This document shows, in pieces, positions 1 through 64,000 of a stretch of DNA of 64,000 nucleotides. How positions within the stretch are numbered: the first letter of the stretch is position 1; the number at the start of each line of letters is the position of its first letter. The notes below the pieces were generated by a model, which had not been told where the DNA came from, searched no databases, and saw nothing but the letters and a program-made list of their open reading frames with translations. Position numbers and translations under genes: made by a program. Source of the stretch: Acidimicrobiales bacterium (GTDB lineage: Bacteria; Actinomycetota; Acidimicrobiia; Acidimicrobiales; WLNW01); NCBI GenBank assembly GCA_039934635.1, contig JBDTLT010000002.1, positions 4,963 to 68,962 of the forward strand, read 5' to 3'.

Positions 1-1016
1 GTGCCACCGCGCTGTTCGGCGCCGAGCATGCCAACGTGCAGCCGCATTCGGGCGCCAACGCCAATGTGGCGGTCTACCTCGCATTGTTGAAGCCGGGCGA
101 CAAGGTGCTCGGCATGAGCCTCGACCACGGCGGCCACCTCACCCATGGTTCGCCGGTCAACTTCAGCGGCCTCACCTACGACTTCGTCGCGTACGGCGTG
201 TCCAAGAGCGACGAGCGAATCGACTTCGACAACGTGCGCGAGATCGCAAAGCGCGAACGGCCGCGACTCATCATCGCGGGAGCAACTGCCTACTCGCGCA
301 TCATCGATCCGGCACCGCTGCGATCGATCGCCGACGAGGTCGGCTCGCTGTTGATGTTCGACGCCGCCCATATCGCCGGACTCATCGCCGGCGGCGCGCA
401 CCCGAACCCGGTGCCCTACTGCGACATCGTCACCTTCACCACGCACAAGACGCTGCGCGGCCCGCGCGGTGGCTGCATCTTGAGCCGCAAGGAGCATGCC
501 GCGGCCATCGACCGCGCCGTGTTCCCCGGCTTTCAGGGTGGTCCGCTCGAAAACTCCATCGCCGCCAAGGCCGTTGCGTTCCACGAAGCTGCGCGACCCG
601 AGTTCGCCACCTACGCCCGCGCCATCGTGACCAATGCCGCGGCGCTGGCCCAAGGGCTCGCCGGCGAAGGGTTCCGCCTCGTCTCGGGCGGCACGGACAA
701 CCACTTGATGCTCGTCGACCTGCGCAATTTCGACGCGGAGTTGACCGGCAAAGAGGCGCAGGCCGCGTGCGACCGGGCGGGCATCTCGCTCAACAAGAAC
801 ACCATCCCCGACGACCCTCGTTCACCGTTCGTGACCAGCGGTGTTCGCATCGGCAGCCCCGCGGTCACGACGCAGGGCATGGGGTCGGCCGAGATGACGC
901 AGATCGCCACGCTCATCGCGCGGGCGCTGCGGGGCCGGGCCGACGACGCGGCCATCGCCCGCGTCCGGGCCGACGTGCGCACGCTGTGCAACGAGTTCGT
1001 CCCCTATCCCCGATGA
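1..1016 (+). CDS. glyA: Serine hydroxymethyltransferase, C-terminal ~338 aa (5' end outside window)
   Basis: ORF 36..1016 stays open in the same frame to the window edge (..[22 protein letters not shown]..). PLP-lysine motif [16 protein letters not shown]-like throughout. Confidence 0.95.
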
Positions 1017-1048
1017 GCGCCGCAAGCACAGGAAGTTAGGATCTGATC

Positions 1049-2245
1049 ATGCCGTCCGTGCGCGACTATGGCGTGGTCTTCGGGGCAGCGGCCGGGGCGA
1101 CGTTTTTGGTCACCGGCATCATGCGGTGGGTGGCTCCGTACGTCGGTGCCATCGTGCAACCGAGCGATCGCCGGGTGCACGAACGACCGACACCGACGCT
1201 CGGTGGCGTCGCGATGTTCGTCGGTCTGGTCGCCGGCGTGGTGACGGCGTGGAAGATGGATGCGTTCAACGACCAGTTGGCGCCCGGCGCCGAGTCGATC
1301 GGCATGCTGCTGGCCGCCCTGATCATCTTGTTGGTCGGCCTCATCGACGACATTCGCGAGATCTCCCCACCGGCGAAGGTCGCCGGCATGGTGCTCGCCG
1401 GCAGCGTGTTGTCCTTCGCCGGTATCGGTATCGTCGTTTTCCGTGTGCCGTTTCTCGGTGTCACGCCGCTCACCCCTGATTTATCAGCGTTGATCACGGT
1501 GCTGTGGGTGGTGGGCATGGCCAATGCCATCAACCTCATCGACGGGCTCGACGGTCTCGCCGCCGGCATCGTCGGCATCGCCGCGGTGACGTTCTTCTTC
1601 TACGCGCTGCGCCTGTCGGACGAGCACATCATCCTCACCGACAATCCCGGCGCCCTCGTCGCCGCGATCACTGCCGGCCTGTGCGTGGGGTTCTTACCGC
1701 ACAACGCCAGGGGCGTGCGCGGCAACCCGGCGCGCATCTTCATGGGTGACGCCGGCGCGCTGATGCTCGGCCTCTTGATGGCTGTATCCACGACCGTGGT
1801 CGGTGGGCGCAACGAGCAGGCGTTCTCGGGGCAATCGTTCTTCTTCTATGCGCCGATCTTCATCCCGCTCGTCATCCTCGGCGTCCCCCTGCTCGACGCG
1901 CTGTTCGCGATCATTCGCCGCACGGCCCGGCGGCGGGGCGTGGCCACGGCCGACAAGGATCATCTGCACCACCGGCTGATGCGCATCGGCCACGGCCACC
2001 GCCGCAGTGTGTTGATCTTGTGGGCGTGGACGATCTTGCTCTCGGGCTTCGTCCTTTATCCCACGTACAACTACGGCCGCGGCGACGCGATGGTGCCCAC
2101 GGGCATCGCCGCGCTCGGGCTCTTGCTCTACACCGTCTTGCATCCCGACATCCGCCAGGGCCGGGCCGACCGCCGAGATGGGCACGACGCCGGCGACAAG
2201 ACCAACGTGGTCCACATCGACCCCAATCGCCGCACGGGCAGCTGA
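1049..2245 (+). CDS. wecA: Polyprenyl-phosphate GlcNAc-1-phosphate transferase (MraY/WecA glycosyltransferase family 4)
   Basis: 398-aa polytopic membrane ORF with the NAINLIDGLDGLA motif. It sits directly upstream of the atp operon, as in other actinobacteria. Confidence 0.85.
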   Translation: MPSVRDYGVVFGAAAGATFLVTGIMRWVAPYVGAIVQPSDRRVHERPTPTLGGVAMFVGLVAGVVTAWKMDAFNDQLAPGAESIGMLLAALIILLVGLIDDIREISPPAKVAGMVLAGSVLSFAGIGIVVFRVPFLGVTPLTPDLSALITVLWVVGMANAINLIDGLDGLAAGIVGIAAVTFFFYALRLSDEHIILTDNPGALVAAITAGLCVGFLPHNARGVRGNPARIFMGDAGALMLGLLMAVSTTVVGGRNEQAFSGQSFFFYAPIFIPLVILGVPLLDALFAIIRRTARRRGVATADKDHLHHRLMRIGHGHRRSVLILWAWTILLSGFVLYPTYNYGRGDAMVPTGIAALGLLLYTVLHPDIRQGRADRRDGHDAGDKTNVVHIDPNRRTGS

Positions 2246-2374
2246 CCCGCCACAATCCAGCGATAATCCGCCGGTGGGTGACGTCACAAGTTGTCGTTGG
2301 GTGTGCGTGGTTCTGTAGATTGCGCATCGATTCACAAGCGGCGACGCTGTTGCCACGCGAGCGATTTCACGGAA

Positions 2375-2635
2375 ATGAATCTTCAGGACAAGCGCGAACT
2401 CAATACCGGTTTCGGTGACGCGCTCGCACGCGCCTTCGAGTTGGTAGCCACCCCAGGCATCTTCGCGTTGCTCGGTTGGTTGCTCGATCGTTGGCTCGGT
2501 ACCTCACCGTTGTTCGCGTTCGTCTTCTTCTTCATCGTCCTCAGCTACGTAGTCTGGAAGATGTACATGACTTACGTCGCCGACATGAAGCGTCATGAGC
2601 AAGGTCTCGGAAAGGTGTCCGATCGTGTTGAGTGA
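2375..2635 (+). CDS. AtpZ/ATPase-gene-1-like small membrane protein
   Basis: The internal ATG at 2375 of ORF 2291..2635 gives an 86-aa two-TM protein (MNLQDKRELNTGFGDALARAFELVATPGIFALLGWLLDRWLG..) immediately 5' of atpI/atpB. The upstream 28 codons look non-coding. Confidence 0.6.
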   Translation: MNLQDKRELNTGFGDALARAFELVATPGIFALLGWLLDRWLGTSPLFAFVFFFIVLSYVVWKMYMTYVADMKRHEQGLGKVSDRVE

Positions 2636-3161
2636 AGCACGGTCGCATCCGGTCGCCGGACCCGCGCCCGAGCTGCAGGTGGCGCGCGATCTCGCTCGCC
2701 GAGCCATTCCTGTCGCGCCTGTCCTTCTCGTCGCCGCCGCTATCGGTTGGGGATGGGGCGGCGTCGCGTCGTCCGCTATCGGTATCGGTCTGGTCGTCGT
2801 CAATTTCCTCGCTGCCGCGTTGATCATCACGACGACGATTCGCATCTCGCTCAACGCACTGATGGCCGGTGTGCTGTTCGGCTTCCTCTTGCGCTTGACG
2901 ATGCTCACCGTCGCGGTCGTCCTGTTGCGCAAGCTCAGCTTCATCGACGACATCCCGTTGTTGTTCACCGTGCTCATCACACACATCGGTCTGTTGATGT
3001 GGGAGACCCGCTACGTGTCAATGTCACTTGCATATCCCGGCCTCAAGCCGCGAGTCACGGCTCGTGCGCCCCAGGCTGAAACTCCGACGTCGTCGGTCCC
3101 CTCGACCCCGTCGCGGCAATCGATCCCGTCCATGAAGACCAAGGAGGCTGGCGCAGCGTGA
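2595..3161 (+). CDS. atpI: ATP synthase protein I-like membrane protein
   Basis: Hydrophobic 4-TM ORF between atpZ and atpB. Its stop overlaps the atpB GTG (GTGA at 3158-3161). The true start may be the GTG at 2625 rather than the ATG at 2595. Confidence 0.6.
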   Translation: MSKVSERCPIVLSEARSHPVAGPAPELQVARDLARRAIPVAPVLLVAAAIGWGWGGVASSAIGIGLVVVNFLAAALIITTTIRISLNALMAGVLFGFLLRLTMLTVAVVLLRKLSFIDDIPLLFTVLITHIGLLMWETRYVSMSLAYPGLKPRVTARAPQAETPTSSVPSTPSRQSIPSMKTKEAGAA

Positions 3162-3925
3162 TCTTCGGTCTCGACTTCCCGCCGATCAGCCATCTCATCG
3201 AGTGGCCCGACATCTTCTTCAAGGACACCGCGTTCGCAGTGAACAAGGTCGTCCTCATCATGTGGGTTTCGGCCCTGCTCGCCATCATCTTGTTCATCGC
3301 CGGCAGCCGCAAGCGCGCCCTGGTGCCATCGGGTGTGCAAAACGTCGCCGAATCGATCATCGATTTCGTCGACAACTCCATCGTGATGGAGACCATCGGT
3401 CCTGACGGTCGCAAGTTCACGCCGTTTCTCACGACGCTGTTCACGTTCATCCTGTTCTGCAACCTTTGGGAAGTCATCCCGTTCGTGCAGATGCCCGCCA
3501 ACGCCCGCATGGCCATGCCGATGTTCTTCTCGTTGTTGGTCTGGGTGATCTTCAACGTCGTGGGCATCGCCAAGCAAGGCTTCTTCCACTACTTCAAGGG
3601 CATCATGTTCCCGCCGGGCGTGCCCAAGTTCCTCTACATCCTGGTGACGCCCATCGAGTTGGTGTCCACGATCTTCGTCCGACCGCTGTCGCTCGCCGTT
3701 CGTCTCTTCGCCAACATGCTCGCCGGCCACTTGGTGCTCGTCACCTTCGCCGTGATCTCGGCGGCCTTGTGGGTCAAGAGCGTCAACATCGTCATCTTGC
3801 CGTTCTCGTTCTTGTTGTTGGTCGCCCTCACGGGGTTCGAGGTTCTGGTCTCGTTCCTGCAGGCGTTCATCTTCACCATCCTCGCTGCCGTGTACATCGG
3901 TGGCGCCATGCATCCAGAGCACTAG
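3158..3925 (+). CDS. atpB: F0F1 ATP synthase subunit a
   Basis: 255-aa polytopic protein with the subunit-a signature RPLSLAVRLFANMLAGH. Operon position fits. Confidence 0.95.
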   Translation: MIFGLDFPPISHLIEWPDIFFKDTAFAVNKVVLIMWVSALLAIILFIAGSRKRALVPSGVQNVAESIIDFVDNSIVMETIGPDGRKFTPFLTTLFTFILFCNLWEVIPFVQMPANARMAMPMFFSLLVWVIFNVVGIAKQGFFHYFKGIMFPPGVPKFLYILVTPIELVSTIFVRPLSLAVRLFANMLAGHLVLVTFAVISAALWVKSVNIVILPFSFLLLVALTGFEVLVSFLQAFIFTILAAVYIGGAMHPEH

Positions 3926-4198
<273 letters not shown>

Positions 4199-4208
4199 GA
4201 GGTCGATC

Positions 4209-4877
4209 GTGCGCGTACGTGCACTCATCGCCACCGGCACCATCGCCTTCGTCTCCGTTCTCGGCCCGGCGGTCACCGCCCATGCCCAGACCGAGACGAC
4301 GACCAAAGAGGTGTCGCACGAAGCCGAGGAATGCATCGAAAAGCTCGAGTCCGGCAAAGAAGTCGACGACTGCCACAAGGCTCCGAGCCCGATCCTTCCG
4401 GCCAAGAACGAAATCATCTGGGGCGTCATCTCCTTCGCGGTGCTGGCGGTCGTGTTGATGAAGTTCGCGGTGCCGGCATTGCAAAAGGGCATGGCGGCTC
4501 GCAGCGAAAAGGTTCGCACCGATCTCGGGGCGGCCGAAAAGGCGAAGGCAGATGCCGACACCTTGCTGGCCGACTATCGAGCGCAGCTCGCTGATGCTCG
4601 CAACGAGTCCAACCGCATGCTCGAAGAAGCACGCCGGTCGGCCGATGCGTTGCGGGCCGATCTGCAATCGCGGGCGCAAGCCGAGATTGCCGAACTGCGA
4701 ACGCGTGCGGCCGCCGATGTCGAGGCAGCAAAGGTGTCGGCGATCGCCGACCTGCGCGCCGAGGTGGCCAGCCTGGCCATCGGAGCAGCCGAGACCATCG
4801 TGCAGCACAGCCTCGATCGCGAGACGCAGGTACAGCTCGTCGAGAACTACATCAATCAGGTCGGGAGCCGGCAGTAG
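4209..4877 (+). CDS. atpF: F0F1 ATP synthase subunit b, with N-terminal signal-peptide-like extension
   Basis: The GTG at 4209 is in frame with ORF 3900..4877 and lies 6 nt after AGGAGG. A TM segment (IIWGVISFAVLAVVLMKF) is followed by a long Ala/Glu/Arg-rich helix typical of b subunits. Confidence 0.85.
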   Translation: MRVRALIATGTIAFVSVLGPAVTAHAQTETTTKEVSHEAEECIEKLESGKEVDDCHKAPSPILPAKNEIIWGVISFAVLAVVLMKFAVPALQKGMAARSEKVRTDLGAAEKAKADADTLLADYRAQLADARNESNRMLEEARRSADALRADLQSRAQAEIAELRTRAAADVEAAKVSAIADLRAEVASLAIGAAETIVQHSLDRETQVQLVENYINQVGSRQ

Positions 4878-5405
4878 ATGGCCGACAATCGCATCGACGC
4901 ATACGCGGACGCGATCTTCGCCGTCGCCGCGGCAGAGGGTCGACTCGATGACGTCGAAGACGAGCTGTTCCGGTTCGCTCGAGTATTCGAGGGCTCCGAG
5001 GAGCTACGCCTCGCACTGACCGACCCGAAGACCCCTGCCACTCGACGCCAGCAGATCGTCGAAGATCTGCTGCAAGGCAAGGCGTCGGCCACGACGGTGG
5101 CGCTCATCTCGATGGTGGTCGGCACCGGTCGCGCTCGCGACCTGCCGGCAATCATCACCGCACTCGTCGAAAAGAGTGCGAAGGCGTCCAACAAGGCGGT
5201 GGCCGAAGCCCGGTCGTCGGTCGCGCTGACCGAAGATCAACGCCAGCGCCTCGCGGCAGCCCTCGGCAAGGCCACCGGTAAGCAGGTCGAAGTAAAGGTC
5301 ATTGTCGACCCGCGGGTCATGGGGGGCATCGTCACCCAGATCGGCGACATCGTCATCGATGGCACCGTGCGGCACCGACTCGAACAACTGCGCAAGGCGT
5401 TTTGA
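4878..5405 (+). CDS. atpH: F0F1 ATP synthase subunit delta (OSCP)
   Basis: 175-aa ORF starting directly after the atpF stop. OSCP-like C-terminus ([29 protein letters not shown]). Not fused to b. Confidence 0.9.
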
Positions 5406-5466
5406 GCGCCGGCATTTTGAGCTTCGTGGTGTTCGCCCAAATGAAGACTGGTTTCGTAGGAGAGTC

Positions 5467-7089
5467 ATGGCCGAGTTGACCATCAGCACCGCGGATATTG
5501 CCGCCGCGCTGCGCAAGAACCTCGAGGGATTCACGCCCACTGTCGAGATCACCCAAGTTGGTCGGGTGCTCGAAGTCGGCGACGGCATCGCGCGCGTCTC
5601 GGGGCTTCCCGAGGCGGCGGTCAACGAGCTGCTCGAGTTCGAAGACGGGACGTTGGGCCTCGCGCTCAACCTCGACGAAGAGTCGATCGGCGCCGTGATC
5701 CTGGGCGAAGGCAGCCACATCCAAGAGGGCGCGCCCGTGCTCGCCACCGGCCGCATCTTGTCGGTACCGGTTGGCGACGGCCTCCTCGGTCGCGTCGTGA
5801 GCCCGCTGGGCGAGCCGCTCGACGGGCGCGGCCCGTTGACCGGCGATGTGCAGCCGCGCCGCATGGAGATCCAGGCGCCGGGCATCACCGGCCGCAAGCC
5901 TGTGCACGAGCCGATGCAGACCGGCATCAAGGCCATCGATTCGCTCATCCCGATCGGCCGAGGTCAACGCGAGCTGATCATCGGCGACCGCAAGACGGGC
6001 AAGACGACGATCGCCATCGACACGATCATCAATCAAAAGGGCCTGGGGGTGAAGTGCATCTACGTCGCCATCGGGCAAAAAGCCTCGACGGTGGCCAACG
6101 CCGTCGCGGTGTTGAAAGAGCACGGCGCCCTCGAATACACGGTCGTCGTGTTGGCGCCCGCCTCTGACCCGGCGCCCTTCAAATACCTCGCCCCCTACGG
6201 CGGCTGCGCCATCGGCCAGCACTGGATGGAAAACGGCGGCCACGCGCTCGTGGTATACGACGACCTCTCCAAGCAGGCCGAGGCCTACCGGCAGATGTCG
6301 CTGTTGCTGCGCCGCCCACCGGGTCGCGAGGCGTACCCCGGCGACGTGTTCTACCTCCACTCCCGCCTACTCGAGCGTGCCGCGAAGCTGAGCGACGAGC
6401 GCGGCGCCGGTTCGTTGACGGCCCTGCCGATCATCGAGACCAAAGCGGGCGACGTGTCGGCCTACATCCCCACCAACGTGATCTCGATCACCGACGGCCA
6501 GATCTACCTGCAGGACGACTTGTTCAAGTCGGGCATCCGACCCGCGGTCGACGTGGGTATCTCGGTGTCCCGCGTCGGTTCGGCGGCACAGATCAAGGCC
6601 ATGAAGACGGCAGTGGGCACGCTCAAGTCCGACCTGCAGCAGTTCCGTGAGCTGCAAGCGTTCGCGGCCTTCGGCTCCGATCTCGATGCGTTGTCCCGCG
6701 CGCAACTCGACCGGGGCGTGCGCCTCACCGAGTTGCTCAAGCAGGGCCTCAACTCGCCGATGCCCGTGCAAGAACAGGTCGTCTCGATCTACGCCGGCAC
6801 CAACGGCTATCTCGATCCGATCACCGTCGATGACGTTCGCCGCTTCGAGAACGAACTGATCGAATGGTTCCGCTCGCGTCACGGCGATCTGCTCGATGGC
6901 ATCGTCAAGACCGGCAACATCGGCGACATGGGCGCGTTCCAGGCTGCGCTCAAAGGCTTTGCGGCGCAGTTCCAAGCGACGGTGGCCGACGGCAGCGAAC
7001 CGACGCCCGAGGCACAAGCTGCGGCCCATGAGCGCCTTGTCGACAGCGACGTGACCTTGCCCGAAGAAGAAATCGAGCGCGAGGACTGA
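5467..7089 (+). CDS. atpA: F0F1 ATP synthase subunit alpha
   Basis: ATG at 5467 ([22 protein letters not shown]). Walker [14 protein letters not shown]. 540 aa with a C-terminal extension. Confidence 0.97.
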
Positions 7090-7096
7090 TCGTTCG

Positions 7097-8026
7097 ATGC
7101 CCGGCGGCCAAGAGCGCATCCTTCGCAGACGCATCAAGAGCGTCCAGTCGACCAAGAAGATCACGCGCGCGATGGAACTCATCGCGGCCACGCGCGTCGT
7201 CAAGGCGCAACAGCGTGCCTCGGCGGCTCGGCCCTATAGCCGTCAGATCACCCAGGTGATCGAGCACCTCGCCGCCGGTGGCACGACCATCGACCACCCA
7301 CTGCTCAATCAGACCGACGACGTGCAAAAGGTGGCGTTCGTCGTCATCACGTCCGATCGGGGCATGGCCGGCGCGTACAACTCGTCGGTCATCCGAGCCA
7401 CCGAGCGCGAACTGATGGCGCATCGCGAGGCCGGCCGCGACTACGAGTTGATCCTCATCGGGCGCAAGGCCGAGAGCTACTTCCGCTTTCGCCACTACCG
7501 CATCGAAGCGTCGTTCACCGGCGTGAGCGATACGCCCACCTACGAGAACGCGCGGCAGATCGCCGATCTCGTCGCCGAAAAGTTCATCAGCGGAGAAGTG
7601 CAGCGGGTCGAGCTGATCTACACCGAGTTCGTCTCGTTGGGCAGCCAGCGGGTCGCCGTGCGCCGCTTTCTCCCCCTCGAGAGCACGGCCACCGTCGCCG
7701 CCGCCGGCAGCGGTCACGCCGAGCTCGTCGCGGCGGCCGAATTCGAGCCATCGGCTCCCGGTCTGCTCGCCGCCCTGTTGCCCCGTTATGTCGAAGCCCG
7801 GTTGTTCGGCGCGATGTTGGAAGGCGCGGCCTCCGAGCACGCCAGCCGCCAGCGCGCCATGAAGGCCGCCACCGACAACGCCGACGAATTGCAAACAAAG
7901 CTGACGCGCCAGATGAACCGCGCCCGTCAAGACGCGATCACCACCGAGATCATGGAGATCGTCAGCGGTGCCGAAGCCCTTCGCGGCGACGACATCGAGG
8001 CGCTCATCGAACTGGCCGAGACGTAG
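7097..8026 (+). CDS. atpG: F0F1 ATP synthase subunit gamma
   Basis: 309 aa. N-terminus ILRRRIKSVQSTKKITRAMELIAATRV and C-terminus ITTEIMEIVSGAEAL are gamma signatures. Confidence 0.95.
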   Translation: MPGGQERILRRRIKSVQSTKKITRAMELIAATRVVKAQQRASAARPYSRQITQVIEHLAAGGTTIDHPLLNQTDDVQKVAFVVITSDRGMAGAYNSSVIRATERELMAHREAGRDYELILIGRKAESYFRFRHYRIEASFTGVSDTPTYENARQIADLVAEKFISGEVQRVELIYTEFVSLGSQRVAVRRFLPLESTATVAAAGSGHAELVAAAEFEPSAPGLLAALLPRYVEARLFGAMLEGAASEHASRQRAMKAATDNADELQTKLTRQMNRARQDAITTEIMEIVSGAEALRGDDIEALIELAET

Positions 8027-9460
<1,434 letters not shown>

Positions 9461-9465
9461 CCGCC

Positions 9466-9879
9466 ATGGCGACCATGCAAGTCGAGTTGGTCTCTCCCGA
9501 GAGCATCGTGTTCTCGGGAGAAGCGACGATGGTCGTGGCGCGCACGGTGTCCGGCGAGATCGCGTTCCTTCCCGGTCACGTGCCGTTCGTCGGTGTGCTG
9601 TCGGGCAAGAGCCCGGTCAAGATCTTCATGGCTGACGGCACGACCCGCGTCGTCGCCGTGCACTCGGGCTTTGTCGAGGTGTCGCACAACACGGTGACGA
9701 TCCTCTCCGATGTCGCCGAACTAGCCGACGCGATCGACGTGCCCCGCGCGCAAGCGGCCAAGGACCGCGCCGAGACAGCGGTGCGCGATAACCCGGACGA
9801 TCTCGACGTGCAGTCCGCGCTGTTGCGGGCGAACCTGCGGCTGATGGTCGGCGCCGGCACCCCGGCCGCGGCGCACTAA
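9466..9879 (+). CDS. atpC: F0F1 ATP synthase subunit epsilon
   Basis: 137 aa, last gene of the operon, with beta-sandwich plus helical C-terminal domain pattern. Confidence 0.93.
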   Translation: MATMQVELVSPESIVFSGEATMVVARTVSGEIAFLPGHVPFVGVLSGKSPVKIFMADGTTRVVAVHSGFVEVSHNTVTILSDVAELADAIDVPRAQAAKDRAETAVRDNPDDLDVQSALLRANLRLMVGAGTPAAAH

Positions 9880-9882
9880 CGC

Positions 9883-10707
9883 TCACTCGACGACGAGGCC
9901 CGCGAGGTCTTCCTCGGCCGGTGGGTGGCGCAACTCGAGTCCGCGCAGCGTGTCGACGAGCACCTGTGACACGACGAGGTTGCGATACCAGTTGCGATCG
10001 GCGGGCACCGCATACCAGGGTGCACCTTTGGTCGAGGTCTTGGTGAGCATGTCCTCGAAGGCCGCCGCGTACTCGTCCCACAGCTTGCGTTCGCCCAAGT
10101 CGTCACGGGAGAACTTCCAGCGTTTGGCGGGGTCGTCGATGCGCTCTTGCAGGCGCACCTTTTGCTCTTCCTTGGACACGTGCAGGAAGAACTTCAAGAT
10201 GGTCGTGCCTTCGTCGACCAACATCTGCTCGAAGTAGCGAATGTGGTCGTAGCGCTTGGACCACCGCTCTCGCGGAACGAGGTCGTGGACCCGGACGACC
10301 AGCACGTCCTCGTAGTGCGAGCGGTTGAAGATCGCGATCTCGCCCGAGCGGGGCAATCGCGCATGAATGCGCCACAGGTAGTCGTGGCCGAGTTCTTCGT
10401 CGGTCGGGCGTTTGAACGACGCGACCTTGACCCCTTGCGGGTTGACGCCCTCGAAGACCGACCGGATGGTGCCGTCCTTGCCGCAGGCGTCGACACCCTG
10501 CAGGATGACCAACACCTTGTGGCGTCCGTCGGCGTAGAGCAGTTCCTGCAAGGCCTCGAGCTCTTTGGCGAGCTGCGCGCAGGCCGTCTGCCCGTCTTTC
10601 TTCTGCACGCCGTTGGTGCCGGCGGGATCGAGCTTGTCGAGGCGCACCTTGGCCCCTGGTGCCATGCGATATTCGGTGGTGTCGACGAACCGGTCCTTGT
10701 CGCTCAT
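9883..10707 (-). CDS. Polyphosphate kinase 2 family (polyphosphate:nucleotide phosphotransferase)
   Basis: The ATG at 10707 inside ORF 9883..11661 gives 274 aa (MSDKDRFVDTTEYRM..). It carries the PPK2 Walker A GVDACGKDG and the YLWRIHARLP / FNRSHYEDVL motifs. Confidence 0.88.
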   Translation of the reverse strand: MSDKDRFVDTTEYRMAPGAKVRLDKLDPAGTNGVQKKDGQTACAQLAKELEALQELLYADGRHKVLVILQGVDACGKDGTIRSVFEGVNPQGVKVASFKRPTDEELGHDYLWRIHARLPRSGEIAIFNRSHYEDVLVVRVHDLVPRERWSKRYDHIRYFEQMLVDEGTTILKFFLHVSKEEQKVRLQERIDDPAKRWKFSRDDLGERKLWDEYAAAFEDMLTKTSTKGAPWYAVPADRNWYRNLVVSQVLVDTLRGLELRHPPAEEDLAGLVVE

Positions 10708-10833
10708 GACGGGCACGGTATCGCCGGGCCTGCGTGTCTGCCAGGGGTCACCCAAAAGCCTTGAATTCGCCGCCGGATGGGCCGATGAAGTCAGGAACCG
10801 AGTCTCGTAGCCGTATCCGCAAGAGGAACGCCC

Positions 10834-11685
10834 GTGCATCCGCAAAATCCGCAGAATGCTCAGCCCGAACTGATGCTCTTCGGCGCCGCTTTGGCCACTG
10901 TGAACAGGGTGGTTCAAGTCGCCGGGGGGCCGCTGGCGAGCATCGTCGAGCAGGCACAACCGTCCCCGGGTCTTCTGCGGGCTCTGTCCGACGAGTTGCA
11001 GCGGGCGGTGGCCAAACCGAAATCGGTGGCGCACCCGGAGCTGGTCGACCCCGACATCTACTGGCAGCGGTCGCTCTGGCCGCAGGCGTCGGCCGTGGTG
11101 AAGGCGGCCCGCACGCTGCTCGTCGAGGTGGCGGGCGAGCTCCAACCGACGATCCCGGCGGCCGAGACGGAGATGCAGGCCTGGTTGAACTGGCGGGCCT
11201 ATGAGACCCAACAACAGCGCGCCGCGGACCCCGACCACGTGCGCAACCTCATCGTGGATGAGATCGCCGCACGGTGCGAAGAGCTGCATCACATCGCCGA
11301 GATGGTCGGCGTGCTGCGTCCGCCGCTCGATGCCATCGAGCGACTGCAGAGCGAGCTCGACGACCGCCGCCGCAAGGAGGCGATCAACGACCTCAAGAAG
11401 TCGAAGTCCGACTACGAACGCCAGAACAGCGGTATCGAAGCCCGCGTGCTGCGACAGCACTGGGAGGACACCTTCGAACAACGTGTGGCGATTCGCGACG
11501 CCGAGCTGCGAGCCACGCTGCCGTGGCGCCATCAGGATCTCGTCATCGACGCGCACCGCAAGCTGCGCCTTGCGCTCGCTCGCGACATCGACGACATGAT
11601 CGAAGATCTCACGCGCCCCATCCTCGTGATCGGTGAGCGCCTCGTGCAGATGTACGACCATCTGGTGACCGCTCCCGTCAGCTGA
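10834..11685 (+). CDS. Hypothetical all-alpha protein (no family recognised)
   Basis: 283-aa ORF with balanced, charged, helix-rich composition (..ERLQSELDDRRRKEAINDLKKSKSDYERQNSGIEARVLRQHW..). It is divergent from ppk2. The antisense frame is also open but Arg/Gly-rich and looks spurious. Confidence 0.5.
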   Translation: MHPQNPQNAQPELMLFGAALATVNRVVQVAGGPLASIVEQAQPSPGLLRALSDELQRAVAKPKSVAHPELVDPDIYWQRSLWPQASAVVKAARTLLVEVAGELQPTIPAAETEMQAWLNWRAYETQQQRAADPDHVRNLIVDEIAARCEELHHIAEMVGVLRPPLDAIERLQSELDDRRRKEAINDLKKSKSDYERQNSGIEARVLRQHWEDTFEQRVAIRDAELRATLPWRHQDLVIDAHRKLRLALARDIDDMIEDLTRPILVIGERLVQMYDHLVTAPVS

Positions 11686-11733
11686 ACGCGCGAGCGGCGT
11701 TGATGGCTGGCTCGGTCTGGCTATGTTTCGTGC

Positions 11734-12531
11734 ATGCCGATTTGGGAGCGCGCGCTGATCACCGGCGCGTCGTCAGGTATCGGTCGTGAGTTCGCCCGCG
11801 GGCTCGCGTCGCAGGGCACCCGTTTGGTCGTCGTGGCCCGACGCCAACAACGGTTGGAAGAGCTCGCGCTCGAACTCGAACCGTCCGTCGCAGTCGAGGT
11901 GTTCGTCGCCGACCTCCGCGATCGACACGACGTCGAACGGGTCGCGAGCCGTCTCGGGTCGCACCGCGAACCCATCGACCTGTTGATCAACAACGCGGCG
12001 ATGGGCCGCGAGCGCCCGCTCGTCGATGCGCCGGTGCAAGACGAGCTCGACCAGATCGGCGTGAACGTCACTGCCCTCGTGGCGTTGAGCCACGCTGCCG
12101 CGCGACGAATGATCGAAACCGGCCGCGGAACGATCATCAACGTGTCGTCGATCGCCGGCAATCAACCTCGTCGTGATCTGGCGGTCTACGGCGCGACCAA
12201 GGCGTTCGTCACGGCTTTTTCACAGTCGCTCGCAAGCGAACTCGAAGGTACGGGCGTCACCTGCACACTCGTGATTCCCGGGCTGACCGACACCGAGTTC
12301 CACCCGGTGAATGGCTTCCGCGAGGCGTCACCGAGAGCACTGTGGATGCGTCCCGACGACGTGGCCGCGAAGGCGCTCGACGCCGCGGCGACCGGCCGAC
12401 GGATCGTGATTCCGGGCACGATCAACAAGGTGTTGAGCGCGTTGGCGACACCGCGCCCCGGCCCACTGCGGGAACGAGCGACTCGCACCGCGGTTGCGTT
12501 CGTCAAGAACCTGCGCCGCGCCCCGAGCTGA
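11734..12531 (+). CDS. Short-chain dehydrogenase/reductase (classical SDR)
   Basis: TGASSGIGRE cofactor motif, NNAA, YGATKAF (YxxxK). Confidence 0.85.
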   Translation: MPIWERALITGASSGIGREFARGLASQGTRLVVVARRQQRLEELALELEPSVAVEVFVADLRDRHDVERVASRLGSHREPIDLLINNAAMGRERPLVDAPVQDELDQIGVNVTALVALSHAAARRMIETGRGTIINVSSIAGNQPRRDLAVYGATKAFVTAFSQSLASELEGTGVTCTLVIPGLTDTEFHPVNGFREASPRALWMRPDDVAAKALDAAATGRRIVIPGTINKVLSALATPRPGPLRERATRTAVAFVKNLRRAPS

Positions 12532-12567
12532 CCCCGACGACGCCCGCCAGAACGCTGGTCGGTCGGG

Positions 12568-13533
12568 TCAGACCTTCATGCTGTCGACGCGGTGCATGGC
12601 GTTGACGAGGCGCACCGTGCCCGACCGCGAGCGCATCACGAGCGATTGGGTGTGCACGTACACCGGGTCGAAGCGAACGCCCTTCAGCAACTCGCCGTCG
12701 GTGATGCCGGTCGCGGCGAAGAAACAGTTGTCGCCGCGCACAAGGTCGTCGATGCCGATGACGCGGTCGAGGTCGTAGCCGGCGGCGATGGCTGCTTCGT
12801 GCTCTTGGTCGTTGCGGGGCCATAGCTTGCCTTGCATGTCGCCACCCATGCACTTGAGCGCGGCGGCCGTGATGACGCCCTCGGGTGTACCGCCGATACC
12901 GAACAAGATGTCGGCACCCGACTCGGGCCACGCGGTCGAAATGCCACCGGCGACGTCACCGTCGGGGATCAGACGAATGCGCGCTCCGGCCGCACGCACT
13001 TCTCTGATCAGATCGGCATGCCGATCACGGTCGAGAATGACGGCGGTCAGGTTTCGTACATCTTCGCCTTTGGCCTTGGCGAGACGTTCGAGATTTTCGG
13101 TGGCCGACACGTTGATGTCGATGATGCCCTTGCCCGCCGGACCTACCGCGATCTTGTCCATGTAGACGCAAGGACCGGGGTCGAACATGGTGCCCTTGTC
13201 GCTCACCGCGATCACCGCGATCGCGTTGCCGCGACCCAACGACGTCAGTGTCGTACCGTCGATCGGATCGACCGCGACGTCGGCTCGTGAACCAGTGCCG
13301 TCACCGACGGCCTCGCCGTTGTACAGCATCGGCGCTTCGTCTTTTTCGCCTTCACCGATGACGACGACACCGTTCATCGAGACGCTGTGGAGCACCCTGC
13401 GCATCGCTTCGACCGCGGCGTCGTCGGCGGCGTTCTTGTCACCTCTGCCCATCCAACGCGAGGCGGCCATCGCCGCGGCCTCGGTCGTGCGCACGAGTTC
13501 GAGAGCGAGATTGCGGTCAACTGCTGTGGTCAT
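12568..13533 (-). CDS. glpX: Fructose-1,6-bisphosphatase class II
   Basis: 321 aa, GlpX-like over its full length (..[17 protein letters not shown].., ..AVDPIDGTT.., ..GGTPEGV..). Confidence 0.93.
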
Positions 13534-13613
13534 GGGCCGTGAGGGTACAAGATGCGTGCTCAGGAGGGGCTATCCGACCGCTCGGAACGGCCGGAGCATG
13601 GCAGGATGCAGGT

Positions 13614-14432
13614 GTGAGTTCCTTGTGGTGTTTCCAGTGCGGCGCGGAGTACCAAGAGGGTGTCGAGACGTGCGCCGAATGCGGCGTCGGCCTCGTGACC
13701 GAGGAGCCGCTGTCACCCGACGAAGTGGGCACACTCGAGGAAGACAAGCTCGAGTACGAGCTGCACGAATGGTCCTTCGAGAGCCGGCGCATGCTCGACC
13801 AACTGCTGACCGGCGCCGGGCTCGCGCATGCGTGGCAGGGCGCCTCGATGCGGGTGAGGGGCAGTGACGAGGACGCCGTCGATGCGCTCATCGAAGAGGT
13901 CGAGCACGCTACGTTGCCCACCCTCGACCCCGAGGGCGAGCACACGGTGTACGAGATGGCCGAATGGACATCCGAGCAACAATCGCGGCTCTCCAACATG
14001 CTCGGCATGGCAGGGCTCGCCCATGAGTTCGACCGCAACGGCGACCTCGTGGTCAACGCCGACGACGAAGAAGCGGTCGACGCAGTGCTCGACCGACTCG
14101 AAGATGCGATCGCGCGCGGTGAGCCCGTGGGCGAAGACGTCATCCACCTCGACGACGACCTGGAGTTCAACGATCTCCTGTCGGATGCATTCGATTCGGC
14201 CGACCGCATCAAAGGCAACACGCACGACCACGAGGCCATCCTCGAGTTCCTCGAAGCCGAAGTCGTGATCGCGCGTTTGGCCATGCCCTACGGATTCGAA
14301 CGCGATCACTGGGATCGGGTGCTCACCAAGCTCGCGGCACTACGCGATTCGCTCGAAGCAGAAGAGCCCGAAGACGACGACATCGTCGCGAACGCGCGCT
14401 CGGTGCGTGACGAATTGGTGCAGATCATCTGA
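13614..14432 (+). CDS. Zinc-ribbon protein with duplicated acidic domain (hypothetical)
   Basis: In-frame GTG at 13614 of ORF 13539..14432. The N-terminus has a CxxC..CxxC ribbon (CFQCGAEYQEGVETCAEC) followed by two ~50-aa repeats and a very acidic tail. Confidence 0.6.
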   Translation: MSSLWCFQCGAEYQEGVETCAECGVGLVTEEPLSPDEVGTLEEDKLEYELHEWSFESRRMLDQLLTGAGLAHAWQGASMRVRGSDEDAVDALIEEVEHATLPTLDPEGEHTVYEMAEWTSEQQSRLSNMLGMAGLAHEFDRNGDLVVNADDEEAVDAVLDRLEDAIARGEPVGEDVIHLDDDLEFNDLLSDAFDSADRIKGNTHDHEAILEFLEAEVVIARLAMPYGFERDHWDRVLTKLAALRDSLEAEEPEDDDIVANARSVRDELVQII

Positions 14433-14481
14433 GTAAGCGCGGCTCTGAGCGACACACAAGAGGATCGATACACTGACCAAC

Positions 14482-15183
14482 GTGGCGGTGCTGGCCGAGA
14501 TCGAGATCTTCCACTCGCGCCCAGTGGCACCGACGCGCCGCGTCGCGCTGGGCACCCGCGAGTTGCCGGTCGAACCCGCGCCGGGATTCGGGGGCGTGTT
14601 GCTGGCCGGCATCGTCGCTCGCTTCTCGGCTGATCTCGACGCCGACCTCTACGACGAATTGCTCGTGTTGATGCGCCAAGTCGAGCGGGGCCAACGCATA
14701 CCGCAGCCGCGGTTGCGCCATCGTTTTCAAGGTGATTTGGTCGGGTTGACCAAGCGTCGTCAACGGCTCATCGGCGAATACGAGTCGTTGCGCTTCGAAT
14801 TCGACGAGTCCGGACCTGCCGCGCCGATGGTGCTCGGCGCGGTCTACGCGGCTGGTCAACTCCCCGCGAGCGCGCGCACCGACGTGATGGAGGTCATCCG
14901 GCGGGCCATGCGATGGCAAGGACCGCTGGGTTCGGCGTTCGTCTCGTCGATCCTCGGCCGCGGCGCGAGCACGTGGGTGGTCAGCTCGTTGGCCGACCCG
15001 GTCGCGTGGGCTCGCGTCACGCTCGGACTCGCCACCGAAGACGTGGCCGGGCGCGATCTCGTGCAGCGTCAGTTCCGGCTGTTGTTGCGTGAAGCGCATC
15101 CCGACTCCGGCGGTGACGAAGACGTCGCGGCGCGCCGCATCTCCGAGTTGAGTGAAGCCCGCCGCATCCTGCTGTTCGGTTGA
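14482..15183 (+). CDS. Orphan J-domain protein (C-terminal DnaJ-like HPD domain, unknown N-terminal domain)
   Basis: 233 aa. The C-terminus reads RDLVQRQFRLLLREAHPDSGGDEDVAARRISELSEARRILL, with the HPD tripeptide in J-domain context. Confidence 0.6.
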   Translation: MAVLAEIEIFHSRPVAPTRRVALGTRELPVEPAPGFGGVLLAGIVARFSADLDADLYDELLVLMRQVERGQRIPQPRLRHRFQGDLVGLTKRRQRLIGEYESLRFEFDESGPAAPMVLGAVYAAGQLPASARTDVMEVIRRAMRWQGPLGSAFVSSILGRGASTWVVSSLADPVAWARVTLGLATEDVAGRDLVQRQFRLLLREAHPDSGGDEDVAARRISELSEARRILLFG

Positions 15184-15186
15184 TCG

Positions 15187-15768
15187 ATGGCCCGGAGAAC
15201 GAAGCTCGACGGAGTGTTGCTCACGCCCGGTGCGGGGAGTGGTCGCGAACACCACACGCTCGTCGCCATCGAGGACGCGTTGGCCCCGCTGCCGGTCGCG
15301 CGCGTCGACTTCCCTTATCGACGTGCCGGACGGCGCGCACCCGATCGGCAGCCGGTGTTACTGCAGTGCGTGCGCGACGAAGTCGCGGCGTTTGCCGAAG
15401 ACCGCACGCTGAAGCCGCGCAACATCGTGCTCGGCGGCCGTTCGATGGGCGGGCGCATGTGTTCGATCGCCGTCGCCGAGGGCACGCCCGCCGCGGGCCT
15501 GGCGCTGATCAGCTATCCCCTGCACCCACCGGGCAAGCCCGACAAGCTGCGCACCGAACACTTCCCTGCGATCAAGGTGCCGTGCCTCTTCGTCTCGGGC
15601 ACCCGCGATGCGTTCGGCACTCCCGACGAACTCGAGTCGGCGACGCGGGCCATCAGCGGTCAGGTCACCCACGTGTGGATCGAACGGGGGAGCCACGCGC
15701 TCGACCGCGTCGATGACGAGATCGTTGCCGCGATCGCCGCGTGGCGGCGGGCCACGTTCACGGGTTGA
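15187..15768 (+). CDS. Alpha/beta hydrolase (KANL3/Tex30-like, dienelactone-hydrolase-like)
   Basis: 193 aa. Nucleophile elbow GGRSMGG, later SGTRD and GSHAL (Ser-Asp-His order). It starts 4 nt after the J-protein stop. Confidence 0.75.
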   Translation: MARRTKLDGVLLTPGAGSGREHHTLVAIEDALAPLPVARVDFPYRRAGRRAPDRQPVLLQCVRDEVAAFAEDRTLKPRNIVLGGRSMGGRMCSIAVAEGTPAAGLALISYPLHPPGKPDKLRTEHFPAIKVPCLFVSGTRDAFGTPDELESATRAISGQVTHVWIERGSHALDRVDDEIVAAIAAWRRATFTG

Positions 15769-17365
15769 CCGAGGGCAACGGGTTCTGGCCGCTCGGGGCC
15801 GTATCTCCGCTCTGAGGGCCGCTCGGGGCCGTATCTCCGCTCTGAGGGCCGCTCGGGGCCTGGTCATCCGGGTTGAGCACCTCGAGTTCGATATGCGCCG
15901 TCTCGGGATAGCGCAGCACCACCAGCGCGGCGACGAGCAGCGGGCCGACGCTGAGCACGAGCAAGGCCTTGCCCAGCCCCACGTGATCGGACATCACGCC
16001 GGCGACGATCAACCCAAAGCTCGACCCCGCCATGCCGGCCAACGTGATCAATCCGTTGGCCCGCCCCCGCGAGCGCGTTGAGAACATCTCGGGGCCATAG
16101 GTGCCGAGCGCGGGAATGGTCACTGCACCCACGATGATGCCGCCCGCTTGCCACGCCCACAGCGGCCAGCCGTGCGCGAGGAACGCGATCGCGGTGCCGA
16201 GTGAGCCGACGACCAAACCGACCGCGGCGACGGCGCGCCGGCCGCGTACGTCGGCGAGGCGGCCGCCGACCATCACGCCGAGGCCAACCGGCGTCGAGGT
16301 GACAACGGTGAACAGCGCGATGCGCGATGCAGAGAAACCCCGTTCATCTTTGAGGAACTCGTTCTGCAGTTGCGACGCGGGCGAACGGAACATCAACACC
16401 AGGAACGAGCTGACCGCGAGCAGCAGCAACCGCTGACGGTTGATGCTCGACACGTTCTTCACGCGCGCCATCTGCTCGCTGACCTCGAAGCGTTTGGTCT
16501 CCGGCAACCGCCGGGCCACATACACCGTGAGCGGAAGGCCTAGAGCGGGGAGCAGGTAGATGAGTCGCCATCCTCGGGTGCCGAGGTCGGCGAGCGGCAG
16601 TACCCACACGGCCATACCGGCCCCGAGTCCGGCCGCGAGTGCGAGCACGCTCACGCCGTACGCGCGCGAACCGGCCGGCAGCTCTTCGGCCGCAGCGACG
16701 AGGATGACCATCGCGAGCGCCGTCGTGACGCCGCGGGCCAAGGTCTGGGTGAGCCCCAGCACCCAGATGTTGGGCGAGAACGCGCCGAGCACCGTGAACG
16801 CGCAACCGGCTGCGGTCGCACCGATGGTCACCGTGCGCCGGCCGCGGCGATCGGCCGCAGCCAGCAGGATCATCGAGATGATGACCCCGACCCGTGTGAG
16901 CGCCAGAACGACGCCCTGCACGCCGTTCGACTTGTGGAACTCGTCGCTGGCGAACGTGATGGTCTGCGTGATCACCGTGCCGAGGTAGCCCGCGATGACC
17001 GACACCGTGCACAAGAGGGCCAGCACGGACGCCGCCCGCTGGTCGAGGGGGTCGGGCGGCGCCCACCACGGAGGCTTCGGGGCCGGCTTGCGCAAGACGC
17101 GGCGGGCCGGGAGCGCGAAGAGCACCCACCACAGCGGGAGCGCCCATGTGTAGTCGATGCGCTGCTCGACATCGAAGCGCCCGTCGCTACGGGCCCGCAC
17201 GTCGACTTGGCGGCGATAGGTGTCGAACGGGGCCCGCAGCGCCCGGTACGAGGTGGATGCCTCGCCGGCGGTCTCGATCGCCTCGTCGACGATGTCGCGC
17301 CGGCATTGGCGCAGGCGCTCGAGCCCGGTGGCATCGACGGTGGTGGTCGAACTCACGTGCGCCAC
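15758..17365 (-). CDS. MFS transporter with ~110-aa N-terminal cytoplasmic extension and repeat-bearing C-terminal tail
   Basis: The C-terminal part of ORF 15758..18640 has 12-TM MFS-like hydrophobicity with AADRRGRR and LADVRGRR loop motifs. GTG start candidates are at 17365 and 17356. The rest of the ORF is antisense to murA. Confidence 0.8.
   Translation of the reverse strand: MAHVSSTTTVDATGLERLRQCRRDIVDEAIETAGEASTSYRALRAPFDTYRRQVDVRARSDGRFDVEQRIDYTWALPLWWVLFALPARRVLRKPAPKPPWWAPPDPLDQRAASVLALLCTVSVIAGYLGTVITQTITFASDEFHKSNGVQGVVLALTRVGVIISMILLAAADRRGRRTVTIGATAAGCAFTVLGAFSPNIWVLGLTQTLARGVTTALAMVILVAAAEELPAGSRAYGVSVLALAAGLGAGMAVWVLPLADLGTRGWRLIYLLPALGLPLTVYVARRLPETKRFEVSEQMARVKNVSSINRQRLLLLAVSSFLVLMFRSPASQLQNEFLKDERGFSASRIALFTVVTSTPVGLGVMVGGRLADVRGRRAVAAVGLVVGSLGTAIAFLAHGWPLWAWQAGGIIVGAVTIPALGTYGPEMFSTRSRGRANGLITLAGMAGSSFGLIVAGVMSDHVGLGKALLVLSVGPLLVAALVVLRYPETAHIELEVLNPDDQAPSGPQSGDTAPSGPQSGDTAPSGQNPLPSVNP
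15787..15860. repeat. 30-bp perfect tandem repeat, 2.5 copies (ggccgctcggggccgtatctccgctctgag), in-frame in the MFS C-terminus
   Basis: Read directly: units at 15787-15816 and 15817-15846, partial unit at 15847-15860. It encodes (APSGPQSGDT)x2 + APSGQ on the minus strand. Confidence 0.92.
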
Positions 17366-17413
17366 GTGAGGGGTGGCCCTTCTTTTGTGGACGGGTGGAG
17401 CATACTGATCGCC

Positions 17414-18676
17414 ATGTCCAGCCGGACGGGGATACTGGTGCGGTGCTGCGGCCCGCTGTCGGGTGTGGTGCCCATCAGCGGCGCCAAGAATTCCGTGCTC
17501 AAGCTCATGGCCGCCACGTTGCTGGCGCCCGGTCGCTACGTGATCCGCAACGTGCCGCGCATCACCGATGTCCAGCACATGAGCGAACTGCTCGAGGCGA
17601 TGGCCGTTTCCGTCCACCAATCGGGCAACGTGTTGACCATCGATGTCCCCGACGAGATCGTGCCCGAGGCGCCCTACGAGCTCGTCGAACGCACGCGGGC
17701 ATCGATCTTGGTGCTCGGCCCGCTCCTCGCGCGCACCGGTGAAGCCCGCGTCGCACTTCCCGGCGGTGACGACTTCGGGCCGCGACCGATCGATCTCCAC
17801 GTGCGCGGGCTGCAAGACCTCGGCGCGACCTTCACGATGAGCCACGGCTTCATCAACGGAACCGCCGGGCAATTGGTGGGTACGCGCATCCTGCTCGAGT
17901 TCCCGAGTGTCGGGGCGACCGAGAACATCCTCATGGCGGCCGTGCTCGCCAAAGGCACGACCGTCATCGACAACGCCGCCCGCGAACCCGAGATCGCCGA
18001 CCTCGCGGCGTTCCTCAATCGCATGGGCGCGCAGATCGTCGGCGCAGGGTCCGCGACGATCACCGTCGAAGGTGTCGAAGAACTCGCGCCCGTCGAGCAC
18101 ACCGCGATTCCCGATCGCATCGAGACCGCCACCTTCCTGGCCGCGCTCGCCGTTGCCGGCGGCGAATTGACACTCTCCGGCGCGCGGTTCGATCACATCG
18201 ACATGCTCACGCAGAAATTGGGCGAGATGGGCATGCGTATCTCGCCCGAAGCCGATGGCGTGTGGGCACTGGTGGGGCGGCGACTGCGTTCGGTCGACGT
18301 GTCGACGCTGCCGTATCCCGGTATCGCCAGCGACTTCAAACCGTTCTTCGTCGCGATGCTCGCGGTCGCCGACGGTGTCGGCATCGTCACCGAAAATCTC
18401 TTCTCGGGTCGATTCCGCTACATCGACGAGCTCGTGCGGATGGGCGCGGACATCCGCACCGAGGGCCATCACGCGGTCGTCCGCGGTGTGCCGCAACTCT
18501 CGGGCGCGCCGGTGCGGGCCCATGACATCCGAGCGGGCGCAGCACTCGTCGTGGCCGCGCTGAAAGCCGAGGGCGAGACGTTGATCACCGACTGCCACCA
18601 CATCGACCGGGGCTACGAAGACCTCGTCGGCAAACTGCAACGCGTCGGCGCCGACATCGAACGAGTCGAACTATGA
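17414..18676 (+). CDS. murA: UDP-N-acetylglucosamine 1-carboxyvinyltransferase
   Basis: ATG at 17414 in ORF 16934..18676 (MSSRTGILVRCCGPLSGVVPISGAKNSVLKLMAA..). Active-site loop LPGGDDFGPRPIDLHV. Confidence 0.95.
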   Translation: MSSRTGILVRCCGPLSGVVPISGAKNSVLKLMAATLLAPGRYVIRNVPRITDVQHMSELLEAMAVSVHQSGNVLTIDVPDEIVPEAPYELVERTRASILVLGPLLARTGEARVALPGGDDFGPRPIDLHVRGLQDLGATFTMSHGFINGTAGQLVGTRILLEFPSVGATENILMAAVLAKGTTVIDNAAREPEIADLAAFLNRMGAQIVGAGSATITVEGVEELAPVEHTAIPDRIETATFLAALAVAGGELTLSGARFDHIDMLTQKLGEMGMRISPEADGVWALVGRRLRSVDVSTLPYPGIASDFKPFFVAMLAVADGVGIVTENLFSGRFRYIDELVRMGADIRTEGHHAVVRGVPQLSGAPVRAHDIRAGAALVVAALKAEGETLITDCHHIDRGYEDLVGKLQRVGADIERVEL

Positions 18677-18711
18677 GCGGGCGGCTCGCTCGAACAGCTT
18701 CGATCCGTCGG

Positions 18712-18867
18712 TCACTCGTCGTCGGGCGGCGGGGCCATGGCCTGGCGCCGAGCTTCGGCCACCCGATTGGCCCGCCGGTTGGCCACGAACAACAACACGG
18801 CGATGATCAGCAGGGGCACGAGTACGAGCCCGAACTCGTCCCATCCGCCCTGATGTGCGAGGACCAT
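18712..18867 (-). CDS. Unlisted 51-aa single-TM small protein (hypothetical)
   Basis: Manual translation of the minus strand gives ATG..TGA encoding MVLAHQGGWDEFGLVLVPLLIIAVLLFVANRRANRVAEARRQAMAPPPDDE. It has a clear TM core followed by positive charges. It is below the 60-aa cut-off of the ORF track. Confidence 0.4.
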   Translation of the reverse strand: MVLAHQGGWDEFGLVLVPLLIIAVLLFVANRRANRVAEARRQAMAPPPDDE

Positions 18868-18912
18868 TCAGATGATCGTACGGTCTGAGGGAACATCTCG
18901 CGGACACCGGCC

Positions 18913-18949
18913 GTTCTACTCGGCGAAGGCTGTTCCACTCGGCGAGGGC
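18913..18949. promoter_or_regulatory. Tandem direct repeat GTTCyACTCGGCGArGGC x2 (16/18 identical, 19-nt period) upstream of the NifU-like gene
   Basis: Read directly: 18913-18930 gttctactcggcgaaggc and 18932-18949 gttccactcggcgagggc, lying 24-60 nt upstream of the GTG at 18973. Confidence 0.3.
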
Positions 18950-18972
18950 CGTGAAATCGAACCAGGAGTGAC

Positions 18973-19281
18973 GTGAGCATCCCCGTACAAGCTGAAAGTC
19001 CCCGAGTCGATCGGGCGCGGGTCGAGGAAGTCATCGCGATCATCCGTCCGGCGATTCAGGCCGACAAGGGTGACATTCGACTCGTGGACGTCGACGAAGA
19101 GGCCGGCATCATCAAGGTCGAGTTGCAGGGCGCCTGCGTCAGTTGTCCGGCGTCGACACAGACCCTCAAGGCCGGCATCGAGCGCATCATGAAAGACCGG
19201 GTGCCCGGCGTCAACGAGGTCATCAACGTGGGCGAGACCCTCCTCGGTACGGCCGAAGGCACTTCGGTCTTCGTGCGCTGA
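18973..19281 (+). CDS. NifU C-terminal-domain (Nfu-type) Fe-S cluster assembly protein
   Basis: 102 aa. IRPAIQADKGDIRLVDVDEEAGIIKVELQGACVSCPASTQTLKAGIE contains the Nfu CxxC motif. GTG start preceded by AGGAG. Confidence 0.8.
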   Translation: MSIPVQAESPRVDRARVEEVIAIIRPAIQADKGDIRLVDVDEEAGIIKVELQGACVSCPASTQTLKAGIERIMKDRVPGVNEVINVGETLLGTAEGTSVFVR

Positions 19282-20129
19282 TGGCCACCGATCTACTGCC
19301 GTGTTACCGCCACCCTGACCGCACGGGCGGTGTCCGCTGCCAGCGCTGCGATCGACCCATCTGTCCCGCATGCATGAATACGGCGTCGGTGGGCTTCCAC
19401 TGTCCCGAGTGCGCGGGTTCCAAACAAGGGCGGCAAAAGGTATATACCGGTCGCGCGGCATTCGCGGCGGGCAAGTCGGTGATCCTCACGCCGGCGCTCA
19501 TCGCGGTCAACGTCGCAGTGTTTCTGCTGACCCTTTCCGGTGGTCGCAGCGCCACCGATATTCGCGGCAGCACGATGTTGACCGACTACGGGCTATACGG
19601 GCCTTCGATCCGCTATGACCACGAGTGGTACCGCATCATCACGTCCGGCTTCATGCACAGCGGGCTGTTGCATCTCGGGTTCAACATGTATGCGCTTTGG
19701 ATCATTGGCAACATGCTCGAGCCCGCGCTCGGCCGATTGCGCTTCGGCATCATCTATTTCGGCGGGCTCATCGCCGGCTCCTTGGGTGCGCTCGTGCTCG
19801 ATCCCAACAGCCTTGCGGTGGGAGCATCGGGCGCGATCTTCGCGTTGTTTGCCGCCGCGTTCATCGCGCAACGCGCCGCAGGTATCGACCCATGGCGCTC
19901 GGGCATCGCGCTCACCATCGGCATCAATTTGCTCATCACGCTGGCGATCCCGTTCATATCGAAGGGTGGTCACCTCGGTGGCCTTCTTGGCGGCGCCGTG
20001 CTCGCGTGGTTGCTCATCGAGGCACCGCGCCGCACGAAGAGTCGAGAGGCACCACTCATCGGTGCCGCGCTGTTGGTACCGGTGCTCTTCGTGGCCGCGG
20101 TCGGTGCGGCCTACGCGTTTTCGACCTGA
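19281..20129 (+). CDS. Rhomboid family intramembrane serine protease with N-terminal zinc-ribbon
   Basis: The ATG at 19281 overlaps the nfu stop (TGATG). N-terminal CYRHPDRTGGVRCQRCDRPICPAC..FHCPEC, catalytic GASGAIF, and His in HLGGLLGG. Confidence 0.88.
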   Translation: MATDLLPCYRHPDRTGGVRCQRCDRPICPACMNTASVGFHCPECAGSKQGRQKVYTGRAAFAAGKSVILTPALIAVNVAVFLLTLSGGRSATDIRGSTMLTDYGLYGPSIRYDHEWYRIITSGFMHSGLLHLGFNMYALWIIGNMLEPALGRLRFGIIYFGGLIAGSLGALVLDPNSLAVGASGAIFALFAAAFIAQRAAGIDPWRSGIALTIGINLLITLAIPFISKGGHLGGLLGGAVLAWLLIEAPRRTKSREAPLIGAALLVPVLFVAAVGAAYAFST

Positions 20130-20536
20130 CGCTTCAACCCCTCGAGGTTGCGCCGCCAGATCCGCTTCATCACCGGCGCGCCGACGCGGGCGCCAATGGG
20201 TCCGCCCATCCAGAGCGGGAACGCGAGCTCCTCCTCCCAGATGAATTCGGTGTGCCCGTCACCCACGGCGCGCAGCTCGAATCGGCCCTTGCCGGTCACG
20301 GCGCCCACATGCGAAACGCCCATCGTCGCGCCCGGAACCCATTCGATGATCTCCATGCGGTCGGTGAGCCGTATGGGGCCGATCTTGGTTTCGCAGTCGA
20401 ACGTCGTGCCGACACCGCTCGTCGACGCCGACGTGAAGCGTATGGCGACCGCGTCGGCCATCCAGTTGACGTGGGAAGCGATGTCTTCGACGCTGTGCCA
20501 CACCACCGACGGTGCACGATCGATGATGATAGACAC
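20111..20536 (-). CDS. SRPBCC (polyketide cyclase/dehydrase-like) family protein
   Basis: C-terminal part of ORF 20111..21244. GTG at 20536 (VSIIIDRAPSVVWHSVEDIASHVNWMADAV..) or GTG at 20551. Typical SRPBCC N-terminus. Confidence 0.7.
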   Translation of the reverse strand: MSIIIDRAPSVVWHSVEDIASHVNWMADAVAIRFTSASTSGVGTTFDCETKIGPIRLTDRMEIIEWVPGATMGVSHVGAVTGKGRFELRAVGDGHTEFIWEEELAFPLWMGGPIGARVGAPVMKRIWRRNLEGLKRQVENA

Positions 20537-20542
20537 TCGAAT

Positions 20543-21310
20543 GTGGGCCACCCCGATGATCGTAGCGACAGGCCCCGACCAGACGTTGATCAGCGCGACG
20601 ACAACGAGCGCTATGACATCGAGTTCTACTGGGACCCGATCTGTCCGTTCGCGTGGATCACGTCGCGTTGGATCGTGAAGGTCGCGGCACAGCGCGACTT
20701 TCGGGTCGACTGGCGCTTCATCGGTCTGCGGTTCCTCAACGAGCACCGCGATTACGCCGAGTTCCCGGCGAACTACATGGCGTTGCACACCATGGGCCAA
20801 CGCATGCTGCGCGTCGCGGCGGCGGCCCGCGCGGCGACCGGCCGCTCGACCATGGGCGCGCTCTACACGGCATACGGTGAATCGATCTGGCACCGCAAAC
20901 GCGTCGCCGGCATCGATGCCTTCGATGGCATCGCCAGCACCGCGCACCTTCGCACTTCGCTGGAGCAGGCCGGTCTCGACGCATCGTTTGCCGACGCGGC
21001 TGATGACGCGCAATACGATGACGAGTTGCGCGAGGAGGTCGCGACCGCGCTGTCGCGTACCGGCCCTGGTGTCGGCACGCCGGTCGTCGTGTTCGAGCCG
21101 CCCGACGGCATGGCCTTCTTCGGTCCGGTGATCAGTCGCATTCCTGACGATGCCGATGCGTTGCGCCTGTGGGATGCCGTGTTGACGCTCGGCTCGTGGC
21201 CGGGATTCGCCGAGATCAAACGCACGATGCGGGAGATGCCGCAACTGCCGCTACTTAGCCTCGATCCACCGCAACGGACTGGCGGCTCCGCTGCGGAAAC
21301 GAATTCATAG
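20543..21310 (+). CDS. DsbA-like thioredoxin-fold protein, Rv2466c-like, with monothiol CPFA site
   Basis: C-terminal part of ORF 19625..21310. The nearest in-frame start is the GTG at 20543. FYWDPICPFAWITSRWI.. and ..GTPVVVF..FFGPVISRIP..LWDAV.. resemble the mycobacterial DsbA-like reductase as I recall it. Confidence 0.78.
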   Translation: MGHPDDRSDRPRPDVDQRDDNERYDIEFYWDPICPFAWITSRWIVKVAAQRDFRVDWRFIGLRFLNEHRDYAEFPANYMALHTMGQRMLRVAAAARAATGRSTMGALYTAYGESIWHRKRVAGIDAFDGIASTAHLRTSLEQAGLDASFADAADDAQYDDELREEVATALSRTGPGVGTPVVVFEPPDGMAFFGPVISRIPDDADALRLWDAVLTLGSWPGFAEIKRTMREMPQLPLLSLDPPQRTGGSAAETNS

Positions 21311-22057
21311 CTTGCGGTAGACGCTCACGTGGGTGGTCGATTCGTCGTCGTACGGCTCGCCGTGCCAACCGCTGTGGCGCGTCGCCAACGCGAGGTCGGC
21401 ACTCGCAGCAAAGGCGTCGAGCTCATCGGGGGTTGCGTAGCAGAGCTGCCACGGCCGCAGCCGCACGCCGGCCGGCCCGATCTCGATGTGGCTGCCGGTG
21501 ATCAGATGGTCGTGATGCGTGCGAGTGGCGGCAGTCAGCACCACCGCGTCGTCGCGGATCTCGCGTACCGACACACCGTCGTCGGCGGCTTCGCCCGGCA
21601 ATGGAGGGACGAATGCCTCGACGACGAACACGCCGTCGGGCACGAGCACGCGGGCGACTTCGGCGAAGCAGGTGCTGATGCGATCGTGGCCGACGAGATT
21701 GAAGAGTGTGTTGAAGGCAACGAGAACCAACGAGAAGGTCGACGCAAAAGGCAATTCGGCCATGTCGCCGAACACGGCGTGCACACGAACCGCGTCGGTC
21801 TTCGCGCGCAGCACCGCGAGCATCTCACCGGAGGCATCGATGCCGACGACATCGAGACCGGCGTGGGCCAGCGGCAATGCGATGCGCCCGGTGCCCACGC
21901 CGAGCTCGAGAACGCGCCCACCGTGCGCCAACTCGCGCACACGGGCAACGGTCGCCGCGACATCGGAGACATCGCTGTACCACGCGTCGTAGACGTCGGC
22001 GAAGCTGCGTCCGTAGCTACCCACGTCGAAAAGCGGCGGTCGAGGCGATTGACCCAT
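21305..22057 (-). CDS. Class I SAM-dependent methyltransferase
   Basis: ATG at 22057 (MGQSPRPPLFDVGSYGRSFADVYDAWY..). Motif I VLELGVGTGRIALPLA. Confidence 0.8.
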   Translation of the reverse strand: MGQSPRPPLFDVGSYGRSFADVYDAWYSDVSDVAATVARVRELAHGGRVLELGVGTGRIALPLAHAGLDVVGIDASGEMLAVLRAKTDAVRVHAVFGDMAELPFASTFSLVLVAFNTLFNLVGHDRISTCFAEVARVLVPDGVFVVEAFVPPLPGEAADDGVSVREIRDDAVVLTAATRTHHDHLITGSHIEIGPAGVRLRPWQLCYATPDELDAFAASADLALATRHSGWHGEPYDDESTTHVSVYRKL

Positions 22058-22150
22058 GGCGCGAGTCTTTCGCGGTACGCGACAGAATGGGATGCCCTGG
22101 CCCTCCGCTCTGTGAGGCCGCTCGGGTCTTAGCAAGGAGCCCTACGTAGC

Positions 22151-23116
22151 GTGACCCAGCCCTATCAGGCTCCCAACCCGCTTTGGGTCGCGCCCGATGC
22201 GGAGCCGGGTGGGACCGAGGCTCTGGTCGGGCCGGCTGATGTCGTGCCGTCGGGCACGATCAGCGCCGAGCGGGTGCGCCAACTGCGTCTGCGCCAACGA
22301 TCGGATACGACCTTCCCGGTGCGCTTGCGACCGATGCGTCTCGTCGACGTCATGGATGGCGCGTTCGCTGTATTGAAGTCGCAGCCGCGCGCGGTGACCT
22401 TGCTGCTCCTGCCGATGGTGTTGCCGGTCAGCCTGCTGCAGGCCTACCTCGGGCGCGGCTCGGGCAATGCGTCCATCGTCGAGTTCTTCAGTTCGCCCGG
22501 GCGATTCGGGCGCATCGTCAACGATCAAGGCTGGAGCGCGATCGTGTATCTCCTCGATCTCATGGTGCTGTCGATCAGCGGCGCGCTCATGGGAAAGATG
22601 CTGGCGCTGTGGTTCGAAGGCAAGGTCCCTGATGCCGCGGTCGTACTGCGCGCCAGCGGGCGTATCGTGCCGCGCGCGCTGGCGGCGTTCGTTCTCGTGC
22701 ATCTCATCGAAGCGGTTGCGGCCGTCGGCCTGGGCGTCGGCACCTTGCTCGTCATCCCGTTGGTCAGCCTGACGAGCCCGGTGATCGGCATCGAGAACAT
22801 CGGCCCTGTCGCGGCGGTGCGCCGTTCATGGGCGCTCACTCGACGCCACTACAAGCACACGTGCGCGTTCGCGCTGTTCGGCGCGTCGGTCGTGTTCTTG
22901 CTCGGTGTGTTGTTCGGTTGGTTGCCGTCGACGATCGCCGCGGGCTTGGGCGACGACGGTTACGGATGGGTTGTCGTGGGCCTCGCTTCGGTCATGTTCG
23001 CCACGATCACCACCGCCTTCATCGCCATCGCCGCGGTCATCTTCTATCTCGACCTACGGGTGCGCAGCGAAGGCATGGACATCGAGATCCTCGCGAGTGA
23101 GTTGTTTCCGCAATGA
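22151..23116 (+). CDS. Polytopic membrane protein (glycerophosphodiester-phosphodiesterase-membrane-domain-like), first gene of the MoxR module
   Basis: 321 aa, GTG start after AAGGAG. About 6 TM segments with a Pro-rich N-terminus. It directly precedes the DUF4129 gene. Confidence 0.65.
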   Translation: MTQPYQAPNPLWVAPDAEPGGTEALVGPADVVPSGTISAERVRQLRLRQRSDTTFPVRLRPMRLVDVMDGAFAVLKSQPRAVTLLLLPMVLPVSLLQAYLGRGSGNASIVEFFSSPGRFGRIVNDQGWSAIVYLLDLMVLSISGALMGKMLALWFEGKVPDAAVVLRASGRIVPRALAAFVLVHLIEAVAAVGLGVGTLLVIPLVSLTSPVIGIENIGPVAAVRRSWALTRRHYKHTCAFALFGASVVFLLGVLFGWLPSTIAAGLGDDGYGWVVVGLASVMFATITTAFIAIAAVIFYLDLRVRSEGMDIEILASELFPQ

Positions 23117-23141
23117 ATCCGCATAGCAGTCGTCGTCTCGC

Positions 23142-23801
23142 ATGAGAAGGATCTATTGCTTTTCGTTGGCGCTGTTGCTCGCCGACCTCCCGACTCCTGA
23201 TCCACCACCCGGCGTCGTCAAGGACAAAGCCGATCAGATCCTGAGCGATAGCCAGTTCCGCAGTGGTTCGAAGAACCTCGCGCAACGTGTGGTCGATTGG
23301 CTCTTGAAGCAGATCAAAGTCCCGTTCTCCAGCGCCGCCGGAGGCAACACCGTCGTCGGTTTCATCATCCTCATCGTGTGCCTGGCGGCCTTGGCCTACG
23401 TCATCTCGCGCATCCGGTTCGGTTTGCCCGCGTCCGCCAGCCGCGCCGACGCCCCTACCATCGACATCGAAGAGGATCGTCCCGCCGATGTGTGGCGGGC
23501 CGATGCCTTGGCCGCCGAAGCGGCGGGTCAGTGGAAGCTCGCGCTACGGGCCCGTTATCGATGGTTGTTGGGCGAACTGTTCGATCGGCAGGTGCTCGTC
23601 AACGTGCCCGGCCGCACTCCCGGTGAATATCGCGGCGACATGACGCGCGCGCTCCCAGACCAATCGAGCGCGTTCGCGACCGCCACCGATCTCTTCGAAC
23701 GGGCGTGGTACGGCAACGAGTCGACCGGGCCCGAGGAGAACAGTCGGTTCCGGATGTGTGCCGAACAGGTTCTCACCGCTGCAGCGCGAGTGCTCGCATG
23801 A
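23142..23801 (+). CDS. DUF4129 domain-containing membrane protein
   Basis: 219 aa with an N-terminal signal/TM, a central TM (VVGFIILIVCLAALAYVI), and a C-terminal ..TPGEYRGDM...LFERAWYGNES.. pattern typical of DUF4129. Confidence 0.65.
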   Translation: MRRIYCFSLALLLADLPTPDPPPGVVKDKADQILSDSQFRSGSKNLAQRVVDWLLKQIKVPFSSAAGGNTVVGFIILIVCLAALAYVISRIRFGLPASASRADAPTIDIEEDRPADVWRADALAAEAAGQWKLALRARYRWLLGELFDRQVLVNVPGRTPGEYRGDMTRALPDQSSAFATATDLFERAWYGNESTGPEENSRFRMCAEQVLTAAARVLA

Positions 23802-24901
23802 GCGGCTCGCGTCGCGGGGTGCTGTGGGTCGCGCTCGTCGTGATCATCGTCGTCGCGTTCGCGATCGTGGGTCGCGGCGATGGGCACTCGACGCAGCCGC
23901 TTGCCCCCGACAGCACGGCGGCATCGGGGATGCGGGCGCTGGTGTTGCTGGCCGAGTCATTCGGGGCCGACGTCGACGTCATCGACGGTGCGCCCGCCGC
24001 GGACCGCACGGTGGCGTTCATGCCCGCCGATCGATACGGCCGCACCGATACATCCGACATGCGCCTCTGGGTGCGCAACGGTGGCATCCTCGTCGTTGCC
24101 GACCCGCAGTCGTCGTTCGTGCCACGACTCGGCGGTCTGCTCGGATCGGGTGTCGTTCAGGACGACAGTCTCGACGCCGGTGATTGCACGATCGGGGCAC
24201 TGTCCCAAGCGCAGACCGTGCGGGTCGAAGGAGCCTTCCTCTTCCGGCCACCGACACCGTCGACGCGTTGCTTCACCGTCAGCGGTGACGCGCTGATCGT
24301 CGCGATCCCCGAAGGCAAGGGCACCATCGTCGCAGTCGGAGGCTCGTCGATCTTTCAGAACGGTCACCTCGATGACGCCGACAATGCGGTGGTCGCGGTC
24401 AGCCTTCTGGCGCCCAAGCAAGGCACCAAAGTGGCGTTCGTGCGCGGTCCGTCGTTCGGTTCGGGCGACGAGACGTTGTGGGGTTTGATCCGGCCGGGTA
24501 TCCGCTATGGCCTGCTCCAGATCGCGCTCGCGTTCGTTGTCTTCGCGATCTGGAGGGGACGCCGCCTCGGCCGTCCCGTGCTCGAGATACCGCGCATCGA
24601 GATCGAAGGCTCGGAGTTCGTCGAAGCGGTCGGTCATCTGCTCGAACGCACGAACTCGCCGACCTACGCGGCGGCGGTACTGCGCGCCGATGCGCGGCGA
24701 GAGATCGCGCGCCGCATCGGGGGAGGGCGAGCGGACGACGCCGAGTCGCTGGCGGCGCTGCTCGACGTGCGGCTCGGCGCCGATCGCAATCGCGTCCGAG
24801 CGTTGCTCATCGACCAGCCCGTCGCGAACGAGGACGAACTCGTCGCGCTCGCTCAACAACTGCAGTCGCTTCGTCAGGAGGTTCTGAGTGGCAAACGATG
24901 A
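23798..24901 (+). CDS. DUF4350 domain-containing protein
   Basis: The ATG at 23798 overlaps the DUF4129 stop (ATGA). N-terminal TM, then ..[19 protein letters not shown].. and ..[10 protein letters not shown].. as in DUF4350. Confidence 0.65.
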
Positions 24902-25979
24902 AGGTGTGAATCCACCGCCCCCACCACCGCCCGCGCCGCCCCCACCGCCGCCCGCGCCCGGCGGGGCCTACCCGCCGCCGAGCTACGAACCGCCGGTGCG
25001 TTCGACCGCGCCGTCGTCCGCCTCGACCGACGACAGCGCGCGCGAACCGATCCTTGCGATCCGCCGCGAGATCGCGAAGGCCGTCGTCGGTCAAGACGGC
25101 GTGCTGTCGGGGTTGGTCGCGGCGCTGCTCGTCCGCGGCCACGTGTTGCTCGAAGGAGTACCCGGCGTCGCCAAGACATTGTTGGTGAAGACGCTCGCGG
25201 CATCGCTCGATCTCGACTTCAAGCGAATCCAGTTCACGCCCGATCTCATGCCGTCGGATGTGCTCGGCCAGATGATCTATATGCAAGAGGAGAGCACTTT
25301 CCGCTTCCGCGAAGGACCGGTGTTCACCAACTTGTTGCTCGCCGATGAGATCAACCGCACACCACCGAAGACGCAGTCTGCTCTGCTCGAAGTCATGGAG
25401 GAGCGACAGGTGTCCGTCGACGGGCGCAGCCGCGCGTTGCCCGATCCGTTCGTGGTTGTCGCGACGCAGAACCCTGTCGAGTACGAAGGCACCTATCCGT
25501 TGCCCGAGGCGCAACTCGATCGCTTCTTGTTCAAGCTGACGGTCGCGTATCCAACAGCCGAGCAAGAGCACGAGGTCGTCCGGCGCCACGATCGTGGGCT
25601 CAACCCCCACGACCTCGCGTCGGTCGGTGTGCATGCGGTCGCCAATGTGGCCGACCTGGCACGCGCTCGTGAACAGGTGGGCGCGGTGCGCGTCGAAGAC
25701 CCGGTGCTCGGTTACATGGTCGCGCTCGCCCGTGCGACTCGCGATTCGCCGTCGCTGTCACTCGGTGCATCGCCTCGAGCCACCGCCATGTTGTTGCGTG
25801 CGGCCAAAGCGTGGGCGTGGTTGTCCGGGCGCGCGTACGTGACGCCCGACGAGGTCAAGGCCGTGCTCAAGCCGGCGTTTCGCCATCGCGTACAGCTACG
25901 TCCCGAGTTGGAGCTCGAGGGCGCGACCACCGACTCCGTGCTCGACGGGCTACTCGCCACCGTTCCGGCACCCCGCTAG
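24888..25979 (+). CDS. MoxR-family AAA+ ATPase with proline-rich N-terminal extension
   Basis: Walker [16 protein letters not shown], Walker B LLADEINR, and [20 protein letters not shown] are MoxR hallmarks. The GTG at 24888 overlaps the upstream gene by 14 nt (alternative GTG at 24906). Confidence 0.92.
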
Positions 25980-25986
25980 ACATTCG

Positions 25987-27294
25987 ATGCCCGTACCGAC
26001 TCGCCGGCTCGCAGTGGCTTTCGTCGTTTCGGCGATCGCGCTGGCGCTGAGCGCGTCGCCTCAACCCGAGACGTGGATCGTCGTCATGGCCATTCTCGTG
26101 GGGCTGTCGATCGTCGACTTCGCACTCGCCGTTCGGCCGCGCACCATCGAGATCCACCGCGAGCTTCCCGCGGTCATCGCGCTGGGCACGCCGGCCACGA
26201 TCCGCTGGTCGCTGCGCAATCCCACGCAACGGCCGGCCGTGGTGATCTTCGCCGACGAGCTCGCACCGTCGTTGGGCGCGGCGACGCGGCGAATGCGCAT
26301 GCGCCTGCCTCGGCGGTCTACGGGCAGTGTCGGTGTCGATCTGCGACCGACGCGGCGTGGCGAGTTCCTTGTCGACGAAATCGCGCTGCGCATCGAAGGT
26401 CCGCTGGGTTTGATCGCACGCCAGCGCACCCGCCACGTGCCGATGAGCATCAAGGTCTTCCCGTCGTTTCGTTCGAAGGACGAAGCAGAGTTGCGCATCA
26501 ACAAAGCGCGCATCCTCGAGATCGGCCTGCGGTCCGCGAAGGGCCTCGGGGGCGGTACCGAGTTCGATCAACTGCGCGAGTACACCGTCGACGACGACTT
26601 CCGTCGCGTCGATTGGGCGGCGACCGCGCGGTCGGGTCGAGCGATCGTCCGCACGTATCGGGCCGAGCGCAACCAGACCGTCATCAACCTGCTCGACAAC
26701 GGCCGCGTGATGGCGGGCACGGTAGACGGAGTCGCCCGAGTCGAACATGCGATGGACGCCGTGATGACGCTGACGACGGTGGCCACACGGCTCGGCGATC
26801 GTTGCGGATTGCTCGCGTTCGATCAAGAGGTGAGGGCCGTCGTGCCCGCGTCCAATTCGCGCAGTCAGCTGGGCAAGGTCGTCGAAGCGATGTTCGACCT
26901 CGAGCCCGTGTTCGCCGAAAGCGACTACCGCGGCGCGTTCAATGAGACGATGGTGCGATTCCGTCGCCGTGCGATGCTGGTCATCTTCACCGACCTCGTC
27001 GAGCAAGCGGTGGGCGAGTCATTGCTGCCGTCGCTCGGGTTGATCGCGCGCAATCACGTCGTCGTGATCGCGGCAGTGCAAGATCCGGCCGTCGTCGGCT
27101 GGGCGCAGGGTGCGGCGACGACCGACGAGGACGTGTACCGCAAGGTCGCGGCGATCGGTGCGCTCGAAGAACGACGGCGCACGGTGCTGCGCCTGCAGCG
27201 ACTCGGCGCCACGGTCATCGACGCGCCACCGCGTGCGCTGCCGCTCGCGCTCGCCGACGCCTATCTGAAGGTGAAGGCCACCGGCCGTTTGTGA
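25987..27294 (+). CDS. DUF58 domain-containing protein (vWA-like MoxR partner)
   Basis: 435 aa with two N-terminal TM segments and the DUF58 signature FDQLREYTVDDDFRRVDWAATARSGRAIVRTYRAERNQ. Confidence 0.85.
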   Translation: MPVPTRRLAVAFVVSAIALALSASPQPETWIVVMAILVGLSIVDFALAVRPRTIEIHRELPAVIALGTPATIRWSLRNPTQRPAVVIFADELAPSLGAATRRMRMRLPRRSTGSVGVDLRPTRRGEFLVDEIALRIEGPLGLIARQRTRHVPMSIKVFPSFRSKDEAELRINKARILEIGLRSAKGLGGGTEFDQLREYTVDDDFRRVDWAATARSGRAIVRTYRAERNQTVINLLDNGRVMAGTVDGVARVEHAMDAVMTLTTVATRLGDRCGLLAFDQEVRAVVPASNSRSQLGKVVEAMFDLEPVFAESDYRGAFNETMVRFRRRAMLVIFTDLVEQAVGESLLPSLGLIARNHVVVIAAVQDPAVVGWAQGAATTDEDVYRKVAAIGALEERRRTVLRLQRLGATVIDAPPRALPLALADAYLKVKATGRL

Positions 27295-27301
27295 CGGCCG
27301 G

Positions 27302-28288
27302 TCACCGCGCTTCGCCGAACGAGCCGTTGAACCCTTGCGCAACCGCGTTGCGCCCGAGGATCACGACGTAGCTCCAGAACGTGAGCCCGACGACGGCCCC
27401 GATGCCGACGCGTATCGCGGTCGGCAATCCTGATGGCGTGACGAAGCCTTCGATGATGCCGGCAACGGTGAACGCAAGGATCAACCCGATGAGGATCGAT
27501 ACCGCGCGCCGGCCTTCGTTGGCGAGCGCGCGGGCGCGCGTTTGCTCGCCCGGCGCGATGAGCGCCCACCCGAGACTCAAGCCGGCCGCGCCGGCCACGA
27601 CGATCGCCGAGAGCTCGAGAAGGCCGTGCGGCAGTATGAGGCCGTAGAACTTGGGCCATTTGCCGGCGCTATGGAACAGGCCGGCGGCGACGCCGACGTT
27701 GGCACCGTTGAAGATCAGCAAATACACGGTCGGCAGACAGAACACGATGCCACCGACGAATGCCAGGAACGACACCTGGATGTTGTTGACCAACACCTTG
27801 GTGCTGAAGGCGGCAGCCGCCTCTGACGAGTAGTAATTCTCGAAGTCTTCCTCGAGATAGGCCTGCTGCAATTCGGGCGAGATCGCGACGTCGCGGGCAT
27901 GGTCGCTGTTGGACAGCCACGCGCCGATGCCGATTGCAGGGAGAAACATGAGCAGCGCACTGATGACGACGAAGCGTCGCGCGTGCCAGACCGCGGCGGG
28001 AAAAGTGCGCGAGAAGAACCGGCCGATCGCGCGCCCTGCACGCGCCGGTGTCGAATAGATGACTGCCGACGCCGAGCCGACCGTACGCGAGAGGCGGGCG
28101 GAGAGCGCCGGATCGTTGAAGTTCGTGTGCACATACGACAGATGCGCTGATGCCCTTTGGTACAGCTGGAGCAACCGCTCGACCTCGGGCGGTGACAGCC
28201 TCGAGCCCATGGTGCCGGCACGATCGACGAGCGCGTCGAGCTCGCGCCAAGTGTTTTCGTTGAGCGCCATGTAGCGGTCGATGTCCAC
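27302..28288 (-). CDS. SpoIIM-like (stage II sporulation protein M family / DUF95) membrane protein
   Basis: 328 aa. LILPHGLLELSAIVVAGAAGL motif with multiple TM segments. Start is the GTG at 28288 or the ATG at 28270. Confidence 0.75.
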   Translation of the reverse strand: MDIDRYMALNENTWRELDALVDRAGTMGSRLSPPEVERLLQLYQRASAHLSYVHTNFNDPALSARLSRTVGSASAVIYSTPARAGRAIGRFFSRTFPAAVWHARRFVVISALLMFLPAIGIGAWLSNSDHARDVAISPELQQAYLEEDFENYYSSEAAAAFSTKVLVNNIQVSFLAFVGGIVFCLPTVYLLIFNGANVGVAAGLFHSAGKWPKFYGLILPHGLLELSAIVVAGAAGLSLGWALIAPGEQTRARALANEGRRAVSILIGLILAFTVAGIIEGFVTPSGLPTAIRVGIGAVVGLTFWSYVVILGRNAVAQGFNGSFGEAR

Positions 28289-29111
28289 GCACCTTGTACG
28301 GTACTGGATCGTGGTCGCTACTCAGCGTTCTCCGTCGCGGGGCATCGTCACCCCCGAGGCCGTACTCCTCGACTTCGAAGTCGCCGGCCTCGCGTCGCGG
28401 CTGATGTCGAGGTTGATCGATTGCCTGGTGTTGCTCGGCGGGTTCTGGGCGTTGAGCGTCGGGATCAACTTCATCCAGCTGTCGGTCGGCGACACGGCGG
28501 CCATCGTCGTCGTCATCGTCGGCATGGCCCTGCTCTTCTTCGGCTACCCGATCGTTGCCGAGCTTCGTATGCAAGGTCGCACGCTCGGTCGACGTGCGCT
28601 CGGTCTGCGCGTGGTGACGAACGAAGGCGGACCCATCCGCGCTCGACACGCTGTCGTGCGCAGCCTGTTCCAGCTCATCGATCTTCCGTTCGGTATCGGT
28701 GTGTTGGTCGGTGTCATGACGCCGCGCACGCAACGCTGTGGCGACCTCGCTGCGGGCACCTTCGTCATACGAGAGCCAAAGCAGGACAGGGCCGTCGGTG
28801 CCGTCGTGTTCCCTACGCCGCCGGGCTACGAGGGCTACATCGGCCTGCTCGACGTCGCGACATTGTCGACCGCCCAATACGAGCTCCTGCGCTCCTTCCT
28901 GTTGCGCGTGCTCGAGTTGGACAGCGCTACCCGTACTCGGCTCGCCGATCGGCTGGCGCGGCCGCTGGCCCACCAACTGCGCCACACGCTGCCTCCGACG
29001 ATCGGCGCGGAGATGTTCATCGTGTGTGTCGTGGCCGCGTATCAGCGCCGGCACGGCACGCCGTCGCCCGTCTGGTCGGGCTACGGCTGGACCGCTGCCT
29101 ACCCTCGATAG
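28281..29111 (+). CDS. RDD family membrane protein
   Basis: 276 aa. RLIDCLVLL.., GRTLGRRALGLRVVTNEGGPI.. are typical RDD-domain features. Start is the ATG at 28281 or the GTG at 28311. Confidence 0.7.
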   Translation: MSTHLVRYWIVVATQRSPSRGIVTPEAVLLDFEVAGLASRLMSRLIDCLVLLGGFWALSVGINFIQLSVGDTAAIVVVIVGMALLFFGYPIVAELRMQGRTLGRRALGLRVVTNEGGPIRARHAVVRSLFQLIDLPFGIGVLVGVMTPRTQRCGDLAAGTFVIREPKQDRAVGAVVFPTPPGYEGYIGLLDVATLSTAQYELLRSFLLRVLELDSATRTRLADRLARPLAHQLRHTLPPTIGAEMFIVCVVAAYQRRHGTPSPVWSGYGWTAAYPR

Positions 29112-29120
29112 TCTGATCGG

Positions 29121-30269
29121 ATGAGTGCGTATCTCGATCACGCGGCGACGACGCCGGTGCGACCCGAAGCGGTCGACGCGATGCTGCCGTTCTACACCGT
29201 CGACTATGGCAATCCGTCCGGCGCGCACTCGATGGCGCGCGCGGCCCGGCGCGCCGTCGACGACGCTCGCGACATCGTTGCCGAGGCGCTGGGCGCCCGG
29301 CCGGCCGACCTCGTCTTCACGAGCGGCGGCACCGAAGCCGACAACATGGCCATATTCGGTGCGGTCCGTCGTCACGGTGGCGTGGCGGTCTGCTCCGCCA
29401 TCGAGCATCACGCGGTGCTGCATCCCGTCGAGGCGCTTCACGGTCGCGTCGTCGGCGTCGACGCGCGCGGCATCATCGACCTCGACGCGCTCGAGCATGC
29501 CCTCGATGACACGGTGACGATCGTGTCGGTGATGCTCGCCAACAACGAGAGCGGCATAGTGCAGCCCGTCCGCGAGGTGGCTGCCATCGTGCGCCGCCTG
29601 GCCCCTCGCGCGCTGCTGCACACCGATGCGGTCAACGCATTCATGTGGGTCGACGTTGCGGCGGAGTGTGCCGACGCTGATCTCATCACGATCAGTGCCC
29701 ACAAGTTCGGCGGCCCCAAAGGCGTCGGCGCGCTCGTCGTGCGCAACGGCGCCACGCTCGAGCCGCTGCTGCTCGGAGGCGGGCAAGAACACGACCGCCG
29801 CAGCGGTACGCACAATGTCGCGGGCATCGTCGGCATGGCGACTGCGGCGCGCGCCACGGTCGAGACACGAGCCGCAACTGTTGCGCATGTGAGTGCGCTG
29901 CGCGATCGTCTGGCCGAGGGCCTGCGTGCTGCGGTGGCCGACACCTACGAGTCGGGTGTGTCGGGCATCGGCGACGGCCACGACCGCTCGCACAAGGTTG
30001 CGGGCAACTGCCACGTCTGCTTCTCCCAGACCGAGAGCGAGGCGCTGCTGTTCCTGCTCGAAAAAGAAGGCGTTCTCGCGTCGGCGGCATCGTCGTGCGC
30101 CAGCGGCGCACAAGACCCGTCCCACGTGCTCGCCGCGATGGGCGTCGACCGCGAGCTCGCTCAGGGTTCGCTGCGGCTCACGCTCGGCTATTCGTCGACG
30201 GCCGACGATGTCGACCTTGCGCTCGATGCGGTGCCTGCGGCCGTCGCCCGGCTCCGGCGTTTCGGATGA
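29121..30269 (+). CDS. iscS: Cysteine desulfurase (NifS/IscS class)
   Basis: 382 aa. PLP-lysine ISAHKFGGPKGVGAL and catalytic Cys in AASSCASG. Confidence 0.92.
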   Translation: MSAYLDHAATTPVRPEAVDAMLPFYTVDYGNPSGAHSMARAARRAVDDARDIVAEALGARPADLVFTSGGTEADNMAIFGAVRRHGGVAVCSAIEHHAVLHPVEALHGRVVGVDARGIIDLDALEHALDDTVTIVSVMLANNESGIVQPVREVAAIVRRLAPRALLHTDAVNAFMWVDVAAECADADLITISAHKFGGPKGVGALVVRNGATLEPLLLGGGQEHDRRSGTHNVAGIVGMATAARATVETRAATVAHVSALRDRLAEGLRAAVADTYESGVSGIGDGHDRSHKVAGNCHVCFSQTESEALLFLLEKEGVLASAASSCASGAQDPSHVLAAMGVDRELAQGSLRLTLGYSSTADDVDLALDAVPAAVARLRRFG

Positions 30270-30276
30270 GCCGGTG

Positions 30277-31329
30277 ATGAGCACGCGTCCCGAAGTGCTC
30301 GTGGCGATGTCGGGCGGGGTCGACTCGTCGGTCGCGGCAGCGATGTTGCTCGAGCAGGGCTTCGCGGTGACCGGCGTGACGATGAAGCTGTGGGGTGGTG
30401 ACTCCGACAGCGGCTGTTGTTCGGTCTCCGACGTCGATGACGCGCGGCGAGTCGCCGACCAACTGGGCATCGATCACCACGTGTTCAACTTCGGCGACGA
30501 TTTCGACGCGCACGTCGTGCAGCCCTATGTCGATGCCTACGCGTCGGGCATCACGCCCAACCCGTGTATCGAATGCAACCGCCATCTCAAGTTCGATCGC
30601 TTGTTGCGCCGCGCCGACGCATTGGGTTTCAACATGGTCGCCACGGGTCATCACGCTCGCATCGTCGACGTCGGCGGCACGCGCCGCATGGCGCGCGGCG
30701 CGGATCCGCTCAAAGATCAGTCGTACGTCCTCTACATGTTGCGCCAGCCCGAGTTGGCTCGCATCCTCTTGCCCATCGGCGATATCGACAAGGCCGGCGT
30801 GCGCACGTTGGCGGCGCGCCTGGGGCTGCGCACCGCGACCAAACCCGACAGCCAGGACGTGTGCTTCATCACCGCGACCGGTGGGCGAGAGAAGTTTCTC
30901 GGCGCCCGCATTCCGCTGCGCGCCGGTCGCATCGTCGACACCGCGGGCAACGAGTTGGGTCAAGTGCCCGCAGTCGAGTTGGTCACTGTCGGCCAGCGCA
31001 AGGGTCTCGATCTCGCGGGCGCGGGGCAGCGTCGATTCGTCGTCGATGTCGACGTTGCGGCGGCGACCGTCGTCGTCGGCTCTCGCGCCGATCTCGACCG
31101 CGATCGGCTGATGCTCGCCAACGTCGTGTGGTCCGACTCGCCTGTCGCAGGCCGGTGCCTCGTGCAGTGCAGCGCGCACGGCGACCCGCGTCCGGCCACT
31201 GTCGACGTCGTCGACGACGACCGCGTGCTCGTGCGTTGGGACGAGCCTCAGCGCCGGATCGCCCCCGGCCAGAGCGCCGTGTTCTACGAGGGCGACACTG
31301 TGCTCGGCGGCGGCATCGTCCAACCCTGA
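30277..31329 (+). CDS. mnmA: tRNA 2-thiouridine(34) synthase
   Basis: ATG at 30277 in ORF 29893..31329. PP-loop VAMSGGVDSSV and NPCIECNRHLKF. Confidence 0.93.
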   Translation: MSTRPEVLVAMSGGVDSSVAAAMLLEQGFAVTGVTMKLWGGDSDSGCCSVSDVDDARRVADQLGIDHHVFNFGDDFDAHVVQPYVDAYASGITPNPCIECNRHLKFDRLLRRADALGFNMVATGHHARIVDVGGTRRMARGADPLKDQSYVLYMLRQPELARILLPIGDIDKAGVRTLAARLGLRTATKPDSQDVCFITATGGREKFLGARIPLRAGRIVDTAGNELGQVPAVELVTVGQRKGLDLAGAGQRRFVVDVDVAAATVVVGSRADLDRDRLMLANVVWSDSPVAGRCLVQCSAHGDPRPATVDVVDDDRVLVRWDEPQRRIAPGQSAVFYEGDTVLGGGIVQP

Positions 31330-31357
31330 ACGGGTCGTGGAGAGGCGAGCGCGGTGG

Positions 31358-35000
<3,643 letters not shown>

Positions 35001-35013
35001 TTCGGCAGCGACG

Positions 35014-35439
35014 TCAGGTGACGCGGAACGACCACGCGTAGGTCGCCGACTGGTCGCGCCCGACCGACGATCGCCAATAGGTGACGCGGGCCCGGTTGGT
35101 CTGGGCCTGCAGTCGCTCGATCTCCCGGCCCACCCCCGGCCGGTATTCGATGCGGTTCAGCGAAGAAATCACCTGGACCGGCACGGCAACGTCGTTGATC
35201 GTCAATTCGCCTTCGTAGCCGGGCGCCAGGTCGACCACCACGGCGTCGAGTTGCAGCGCAGAGGCATTGCAGCCGGGCTCCAATTCCTCGATCGCAGCGG
35301 GCAGACCAGGGCATTTGCCCTCATCACCGCCGACCGAGGCGGCGATCACGATGAGCACGCCGGCGAGGAGCACCGCTCCGGCAATCAGGAGCCGGTCCCG
35401 CAAACGCATGGCTCCAGTCAACCACGGTGCACCGGCCAT
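35014..35439 (-). CDS. Small membrane-anchored/exported hypothetical protein
   Basis: 141 aa. N-terminal TM (LLIAGAVLLAGVLIVIAA), then a two-Cys segment. An alternative start is at 35409. Divergent from the kinase gene. Confidence 0.5.
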   Translation of the reverse strand: MAGAPWLTGAMRLRDRLLIAGAVLLAGVLIVIAASVGGDEGKCPGLPAAIEELEPGCNASALQLDAVVVDLAPGYEGELTINDVAVPVQVISSLNRIEYRPGVGREIERLQAQTNRARVTYWRSSVGRDQSATYAWSFRVT

Positions 35440-35468
35440 TGGCCGGTCGGCGGTTAGCCTGATGCGCG

Positions 35469-37433
35469 GTGACTGTGGCGTTGGACGACCTCGTCGGAAA
35501 AGTGCTCGGCGGCCGGTATCGCCTGGTAGCCCCGATTGCGACCGGGTCCTCGGCGCGCGTCTTCCTGGCCGACGACGCGATCCTGCGCCGCAGGGTGGCG
35601 GTCAAGGTGCTGCACACCGCCCTGGCCGAGGACGAAGTCTTCCTCCGCCGCTTCCGCGCCGAAGCCCAATCCGTGGCGGCGCTCAACCATCCCCACGTGA
35701 TGGCGGTCTACGACTGGGGCAACGACGACGTGCCCTATCTGGTGAGCGAATTCCTCGGCGGTGGCAGCGTGCGCATGATGCTCGACGCGGGTCATCGGCT
35801 CACTGCGTCGCAAGCGTTGCTGGTCGGTCTCGAGGCCGCCCGCGGGCTCGAGTACGCCCACAAGCGCGGCATCATTCATCGCGACATCAAACCCGCCAAC
35901 TTGCTCTTCGATGACGAAGGACGGCTGCGCCTCGCCGACTTCGGGTTGGCCAAGGCGCTCTCCGAGGCCGCGTGGACCGAACCTGCGGGCGTGATGCTCG
36001 GCACCATGCGCTACGCGTCGCCCGAACAGGCCAAGGGTGAGGCGCTCACCGGCAAGTCCGACCTCTACTCGCTCGCGCTGGTACTCATCGAAGCCGTCAC
36101 CGGCGAGGTGCCCTTCAGCACCGACACCGCGCTCGGCACGCTGATGGCGCGAGTCGACAATCAACTTCGCGCGCCGGACGAACTCGGCGCGTTGGGCCCG
36201 GCGATCGAACGCGCCGCGCATCCCGACCCGGCACAACGACCTGATGCGGGCGAGTTCAGCATCGCCTTGATGGCGGCGGCCGAAGATCTCGTGCGGCCCG
36301 AGCCGTTGCCCCTCGTGAGCAGCATCTCGCGCGGCGATCCGATCGAGGCCGACCGCGATCCGACGCTGATCGCGCCGTCCGAGATCCTCAGGCCTGGCCC
36401 CGACGCCGGCACCGGCCTGGCGACGGTCACCGATCAGCCGGCGACGCGGCTGCCCGATCGTCGATCGACGGTGCCCGCGGTGTCGCGCTCGGGCGCGTTG
36501 CGCGGGTCGCCCTACGACCGATTCATCGACACCCGCCCACCGCGCCGCTGGCCGATCGCGCTCGGCATCGCGATCGTCATGATCTTCGCGCTCGGTGCAC
36601 TCGGGGTGGCGCTCGCCGACAAGGCCAGCAGCCATGACGTGCCCGACTTTCGCGACAGGCCCGAGAGCGAGTTGCTCGATGTCGCCGCCCGCAACGGTTG
36701 GGTCACGGTGCGGGTCGACTCGCGGGACAACGATGTCTCGGCGGGCAACATCGTCGAAACCGACCCGCCGGCCGGCCGTGCCCTCGAAAAGGGCCAGACG
36801 CTCACCTACTACCTCTCGCGCGGGAAGCCCCTGGTGGCGTTGCCCGTCGACCTCGCCGGCCGGGCCGCGGCAGAGGCGCGCGAGTTGCTGATCCAGGCGG
36901 GCTTCAACGTCACCGAGCCCCAGGTCGTATTCGACGAGAAGTTCCCCAAGGGCTCGGTGATCCGCATCGTCGACGATGCCAACAAGCCCGCCGCGGCGCA
37001 GGCGCCCAAGGGCAGCACGCTGACGCTCGTCGTCTCCAACGGCCCCGAGCAGCGAGCGGTCCCGACGGGCCTCGAGCTTCAGCCGAAAGACGCTGTCGTC
37101 AACGCGCTCAAGGCGCTGCGGCTCAACCCGCAGTTGAAAGATGACTTCAGCGAGACGGTGCCGAAGGACATGGTGATCTCGGTCGACCCCGTGCCGGGCA
37201 CCAAGCTCGATGTCGACGCCGTCGTCACCGTGAGCGTCTCGAAGGGCCCCGAGCCGCGTGTGGTGCCCAATACCGTCGGCATGACACTCAATCAGGCGAC
37301 CGCGGCCCTCGAAAGCGCCGGGTTCAAGATCAGCGGCGTCACCGGTTCGCCCAGCGGCAAGGTGCTCATCACCAATCCGCCGGCGGGCGAGCGCTATCCG
37401 AAGGACACCCTCGTCCAGATCATCATGCGCTAG
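35469..37433 (+). CDS. Ser/Thr protein kinase with four extracellular PASTA repeats (PknB-like)
   Basis: Kinase motifs VAVKVL, HRDIKPANLL, DFGLAK and SPEQ, a central TM (WPIALGIAIVMIFALGALGVALA), and four ~65-aa PASTA-like repeats. Confidence 0.92.
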   Translation: MTVALDDLVGKVLGGRYRLVAPIATGSSARVFLADDAILRRRVAVKVLHTALAEDEVFLRRFRAEAQSVAALNHPHVMAVYDWGNDDVPYLVSEFLGGGSVRMMLDAGHRLTASQALLVGLEAARGLEYAHKRGIIHRDIKPANLLFDDEGRLRLADFGLAKALSEAAWTEPAGVMLGTMRYASPEQAKGEALTGKSDLYSLALVLIEAVTGEVPFSTDTALGTLMARVDNQLRAPDELGALGPAIERAAHPDPAQRPDAGEFSIALMAAAEDLVRPEPLPLVSSISRGDPIEADRDPTLIAPSEILRPGPDAGTGLATVTDQPATRLPDRRSTVPAVSRSGALRGSPYDRFIDTRPPRRWPIALGIAIVMIFALGALGVALADKASSHDVPDFRDRPESELLDVAARNGWVTVRVDSRDNDVSAGNIVETDPPAGRALEKGQTLTYYLSRGKPLVALPVDLAGRAAAEARELLIQAGFNVTEPQVVFDEKFPKGSVIRIVDDANKPAAAQAPKGSTLTLVVSNGPEQRAVPTGLELQPKDAVVNALKALRLNPQLKDDFSETVPKDMVISVDPVPGTKLDVDAVVTVSVSKGPEPRVVPNTVGMTLNQATAALESAGFKISGVTGSPSGKVLITNPPAGERYPKDTLVQIIMR

Positions 37434-37465
37434 CAACTGACCCAGCCTAATTTTCATGCCGAACT

Positions 37466-37504
37466 CGCTGTCAAACGTGGGCTCCACAGCCACGTTTGAC
37501 AGCG
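37466..37504. terminator. Perfect 15-bp-stem hairpin between convergent genes (putative bidirectional, U-tail-less terminator)
   Basis: Read directly: cgctgtcaaacgtgg (37466-37480), loop gctccacag, ccacgtttgacagcg (37490-37504). It lies between the kinase stop (37433) and the SCP2 stop (37535). Confidence 0.5.
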
Positions 37505-37534
37505 AGAACGGCAGTAATCGGAGGGCGGAGAGGG

Positions 37535-37987
37535 TCAGTCGGCGGTGAAGGCCTTGATGCGGTCGGCGATTTCGCGGGCGATCGCTGCGCTGTCGGCTTC
37601 GTTGAGCGGCAACTGCAGCGCCAGCATCTTGGTCATGTCGCCCTGCACCCGGATCTTTCCGCCGAACACGGCCTGGATCGCGGCGTTGGGGTCTTGCTGT
37701 ACGAACAAGGCTTTCGCCGTCGCGTAATCGGTCGTGATCGTGAGGTCGGGTTCGGGAAGGTGGCCCTCTTCGAGCGCGAGCTGCCCGCTCGCCGTGTCGA
37801 TCGATCCGAGGATCTCGGGCTCGCCGAACGGCGCCCCGGTGACGACCACGTTGGCCCGCACCGGGATCGACGGCGGCTGGACCCGATCGTGGTACTCGTC
37901 GCGTACGTCGCGCACCGCGTCGATCCACGACGGTGACAGGAACTCGTGTTTGCGCGGCTTGCCGGCCGAGGACTTCTTCGCGGGCAC
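37535..37987 (-). CDS. SCP2 sterol/lipid-binding domain protein
   Basis: 150 aa. ..TDYATAKALFVQQDPNAAIQAVFGGKIRVQGDMTKMLAL.. matches the SCP2 C-terminal pattern. Confidence 0.7.
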   Translation of the reverse strand: MPAKKSSAGKPRKHEFLSPSWIDAVRDVRDEYHDRVQPPSIPVRANVVVTGAPFGEPEILGSIDTASGQLALEEGHLPEPDLTITTDYATAKALFVQQDPNAAIQAVFGGKIRVQGDMTKMLALQLPLNEADSAAIAREIADRIKAFTAD

Positions 37988-38071
37988 GGCGACGAGGGTA
38001 TCCCGAATCCCCGCTCAGCTGGGGGCCGCTCGGGCCCCGTGTCAGAGGCTGCTGAGGCGACAGTAGATTCA

Positions 38072-38380
38072 ATGGTCATGTCCCAGCGTTTGACCCGCGA
38101 CGATGTCGCGCACGTGGCGCGCCTGGCGCGCCTGCGTCTGAGCGAAGCCGAGCTCGACGAATTCACCCCACAGCTGGCCGACGTGCTGGCCCATGCGGAG
38201 GACATCGAACGCCTCGATGTCGGCGATGTCGCGCCCACGGCCCACCCGCTGCCGCTGCGCAACGTGTTCCGCGACGACGTCGTGCGCCCCTCGATCGACC
38301 GCGACGAAGTCCTCGCGGCGGCACCGGCCGCGCAGGATGGCCAGTTCCGCGTCCCGCAGATTCTCGGAGAAGAGCAGTGA
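38072..38380 (+). CDS. gatC: Asp/Glu-tRNA amidotransferase subunit C
   Basis: ATG at 38072 (or 38078) in ORF 37946..38380. [24 protein letters not shown]. Confidence 0.9.
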
Positions 38381-39819
38381 CGATCGGGTCCGCGTTCGAC
38401 ATCGCGGCGCAGGTACGCGCCGGCACCCGATCGGCGCGCGCCGTGGTCGACGAATGCCTCGCCGCCGTCGATGCCCGCGAGGGCGACGTGCACGCCTTCA
38501 ACCTGGTGCTCGCCGATCAGGCCCGCGCCGCCGCCGACGCGATCGACGCCCGCGTGGCCAACGGCGAAGATCCCGGGCCACTGGCCGGGGTGCCGGTCGC
38601 GCTCAAGGACAACCTGTGTACGCGTGGCCTACCCACGACGTGCTCGTCGCGCATCCTCGAGGGGTGGCGCCCTCCCTACGACGCGTCGGTCGTGCAGCGC
38701 ATCGTCGCCGCCGGCGGCATCGTGGTGGGCAAGACCAACCTCGACGAGTTCGCGATGGGCAGCTCCACCGAGAACTCGGCGTTCGGCCCCACGCGCAACC
38801 CCCATGACCTCTCCAAGGTGCCCGGCGGCTCGAGTGGTGGTTCGGCCGCGGCGGTCGCTGCCGGCTTCGCCGCGCTGGCCCTCGGCAGCGACACCGGTGG
38901 GTCCATCCGCCAGCCGGCCGCATTGTGTGGCGTGGTCGGTGTCAAACCCACTTATGGCCTCGTGTCGCGCTACGGCCTCATCGCGTTTGCGTCGTCGCTC
39001 GATCAGATCGGGCCGTTCGCCGCCAACGTGCGCGACGCGGCACTGTTGCTCGAAGTGATCGCGGGTCACGACGAGATGGATTCGACGTCGATCCCACAAG
39101 CGTCGCCTTCATTGGTCGACGTGCTCGACGACGGCGTCGACGGACTACGCGTCGGCATCATCGAAGAGCTCTCGGGTGAGGGCATTGCTCCCGATGTGTT
39201 GGCACAGTTGCACGCGGCCGCCACTGCACTCGAAAAGGCGGGCGCGATCGTCGAGACGGCGTCGGTGCCCGCGACGATCTACGGCCTGTCGGCGTACTAC
39301 TTGATCGCGCCGGCCGAGGCGTCGAGCAACCTCGCCCGTTACGACGGCGTGCGCTACGGCAACCGCGTCGACGGGGCCAGCACGACCGAAATGATGGAAG
39401 CGACCCGTACCGCCGGCTTTGGTGCAGAGGTCAAGCGGCGCATCATGCTCGGCACCTACGCACTGTCGGCCGGTTACTACGACGCGTACTACGGCAAGGC
39501 GCAGCGCGTGCGCACCCTCATCATCCGTGACTTCGCGCGCGCCTATGAGCGCTTCGACGTGTTGTTGTGCCCGACGTCGCCGACGACTGCATTCGCGCTC
39601 GGTGCCAAAACGGCCGATCCGCTGACGATGTATCTCAACGACGTGTGCACGATTCCCAGCAATTTGGCGGGTCAGCCGGCAATGTCAGTGCCGTTCGGGG
39701 TGGGCGACGACGGGATGCCGATCGGCGTCCAGGTGCTCGCGCCGCTTCAGGGCGAGGCCACGATGTTCCGGGTGGCGGCCGTGCTCGAAGCCGCGCAGAA
39801 AGTAGGCGATCATGTCTGA
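38377..39819 (+). CDS. gatA: Asp/Glu-tRNA amidotransferase subunit A
   Basis: 480 aa. Amidase signature [14 protein letters not shown]. The GTG overlaps the gatC stop. Confidence 0.96.
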
Positions 39820-41239
39820 TGTCCCCGAGGGCTGGGAGTTGATCTGCGGGCTCGAGGTCCACTGCGAGCTCGCCACCACGACCAAGTTGTTCTGCGGGTG
39901 TCGCAATCGTTTCGGCGACGATGCCAACACCAACGTGTGCCCGGTCTGTCTCGGCCTGCCCGGTTCGTTGCCGGTGCTCAACGGCGAGGCCGTCGAATAC
40001 GCCATGAAGCTCGGCCGTGCCCTGAATTGCACGGTCAACGCTTCGGTGTTCGCCCGCAAGAACTACTTCTATCCCGACATGCCACGGGACTTTCAGGTCA
40101 CGCAGTTCGATCGGCCGACCAACACGATGGGCTACCTCGATCTGCCCGCGGGCAAGCGCATCGGCGTCACGCGGGCGCACATCGAGGAAGACACCGGCAA
40201 GACGTCGCACGCCGGTGGCGATGGCCGCATTCACGGTGCCGAGTACTCGCTCGTCGACTACAACCGCGCGGGCGTGCCGTTGGTCGAGATCGTGAGCGAA
40301 CCCGACATTCGCAGCGCAGACGAAGCCAAGGCCTATGTGGACGAACTGCGCAAGATCGTGCTGGCTATCGGCGTGAGCGACGCCAAGATGGAAGAAGGCT
40401 CGATGCGCGTCGACGCCAACGTCTCGGTTCGGCCCGCCGGTTCGACCGAATTCCGCACGCGCTGCGAGATCAAGAACATCAACTCGCTCAGCTCGATCGA
40501 ACGAGCGATCCGCTACGAAGCGAACCGGCACATCGGTCTCTATGACGCAGGCGAACGGCCGCATCAGGAGACGCGTCACTGGGACGAGGAGAACCAGCGC
40601 ACACGCGCCGGTCGCTCCAAGGAGAACTCCGACGACTATCGCTACTTCCCCGAGCCCGATCTGCTGCCGCTCGAACCCTCGGCCGCCGACATCGCGCGGA
40701 TCGACGCGTCGTTGCCGTTGTTGCCCGCGGCGCGTCGCGGTCGTCTCGCCGACGTCGCAACAGTGAGCGCCGAGCGGGCCGGGCTCATCGTCGATCGCGG
40801 TCAGGACGAGTTCGCGTTCCGAGCGATCGGTGCCGGTGCCGACCCGGCGCGCGTGTTGGTGCACATCGAACAGAACCTCAAAGACGGCTTCGGTGCGATG
40901 GGGATCGACGAGTTCGTTCGCCTCGTTGCGATGGAAACAGAGAACAAGTTGAGCGCGACGCAGACCAAGCAAGTCCTCGCGGAGCTCGTCGCCGCCGGCG
41001 GCTCACCCGAAGAGGTCGCGAAGGCTCGCGGATTCGAGGCCATGCAGAGCAGCGATCTCGCGGCGATCGTCGACAAGATCATCGCCGAAAATCCCGATGA
41101 CTGGCAGCGATTCGTCGCCGCCGACGACAAAGACGCCAACAAGATCTACGGATTCTTCGCCGGTTTGGTGATGAAGGCCACCCAGGGCAAAGCCGACGGC
41201 AAGGCGGTCCGAGAGATCTTCATGCAAAGGCGCGCCTAA
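39812..41239 (+). CDS. gatB: Asp/Glu-tRNA amidotransferase subunit B
   Basis: 475 aa. [14 protein letters not shown], and YFYPDMP. Overlaps gatA by 8 nt. Confidence 0.96.
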
Positions 41240-41295
41240 CCGCGGCTGCCCATTCTCTAGAATGCTCCGATTCCCCAGATCGAAGGAGCCCTGCC

Positions 41296-41718
41296 ATGCG
41301 TGCACGTCGCGCGGTCACGCTTTGCATAGGTGTCGTACCGTTACTGCTCGGTGCGTGTGGTGGCGACGACGGCAAAGACACGTCACCGCAAGCAAAGGCG
41401 TTCTGTGCTGTCGCCGACCCCGTTCAGAAGTTGAGCGGTGTTTTGGAGTCCGAAGATCCCGTGGAGGTCAAGGTCAAGTTCACGGCGGCCGAAACCGCGT
41501 TGGCGGCGATCGCCGGTGATCCGCCCAAGGACATCGCGGCCGACATCGAGACGATCAAGACCCACTTCACTGCCGCGAACGACGCGATGAAGAAGGCCGG
41601 CTACGACGTCGGCGACGTCGACAAGGCATCGAGCAAGGCCGTCAGCGATCTCGAGGATCCGACGTTCACCAAGGCCGGCGACAACGTGCAGGCGTGGGCC
41701 ACCAAGAACTGCACCTGA
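41296..41718 (+). CDS. Putative lipoprotein (hypothetical)
   Basis: 140 aa. Signal peptide with the lipobox LLGAC. GAAGGAG RBS. Confidence 0.6.
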   Translation: MRARRAVTLCIGVVPLLLGACGGDDGKDTSPQAKAFCAVADPVQKLSGVLESEDPVEVKVKFTAAETALAAIAGDPPKDIAADIETIKTHFTAANDAMKKAGYDVGDVDKASSKAVSDLEDPTFTKAGDNVQAWATKNCT

Positions 41719-41743
41719 TCGCCTGGTTCCCTACACTCTCGGC

Positions 41744-42643
41744 GTGAGCCCGACGCCGGAGATCATTGCGCAGCTGACCTTCGGTGAAGGCCCCTCGTGG
41801 TGCTCTGATGGCACCCTCATGTGCACGTCGGTCGCCGAAGGCCGCTTGTATCGGGTGTGGCCCGACGAACGCCGCACGGCGATCTTCGCCGAAACCAAGG
41901 GCGGCGCCAACGCGTGCGCACCGGCGGCCGAGGGCGGCTTCCTCGTCACGCAAAACGGCGGCATCGACTTCAGCCTCTTCAAGCTGCCCGGCTTCGATGC
42001 CTTGCCGCCGTTCTCGCCGGTGCCTCCGGGTCTGCAATACGCGGCAGTTGATGGCACGGTGACCTACCTCGCGACCCACGTCGACGACGGCACACCGTTG
42101 CACGGTCCCAACGATCTCGTGGTGACTGCCGACGGCATCGTGTACTTCACCGACCCCGGCCACTATCCCTTGCCCGACTCACCGATCGGCCGCGTACTGA
42201 AGATGACGCGCGACGGTGTCGTGTCGGTGGTCGACGCGCCGTATCGCTATTGCAACGGCATCGCGCTCGACCACGAGGGCGCGCTGCTCGTGATCGAGGC
42301 GGCCGGCATCTTGCGCCTCCACGACGACGGCTCGCGCGAGTGGATCGTCGAACAACTCGGGTCATCGCCCGGCGACGGCTTCTGTGTGGATGTGGAAGGC
42401 AACGCTTACGTGTGCTGCACGACGGAGAACTGCATCAAGGTCATCGACGTCGCCGGCACCGAGGTCGAGCGACTCGACCTCGCGCCGCTTGGCGCCCACG
42501 GCATGGTGACCAACTGTTGCTTCGGGGGAGCGGACGGCCGCACGCTGTTCGCCACGCACGCGATACCGGGCACCGTGGTCAAGTGGGACGGCCTACCGCA
42601 TCGGGGCCGCGAGATCTATCCCTGGCCGGGGCTGTCGGCTTGA
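41744..42643 (+). CDS. SMP-30/gluconolactonase/LRE-family beta-propeller protein
   Basis: 299 aa. EGPSW.., NDLVVTADGIVYFTDPG, CNGIALD motifs. Confidence 0.8.
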   Translation: MSPTPEIIAQLTFGEGPSWCSDGTLMCTSVAEGRLYRVWPDERRTAIFAETKGGANACAPAAEGGFLVTQNGGIDFSLFKLPGFDALPPFSPVPPGLQYAAVDGTVTYLATHVDDGTPLHGPNDLVVTADGIVYFTDPGHYPLPDSPIGRVLKMTRDGVVSVVDAPYRYCNGIALDHEGALLVIEAAGILRLHDDGSREWIVEQLGSSPGDGFCVDVEGNAYVCCTTENCIKVIDVAGTEVERLDLAPLGAHGMVTNCCFGGADGRTLFATHAIPGTVVKWDGLPHRGREIYPWPGLSA

Positions 42644-42710
42644 AGCCCGTGCGCAAATCGCATTCGGCGGGGGATGGACTGACCGATGCAGCGCGGTGAG
42701 CGTCGCGCGG

Positions 42711-44039
42711 TCAGGCGCGCACGGCACCCGTGACCGCCCAGGCATTGGTGACGAAGCGGCGGTACATCCCCCAGCAACGCGCGACCATGAACGCCACCAT
42801 CGCGGCCCAGAGCCAACCGATGCCGGCATCGAGGACGTCGACGGCTACGGCTAGCGGTACGAAGACGAGCAGCGCACCGGTCATCGCGAACGCGAGGTAG
42901 CGCAGATCGCCGGCGCCGATCAAGATCCCGTCGAGCGCGAACGCCACACCACTCAAGGGCTGTAGCAGCGCGAGGAACAACAACAAGAACGAGCTGAGGT
43001 TGCGAACCGCCTGGTCTTCGGTGAACACCACCGGGATCACGGTGCGCGTGGCGAAAACCGCCACGCCGAGCAACACGCCCACTGCGAGCGACCACTGCAC
43101 CATGCGCACGGCCGAGGCACGCGCGGCCGGTGCATGGCCGGCACCGAGGTGACGGGCGACGATCGATTGTCCCGCGATCGCGACGGCATCGAGCATCAAC
43201 GCCAGCAGCATCCACATGTTGAACGTGATCTGGTGCGCCGCGACTTCAGTCGACCCGAGGTGGCTGGCGACTGCCGTGCCGAGCACGAACGCGCCCCGCA
43301 GCGCCGCGGTGCGGATCAAAAGGTGACCGCCGACGCGTGCCAGTCGGGCGATGGCCGCGCGATCCGGTGTCAACGCGACGTCGAAGCCGCGAACGGCGCG
43401 CGCGATCCACCGCAGATAGCAGGCGGCCGCGAGCCATTGGGCCAATGTCGTGGACAGTGCCGACGCACCGACACCGAAGTCGAGGCCATAGATGAGTATC
43501 GCTTCGAAGACGAGGTTGAACAGCGCCGTGGCGAGCGCGACCCACAGCGGACGCCGGGTGTCCTGCTGGCCGCGGAGGTAGCCAACACCGGCGAGTGTGA
43601 TGAGCAGTGCCGGCAGCCCCGGCAGTGAGATACGCAAGTACACGAGCGCGTTGGTGCGTACGACGGGGTCGTCGGTGAACAGCGAGATCAGCGGGCGCGC
43701 GAGCGGCCACAGGCCGAGCGCGAGCACGACACCGGCGATGGTCGCCAGCCAGATGCCCTGGATTGCCTGGTGCGCCGCCTCGCGCGGTTGTCCGGCGCCG
43801 ATGAGGCGAGCGACCGACGCGGTGGTGCCGTACGCGAGGAAAATGAAGAGCGAGTAGGCGGTGAGCACGATGCCGGTGGCGACTGCGAAGCCGCTGAGTT
43901 GCGGCGTGCCGAGGTGACCGATGATCGCGGTGTCGGCGAGAACGTAGAGCGGTTCGGCGATGAGCGCACCGAGCGCGGGAACGGCCAGGCGGAAGATCTC
44001 TCGATCGTCATCGCCGATGCGCAACCGCAGGCGGTTCAC
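42711..44039 (-). CDS. MATE family efflux transporter (DinF-like)
   Basis: The GTG at 44039 overlaps the upstream permease stop (GTGA). REIFRLAVPALGALIAEPLYVLADTAIIGHLG is a typical MATE N-terminus. 12 TM. Confidence 0.88.
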   Translation of the reverse strand: MNRLRLRIGDDDREIFRLAVPALGALIAEPLYVLADTAIIGHLGTPQLSGFAVATGIVLTAYSLFIFLAYGTTASVARLIGAGQPREAAHQAIQGIWLATIAGVVLALGLWPLARPLISLFTDDPVVRTNALVYLRISLPGLPALLITLAGVGYLRGQQDTRRPLWVALATALFNLVFEAILIYGLDFGVGASALSTTLAQWLAAACYLRWIARAVRGFDVALTPDRAAIARLARVGGHLLIRTAALRGAFVLGTAVASHLGSTEVAAHQITFNMWMLLALMLDAVAIAGQSIVARHLGAGHAPAARASAVRMVQWSLAVGVLLGVAVFATRTVIPVVFTEDQAVRNLSSFLLLFLALLQPLSGVAFALDGILIGAGDLRYLAFAMTGALLVFVPLAVAVDVLDAGIGWLWAAMVAFMVARCWGMYRRFVTNAWAVTGAVRA

Positions 44040-44746
44040 GCCACGTCGTGCCGATGGAGCCGGTTGGCGACGTAGGCAAACGCCACGAGGCTCACCACGA
44101 TCGGGATCACGACCGCGAACACCGACGAGATGTCGGCGTCTCTGATCGAAACGCCGGAGATCTTGGACAGAACCGACCGGGTGTAGGCGCTCAATGCAAA
44201 CCGGCGCACGCTGTGACCGGCGCGCGCGACGAACTGTTCCCAGATGAAGATGTAGAGCAGTCCCCAGATGAGCGATCGCTTTGCTCGTAGGCCGAGCGCC
44301 GTGAACGCACCCGTGTAGGCGAGAGCACCGACGATGGTCGCGATGACCGACCCGAGGATGGCATCGGAGTCGAGTTGTGCCGCGATTGCTGTCGCCACGA
44401 GGGGCAGGGCGACAAGTGGAATGACGATCGTCAGCGTCGACAGCATGGCGCTGGCGGCGAGGCGCCAGCGGGGAACATCGCGTAGCCACAGATAGACGAG
44501 CGTCTGATCTTCGGCGAGGTCGCCGAAGGTCGCCGACGCGAAAATGAGCGTCGTCACGGGCAACACCACCGCCAGCCCGAAAGCGTTGACGAAGTTGATG
44601 CGATCGCTGATCGTCACGTCGTCGGCCACGCCCATCAGCGCGCCGACGAGGATGCTCGCCGCGCCCAAGGCGCCGAGCGCCAGCACGCGCGCGCGGTTGA
44701 ACTGCAGGCGCAGCATCACGTCGTAGAGGGCGCCAAATGTGGTCAT
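44036..44746 (-). CDS. ABC-2-type transporter permease
   Basis: 236-aa, 6-TM ORF. The ATGA overlap with the upstream ATPase gene at 44743-44746 indicates coupling. Confidence 0.7.
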   Translation of the reverse strand: MTTFGALYDVMLRLQFNRARVLALGALGAASILVGALMGVADDVTISDRINFVNAFGLAVVLPVTTLIFASATFGDLAEDQTLVYLWLRDVPRWRLAASAMLSTLTIVIPLVALPLVATAIAAQLDSDAILGSVIATIVGALAYTGAFTALGLRAKRSLIWGLLYIFIWEQFVARAGHSVRRFALSAYTRSVLSKISGVSIRDADISSVFAVVIPIVVSLVAFAYVANRLHRHDVA

Positions 44747-45738
44747 CGCCGCGCCTCGACGAGGTAGCGGAACACCGATTCGAGATCGTCGTCGAGGCCG
44801 CGCACTTCGAACAGCCGCGCATTCTCTTCTTTTGCAATCTGCGCAACGACGCGGCGGAAGGTGCCGATCTCGTCCGTGTCGACGATCACTGCATCATCTT
44901 CGATTCGTACGGCCAGGGCCACCGAAGTCGCGACGAGCCGGCTGGCGATGGCGCGTGGGCGATCGCTGCGCACGAGGATCTGTAGCGGTCGATCATCCAT
45001 CAGCTCGCGGATGGCCCGGAAGTCGCCTTCGGCGGCGAGGCGGCCTTGCACGATGACGAGCACGCGCGAACCGAACCGTTCGACCTCGTCGAGCACGTGG
45101 CTCGACACGACCACGCATTTGCCTTGCTGGCCGAGCGAATGCACGAGATCGATGATGTGTACGCGCTGGCGCGGATCGAGACCGGTGAGCGGCTCGTCCA
45201 ACACGAGCACCGCAGGGTCGTGCACCACCGCTTGCGCAATTTTGACGCGCTGGCGCATGCCTTTCGAATAGGAGGCGAGGCGGCGGGTGTCGTGCGGGTC
45301 GAGTTCGACCAGCCCGAGTGCGTGGGTTGCCGCGGCCGCCGGATCTTCGCAACGGTGCAAGATCGCCGCCAACTGCACGAACTCGAACGCGGTCTGTACG
45401 TCGAAGAGCGACTCTTGTTGGGGTACGAGGCCGAGCCGACGGGCCAAGTCGGTGTCGCGTCGTGGATCGCGGCCGAGGACGCGAATGGTGCCTTGCGCCG
45501 GTGCGGTCAAGCCGCAGAGCATGCGGATGAGCGTGGACTTGCCCGCCCCGTTGGGGCCGAGCAGTGCCGTTACGCCGGGCCCGATGGCGAAGCTGACGTC
45601 GGAGACGGCGACGAGATCGCCGAACCACTTCGAGACGTGGTCGGCCACGATCAACGGCGGCGGGGGCGGCGGCGGTAGATCAGGCGGCGGAGGGGGCGGG
45701 GGTGGTGGCGGGGGTGGTGGCGGAGCGATCGAGGTCAT
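44743..45738 (-). CDS. ABC transporter ATP-binding protein with poly-proline N-terminus
   Basis: The ATG at 45738 overlaps the upstream permease stop (ATGA). Walker A GPNGAGKSTL, signature YSKGMRQR, Walker B VLVLDEP. Confidence 0.92.
   Translation of the reverse strand: MTSIAPPPPPPPPPPPPPPDLPPPPPPPLIVADHVSKWFGDLVAVSDVSFAIGPGVTALLGPNGAGKSTLIRMLCGLTAPAQGTIRVLGRDPRRDTDLARRLGLVPQQESLFDVQTAFEFVQLAAILHRCEDPAAAATHALGLVELDPHDTRRLASYSKGMRQRVKIAQAVVHDPAVLVLDEPLTGLDPRQRVHIIDLVHSLGQQGKCVVVSSHVLDEVERFGSRVLVIVQGRLAAEGDFRAIRELMDDRPLQILVRSDRPRAIASRLVATSVALAVRIEDDAVIVDTDEIGTFRRVVAQIAKEENARLFEVRGLDDDLESVFRYLVEARR
45655..45723 (-). other. Poly-proline coding tract (14 Pro, Asp-Leu, 7 Pro) that forms a G5-run tract on the + strand
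   Basis: Manual translation: atg acc tcg atc gct, then 14 CCN codons, gat cta, then 7 CCN codons. The + strand reads ..ggcgggggcggcggcggtagatcaggcggcggagggggcgggggtggtggcgggggtgg.. Confidence 0.92.
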
Positions 45739-46625
45739 TTGGTCACCGCGATCCGGCGATAACGCCACCACACGAACGTGGCGAAGACGAATGTCCATGC
45801 CACGTTGGCGCCGATGGTCACCGCCGCAGGGAGGTCGTTGAGCCGCTCGAGCTTGGGGTCGTTGTCGGTGGTGGCCTCGCCGAAGATGCGGGCGACCGAC
45901 AGGAACGGTAGACGGAAGAAATCGAACAGCTCGTAGTAGATCGAGTGGTCGAGGCCGAACACCACGTTTTGGACCAAGATCAGCGAACCGAAGAGCGTGA
46001 GAATGATCACCGCCGAGGCCGCGGCCTTGCGGGTCGTGGTACTCGAAATCGCCAGTGAGAGTGTGGTGTGCAATCCGCCGATGCAAAGTCCCCCGGCAAT
46101 GATGCGCCCGAGCGTGGCCAACCACTGCAGCGGTGAGTCAGGGCCTTGCCCGAGGATCGTGTACGACAACAAGAGCAACAGCAACGGCCCGATCGTCACG
46201 AGCGACAAGATTGCGAGGACCGCAGCCGCCTTTGACAGCAGGTAGGTGTTGCGATCGAGCGGCGACGCGAGGTACATCCCGAGTAGGCCCGACCGGCGAT
46301 CGGGACAGAGCAGTTCGGGCGTGACGAACGCGCTGAAGACGAGGATGGCGGCCGTGACGTACCCGAAGTAGCCGGCGTAGCTCGGCAACACATCGTTGTC
46401 GAGGACGAAGCCTTTGAAGAGGGCCACCATGCCGATGAAAACGACGGCGGGGATATACGCCAACAAGATGGTCAGTACCGGCAGCACCTTCGCACCGTGG
46501 CGCCGCTTGATGCCGAGCGCGTGGCGCATGCTGTGCAGCGCGACGGTGCGCATCGCGCCGAGCACGCCGCCGCGGGGACCGTCGTAGGCCCGATAGCTGC
46601 GATCGAGTATTCGGGCGTCGGTCAT
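45735..46625 (-). CDS. ABC-2-like transporter permease
   Basis: 296 aa, about 6 TM. Its start overlaps the upstream ATPase stop (TGATG at 46623-46627). Confidence 0.7.
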   Translation of the reverse strand: MTDARILDRSYRAYDGPRGGVLGAMRTVALHSMRHALGIKRRHGAKVLPVLTILLAYIPAVVFIGMVALFKGFVLDNDVLPSYAGYFGYVTAAILVFSAFVTPELLCPDRRSGLLGMYLASPLDRNTYLLSKAAAVLAILSLVTIGPLLLLLLSYTILGQGPDSPLQWLATLGRIIAGGLCIGGLHTTLSLAISSTTTRKAAASAVIILTLFGSLILVQNVVFGLDHSIYYELFDFFRLPFLSVARIFGEATTDNDPKLERLNDLPAAVTIGANVAWTFVFATFVWWRYRRIAVTK

Positions 46626-47563
46626 CAGTGCACCCCGGTGGGGGCGCGGTCGGGATCGAGCAACTCGAGGAATGCATCTTCGAGCGATCGGCGCCGCCGT
46701 TCGAGGCGCTTGATGCCCGCGCCGGCAGTGGCGACCACATCGCGAATCGTGTCGAGTTGCGCATCGTCGACGACCTCGACGATGAGCCGCGTGCCATCAC
46801 GACTGATCGACAAACCGGCGCGTTCGAGGCCGCCCATCACGGCGTCGACATCACCCACGACGTCGACGAGATAGGCGTCGCGGTCGGATTGCAGTTCGCT
46901 GAGTGGCGCGTTGGCGACCACGACGCCACCGCCGATGATCACGACCGCGTCGCATACCCGCTCGACTTCTTCCAGCAAGTGCGAGGACAACAAGACATCG
47001 ATGTTGAACTCGAGCGCGCACCGGCGGATGAGCTCGAGCATCTGGTCACGTTGCATCGGGTCGAGCCCATCGGTGGGCTCGTCGAGCAGCACCAATTGCG
47101 GATCATGGGCGATGGCTTGGGCCAACTTGACGCGTTGCTTCTGCCCCGTCGACATGGTGCCGATCGGCCGGAAGCGCTCCTCGCCGAGGCCGACGGCATA
47201 GAGCGCATCGCTGGCGCGGTTGGTGGCATCGCGACGAGGCAGGCCGTGGAGCTCGGCGATGTGGCGGACCAGATCGAACGCCTGTACGTCTGCCGGCAAC
47301 ACGTGATGTTCGGGCGAGTAACCGAGGCGCTCGCGCACGTGCGCTCCCGCGCTCATCGGATCGAGACCGAAGACCTCGAGGGTTCCCTGGTCGGGTCGGT
47401 GGAGGCCGAGGATCATGCCGAGCAGTGTGGTCTTGCCCGCGCCGTTGGCGCCGAGCAGGCCAGTGACCCCGTGCCGCACGACGAACGTCGCCCCATCGAG
47501 CGCGGTGGTCGAACCCCACTTCTTGACGACACCCTGGCCACTGATGATGGTGTCGGGACTCAT
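46625..47563 (-). CDS. ABC transporter ATP-binding protein
   Basis: 312 aa. Walker A GANGAGKTTL, signature MSTGQKQR, Walker B LVLLDEP. First gene of the five-gene operon. Confidence 0.93.
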   Translation of the reverse strand: MSPDTIISGQGVVKKWGSTTALDGATFVVRHGVTGLLGANGAGKTTLLGMILGLHRPDQGTLEVFGLDPMSAGAHVRERLGYSPEHHVLPADVQAFDLVRHIAELHGLPRRDATNRASDALYAVGLGEERFRPIGTMSTGQKQRVKLAQAIAHDPQLVLLDEPTDGLDPMQRDQMLELIRRCALEFNIDVLLSSHLLEEVERVCDAVVIIGGGVVVANAPLSELQSDRDAYLVDVVGDVDAVMGGLERAGLSISRDGTRLIVEVVDDAQLDTIRDVVATAGAGIKRLERRRRSLEDAFLELLDPDRAPTGVH

Positions 47564-47699
47564 GCGCTGACGATCGTACGGCCCTCGCAGCGTGTCGCGA
47601 GGGCAGAGAGGGTGACTCCGCTCGAACGGTCGCTCGGGCCGGAGGGTTTTCAGGTGGTGGCGAGGACCGGCTGGTGGTCGCGGGGCCGGTCGGCGTCGA

Positions 47700-48092
47700 T
47701 GCGTTGTGTACGCCCCAGGCCATCAGGGCCACGCCGATCTGGTGGCCGGCGAAGACCCAGCCGTACGCGACGGCGGCGCGGTCGCGTGAGCAGACCCGCG
47801 GCGGTCGTCTCGTCGATTTGGTGATCGCGGGCGGCCGAGATGAAATGGGTTTGGATCAACCCGTTGGTCGACAAGCCGCAGATGAAGCTGCCGAACAACA
47901 ACCAGAACGCGCCGCTCGTGGGCGTGCGCCGTCATCTGCGTCGTGCCGACTGCACCGAGGGAGATCGTGAGCAGTGCCCGCCACCACCTGGCGCAGGCCG
48001 TCGCGGGCCTGGAGGGCCGCCGCGAACGGACCTATCAGGCCGAAGGCAACGCCGAAGACGACCCAGGCGTAGTGACGGCGGCCGGTTCTCAC
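47700..48092 (-). pseudogene. Degraded MFS-transporter remnant (frameshifted and internally deleted)
   Basis: MFS-like peptides occur in three different minus-strand frames within about 400 bp: [22 protein letters not shown]; LFGSFICGLSTNGLIQTHFISAARDHQIDETTAAGLL; AAVAYGWVFAGHQIGVALMAWG. No intact ORF spans them. Confidence 0.4.
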
Positions 48093-48153
48093 GGGCCGCG
48101 ATCCTATGGATTCGTTGACGGGATCGATCCGGTTTTCGAATAGCCTCCGGCCC

Positions 48154-49839
48154 ATGGGTGAGGCAAACGTCAAGATCCGTTCGAACGATGTGACCGAAGG
48201 GTTCCGCAAGGCACCGGCTCGCGCGATGTTGCGGGCCATCGGCATGACCGACGACGACTGGGACAAGCCCCAGGTCGCCGTGGCGTCGTCGTGGAACGAG
48301 GTGACGCCCTGCAATCTCCCACTCGCCCGGTTGGCCAAGCGCTCCAAAGAGGGCGTGCGGGCGGCCGGAGGGTTCCCGATCGAGTTCACCACTATCGCAG
48401 TGAGCGATGGCATTTCGATGGGCCACGAGGGGATGCGCGGTTCGTTGGTGTCGCGCGAGATCATCGCCGACTCCATCGAGTGCGTGATGCACGCCGAGCG
48501 ATTCGACGCGATGGTCACCAATGCCGGTTGTGACAAGTCGCTACCGGGCATGTTGATGGCCGCGGCGCGACTCAATCTGCCCGCGGTGTTCCTCTACGGC
48601 GGGTCGATCCTCCCCGGCAATCACAACGGCCAGGTGCTCGACATCGTGTCGGTGTTCGAAGCAGTCGGCGCGTGTGCCGCCGGTACCATCACCGAAGAGC
48701 AGTTGGGTCAGATCGAGCGCAAGGCGTGCCCGAGCGAAGGCTCGTGTGCCGGCATGTTCACCGCCAACACGATGGCGGCAGTGGCCGAAGCGTTGGGCAT
48801 GTCGTTGCCCGGCAGCGCGTCGCCGCCCGCGCCCGATCGTCGCCGAGATGACTTCGCATACGACAGTGGCCGGGCGGTGGTGCACTTGCTCGAGCGCAAC
48901 ATCCGGCCGCGTCAGATCCTGACGAAGGCCGCGTTCGAAAACGCGATCGCGGTGGTCAACGCACTCGGTGGCTCGACGAATGCAGTACTACATCTCCTCG
49001 CGATCGCGCACGAGGCGCAGGTCGATCTCGATCTCGACGATTTCAACCGCGTCGCGGCGCGTGTGCCCCACATCGCCGACATGAAGCCGGGCGGCAAGTT
49101 CCATATGATCGATCTCGATCGCGTGGGTGGCGTGCCGATGGTGCTCAAGCACCTGCTCGACGCCGGTCTCCTGCACGGTGACTGCATGACGGTCACGGGC
49201 AAGACGATGGCCGAAAATCTCGCCGAGATCGATCCGCCGGCACCCGACGGCATCGTCGTGTATCCCGTCAGCCAGCCCATCGATGTCGAGGGCGGCCTCA
49301 ACGTGCTCACGGGCTCACTGGCGCCCAAGGGTGCAGTGGTCAAGGTGGCGGGCCTCTCGCACGACCAGCGCGTGTTCGAGGGCCCGGCACGTGTGTTCGA
49401 AGGCGAAGACAGCGCGATGGACGCCATCCTGGCGGGGTCGATCGAACCGGGCACGGTCATCGTCATCCGCTACGAAGGCCCCAAGGGGGGGCCCGGCATG
49501 CGCGAGATGTTGGCGGTCACCGGCGCGCTCAAGGGCGTGGGTCGCGGCCACGATTGTGCGCTCATCACCGACGGTCGTTTCAGTGGCGGCACTTGGGGTT
49601 TCTGCATCGGCCACGTGGCGCCCGAAGCGGTCGACGGTGGTCCGATCGCCTTCGTCGCAGACGGCGACCTCATTCGCGTCGACGTGCCCAACCTGCGACT
49701 CGATCTCGTCGTCGACGACGCGACGATCGCGCAACGCAAGGCCGACTGGAAGCTGCCCGAGCCGCGCTATACGTCGGGCTTCCTCGCCAAATATGCCAAG
49801 TTGGCGCAGGGCGCCGAAAAGGGTGCGATCACCCTGTGA
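48154..49839 (+). CDS. ilvD: Dihydroxy-acid dehydratase
   Basis: ATG at 48154 in ORF 48106..49839 ([28 protein letters not shown]..). Motifs [14 protein letters not shown] and [16 protein letters not shown]. Confidence 0.96.
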
Positions 49840-50422
49840 TGCCGCGTTCGGCGCCGCCGTCGCGTAACCATTCTTCATAGCGATCAGGGTCGGACCACGC
49901 ACCGGTGCGGCGGTCGAACGCGCGGGCCGCGGACGCCATCCATTGGGTGCTGCCGGCGCGAGCTTCGCTCGACGACACGAGGACATGCGCGGCGTCGACG
50001 ATCAACGAGTGCTCGGGTGGCACCGTGAATGGTGGTCGCGGCGCGATCGCGAGCGCCGGTAGCGCGGCGAGCGCGGCGTCACGCGCATCGGGATCGTCGC
50101 CGTAGTACGCGGCGTCGTTCACTTGAGCCCACTTGTCGGCCCCCATCACCAGCACGTCGTAGCCGCACGCGATATCGACCAACAATCGGGCATCGGTGAT
50201 GTCGACGTCGAGCCAGCGGTGACGAGCGGCCTCGGCGCGCAGCACCTCGACGCGGTGTTCGAACAATGGCCGATCGATGTGTTCCTTGTTGATCGGGGAG
50301 CGCGACAACACGAGCACGATCCGATCCAGTGACCGTTGCTCTCGGGCCGCGGTGGCGATGGCGATGTGCGCAATGGTCGGGGGGTTGAACGACCCCGGAT
50401 ACACGCCCACGCGCTCGGCCAC
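49829..50422 (-). CDS. Cytidylyltransferase-fold nucleotidyltransferase (NadD/NMNAT-like)
   Basis: 197 aa. N-terminal [17 protein letters not shown] ((H/T)xxH nucleotidyltransferase motif). GTG start. Its 3' end overlaps ilvD by 11 nt. Confidence 0.65.
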
Positions 50423-50446
50423 GCGGACAGGCTACGTTCATCTTCC

Positions 50447-50977
50447 ATGACAGTGGAGAATTCCAGTGCGAGCGCATCTGCGATCGAGTTCTCGTCGCGG
50501 GGCAACACTCGCTGGATCGTGGTGCGGGGTCCGCTCGGTCGCGCCTTCGACCGCTGGCTGGTGCGCCTGACGGGGTTTTCGGTGATCACGTGGCAGTACT
50601 CCAAGGCCGGTGGCAACCCCTATCAACCGACGCTCCTGCTCACGACCATCGGGCGCAAATCGGGTCAATTGCGCCCGCGCGCGCTGCCGTATTACCCCGA
50701 CGAAGGCGGCCGTATGGTCGTCATCGGCTCGAATGGTGGCGGTCCTCGCGACCCCGACTGGGTGGGCAACGTGCGGGCCAATTCGGCGGCGTGGGTCTGT
50801 GTTCGCCGCAAGCGCCACGCCGTGCGCGCGCACGTTGCTGCGGGGGCGGAACGCCAACGCATCTTCGATCAGATCACCGCGACACGCGACTCGCTATCGC
50901 GCTACCAACAAAGGGCTTCGACGTTCGGTCGCGAGGTTCCGTTGGTGGTACTGGAACCGATCGAAGAAGTGCGTTAG
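50447..50977 (+). CDS. Deazaflavin(F420)-dependent nitroreductase/quinone-reductase family (Ddn-like)
   Basis: ATG at 50447 in ORF 50336..50977. ..LLLTTIGRKSGQLRPRALPYYPDEGGRMVVIGSNGGGPRDPDWVGNVRAN.. matches the Ddn-like split-barrel family pattern. Confidence 0.72.
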   Translation: MTVENSSASASAIEFSSRGNTRWIVVRGPLGRAFDRWLVRLTGFSVITWQYSKAGGNPYQPTLLLTTIGRKSGQLRPRALPYYPDEGGRMVVIGSNGGGPRDPDWVGNVRANSAAWVCVRRKRHAVRAHVAAGAERQRIFDQITATRDSLSRYQQRASTFGREVPLVVLEPIEEVR

Positions 50978-52221
50978 CTGACGGGCGCGGGGTTCTTCTT
51001 CGCGCCAGGCGTGTACTTGACCGGCAGGTGCTTGACGCCGCCGATGAAGTTGGAGCGCAACATCGAAGGCTCGGCCGTCATCGTCATGTCGGGGATGCGT
51101 TCGAGAATCTCGCGGAAGATCAGTTGCAGTTCCATACGGGCCAAGTTGGCGCCGAGGCAGAAGTGCGCGCCGCCGCCACCGAACGCGATGTGCTCGTTGG
51201 GCGACCGCGTGATGTCGAACGTGAACGGATCGTCGAAAACCTCTTCGTCGCGATTGGCCGAGGTGTGCCAGATGACGACCTTGTCGCCCTGTTTGAACTC
51301 CTGGCCGCGGAACTCGGTGTCGGCGAGGGCAGTGCGCCGGAAGTGGTACACCGGAGTGGCCCAGCGCAAGATTTCTTCGATCGCGGTGTCGAGCGACGCG
51401 TCGAGATTGTTGCTCAGCTCTTTGTATTGCTCGGGGTTCTCCATCAGCGCCCACATGCCCCACGCGGTGGTGTTGCGGGTGGTCTCGTTGCCCGCCACCG
51501 TGAGCAGCATCATGAACATGTCGAATTCGATCTCGGAGAGCCGGTCGCCCTCGACCTCGGCGTTGATGAGCTTGGTCACGATGTCGTCACGCGGATCGGT
51601 CTTGCGCTTCTTGGCCAACTCGTTGACGTACATGTAGAGCTCCATCGACGCATTCATGCCGTCGTCGCCCTTCGCGTACTCGGGGTCGTCGACACCGATC
51701 ATGCGGTTGGACCAGTCGAAGAGGAGCTTGCGGTCTTCTTGCGGCACGCCCATGATCTCGGCGATCGCCTGCAGCGGCAGCTCGCTCGCGAGGTCTTCGA
51801 CGAAGTCGCACGAACCGCGCTCGATGATGTTGTCGACGATGAGGATGGCGCGGTGCTCGAGGTACTTCTCGAGCAAACCGATCATGCGGGGAGTGAACCC
51901 CTTGTTGACCAACAGCCGGTAGCGGGTGTGCTTGGGCGGGTCCATGTACAGCATCATCAGACCGCGCGGATCGACGCCGCCCTGCTCGCCGAATTCGCCC
52001 GGGTCGAGGATGCTCACGCCGCCCGCCTCGGACGAATAGGTCGCGGTGTCGCGGTTGATGGCGATCAGGTCGCCATGGCGAACGACGTTCCAGAAGCCCT
52101 TGCCACCGGGAAGGTCGTGCCACGACACGGGGTCCTCGGCCCGCAGCCGCTTGAACATCTCGTGGTGCTGGAGCTTTTGGAAACGGTCGAGATCGAGCAG
52201 GTCGATGCCGGGCAGTGCCAT
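50974..52221 (-). CDS. Cytochrome P450, CYP125-like (steroid/lipid terminal hydroxylase family)
   Basis: ATG at 52221 in ORF 50974..52674. Heme loop FGGGGAHFCLGANLAR, AGNETTRN I-helix, EILRWATPV K-helix. Long stretches resemble mycobacterial CYP125 as I recall it. Confidence 0.9.
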   Translation of the reverse strand: MALPGIDLLDLDRFQKLQHHEMFKRLRAEDPVSWHDLPGGKGFWNVVRHGDLIAINRDTATYSSEAGGVSILDPGEFGEQGGVDPRGLMMLYMDPPKHTRYRLLVNKGFTPRMIGLLEKYLEHRAILIVDNIIERGSCDFVEDLASELPLQAIAEIMGVPQEDRKLLFDWSNRMIGVDDPEYAKGDDGMNASMELYMYVNELAKKRKTDPRDDIVTKLINAEVEGDRLSEIEFDMFMMLLTVAGNETTRNTTAWGMWALMENPEQYKELSNNLDASLDTAIEEILRWATPVYHFRRTALADTEFRGQEFKQGDKVVIWHTSANRDEEVFDDPFTFDITRSPNEHIAFGGGGAHFCLGANLARMELQLIFREILERIPDMTMTAEPSMLRSNFIGGVKHLPVKYTPGAKKNPAPVS

Positions 52222-52311
52222 GAGAGCCTCCGGGGGCCGGTCAAACTTCGAGTCTAGGGCCCGGGTGCCCCACGGCACACCCGCGTGGGTTGGGTGCGCC
52301 ATAGTTGGCGC

Positions 52312-53352
52312 ATGGAATTTCGCACGCTGGGGCGCTCGGGCGTGCAGGTCGGTGCCCTGGGGCTCGGCACGATGATGTTCGGGCGGGGCGGCAACCGCGA
52401 CGCCGACGAGTGCGTGCGCATGGTGCACCGGTCGATCGACGCCGGTGTCAATCTGTTCGACACCGCCGACGGCTATGGGCTCGGCGACAGCGAAGCGATA
52501 CTGGGCCGAGCGGTCGCCGATCGGCGGGACCAGGCCATCGTGGCGACGAAGTGCTTCTTCCCTCACGGGCGGGACCCCAACCGCCGCGGGGGCTCGCGGC
52601 GTTGGATCGTGCAGGCGTGCGACGAATCGCTGCGCCGGTTCGGCCTCGATCACATCGATCTCTATCAACTGCACCGTCTCGATCCGGCCACCGATCGAGA
52701 AGAGTCACTCGGCGCGCTCACCGACCTCGTGCGCGCCGGCAAGGTGCGCATGGTGGGTACGTCAGCGGCGAGCGCTCCCGAGATCGTCGAGTTGATGTGG
52801 GCGGCCGAGCGCGCCGGCACGGTGCGCCCGGTGAGCGAACAGCCGATGTACTCGATCTTCACGCGCAGGATCGAGCGCGCCGTGTTGCCGGCGTGCCAGC
52901 GCTACGGCGTCGGGACCATCGTCTATGGCCCGCTCAACGGTGGCTGGCTGACCGGCAAGTACACGCGCGATGCACCACCAGACGCGGGGACGCGTGCGGC
53001 CCGCGAATTCGTCACGAAGCAGTGGTGGGACTACGAGCGCGCCGAGATCCAACGCAAGTTCGATCTCGTCGACGAGTTGCACTCGCTGGCACAGCAAGCG
53101 GGCATCACGTTGCCGCACCTTGCGCTGGCGTTCACACTCGCGCACCCTGGCGTGTCAGCCGCGATCATCGGGCCTCGCACCACCGCGCAACTCGATGACC
53201 TACTCGCCGGTGCCGAGGTGCGACTCGACGCGGACGTCCTCGATCGCATCGACGCGCTCGTCGCGCCCGGGACCGATGTCGATCCCGCCAACGAAGTGTC
53301 CGTCGACGGCGCGCTGGCCGCTAGCCAACGGCGGCGGCCGCCGACTCGATGA
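52312..53352 (+). CDS. Aldo/keto reductase
   Basis: ATG at 52312 (MEFRTLGRSGVQVGALGLGTMMFG). DTADGYG and IDLYQLHR motifs. Confidence 0.9.
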   Translation: MEFRTLGRSGVQVGALGLGTMMFGRGGNRDADECVRMVHRSIDAGVNLFDTADGYGLGDSEAILGRAVADRRDQAIVATKCFFPHGRDPNRRGGSRRWIVQACDESLRRFGLDHIDLYQLHRLDPATDREESLGALTDLVRAGKVRMVGTSAASAPEIVELMWAAERAGTVRPVSEQPMYSIFTRRIERAVLPACQRYGVGTIVYGPLNGGWLTGKYTRDAPPDAGTRAAREFVTKQWWDYERAEIQRKFDLVDELHSLAQQAGITLPHLALAFTLAHPGVSAAIIGPRTTAQLDDLLAGAEVRLDADVLDRIDALVAPGTDVDPANEVSVDGALAASQRRRPPTR

Positions 53353-54745
53353 CGGTGCCGCGGAAGAACTCGGGATCGACACCGTAGAGCTTGACCTGGT
53401 TGGTGAATACGAAGTCGCGGAACTGTTCTTCGTCGAGCAGGCCGTGTTCGACGAGCTCCCACGCTTCTTCGAGCGGTTCGGCGAAATCAGGTACATCCCA
53501 GTGCCCGATGTCGCTGCCCATGATCGCCGGCACACGCGCTCCAAGTGGATTGACGCGAGGATCGAACGCGAGCGCCACGAGTGGATCGTCCGCCTCGCAA
53601 CCCCAATAGAAGTTGGTGCAGAACTGGTCGCGGATGTCTTCGACGCTGCGCACACCGCTCCGCGCGTAGTCATCGCGTTCCGCGTCGCGTCCGGTGCCCA
53701 ACGATGACGCCAGTTCGTCGGGGCCGAAGCGGGCGAGGTCGCTGCCATACGTGGCGATCAACTCCGCGTAGCGCGCCCGGTCGATGTTGTCGGGATTGAG
53801 CCGCGCCATGTTCGGCCCGCCGCGTTTCTTCCACCGCGCGACGAGATCACCGTAGAGCCGGACGCCCACTGCGACGCCGCCTTCGAGCAGCGCGATCCGC
53901 AGATCGGGGAAGCGCTTGGTGACGCCACCGAAGAACAACGACCGCGCCAAGAGATCGCCTGATGCGGCGAAGTGGCCGCAGTGGTTGAACATGTAGTTGC
54001 TGCTCGATGCCCGATCGGAGAAACCCATCGACGGGGAGTGACAGGCGAGCGGCACCTTGAGTTCGACGGCTCGCTTCCAGAACGGGTCGTAGTCATGCGG
54101 GCTGTCGATGCCGTACGCGTCGATGAAACGGATGCGATGGCGTATCTCGGGGGAGGCATCGGCGAATTGTGGAACCGGTCGCGCTACGAAACTTGCGATA
54201 CAGCCCACCTTCAATCCGAGCTTGCGGATGTGTTCGAGTTCGGCGATCGCCTCGTCCGGCGTGTGCATGGGGATGAGCCCGGCCACGGTCATGCGGTCCG
54301 AATACGGGCGGTACTGCTCGGCGATCCATTCGTTGAACCAATGGCACAACCCGCGCCGCGCGGTCTCGTCATCGTTGTGCATCAAGCCGAACGAGACGGT
54401 GGGATAGAGCACGGAGAAGTCGATGCCCGCCTCGTCGAGGCGTTCGTAGTACATCTTCGGGATGGTGACGGTGGCGAAGTAGTCGGTGTCGCCGGGCGGA
54501 ACCCAGAACGGTGGAGCCGGGTTGCGGGTGAAGTGACGCTCTTCGGTCGTCTGCTGTCCCCATGGCTTGCCGAAGGCCGACATCGGCGCGCCGGCAAACG
54601 GGTTGTAGGCCTCGAGGAGTTCGCCCGCGCCGTGATCGCGTACGTAGGCATGGAACGGCTGACGGAGATCTACGTAGTGCCCGTCACCGTCGATCACCGG
54701 ATGTTGCAGCTTCGCTCGCAGTCGCGCTGAGCCCGTCGTCACCAT
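53321..54745 (-). CDS. Amidohydrolase-2 family metal-dependent hydrolase/decarboxylase-like protein
   Basis: ATG at 54745 in ORF 53321..54859. VIDGDGHYV N-terminal metal motif and ..MGSDIGHWD.. near the C-terminus. 474 aa. Confidence 0.78.
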   Translation of the reverse strand: MVTTGSARLRAKLQHPVIDGDGHYVDLRQPFHAYVRDHGAGELLEAYNPFAGAPMSAFGKPWGQQTTEERHFTRNPAPPFWVPPGDTDYFATVTIPKMYYERLDEAGIDFSVLYPTVSFGLMHNDDETARRGLCHWFNEWIAEQYRPYSDRMTVAGLIPMHTPDEAIAELEHIRKLGLKVGCIASFVARPVPQFADASPEIRHRIRFIDAYGIDSPHDYDPFWKRAVELKVPLACHSPSMGFSDRASSSNYMFNHCGHFAASGDLLARSLFFGGVTKRFPDLRIALLEGGVAVGVRLYGDLVARWKKRGGPNMARLNPDNIDRARYAELIATYGSDLARFGPDELASSLGTGRDAERDDYARSGVRSVEDIRDQFCTNFYWGCEADDPLVALAFDPRVNPLGARVPAIMGSDIGHWDVPDFAEPLEEAWELVEHGLLDEEQFRDFVFTNQVKLYGVDPEFFRGTVIESAAAAVG

Positions 54746-54806
54746 GGCGCCTCCAACCCTCGTGGCGCAAACATTCTCGCGCGGACAGGCGGCACCGGTA
54801 GCGTGA

Positions 54807-56138
<1,332 letters not shown>

Positions 56139-56267
56139 CGCGCTCGATGCGCTGTTTCCAGCCAAATTAACGGCAGCCTCGGCAGTCAACAAAAGCACAA
56201 TTTTCGGTAAAGGTCACCCACCGCGCGGACCGAAATACCTGGGATCCAGTGAGCCGGGAGACCCAGC

Positions 56268-57584
56268 ATGCCCGCGACTGACATCGTTTCCAGTTCCGAT
56301 GCCGCGCACCTTTTGCGTCGAGTGGGCTTTGGCCCGACCGCCGCGGAGATCCAATCATTGACGGGCCTGACCCGGCAGGCGGCCGTCGCGTCGGTGATGA
56401 ACTTCGCCGGTGCCCCGGCCGTGGTGAGACCGGCCGTCGACGACCGCGCCAACGAGTGGGATTGCTACGTCGACGCGCAGGAGTGGTGGGTCGAGCGCAT
56501 GCGCACGACCACCACACCACTGCAAGAGAAGATGACGCTGTTCTGGCACAACCACTTCTGTTCGAGCCAGGACAAGCTCTTCGACATGGGCGCGATGTTC
56601 GACCAGAACCAGAAGTTCCGCACGCTCGGCATGGGCAGCTTCGAGACGCTGTGCCAGGCCATCGCCATCGATCCGGCGATGCTCGTCTACCTCGACAACG
56701 CGACGAATCGTGTTGGCGCGGAGCAGGAGAACTTCGCCCGTGAGCTCATGGAGCTCTTCACGTTGGGTGTCGGCCACTACACCGAGCAGGACGTCATCGC
56801 GATGGCGAAGGCGTGGACCGGGCACAACATCGTGGGGTGGAACGGGTCGTTCACCGACCCCACCTACGTCTACTACCCGGCGCGCCACGACAACACGAAC
56901 AAGACACTGTTCGGCATCACGCAGAACTGGAACGGACCCGCGACGATCACCGAGATCTGCACCGGTTCGAAGAAGACCGAGTGCACGCAATTCATCGCCC
57001 GCAAGATGTGGAAGTACTTCGCCCACACCACGCCGTCCGACACGCTGGTCAACGCTCTGGCGGGAGTGTTCGCCGGCACGATGGTCATCAGCGATCTGGT
57101 CGGCGCAATCTTGTTGCACGACGAATTCTGGGCGCCGGCGAGTCGCTGGGCGTTGGTCAAGAGCCCGGTGGAGTTCGTCGTCGACGTGCTGCGCCGTCTC
57201 GGGCGCCCCTCGACCGTGGCCGGTCTGCCATGGGCCGTCGAAGGCATGGGACAAGTGCTCTTCAACCCGCCCAACGTGGCCGGTTGGGGCCAGAACGCCT
57301 ACTGGTTGTCGACGGCGACGGCGTGGGCCCGTGGCGGCTGGCTGAGCAACCTGAAGTGGCAGCTCGACGGCTGGAACTACTGGGACGAATTTCACCTCTC
57401 GGGCGGCAGCGCGCTCCCGGTGGCGACCGCCGTGCAGAAGATCTTCGACGACCTCGGCATCTTCGAACCGTCGCCCGCAACTCGCACCCAACTGACGTCA
57501 TGGTGGAACGCCGAACCGACCTGGGCGAGACAACCCAACGCGTTGATCGTCGGCGCGATGTGTCCCGAATTCAACGTTGTGTGA
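56268..57584 (+). CDS. DUF1800 domain-containing protein
   Basis: 438 aa. HLLRRVGFGPT N-terminus and TLFWHNHFCSS motif, both typical of DUF1800. No signal peptide seen. Confidence 0.8.
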   Translation: MPATDIVSSSDAAHLLRRVGFGPTAAEIQSLTGLTRQAAVASVMNFAGAPAVVRPAVDDRANEWDCYVDAQEWWVERMRTTTTPLQEKMTLFWHNHFCSSQDKLFDMGAMFDQNQKFRTLGMGSFETLCQAIAIDPAMLVYLDNATNRVGAEQENFARELMELFTLGVGHYTEQDVIAMAKAWTGHNIVGWNGSFTDPTYVYYPARHDNTNKTLFGITQNWNGPATITEICTGSKKTECTQFIARKMWKYFAHTTPSDTLVNALAGVFAGTMVISDLVGAILLHDEFWAPASRWALVKSPVEFVVDVLRRLGRPSTVAGLPWAVEGMGQVLFNPPNVAGWGQNAYWLSTATAWARGGWLSNLKWQLDGWNYWDEFHLSGGSALPVATAVQKIFDDLGIFEPSPATRTQLTSWWNAEPTWARQPNALIVGAMCPEFNVV

Positions 57585-59993
57585 GTGGAGCGAGCGATGA
57601 CGATGCGACGTATGCACAACGACGACAAGAAGCGCCGTGAATTCAGCCGGCGCCGGTTCTTGCAGGCGGCACTGGTCACTGGATCAGCGGCCGCAGTCGA
57701 TCCGAAGTTCTTCTTCGGTGCCGACCCCGCCTTTGCCGGCCCGCCGTTGGGACCCTCCGATCACATCTTGGTGTTGATCGAGTTCGACGGCGGCAACGAC
57801 GGGCTCAACACGCTGATCCCGTACACGAACGGGTCGTACTACAGCTTGCGCGGCGGGCTCGCGATCCCGGCCAACACCGTGTTGCCCGTGGGTGACGGTC
57901 TCGGCTTCCATCCGAGCTTGCCGTACCTCAAGTCGCGTTGGGATGGTGGCGACGTCGCCATCATCCGGGGCATCGGACACGCCGATCTCGACCACAGTCA
58001 CTTCTCTTGTATGGCCAAACTGCAATCAGGCACCGCCGGCAACGCGCCCACCTTGACCGGGTGGGTCGGGCGCTATCTCGACAACGCGGGGCTCGACGGT
58101 CTTGGCGCGATCTCGGTTGCCGACGGCGGCGTGCCCTTGCTGCTGCGCGGCAACTCGGCCGAAGTGACAGGTCTCCCGTCATGGTCGGGTGGGCTATTCG
58201 GTGCCGATCGCACGCAGACGGCGGATCGTGTCACCTACGAGTCGTTGAGTGCGATCAACACCACCGACGGCGGCAAGGGCTATTGGGGTGGCCAGGTCGG
58301 TCAGACGATCCACAGCGCGCTTGCGACCGCACAACTCGTCAACCCGATCTATGCGCCGGCGATCGACGACGACCATCGCCTCGAACGTGATCTCATCCTG
58401 TGCGCTCGCATCATCAACCTCGACCTCGGCGCGCGCGTGCTGCACGTGCGGCTCGGGGGCTTCGACAATCACGACGATCAGCCCAATGACCACGCCACGC
58501 TGCTGAGCGAGTTCAACCGAGCGCTCGACGCATTCTTCGTGAACCTCGCACCGCAGTATCAATCGCGGGTCACGCTCGCGACGTTCTCCGAATTCGGTCG
58601 GCGCGTTCGCCCGAACGACTCGCTCGGCACCGACCATGGCACCGCGTCGACGGCATTCGTCATCGGTAGCCGTGTGAAGGGCGGCTTCTACGGCGAGCAG
58701 CCGTCGCTGACGAACCTCGACTCGCGCGGCGACCTGCGCCACAACATCGACTACCGGTCGATGTTCGCGACGCTGCTGTCGGGTTGGCTGCGCGCCGATG
58801 ACGCGCAGGTGCTGGGGCAGTCGTTCGCGAAGCTCGACATGTTCGAGACCGGCACGTCGTGCGCCGCGGGTTTGATCGACAACATCCCGCTCGCGAATTC
58901 GTACAACGCCATTCGTCCCGTTCGCATCCTCGACACGCGGACCGGCAACGGTGCGACCAAGGCAATGATCGGGCCGGGCGGTGTCATCGATCTGGTGGTG
59001 GCGGGCCGCGGCACGGTGCCGCCGAGTGGCACCGGTGCGGTCGTCATGAACATGACCGTCGCCGACCCGACCGCGGCGGGCTATCTCACCGTATGGCCGA
59101 CCGGGGATGCGCGACCCGAGGCGTCGAACCTCAACTTCGTGCCGGGTCAGGCCGTGCCGAACTTGGTGCTCGCCAAGCTCGGGCAGGGCGGCAAGGTCAG
59201 CATCTACAACTTCACTGGCTCGACCAACGTCATCGCGGATGTGATGGGGTGGTTCCCGCTCACCAATAGCTACCAGCCACTCGTTCCGCGGCGGTTGCTC
59301 GATACCCGCACCGGCACCGGTGCTCCTGTTGCCCGCGTGGGCGCCAACCAGACGCTGAAGCTCTCGGTGCTCGGTCGTGGTGGGGTGCCGGCGTCAGGTG
59401 TCGACGCGGTCGTGCTCAACGTGACCGCGGCGGAGTCGTCGATGACCGGCTACCTCACGGTGTGGCCTACGGGACAACCGCTGCCGAACTCGTCGAACCT
59501 CAACTTGGCGCCCGGCCGCGTAGTGCCGAACCTCGTCATCTCGAAGCTGGGCAACGACGGCACGGTCAGCTTCTACAACTATGCGGGCGACACCCACATC
59601 ATCGCCGACGTCATGGGCTGGTTCCCCGCAGCGAGCGGATTTCACTCGCTCAGCCCGTTGCGCATCCTCGACACGCGCGTCGGCAACGGTGTGCGCGGTC
59701 CGATCGGCGCGCGTCGTTCGATCGACGCCGACGGATTGTGTCGCGGTGGTGTCCCGTCGAACGCGAAGGCGATCGTCATCAACGTCACTGCCGTCGCGCC
59801 GACGGCGGGTGGCTACATCACCGTGTGGCCCAGCGGCGAGGCGCGGCCCGATTCGTCGAACCTCAACTTCGTGCCGGGCCAGACCGTGCCGAACCTCGTC
59901 ATCACCAAGGTCGGTATCGAGGGCATGGTCAGCTTCTACAACGACGCCGGCGACACCCACGTCATCGCCGACGTCATGGGCTGGTTCGAATAG
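57585..59993 (+). CDS. Tat-signal DUF1501 (sulfatase/alkaline-phosphatase-fold) protein fused to three C-terminal repeat domains
   Basis: SRRRFLQAALVTGSAAAV twin-arginine signal. DUF1501 motifs LIEFDGGNDGLNTLIPY, GIGHADLDHSHF, FSEFGRRVRPNDSLGTDHGTAS. 802 aa, whereas I recall roughly 400-450 aa as usual for the family. The start directly abuts the DUF1800 stop (TGA GTG). Alternative ATGs at 57597, 57603 and 57612. Confidence 0.85.
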   Translation: MERAMTMRRMHNDDKKRREFSRRRFLQAALVTGSAAAVDPKFFFGADPAFAGPPLGPSDHILVLIEFDGGNDGLNTLIPYTNGSYYSLRGGLAIPANTVLPVGDGLGFHPSLPYLKSRWDGGDVAIIRGIGHADLDHSHFSCMAKLQSGTAGNAPTLTGWVGRYLDNAGLDGLGAISVADGGVPLLLRGNSAEVTGLPSWSGGLFGADRTQTADRVTYESLSAINTTDGGKGYWGGQVGQTIHSALATAQLVNPIYAPAIDDDHRLERDLILCARIINLDLGARVLHVRLGGFDNHDDQPNDHATLLSEFNRALDAFFVNLAPQYQSRVTLATFSEFGRRVRPNDSLGTDHGTASTAFVIGSRVKGGFYGEQPSLTNLDSRGDLRHNIDYRSMFATLLSGWLRADDAQVLGQSFAKLDMFETGTSCAAGLIDNIPLANSYNAIRPVRILDTRTGNGATKAMIGPGGVIDLVVAGRGTVPPSGTGAVVMNMTVADPTAAGYLTVWPTGDARPEASNLNFVPGQAVPNLVLAKLGQGGKVSIYNFTGSTNVIADVMGWFPLTNSYQPLVPRRLLDTRTGTGAPVARVGANQTLKLSVLGRGGVPASGVDAVVLNVTAAESSMTGYLTVWPTGQPLPNSSNLNLAPGRVVPNLVISKLGNDGTVSFYNYAGDTHIIADVMGWFPAASGFHSLSPLRILDTRVGNGVRGPIGARRSIDADGLCRGGVPSNAKAIVINVTAVAPTAGGYITVWPSGEARPDSSNLNFVPGQTVPNLVITKVGIEGMVSFYNDAGDTHVIADVMGWFE
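58896..59990 (+). repeat. Three in-frame tandem copies of a 369-bp (123-aa) module (third copy 357 bp)
   Basis: Units run 58896-59264, 59265-59633 and 59634-59990. Shared motifs are R(I/L)LDTRxGxG, GY(L/I)TVWP(T/S)G, SNLN(F/L)xPGxxVPNLV, and VS(I/F)YNxxGxT(N/H)(V/I)IADVMGWF. Confidence 0.92.
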
Positions 59994-60025
59994 CCTCGCG
60001 CCGACCCGTTCTTCTGGGGGAGTCG

Positions 60026-60856
60026 ATGCTCGAGACAGAACCGTTGCGCGGCAAGACCGCGGTGATCACCGGTGGGGCCGGCGGTATGGGCGCCGGTATC
60101 TCCCGGTTATTCGCGGCCGCGGGTGCGATGGTCGTGGTGAACGACGTCGACGCGGACCTGCTGGCCACGACGCAGCGCGAGATCGAACATCGTGACGGTC
60201 TGGTCGTGGCGGTCCACGGCGACATCACCGAGGCCGAGACGGTGACGCGCTTGCGCGAGACGGCGATCGAGGCCGGCCGCGGGCGCGTCGACATTTTGGT
60301 CAACAACGTGGGCGACTTCCGCCCCGGTCATGGATTGTTCGTGCGTACCGACGAGGAAGGTTGGCGGGCGCAGTACGCGATCACGCTCGAGCACGTCTTT
60401 CGCTGCATGCACGCGTTCATACCGATCATGCAGGCGCAGGGGTCCGGCGCGATCGTCAACAACGCCACGGTCGAAGCAATGCGGGGCATTCCCTACAACA
60501 GCGTCTACTCCGCCTTCAACGCGGGTGTCGTCGCGTTCACCAAGAGCATGGCGGTCGAACTCGGCCGTGACGGCATCCGGGTCAACTGCATCGCCCCCGA
60601 CATGGCCGACACCTTGCAGACGCCGGCGGAGGCCATGCTGCGCGGCCGCGATCCAGAGCTGATCAAGAGCTGGATCCCGCTCGGCCGCTTCGGTTTGGCC
60701 GAGGACTACGCCAAGGTGGTGCTGTTCTTGGCCAGCGACATGGCGAGCTATGTAACCGGCCACTGCATACCCGTCGATGGCGGCACGATCGCCGCCAGCG
60801 GCTGGTACGGCCGGTATCAGAAGAAGGGCTTCACCAACTTGCCCGACAACCCCTGA
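60026..60856 (+). CDS. SDR-family oxidoreductase with atypical YxxxN active-site motif
   Basis: ATG at 60026 in ORF 59462..60856. TGGAGGMGAG, NNVG, then YSAFN instead of YxxxK. Confidence 0.85.
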   Translation: MLETEPLRGKTAVITGGAGGMGAGISRLFAAAGAMVVVNDVDADLLATTQREIEHRDGLVVAVHGDITEAETVTRLRETAIEAGRGRVDILVNNVGDFRPGHGLFVRTDEEGWRAQYAITLEHVFRCMHAFIPIMQAQGSGAIVNNATVEAMRGIPYNSVYSAFNAGVVAFTKSMAVELGRDGIRVNCIAPDMADTLQTPAEAMLRGRDPELIKSWIPLGRFGLAEDYAKVVLFLASDMASYVTGHCIPVDGGTIAASGWYGRYQKKGFTNLPDNP

Positions 60857-60878
60857 CCGGCTCTCAGGGCTCGAGGTC

Positions 60879-61979
60879 TCAGGGCTTCAGCGTCGCCAGC
60901 CCGCGGCGGTACGAGTACCAACGGCCCGTGTCGAAGTCGAACAGCTTGCACGCACGCGTCGTGCGGATGTAATCGCTGAGGCGCATCTTGCGTTCGGCGA
61001 CGATCCCGGGGAACGCATCTTTGATGGCTTCGGCAGCCCGCGTCAGGTGATAGCAGGGGATGCGCACATCGACGTGATGCGGCACGTGGATGAAGATCCA
61101 GTGGAAGAAGAAGTTGAAACCCTTCGGCACGCGCAGGATCGTCGTACCGGTGAGCTGCGCCTTGACTGGAGTCCAACCCTTGCGCAGCCATGCGATGCGG
61201 GGATCGATGTGATGGACGTAGACGGTCCAACCGATGATCCATCCGAACAACAAGAAGGGGACGACCAGCAGCTTCATCACGAGCCAGACGGCGTTGAAGA
61301 TGTCGCCCGAGAAGAGGCCACCCAACACCAATACGCCGAATGTCGTGATGGTGGCGACGGTGGTGACGAGTAGCCGATCACGCTTGATGCCGCGAACCCA
61401 CTTGGCCGGTGGCGTGAACATCATCATGCGCTTGAGCCAGATGTTGCGCAGGTAGTACGCGCCGGCGCCGAACATCGACCACTCGAGTCGGTGGACGAGT
61501 CGTTTCGTCGTGCTCATCTCGGCGTAGTCCGCCGGGGTGACCGGGTGCCAGACGAAGTCCATGCCCTGCTTGGTCGTGTGCCGGTGATGGATGTGGTTGT
61601 GCCCGAGCTTCCAGGCATCGAACAGGTGCAGCGAGGGCAGCATCAACATGCGGCCGATGACGCCGTTGAGGCGACGGTTGGCAAAGAGCGCGCCGTGCGC
61701 GGCGTCGTGGCCGAGCACGAACAAGCCGGCGATCGAGAACCCGGTGAGGAGCCACAGCAGCCCGACGAGCCACCACGCGTGCGCGAAGTACAGCGCCACG
61801 ATCGCCGCGAGATAGATGGCGAGGTCGCGCGCCACGAGGCCGAGGCCGCGACTGGTCGGCTGCGTGTAGCAGGACTCGGGTATGGCGTCGATGACCTCGA
61901 TCAGTGACCCGGGCATATGTGGCCCGTCGTCGTCGCGGCGCACTGGCTCTCGCGTGCGAACTACACCATCGATGGTCAC
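60879..61979 (-). CDS. Membrane fatty-acid desaturase
   Basis: 366 aa. His boxes HDAAH, HNHIHHRH and HVPHHV. GTG start after AAGGAG (alternative ATG at 61916). Confidence 0.88.
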   Translation of the reverse strand: MTIDGVVRTREPVRRDDDGPHMPGSLIEVIDAIPESCYTQPTSRGLGLVARDLAIYLAAIVALYFAHAWWLVGLLWLLTGFSIAGLFVLGHDAAHGALFANRRLNGVIGRMLMLPSLHLFDAWKLGHNHIHHRHTTKQGMDFVWHPVTPADYAEMSTTKRLVHRLEWSMFGAGAYYLRNIWLKRMMMFTPPAKWVRGIKRDRLLVTTVATITTFGVLVLGGLFSGDIFNAVWLVMKLLVVPFLLFGWIIGWTVYVHHIDPRIAWLRKGWTPVKAQLTGTTILRVPKGFNFFFHWIFIHVPHHVDVRIPCYHLTRAAEAIKDAFPGIVAERKMRLSDYIRTTRACKLFDFDTGRWYSYRRGLATLKP

Positions 61980-62072
61980 GGGGCTCCTTGGAATGCGGCG
62001 ACAGGGTGCTGTGCCGCGTTCATTCGTGGGGTCTCGGAATCTGGCGTCGTTCGGAGACGAGCCGACAAGAGT

Positions 62073-62273
62073 TCAGACAGGGCGGACGTTGACAGCCTCT
62101 TGACCTTTGCGGCCTTCGCCGATTTCGAACTCGACGGCTTGGCCCTCGGTGAGGGATCGGAAGCCGCTCCCGGTGATGTTGGAAAAGTGGACGAACACAT
62201 CGCCACCGTCAGGTTGGGAGATGAAGCCGTAGCCCTTCTCGTTGTTGAAGAACTTGACGGTACCTGTGGGCAT
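62073..62273 (-). CDS. cspA: Cold-shock protein (CspA family)
   Basis: 66 aa. [18 protein letters not shown] (RNP1) and VFVHF (RNP2). Confidence 0.97.
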
Positions 62274-62396
62274 TGCAACTTTCCTTTACTGTCCTGGCGT
62301 CGGAAGTGGCCCTGTTCACACCCATTCACGTGGGGAACTGGGTGCGACTCCGGTCTGCTGCGCGAACGCGCGGTCAGGTTACCGCGATGGCTGGGG

Positions 62397-62423
62397 CGAA
62401 GCGGTGCCGCTTCGAACCTTTTT
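62397..62423. terminator. GC hairpin plus T5 run in the AAA-csp intergenic region
   Basis: Read directly: cgaagcg-gtgc-cgcttcg (62397-62414), then aaccttttt. The U-run is on the + strand only. On the minus strand the hairpin lies 90 nt after the AAA ATPase stop. Confidence 0.35.
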
Positions 62424-62503
62424 GGTGGCACGGTAGGGGGGTTCTGGGCCCAATGGCCCACCCACGCGGCAGCCGTCGCCCGAAGCCCGAAGCGCGCGGG
62501 AGA

Positions 62504-63922
62504 TCATCGATCGTGGCGCCAATCGGCGCCGGTCTCGACTCCGGCGACATCGGCCGGCAGCAAGACGGTGAGATCGTCGTCGGTCGGTGCCGCGATGGCG
62601 ACGACGCGCGCCGCGTGGCGGGCGATGGCGGCTTCGAACAGGTTGCGCGATTCGCGTCCGTTGCCGAAGCCTTTGCCCCGTGGCAGCGCATCGAGCCACG
62701 CGTGGACGGCATCGGCGGTCGTATCGGCCAGGGTGTAGCCGGCGCGCGCCGCCGCCTGCTGGAAGATCGTGACGAGCTCCGCGGTCGAGTAGTCGGGGAA
62801 GACGATGGTCTTGGGGAATCGTGACGCGAGCCCTGGATTCGAGCCGACGAGTTGCGCCATCTCGTCGGGGTATCCCGCCATGATGCAGACCATGCGATCG
62901 CGTCGGTCCTCGACGAGTTTGACGACGGTGTCGATCGCTTCTTGACCGAAGTCCCGTTCGCCGCCACGAGCCAGCGAGTACGCCTCGTCGATCAACAAGA
63001 CTCCCTGATCGGCCTGCTCGAAAACTGCCTGCACCTTGGTGGCGGTCTGCCCGACGTAGCCGGCGACGAGACCGCTGCGATCGGTCTCGACGAGATGGCC
63101 TTTGGCTACGACGCCGAGCGCCCGGTAGATCTGCGCGAGCAGCCGCGCGACGGTGGTCTTGCCGGTGCCGGGGTTGCCGACAAAGACGAGGTGACGGCTG
63201 GCGGCGGTCGTCTTGAGTCCGCGCTCCTTGCGCATCTTTTGCACCTGCAACAGCGCGGTGACCAACTTGACCTCGTGTTTGACGTCGGCCATACCGACGA
63301 GGTCGTCGAGGTCGGTCATGACTTCTTCGAGGGGCCGCGCCGGTTGCGCGGCGACCCCAGCGGCATTGGTGCCCGAATCGGTGCCCGTCGATGCGGCCGC
63401 CGTGGACGAATTACGCACTCCCGACTGATCCATCGTCGCCAGCAACGTCGTGCGGTAGCGCTCGATGGTCGAGAGCTCGACGTCGGACGTGTAGTCGTCG
63501 ATCGAGACCGTGGTGAACAGGATGCGCATGGCGAAGTCGTAGTACACCGACGAATGTCGCGTGCCTGCGGCGCGGTCGGCAGACACGATCTCTGCGAACA
63601 ACGGCGACGCCATGTCGAGGAACGAACGCTTGCCCGCGACGAGGCCTGCGCTGCGCACGTCGGGAGGCGTGATGTCGCGGCGCCCGAGATCGGGGAACGA
63701 GCGCTCGAGCGCGGCGACGTACGCGCGCAGCTCGCTGTCGGACTGTGCGCCGTCGCAGTCGATGACGCCGGCGGCCAAGTTCAACGCGTCGCGCGCGAGG
63801 TCGGCCCGTAGCTGCGCAATCGGCCGGTGGAGCGGATCGGGGCCGAGCGATACCAGCGCGCGTGCGAGTTCGGTGACGAACTCGTCGATCACGTTCGCCA
63901 AGACATCGTTGGCTCCGTACAC
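62504..63922 (-). CDS. AAA+ ATPase (CbbX/SpoVK/EccA-like) with TerB-like N-terminal domain
   Basis: 472 aa. Walker A FVGNPGTGKTTVARLLA, Walker B LLIDEAYSL, and ..GNGRESRNLFE... The N-terminal ~170 aa has DGxxSxxE-type repeats (CDGAQSDSELRAYVAAL; DDYTSDVELSTIERY). GTG start. Confidence 0.88.
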   Translation of the reverse strand: MYGANDVLANVIDEFVTELARALVSLGPDPLHRPIAQLRADLARDALNLAAGVIDCDGAQSDSELRAYVAALERSFPDLGRRDITPPDVRSAGLVAGKRSFLDMASPLFAEIVSADRAAGTRHSSVYYDFAMRILFTTVSIDDYTSDVELSTIERYRTTLLATMDQSGVRNSSTAAASTGTDSGTNAAGVAAQPARPLEEVMTDLDDLVGMADVKHEVKLVTALLQVQKMRKERGLKTTAASRHLVFVGNPGTGKTTVARLLAQIYRALGVVAKGHLVETDRSGLVAGYVGQTATKVQAVFEQADQGVLLIDEAYSLARGGERDFGQEAIDTVVKLVEDRRDRMVCIMAGYPDEMAQLVGSNPGLASRFPKTIVFPDYSTAELVTIFQQAAARAGYTLADTTADAVHAWLDALPRGKGFGNGRESRNLFEAAIARHAARVVAIAAPTDDDLTVLLPADVAGVETGADWRHDR

Positions 63923-64000
63923 GGCGCCGATCGTATCGGCGGCGGGGGACGAGGCGGAGTGGTCCAGCGCCGCCGGCCACGGCGCGATAAATTCTACGAC

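Follow-up and report, generated by a model that had tools for sequence, protein, structure and literature searches.

Few Tat hitch-hiker complexes are known to us, and almost all of them are cofactor-rich redox enzymes. Rodrigue et al. reportedly described in 1999 a single Tat signal serving a multi-subunit folded complex in E. coli, and PhoD and PhoX are Tat-exported enzymes of the alkaline-phosphatase (AP) superfamily. E. coli PaoABC is a further precedent for hitch-hiking (PMC4273604). In the Streptomyces melC1-melC2 operon, one product carries a Tat leader and the signal-less other is secreted in complex with it; the homologous melD operon is not secreted, MelD2 being intracellular (PMC2758597). 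DUF1800-DUF1501 pairs are found in proteobacterial chitin-synthase operons, where DUF1501 is a predicted Tat substrate (PMC5122149), and a Tat- or signal-bearing DUF1501 lies beside a large partner as a conserved module in Planctomycetes and Verrucomicrobia (PMC3542564). In that module the place of DUF1800 is taken by a protein with cytochrome-c motifs (PSCyt1/2, PSD1); weak PSD2 matches occur in 4/70 DUF1800 homologs. The earlier note knew of no biochemical function for the pair, and none of the papers found to mention DUF1800 or DUF1501 assigns one to either. The sole proteomic mention of DUF1800 proteins is their listing in a vesicle fraction (PMC12981691), and a Rhizobium leguminosarum secretome paper holds no link to the pair.

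The window, by which we mean the whole 64,000-nucleotide stretch of Acidimicrobiales DNA analysed, contains such a pair with the following features.

56268..57584, + strand: DUF1800 gene, 438 aa plus TGA; mostly helical protein, no signal peptide
57585..57596, + strand: inter-gene spacer, 12 nt, with a GGAG Shine-Dalgarno-like element at 57587-57590
57585/57597-59993, + strand: DUF1501 ORF, 802 aa, TAG stop 59991-59993
57597..57737, + strand: twin-arginine (Tat-type) leader of the DUF1501 protein, from motif conservation
57753..58895, + strand: DUF1501 catalytic domain (PF07394; Foldseek AP-superfamily matches)
58902..59270, + strand: repeat 1, from DNA direct repeats, about 123 aa
59271..59639, + strand: repeat 2, used as search query
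59640..59990, + strand: repeat 3, followed by the TAG stop

The DUF1800 stop codon is the TGA at 57582-57584, and the GTG at 57585-57587 is the earliest possible DUF1501 start. We conclude that translation of DUF1501 probably begins at ATG 57597 and not at GTG 57585, since the GGAG lies 6 nt upstream of the ATG, the homolog P0121 (93% identical) begins at the equivalent position, and the gene calls of relatives leave 8-11 nt between the two genes. The DUF1800 stop and DUF1501 start, previously described as abutting, are therefore likely to be 12 nt apart. Linkage of the two genes was examined in 80 DUF1800 loci from other genomes, and in 75 of them, drawn from at least 10 phyla, DUF1501 follows directly on the same strand; the gaps are short, with some 4-nt overlaps. 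The pairing is thus widespread, as the earlier note stated. Around the pair, a search of relatives for neighbours hinting at function found the pair alone conserved, the flanking argG, SDR, P450 and AKR genes reflecting lineage synteny only; unlike the chitin-synthase operons, this locus has neither a chitin synthase nor an epimerase, nor any further conserved neighbour. A promoter/terminator scan returned one weak promoter-like site within argG and no terminator, and is uninformative in a genome of such high GC. We suggest, at roughly even odds (about 0.5), that the pair is a bicistronic operon and encodes an enzyme system of two proteins working outside the cytoplasm, in which DUF1800 hitch-hikes on Tat-exported DUF1501.

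Both family assignments proposed in the earlier note hold in HMM searches. The DUF1501 protein matches Pfam PF07394 (E 2.6e-20, 73.4 bits, the cutoff being 27), with good alignment only over profile positions 233-342, and the N-terminal half of the domain is therefore divergent. The domain covers only residues ~57-437 of the 802-aa ORF. Foldseek, run on a linked-chain model of the two proteins, retrieved 29 PDB chains at E<=1e-3 (probability 1.00, best E 3e-5), among them 3lxq, 6xlp, 6fny, 7oz9, 1p49, 4uor and 4kjd; they comprise AP-superfamily proteins, choline/carbohydrate sulfatases, PbgA/YejM, LtaS and alkaline phosphatase. These matches belong to the DUF1501 half, because the DUF1800 half has none in the PDB. 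On this modelled fold, the DUF1501 domain is a distant member of the AP superfamily. The motifs GGNDG, DHSHF and GTDHG, read previously as an alkaline-phosphatase/sulfatase-like pattern, fall on the invariant or nearly invariant N67/D68, S134/H135 and D346/H347 (numbered from ATG 57597). Across 67 sequences D68, S134/H135, D290/H292 and D346/H347 vary little or not at all, and we regard them as candidate metal or nucleophile residues; judged by the conserved columns, this Asp / Ser-His / Asp-x-His / Asp-His pattern would sit at the metal-ligand and nucleophile positions of the superfamily. The domain differs from characterised members in its identity of only about 10%, its low TM-scores and its lack of a formylglycine motif; a type I sulfatase was rejected, as residues 1-450 contain no C/S-x-P/A-x-R. 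Nor do characterised members have an obligatory helical partner gene. HMM comparison with PDB sequences gave no relative of DUF1501 or its repeats at E<=1, and other Pfam families matched the catalytic domain or repeats only as noise at E<=10.

In the DUF1501 leader, a charged n-region and SRRRFLQ (nt 57645-57665) precede the h-region AALVTGSAAAV, which is mildly hydrophobic, and a signal-peptidase-like site between AFA and G; the leader reads ...EFSRRRFLQAALVTGSAAAVDPKFFFGADPAFA up to the cut, followed by GPPLG. It has the S/T-R-R-x-F-L-K-like motif, uncharged h-region and AxA cleavage site of Tat substrates, and RR-x-[FLIVM]-[LIVMF] is present in 117/120 close DUF1501 homologs, the RR motif recurring in at least 66 of the 76 partner ORFs examined in other phyla. 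The twin-arginine signal called clear in the earlier note stands on these elements, but Pfam TAT_signal (PF10518) scores 16.8 bits, under its 22.7-bit cutoff, and the NCBIfam/TIGR01409 Tat-signal HMM gives no match at E<=0.01. The Tat assignment is accordingly a prediction from motif conservation and not a curated HMM call. A simple TatA motif scan recognised no tat genes in the window.

The call of DUF1501 was correct but incomplete, as it missed three tandem 123-aa repeats that make up residues 440-802 of the ORF (nt 58902-59990), 45% of the protein. They share PxRxLDTRxG, GGVP, NVT, YLTVWP, RPxxSNLN, GQxVPNLV and ADVxGWF, are visible as DNA direct repeats with 363-369-nt spacing, and match no Pfam or NCBIfam family. 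A search with repeat 2 returned 25,815 representative proteins (about 26,000 clusters) at E<=1e-3; almost all of them have 3 copies, and some have 4-6. A signal- or TM-like N-terminus is present in 114/147 carriers, and the partner domains include subtilase, GH43, fn3, cadherin-like, NPCBM and similar ones. By this company the module looks extracellular, mostly part of secreted multidomain proteins.

The DUF1800 protein matches PF08811 at E 1.9e-93 (314 bits against a gathering cutoff of 26.1), from residue 14 and across profile positions 1-418 of 419, and more than 7,900 homologs were scored in a single search. Its motifs are the conserved N-terminal AAHLLRRVGFG, LFWHNHF, YLDN..N, EQENFARELMELFTLG, WTGH, HD and PPNVAGWG. 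The AlphaFold2 model is confident (pLDDT 94.7, pTM 0.93), and neither a fold nor a sequence relative was found in the PDB. About 35 residues are invariant, including a polar and aromatic cluster. That DUF1800 lacks a signal, as had been claimed, survived a search for an earlier start or a hidden signal: at 56250, five codons 5' of the ATG, a TGA in the same frame makes a longer N-terminus impossible, and hydropathy finds no hydrophobic leader after the ATG. All 120 of 120 close homologs begin 7-15 residues ahead of the conserved AAHLLRRxGFG. This motif is not itself a signal, because it forms helix 9-19 of the folded domain (pLDDT above 90) and comes after the cleavage site in leader-bearing orthologs.

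The signal status of DUF1800 depends on lineage. Proteobacterial DUF1800 proteins, unlike that of the window, have their own cleavable leader in 28/30 loci, mostly Sec-type, ending just ahead of the conserved motif; the DUF1800 of two surveyed loci (L023, L051) has a Tat-like leader. The classifier finds no leader in 23/25 Actinomycetota, and the two that it flags (L010, L021) look like start-codon artefacts, so that none of the 25 has a credible one. Verrucomicrobiota, Planctomycetota, Armatimonadota/Abditibacteriota, Chloroflexota, Paenibacillus, Obscuribacterales and WPS-2 give 0/19. A signal-less DUF1800 beside a Tat-DUF1501 is therefore the rule in Actinomycetota and these seven lineages. 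Because 28 of the 30 proteobacterial orthologs carry leaders, the family probably works outside the cytoplasm; if so, and with no export route of their own, the signal-less forms would need a carrier, which favours hitch-hiking. The pattern suggests that signal-less DUF1800 leaves the cell attached to DUF1501. In Proteobacteria DUF1800 goes by Sec and DUF1501 by Tat, so DUF1501 must have its own reasons for using Tat, and function does not call for the two to assemble ahead of export. This Sec-versus-none contrast among phyla is a natural experiment and makes the hitch-hiking idea directly testable.

In our model, the DUF1501 protein would be made with its twin-arginine leader and fold in the cytoplasm, where it would probably load metal at the alkaline-phosphatase-type site D68, S134/H135, D290/H292, D346/H347, before being exported folded by Tat and cut after AFA. 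DUF1800, signal-less in this Acidimicrobiia lineage, would bind the folded DUF1501 before export and hitch-hike on it across the membrane. The three repeats would then keep the enzyme, together with whatever partner it has bound, on the surface of this bacterium, which has a single membrane. The most likely chemistry would be hydrolysis or transfer of phosphate-, sulfate- or phosphonate-type esters via a serine nucleophile, and DUF1800 may provide substrate binding or a second site through its invariant polar and aromatic cluster.

The proposed arrangement resembles melC in being a bicistronic actinobacterial operon with one Tat leader and a signal-less partner; the complex is proven for MelC and only proposed here. 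The non-secretion of melD parallels the lineage-dependent signal status of DUF1800. However, in melC the small helper MelC1 bears the signal and the enzyme rides, whereas here the putative enzyme bears the signal and a 48-kDa partner would ride, and there is no relationship in sequence or fold. With E. coli HybO/HybC, DmsAB and PaoABC the pair would share one Tat signal for a multi-subunit folded complex, and its predicted size, about 127 kDa, is within their range. Those hitch-hikers are redox enzymes that have dedicated chaperones and carry complex cofactors (NiFe, molybdopterin, FeS), in contrast to the hydrolase/transferase fold of the AP superfamily found here, with no redox cofactor motif.

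Prediction of the complex was attempted with AlphaFold2 by joining both proteins through the natural leader. Both domains folded (pTM 0.58, mean pLDDT 81.5), the leader (residues 439-490 of the linked chain) was disordered, and confident docking was not seen. On our own estimate, a pTM of about 0.54 would be expected of undocked domains and one of about 0.80 of a confident complex, and the value obtained is close to the former. The test is a weak one, since the run relied on monomer weights and its alignment of 45 rows was shallow and unpaired. Four artefactual 'fusion' sequences served as bridging rows in that alignment, as MAFFT without them misplaced one block unless the group was <=5 rows. 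No genuine DUF1800-DUF1501 fusion was found among database entries joining both domains: P0241, P0254 and P0249 are frameshift junk, and the others are Plass read-throughs, from a cluster in which HZT65233.1 and HZT65234.1 also occur as separate proteins.

DUF1800 could instead stay in the cytoplasm of the signal-less lineages, as a maturation or proofreading factor of DUF1501 (TorD/DmsD/NapD-like) or as a cytoplasmic pathway step, with DUF1501 alone exported. Its missing signal and the undocked linked-chain model fit this account, and a DUF1501 paralog clade of Acidimicrobiia conserves a leader n-region motif, DISxxDAxRLLS (72/120); in other Tat leaders (TorA/TorD, DmsA/DmsD) n-region motifs are chaperone-binding sites. 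The window's own DUF1501 leader, however, lacks the motif, DUF1800 resembles neither TorD nor NapD family members in Pfam searches, and with 438 aa and ~35 invariant residues it has the look of an enzyme or a binding subunit rather than that of a small chaperone. The cleavable Sec-type leaders of the proteobacterial orthologs point outside the cytoplasm, and acting on a Tat substrate before export is incompatible with a periplasmic location. We consider cytoplasmic retention unlikely.

It is quite improbable, in our view, that DUF1800 exits independently of DUF1501, by an unrecognised signal or non-classical secretion, and that the two meet or act in sequence after export. Assembly after export must already happen in Proteobacteria, and the absence of predicted docking would be expected. 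Yet the N-terminus has no hydrophobic segment or alternative start, its conserved motif belongs to the folded domain, and we found no support for any other export mechanism. Both ORFs do lie in one frame with only the TGA between them, and the joined database entries might be taken as a sign that read-through makes some single polypeptide, but we give this almost no credence: only 18/76 homologous pairs have the same-frame layout, fewer than the third that chance would give, those entries are artefacts, and an internal Tat leader would fail as an N-terminal signal. Hitch-hiking on DUF1501 is the reading that we carry forward.

In its widest form, which we offer only tentatively and would not yet expect to hold in full, DUF1800-DUF1501 would be a widespread AP-superfamily enzyme, non-redox and extracytoplasmic, built of two subunits, with a helical one whose fold has no solved relative. 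That helical subunit would have switched its route of export during evolution, using its own Sec leader in Proteobacteria and riding through Tat on the catalytic subunit in Actinomycetota, Bacillota, the PVC group, Armatimonadota, Chloroflexota and others, and in Acidimicrobiia the complex would be held at the surface by the triple repeat. The two families and their pairing are already known; the repeat module, extracellular and very common in actinobacterial-type proteins, is undescribed and has no family model. Should hitch-hiking prove wrong, the pair is an ordinary DUF operon, already catalogued. If it is right, a hydrolase-type pair in many phyla would broaden the known scope of co-export, and hitch-hiking would give two large DUFs a cellular location and a first handle.

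The DUF1800 and DUF1501 genes follow one another on the forward strand, and HMM searches confirm both assignments made in the earlier note, DUF1800 by a full-length Pfam match (E 1.9e-93) and DUF1501 by PF07394 (E 2.6e-20).

56268–57584, + strand: DUF1800 ORF, 438 aa
57585 (GTG) to 59993 (TAG), + strand: DUF1501 ORF, in the same frame as DUF1800 and straight after its TGA
58902–59990, + strand: three tandem 123-aa repeats, residues 440–802 counted from GTG 57585, making up 45% of the DUF1501 protein, at its C-terminus

DUF1800 had been described as lacking a signal of its own. We looked for an upstream start or a cryptic signal and found neither: in the window sequence an in-frame TGA at 56250, five codons 5' of the ATG, makes a longer N-terminus impossible, and hydropathy reveals no signal-like hydrophobic stretch in residues 1–70. 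GGGAG lies 7 nt 5' of this ATG. The DUF1501 leader reads MTMRRMHNDDKKRREF-SRRRFLQ-AALVTGSAAAV-DPKFFFGADPAFA followed by GPPLG, and the twin-arginine signal assigned to it stands, the RR-x-[FLIVM]-[LIVMF] motif being kept in 117/120 homologs, though the Pfam TAT_signal score of 16.8 bits is under the 22.7 threshold. The direct TGA–GTG abutment of the two genes is correct for the ORFs, but the start of DUF1501 is most likely ATG 57597. A GGAG at 57587–57590 lies 6 nt 5' of this ATG, a homolog 93% identical to the DUF1501 protein (P0121) starts MTMRRM, and gene calls on related contigs leave an intergenic gap of 8–11 nt; the pair would therefore be tightly coupled, yet not literally abutting.

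To compare the pair across many phyla, we took one genome per species, giving 80 DUF1800 loci in which genes were found by HMMs and N-termini read from the DNA. DUF1501 lies directly 3' of DUF1800 on the same strand in 75/80 loci, so that the pairing is indeed as widespread as had been claimed; three of the five exceptions are at a contig edge. The only clear exceptions with a long enough contig are two Armatimonadota loci (L030 and L054), where a same-strand DUF1501 is absent within about 3.7 kb 3' of DUF1800. The gaps between the genes are short, with several 4-nt overlaps, and an RR motif and h-region are clearly present at the N-terminus of 66 or more of the 76 partner ORFs. Leaders on DUF1800 itself are divided by lineage.

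Leaders on DUF1800 in the surveyed loci, by lineage
Pseudomonadota: 28/30 loci; 22 scored Sec-like, 6 flagged Tat-like (L051 convincing by eye)
Actinomycetota: 2/25 flagged (L010, L021), both start-codon artefacts on inspection
Verrucomicrobiota: 0/6
Planctomycetota: 0/1
Armatimonadota/Abditibacteriota: 0/5
Chloroflexota: 0/1
Paenibacillus: 0/3
Obscuribacterales: 0/2
WPS-2: 0/1
Acidobacteriota: 1/5 ORFs in 4 loci (L065)
Fraserbacteria: 1/1 (L023, Tat-like)

The typical proteobacterial leader, MLKTIVVALSYFLGLSAQAAG followed by MGYDDARLLL, stops immediately ahead of the conserved HLLxR motif, and for at least one large group the likely site of action of mature DUF1800 is extracytoplasmic. A locus from a MAG labelled Streptomycetaceae (L037) has a Sec-like leader and an N-terminal sequence of proteobacterial type. 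Tat-like leaders occur on DUF1800 in a Fraserbacteria MAG (L023) and a Rhizobiaceae MAG (L051) (RRAFFGKALLLGSGAAP; GRRAMLGGTALMAYAAP), and each partner would therefore use Tat independently there. Outside Proteobacteria, judged from these N-termini, a signal-less DUF1800 beside a Tat-bearing partner appears to be the rule in single- and double-membrane bacteria alike.

The earlier note proposed that signal-less DUF1800 is exported through Tat bound to leader-bearing DUF1501. Such hitch-hiking, which predicts a complex formed before export, is plausible and is strengthened by the comparative data; we put its probability at about 0.5. Its strongest support, although indirect, is the lineage split of the DUF1800 leaders. 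We regard a cytoplasmic role for DUF1800 as unlikely, and a role in maturation before export is hard to square with its Sec export in Proteobacteria. Export of DUF1800 independently of DUF1501, for a protein that here carries no leader, seems to us more doubtful still. The shared frame of the two ORFs would permit read-through of the TGA to join them, but only 18/76 homologous pairs are in the same frame, which is no enrichment; we therefore reject programmed read-through and consider any joining of the ORFs in this way extremely improbable. The same-frame junction at 57582–57587, with a lone TGA between the ORFs, is the source of artefactual "fusion" entries in public protein catalogues (P0243 and P0298, Plass assemblies).

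A search with both domains concatenated as the query found four proteins carrying DUF1800 and DUF1501 together. In three of them the stretch between the domains is out-of-frame junk; the remaining one comes from protein-level (Plass) assembly, and its 90% cluster includes HZT65233.1 and HZT65234.1 as separately annotated proteins. Since all four are artefactual, there is no Rosetta-stone fusion among them. We also modelled DUF1800, the natural leader and the DUF1501 domain as one linked chain of 884 aa in AlphaFold2, using a 45-row block alignment checked row by row. Each domain folds in this model (mean pLDDT 81.5), and the leader is disordered. The pTM of this weak test, obtained with monomer weights and a shallow unpaired alignment and read from pTM/pLDDT alone, was 0.58; by our estimate, two well-folded domains left unplaced would score about 0.54 and a confident complex about 0.80, so the run does not support docking.

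The putative alkaline-phosphatase/sulfatase-like metal-site pattern of DUF1501 agrees with both alignment and fold. In a 67-sequence alignment the GGNDG, DHSHF and GTDHG motifs fall in conserved columns, and G65-G66-N67-D68, S134-H135, D290, H292, E332-F333-G334-R335 and D346-H347 (numbered from ATG 57597) are invariant or nearly so. Foldseek was run on the linked model, and its PDB matches are credited to the DUF1501 half because none is obtained with the DUF1800 half. At E<=1e-3 it returned 29 PDB chains, every one from the alkaline-phosphatase superfamily (3lxq, PbgA/YejM, choline and carbohydrate sulfatases, steroid sulfatase, LtaS) at about 10% identity; alkaline phosphatase itself narrowly missed this cutoff (E 1.3e-3). 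An HMM search of PDB sequences with DUF1501 gave no match and, together with the low identity, this makes DUF1501, on the model, a remote member of the superfamily. A formylglycine sulfatase is rejected, as DUF1501 has no C/S-x-P/A-x-R motif, and the likeliest reading is that S134 is the candidate serine nucleophile.

The AlphaFold2 model of DUF1800 alone, built from a 70-sequence alignment (pLDDT 94.7, pTM 0.93), is mainly helical with a small beta insert (residues 186–219). About 35 positions are invariant in this alignment, and His, Glu, Arg, Asn or Trp occupies many of these (for example H14, R17, R18, W93-H94, N144, N147, E154-N155, R158-E159, E162, H207-D208 and P334-P335), a pattern that suggests a binding or catalytic site rather than a passive scaffold. 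Four of the 70 homologs have weak Pfam matches to PSD2 (PF07624, a planctomycete-specific domain; best E 0.0021), which could reflect either a distant relationship to the partners in planctomycete DUF1501 modules or noise.

In a paralogous Acidimicrobiia DUF1501 clade (P0148–P0240; L012, L015, L017, L018) the leader has the motif D-I-S-x-x-D-A-x-R-L-L-S at about residue 5, mostly 10–20 residues (commonly 11 or 16) ahead of the twin arginines. The motif occurs in 72/120 homologs versus 0/4800 control windows, is absent from the window's own DUF1501 leader and loosely resembles DAAHLLRR at the DUF1800 N-terminus; it could be a candidate chaperone- or partner-binding element.

The three-repeat C-terminus of DUF1501 was overlooked in the first reading of the sequence. 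It has no match in Pfam, NCBIfam or PDB sequences; a single repeat used as the query against 1.84 billion representative proteins (E<=1e-3) matched 25,815, nearly all with three copies and sometimes four to six. Pfam domains found alongside it in 54 carriers are RCC1 and PQQ propellers, subtilase S8, fn3, Big_9, cadherin-like, NHL, NPCBM, GH43 and matrixin, and 114 of 147 carriers have a signal- or TM-like N-terminus. By these associations it is a promiscuous, evidently extracellular module which, to judge from other wall-binding modules that come in triplets, would serve in surface retention or ligand binding. Its presence argues, as an independent line, for an extracellular site of action of the DUF1501 protein.

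The nearest homologs of both proteins are in Acidimicrobiia/Ilumatobacteraceae metagenome bins, where the 800-aa DUF1501 architecture with repeats is common. The pair is the sole conserved unit; the argG, SDR, P450 and aldo-keto reductase neighbours are kept in close relatives only. The flanks (50974–56138 and 60027–63922) encode a P450, an aldo-keto reductase, an amidohydrolase-like ORF, argininosuccinate synthase, a short-chain dehydrogenase (ATG 60027, 33 nt past the DUF1501 stop), a fatty-acid desaturase and an AAA+ ATPase; this order is repeated on related Acidimicrobiia contigs, with no evident functional tie to the pair.

The literature we found mentioning either family assigns no function to DUF1800 or DUF1501, in agreement with the earlier note. 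That the two genes share an operon, that DUF1501 has a Tat motif and that the pair is co-transferred with bacterial chitin synthases has been noted previously (PMC5122149), planctomycete modules combine Tat-bearing DUF1501 with other partners (PMC3542564), and two DUF1800 proteins were reported in a vesicle fraction (PMC12981691). Hitch-hiking has precedents in PaoABC (PMC4273604) and, in Actinobacteria, MelC1/MelC2 (PMC2758597); in the literature searched we did not find it proposed for this pair. The earlier observation is real yet incomplete. Neither the two families nor their pairing is new; the novelty would lie in a candidate non-redox hitch-hiker pair and in an undescribed extracellular repeat module on DUF1501.

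Follow-up and report, generated by a model that had tools for sequence, protein, structure and literature searches.

Why would a DUF1501 protein carry some 370 residues beyond its enzyme domain? The protein that raises this question is encoded in a stretch of 64,000 nucleotides from an Acidimicrobiales bacterium (hereafter, the window). The expectation that DUF1501 proteins alone have about 400-450 amino acids agrees with the homologues that lack the extra residues, which measure 448-461 amino acids. The features of the locus, in window coordinates, are:

56268-57584, + strand: DUF1800 gene, 438 amino acids (Pfam PF08811 over its full length, 1.9e-93)
57585-59993, + strand: whole open reading frame, with Tat signal, DUF1501 domain and three modules (802 amino acids if read from the GTG at 57585)
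57597-57737, + strand: twin-arginine signal peptide (SRRRFLQ, a hydrophobic stretch, and a predicted cleavage site at AFA|G)
57747-58874, + strand: DUF1501 enzyme domain (PF07394, 2.6e-20, conserved polar residues retained)
58896-59264, + strand: module 1, 123 amino acids, an 8-strand beta-sandwich (alignment, structure model and profile)
59265-59633, + strand: module 2, 123 amino acids (alignment, profile and structure model)
59634-59990, + strand: module 3, 119 amino acids, with two 1-residue deletions (alignment, BLASTP and profile)

The start codon is probably the ATG at 57597, because GGAG sits 8 nucleotides upstream of it and because the orthologue P0112 (93% identical) has 798 amino acids and begins with MTMRRM. 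If so, this protein also has 798 amino acids, not the 802 that were given in the sequence-only reading. The Pfam TAT_signal model matches amino acids 19-38 with E = 0.0067 and 16.8 bits, which is under its curated cut-off of 22.7; the twin-arginine motif and AFAGPP are kept in the orthologues P0112-P0121. The enzyme part is a DUF1501 domain: PF07394 matches at amino acids 270-378 with 73.4 bits (the cut-off is 27; E = 2.6e-20), and it is annotated on 120 homologues of the protein. S138/H139, D294/H296, E336-R339, and D350-H351-G352 are invariant across 121 homologues. The context is also that of a DUF1501 gene, with a conserved SRRRFLQ signal and a DUF1800 gene directly upstream, whose stop codon abuts the open reading frame. 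DUF1800 is a conserved partner of DUF1501, and the N-terminus of the DUF1800 protein has no signal-like features. We take DUF1501 to be a member of the alkaline phosphatase superfamily (from Pfam clans). The domain had no match among PDB sequences, an exact-protein lookup found no identical protein in our contig index, and function was not addressed in the listed titles and abstracts on DUF1501 and DUF1800.

The C-terminal residues are three tandem modules, as had been proposed: the open reading frame is real, and the three units were recovered by profile, MAFFT, and BLASTP. If we search the six-frame translation of the window with the module profile, there are exactly three matches (58896-59264, 59265-59630, and 59634-59990; E of about 1e-66 to 1e-69 each) and no fourth copy elsewhere in the window. 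The units score 209-219 bits, which is partly circular as the profile was made from these same units. In the MAFFT alignment, there is 57% identity to unit 1, there are 54 invariant columns, and the four motif blocks that had been described by eye are all present. Units 1 and 3 are 58% identical by BLASTP (E = 1e-44). Judged by these alignments, the similarity of the repeats is far above chance expectation. All three carry the signature P-x-R-x-L-D-T-R ... N-V-T ... T-x-x-P-x-G ... P-x-x-S-N-L-N ... N-L-V ... D-V-x-G-(W/Y)-(F/Y), and the protein stops one residue past the GWF of module 3 (stop codon at 59991-59993). The period had been described as exactly 369 bp. The unit starts are indeed 369 bp apart, but the exact period applies to copies 1 and 2 only. 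Unit 3 has two single-codon deletions, so there are internal register shifts, and the best self-offsets are 123 and 121 amino acids. The copies are only 62-68% identical as DNA, and this divergence explains why Tandem Repeats Finder reported no repeat in the DNA.

The repeats are also old and maintained: all 80 complete DUF1501-type orthologues, the most distant at 38% identity, have exactly three units. Across the family, units 1, 2, and 3 show no ancestry specific to their position beyond close orthologues: the best match of a unit lies at the same position in 34% of cases (33% is expected by chance). The identity between units saturates at about 50%, which is fixed by the invariant core.

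The module belongs to a large family. The profile matches 32,545 cluster representatives at E ≤ 1e-3 (10,961 of these at ≤ 1e-30), so the description of it as recurring was apt. The description of it as actinobacterial needs qualification. Most representatives are from Actinomycetota, but the module is also found in Rudaea, in Chloroflexi MAGs, and in a Cryomorphaceae MAG. Cultured carriers include Streptomyces, Kitasatospora, Knoellia, Pedococcus, and Ilumatobacter. (The genome scan for carrier taxa used the three-unit alignment as its query.) R10, R15, and D115 are 100% conserved over all architectures, and N52, N89, and G99 are 99% conserved.

We did not find the module in any database of named domains. 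A unit had no meaningful match in Pfam (at E ≤ 10), NCBIfam, or PHROGs, or among PDB sequences, whether by phmmer or by profile. No Pfam family was hit at this threshold by any unit, and this includes C1q (PF00386), TNF (PF00229), and the carbohydrate-binding module families. In the window protein, there was no match to the SLH model (PF00395) or to CWB2 (PF04122), LysM, PG_binding_1, or other named wall-binding models. RefSeq and PGAP label the carriers as "hypothetical protein" or use the name of the partner domain, and neither the motif nor a tandem pseudo-trimeric jelly roll from Actinobacteria turned up in our searches of the literature. The earlier view that the module is uncharacterised was thus correct. 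Since tblastn of the module against 50,697 phage records gave no match, there is no precedent for it as the wall-binding part of an endolysin. Given its predicted structure (discussed below), the module represents a domain family that is new and undescribed, though its class of fold is known.

The modules come in threes. Among the 147 top representatives, exactly 3 units are present in 137, 6 units in 4, and 4 or 5 units in 6. At 80 genome loci that a single-unit pattern picked out, 63 of 87 closed open reading frames contain 3 units, and most of the others were split across frames within one locus. The period is 117-136 amino acids in 308 of 310 triplets, and the linkers are short. The triplet, not the lone unit, is the functional entity. 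The sequence-only reading missed this.

AlphaFold2 predicts a compact structure with high confidence, both for a single unit (pLDDT 97.5) and for the triplet (pLDDT 96.0 and pTM 0.93 over 372 residues). In these models, each unit is an 8-strand sandwich, as expected for a module that had been described as beta-rich. A pTM of 0.93 over 372 residues corresponds to an expected error between units of about 2 Å, so the units are not beads on a string. The best solved matches to a single unit in Foldseek are obligate trimers: the Bd2133 tip, BclA, the cement protein KHP40, the BC2L-C lectin, and the C1q head. The best of them, the C-terminal tip domain of Bd2133 (8ok3/8ond), matches a unit with E = 1e-4, a probability of 1.00, a TM score of 0.62, and an rmsd of 3.7 Å. 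Like the module, it has a beta-sandwich fold and about 120 amino acids, and it forms the trimeric tip of a surface adhesin. The two differ in that sequence identity is 8-10%, with no relationship detected at the sequence level, and in that three separate chains make up the homotrimer of Bd2133 on its fibre, while the module has three units in one chain on enzymes. The trimeric state was described for the MAT fibre of Bdellovibrio bacteriovorus, and its authors found no PDB homologue of the tip domain and defined no ligand (PMC10769870). The C1q head, BclA, and BC2L-C are jelly-roll trimers with subunits of about 120-140 amino acids and are often lectins or receptor binders. They match the unit with probabilities of 0.85-1.0, but TM scores (for C1q and BclA) are 0.38-0.50, the unit has 8 strands by DSSP versus 10 in canonical TNF/C1q, and the module has its three subunits fused in one polypeptide.

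If the triplet is compared as a whole, it matches viral proteins of 373-425 amino acids with TM scores of 0.41-0.49, including a phage "C1q domain-containing protein" (TM 0.46), so the arrangement between units is shared with these proteins. Against the PDB, Foldseek with the triplet gave single-domain matches only (TM of about 0.2). We consider it quite likely that the triplet is a rigid single-chain pseudo-trimer. The rigid model is consistent with a trimer about a threefold axis, in which the units would pack cyclically, but its units have 8 strands instead of 10.

It is rather unlikely that the units behave as independent beads, or form a rigid but non-cyclic array, with three being no more than a frequent copy number that increases avidity. 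(This alternative is structural only and could be combined with any functional reading.) It would fit the proteins with 4 or 5 units and the lack of a whole-triplet match in the PDB. On the other hand, the pTM for the whole triplet is high; the mode at 3 is strong, and 6 is twice 3, even though higher copy numbers score higher in a profile search; the linkers are length-constrained as well as short; the nearest solved folds are obligate trimers; and the viral proteins that match over the whole chain have three jelly rolls.

The carriers look exported, and the functions of the partners are unrelated. The module had been described as attached to secreted and cell-wall enzymes, and the partners do include CHAP, Amidase_2, SLT, GH25, YkuD, S8, GH43, and GH44. 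Cupredoxins, CAP domains, propellers (RCC1/NHL/PQQ), NPCBM, cutinase, and an RHS toxin are also found, and the unrelated partner families number more than 60. In 328 of 332 proteins, the triplet is terminal: it is C-terminal in 203, just past the N-terminal signal in 89, and on its own in 36. Since it may equally follow a signal peptide at the N-terminus, and since none of the 332 proteins has an LPXTG motif, we rejected a sorting signal (a T9SS C-terminal domain or the LPXTG type). The RHS toxin of Paenarthrobacter has its triplet at the N-terminus, and WapA of B. subtilis has its wall-binding repeats at the N-terminus. At a locus in Rudaea, the triplet is fused to DUF1800 instead of DUF1501, so the triplet serves the DUF1800/DUF1501 gene pair and not one catalytic domain.

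One alternative, which we think is unlikely but less so than the beads, is that the triplet is a lectin directed at a substrate or target, in the sense of a carbohydrate-binding module (CBM), and binds an environmental or foreign glycan instead of anchoring to the cell's own envelope. Foldseek lists CBM4, CBM22, pectate-lyase and porphyran CBMs, and the glycan-binding domains of Cry/Vip3 among the matches, along with the adhesive tip of Bd2133, and GH25, GH43, GH44, NPCBM, cutinase, and the RHS toxin would be suitable partners. Beta-jelly-roll CBMs (CBM4, CBM22, CBM35) are of similar size, are all-beta sandwiches, and are found on exported enzymes. But the matches to CBM4, CBM22, and others are weak (TM 0.37-0.40), and CBMs act as single units with no tie to a copy number of three. 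A substrate-binding role makes little sense with cupredoxins, CAP domains, and propellers among the partners; these and S8 are among many partners without a glycan substrate. The very high conservation over all architectures also argues for one common ligand and not for diverse substrates. The presence of the module in Rudaea, a diderm gammaproteobacterium, does favor a directed lectin. Anchoring to a Gram-positive wall polymer is inapplicable in Rudaea and in the Cryomorphaceae MAG, which counts against our main reading below.

A structural or protein-interaction device with no glycan ligand (a stalk, a spacer, an S-layer-like lattice, or a dock for DUF1800) seems improbable. The body is predicted to be compact and rigid, the fold matches include trimeric jelly rolls of the phage cement and capsid type, and the triplet is tied to either member of the DUF1800/DUF1501 pair, as this alternative would suggest. 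The many unrelated partner families and the triplet-only proteins argue against it, and they exclude a dock that is specific to DUF1800. Also, the positions that hardly vary hold polar or charged residues (R, D, N, S, T), which would better suit a ligand or ion site than a variable interface.

The homologues of the enzyme also give a hint about function. DUF1501 proteins whose enzyme part is 48-51% identical (P0195, P0197, P0199, and P0206) carry SLH repeats, exactly three of them, where the window protein has its C-terminal modules. This also counts against a lectin for foreign glycans, as an anchor holds the equivalent place. Other close homologues have RTX repeats or nothing at their C-termini, so this position is not reserved for anchors.

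SLH triplets resemble the module in that they occur in threes at either end of exported proteins with a wide range of functions. Their units are about 45-55 amino acids, versus about 120 for the module, and have no sequence similarity to it. The SLH fold is helical and hence unrelated to that of the module. CWB2 is an alpha/beta fold and not a jelly roll. CWB2 proteins also have three tandem units, but there is no sequence match between CWB2 and the module, and CWB2 is found in Firmicutes and not in Actinomycetota. SLH triplets form a pseudo-trimer that is anchored non-covalently to a wall polymer (PMC6081394), and CWB2 triplets of Clostridioides and Bacillus are triangular in shape and bind an anionic polymer of the wall (PMC4973711; bioRxiv 10.1101/2025.04.02.646754). 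Both are established wall anchors, and the swapping of anchors among homologues is documented (PMC6081394; PMC4973711; bioRxiv 10.1101/2025.04.02.646754). That the module binds the cell surface or a glycan, which had been offered as plausible from the motifs, is still something we infer, now with support from the domain swap.

We propose that the Tat-exported DUF1501 enzyme works together with the DUF1800 protein that is encoded directly upstream, and that its C-terminal 370 residues may be a self-contained accessory device. The three 8-strand jelly-roll units would lie next to one another in a single rigid body with pseudo-threefold symmetry, as a single-chain counterpart of the C1q/TNF-like lectin and Bd2133 tip homotrimers. 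The most likely ligand of this body is a glycan or polymer of the envelope, by which the enzyme would be retained at the cell surface or directed to it, in the way that SLH or CWB2 triplets act in other monoderms. The chances that this account is right as a whole, as an exported enzyme with a pseudo-trimeric, lectin-like triplet that binds or anchors at the envelope, seem to us evenly balanced. For the anchoring role in particular, we are slightly more doubtful than confident. A broader version is more tentative: the triplet could be a third class of three-repeat, non-covalent envelope anchor after SLH and CWB2, a fused C1q/TNF-like pseudo-trimer that is the main route for display on a specific wall glycopolymer in Acidimicrobiia and many other Actinomycetota.

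For the DUF1501 gene itself, a putative accessory binding module on an exported enzyme is unsurprising in kind. The triplet is a first handle on the site of action of the enigmatic DUF1800/DUF1501 pair. More broadly, the family has over 30,000 cluster representatives but no Pfam or NCBIfam model and no RefSeq name, and thousands of surface proteins in actinobacteria, among them wall hydrolases, proteases, glycosidases, and polymorphic toxins, therefore have an unannotated part. With the triplet as the unit, and with a single-chain pseudo-trimer as its probable form, there is now a rule for annotation and a clear target for structural work. To our knowledge, non-covalent surface anchoring in Actinomycetota is poorly understood, and the triplet is a candidate display or anchor tag for this group. 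If it is a third class of anchor, then surface proteins now labelled "hypothetical" would become readable by the tens of thousands at once.

When the 64-kb window was translated in all six frames and searched with a three-unit profile, exactly three module matches were found, all in the DUF1501 gene.

Features of the DUF1501 gene and its upstream neighbour (units located with the three-unit profile)
56268..57584, + strand: DUF1800 gene, full length (1.9e-93); its stop codon abuts the DUF1501 ORF
57585..59993, + strand: ORF encoding a Tat signal, DUF1501 and three modules; 802 aa counted from the GTG start
58896-59264, + strand: unit 1
59265-59633, + strand: unit 2 (profile match 59265-59630)
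59634-59990, + strand: unit 3

The three units are 57% identical, with 54 invariant columns (MAFFT), and units 1 and 3 match each other with E = 1e-44 (BLASTP). Every motif block quoted in the sequence-only reading is found in this alignment. That reading also described an exact 369-bp period, but block translation and the alignment show that unit 3 carries two one-codon deletions, so the period is exact between units 1 and 2 only. The DNA of the copies is 62-68% identical, and Tandem Repeats Finder did not detect the three-copy repeat in the DNA. Judging by nucleotide divergence, the triplication in this gene is old, and its units are at the identity saturation floor, which agrees with the proposal of an old and maintained triplication.

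The proposed length of 802 aa is probably wrong, as is the annotated GTG start (57585). The ATG at 57597 has GGAG 8 nt upstream, and the orthologue P0112 (93% identical, 798 aa) begins MTMRRM, so this ATG is probably the true start. DUF1501 homologues without the module are 448-461 aa, so the triplet does nearly double the protein, as had been claimed. A separate branch of close DUF1501 homologues (P0216, P0218, P0219, and P0229-P0231) has C-terminal RTX repeats (HemolysinCabind) instead of the triplet or SLH repeats.

The N-terminal half is DUF1501 (PF07394; 73 bits, cut-off 27). Ahead of it lie a twin-arginine motif (SRRRFLQ) and an AFA-G site, and orthologues keep both. S138-H139, D294, H296, E336-R339, and D350-H351-G352 are invariant across 121 DUF1501 homologues, so the enzyme part looks intact; these polar residues could be metal ligands or catalytic residues. 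The DUF1800 protein has no signal-like N-terminus, and the Tat motif of the abutting DUF1501 is conserved; the two proteins may leave the cell together via Tat hitch-hiking. The genes on either side have no relation to the pair: argininosuccinate synthase is encoded upstream, and downstream lie genes for a short-chain dehydrogenase and a fatty-acid desaturase. A 96%-identical unit is found at a locus from a MAG labelled Acidimicrobiales bacterium (L001), whose ORF pattern is similar to the window's; the source of the window is accordingly an acidimicrobial actinomycete.

Searches of Pfam (E ≤ 10), NCBIfam, and PHROGs gave no family for any of the units, and neither phmmer nor a 63-sequence profile matched a PDB chain. 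Nevertheless, the family is large: among 1.84 billion 50%-identity representatives, the three-unit profile matched 32,545 at E ≤ 1e-3 and 10,961 at E ≤ 1e-30. Where carriers have database names, these are mostly "hypothetical protein" or derive from the partner domain. Pfam scans of 125 carriers and precomputed domains of 120 more gave the following partners.

Partner domains of the module
Propellers: RCC1, NHL, PQQ, FG-GAP, Kelch
Proteases and glycosidases: Peptidase_S8, GH25, GH43, GH44
Glycan- and adhesion-type: NPCBM, fn3, Big_3_5, PKD, TIG
Cell-wall enzymes: YkuD with PG_binding_1, Amidase_2, CHAP, SLT
Other: CAP, cupredoxin, DUF1501

Most hosts belong to Acidimicrobiales, Ilumatobacteraceae, and other Actinomycetota; among them are Kitasatospora, Actinospica, Knoellia, and Pedococcus, and the module is also carried by plasmids of Streptomyces, Arthrobacter, and Curtobacterium. 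Outside Actinomycetota, the module is found in Rudaea (Gammaproteobacteria), Chloroflexi MAGs, and one Cryomorphaceae MAG. One 11.5-kb Chloroflexi locus (L009, MAG VBHO01000067.1) has four separate genes that each have a triplet at their end, forming a cluster of paralogous triplet proteins.

The triplet, rather than the single unit, is by its sequence distribution the apparent working entity. Of the 147 representatives that scored best, 137 contain exactly three units; another four contain six, and the other six contain four or five. Since more copies would raise the search score, ranking does not explain the mode at three. A peptide pattern for a single unit recovered 80 genome loci; of their 87 closed ORFs, 63 contain three units, and ORFs with one or two are mostly fragments split across frames of one locus. 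All 80 complete DUF1501-type orthologues have three, down to 38% identity. In 308 of 310 triplets the units repeat every 117-136 aa, joined by short linkers. Of 332 proteins, 328 have the triplet in a terminal position (C-terminal in 203, directly after an N-terminal signal in 89, and the sole domain in 36), and no LPXTG motif co-occurs with it in these 332.

AlphaFold2 (98-sequence alignment) modelled the 372-residue triplet with pLDDT 96.0 and pTM 0.93, with eight strands in each unit; a single unit modelled alone had pLDDT 97.5. A pTM of 0.93 over three domains implies expected inter-unit errors of about 2 Å, so the predicted triplet is one rigid body. The top Foldseek match of a single unit in the PDB is the tip domain at the C-terminus of the Bdellovibrio Bd2133 fibre protein (E = 1e-4, TM 0.62), followed by the BclA C-terminal domain, the trimeric cement protein of phage KHP40, the BC2L-C N-terminal lectin, and the C1q globular head; CBMs and Eph ligand-binding domains rank below these. 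The top-ranked structures work as trimers. If the units have standard jelly-roll topology, both ends of each would lie on one side, with the first and last strands adjacent. Because the units come in threes with short linkers, are predicted to form a rigid body, and have trimeric relatives, we think it likely that the three fused jelly-roll units close into one pseudo-trimeric body within a single chain. Against PDB chains, the whole triplet gave domain-by-domain matches only (TM about 0.2). A library of predicted viral structures (BFVD) gave alignments over its full length, with proteins of 373-425 aa from Hyperionvirus, Terrestrivirus, and uncultured phages (A0A3G5A5X5, A0A3G5A5N8, A0A3G4ZPZ6, A0A6J5RA88, and A0A6J5LW36; TM 0.41-0.49, 10-12% identity), one of which is named "C1q domain-containing protein". 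Viruses, too, may widely possess single-chain bodies of three jelly rolls.

In a set of 687 units drawn from non-DUF1501 proteins, R10, R15, and D115 are 100% conserved; conservation is 99% for N52, P74, N89, G99, and G118, and 95% or more for D13, T14, S77, N80, and N105. DSSP places R10 and D13 on strand 1, D115 on strand 8, N52 on strand 3, and N89 on strand 6. In a standard jelly roll these strands are one sheet, so the residues would form a conserved polar ladder, which would be suited to a putative ligand or ion site. That the triplet is a purely structural device seems less likely.

Across the family there is no grouping of units by position (34% have their best match at the same position, versus 33% by chance), and units are more similar within a protein (61% identity) than between proteins at the same position (about 50%). 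A position signal is present among close orthologues only (0.94 and 0.75 on the diagonal, 0.56 off). The units of some proteins are unusually similar (up to 78% in the protein P0143), a possible sign of local homogenisation (concerted evolution) or of repeated re-triplication in certain lineages.

We tentatively propose that the triplet positions exported proteins at the cell envelope. Its partners are exported and functionally unrelated, and include electron carriers and propellers without a glycan substrate; it is placed terminally, with no covalent anchor motif alongside. A serious rival is that the triplet is a lectin aimed at foreign or environmental glycans. For envelope placement, DUF1501 homologues that are 48-51% identical in the enzyme part have SLH repeats, exactly three of them, in the same C-terminal position. 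Both SLH trimers and sets of three CWB2 motifs in tandem are established as anchors to wall polymers, and anchor types are documented to swap between homologues (PMC6081394, PMC4973711, bioRxiv 10.1101/2025.04.02.646754). In a Rudaea sp. MAG (JBDTYX010000002.1, L013 5350-9817), DUF1800 (PF08811, 2.1e-71) is the partner that carries the triplet, as an N-terminal fusion, and a DUF1501 without the triplet comes next, so the module serves the gene pair and no single active site. In an RHS repeat toxin (WP_243542105.1, 1,499 aa; L081 6776-11275) from the Paenarthrobacter ureafaciens conjugative plasmid pB, the triplet is N-terminal (locus 7001-8116). A strict Gram-positive wall anchor is harder to reconcile with the module's presence in the diderm Rudaea and the Cryomorphaceae MAG, with the other DUF1501 homologues that end in RTX repeats or nothing, or with the lack of any actinophage protein with the module at the sequence level.

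By sequence, the unit does not belong to the C1q, TNF, SLH, or CWB2 family, or to any CBM family (Pfam). In fold it resembles trimeric jelly rolls, and the triplet is like those of SLH and CWB2 in its number of copies, its placement, and the range of its partners. Among trimeric jelly rolls, the closest likeness is the Bd2133 tip, which its authors described as a previously uncharacterised fold (PMC10769870). The earlier observation is confirmed, and its interpretation as a recurring, uncharacterised module on actinobacterial secreted and cell-wall enzymes is supported; what goes beyond it is the rule that units come in threes, the prediction of a rigid pseudo-trimer within one chain, the swap for SLH repeats, and the size of this unnamed family. 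The general fold class is already known. The triplet is useful as an annotation and structural lead and does not amount to a new principle.
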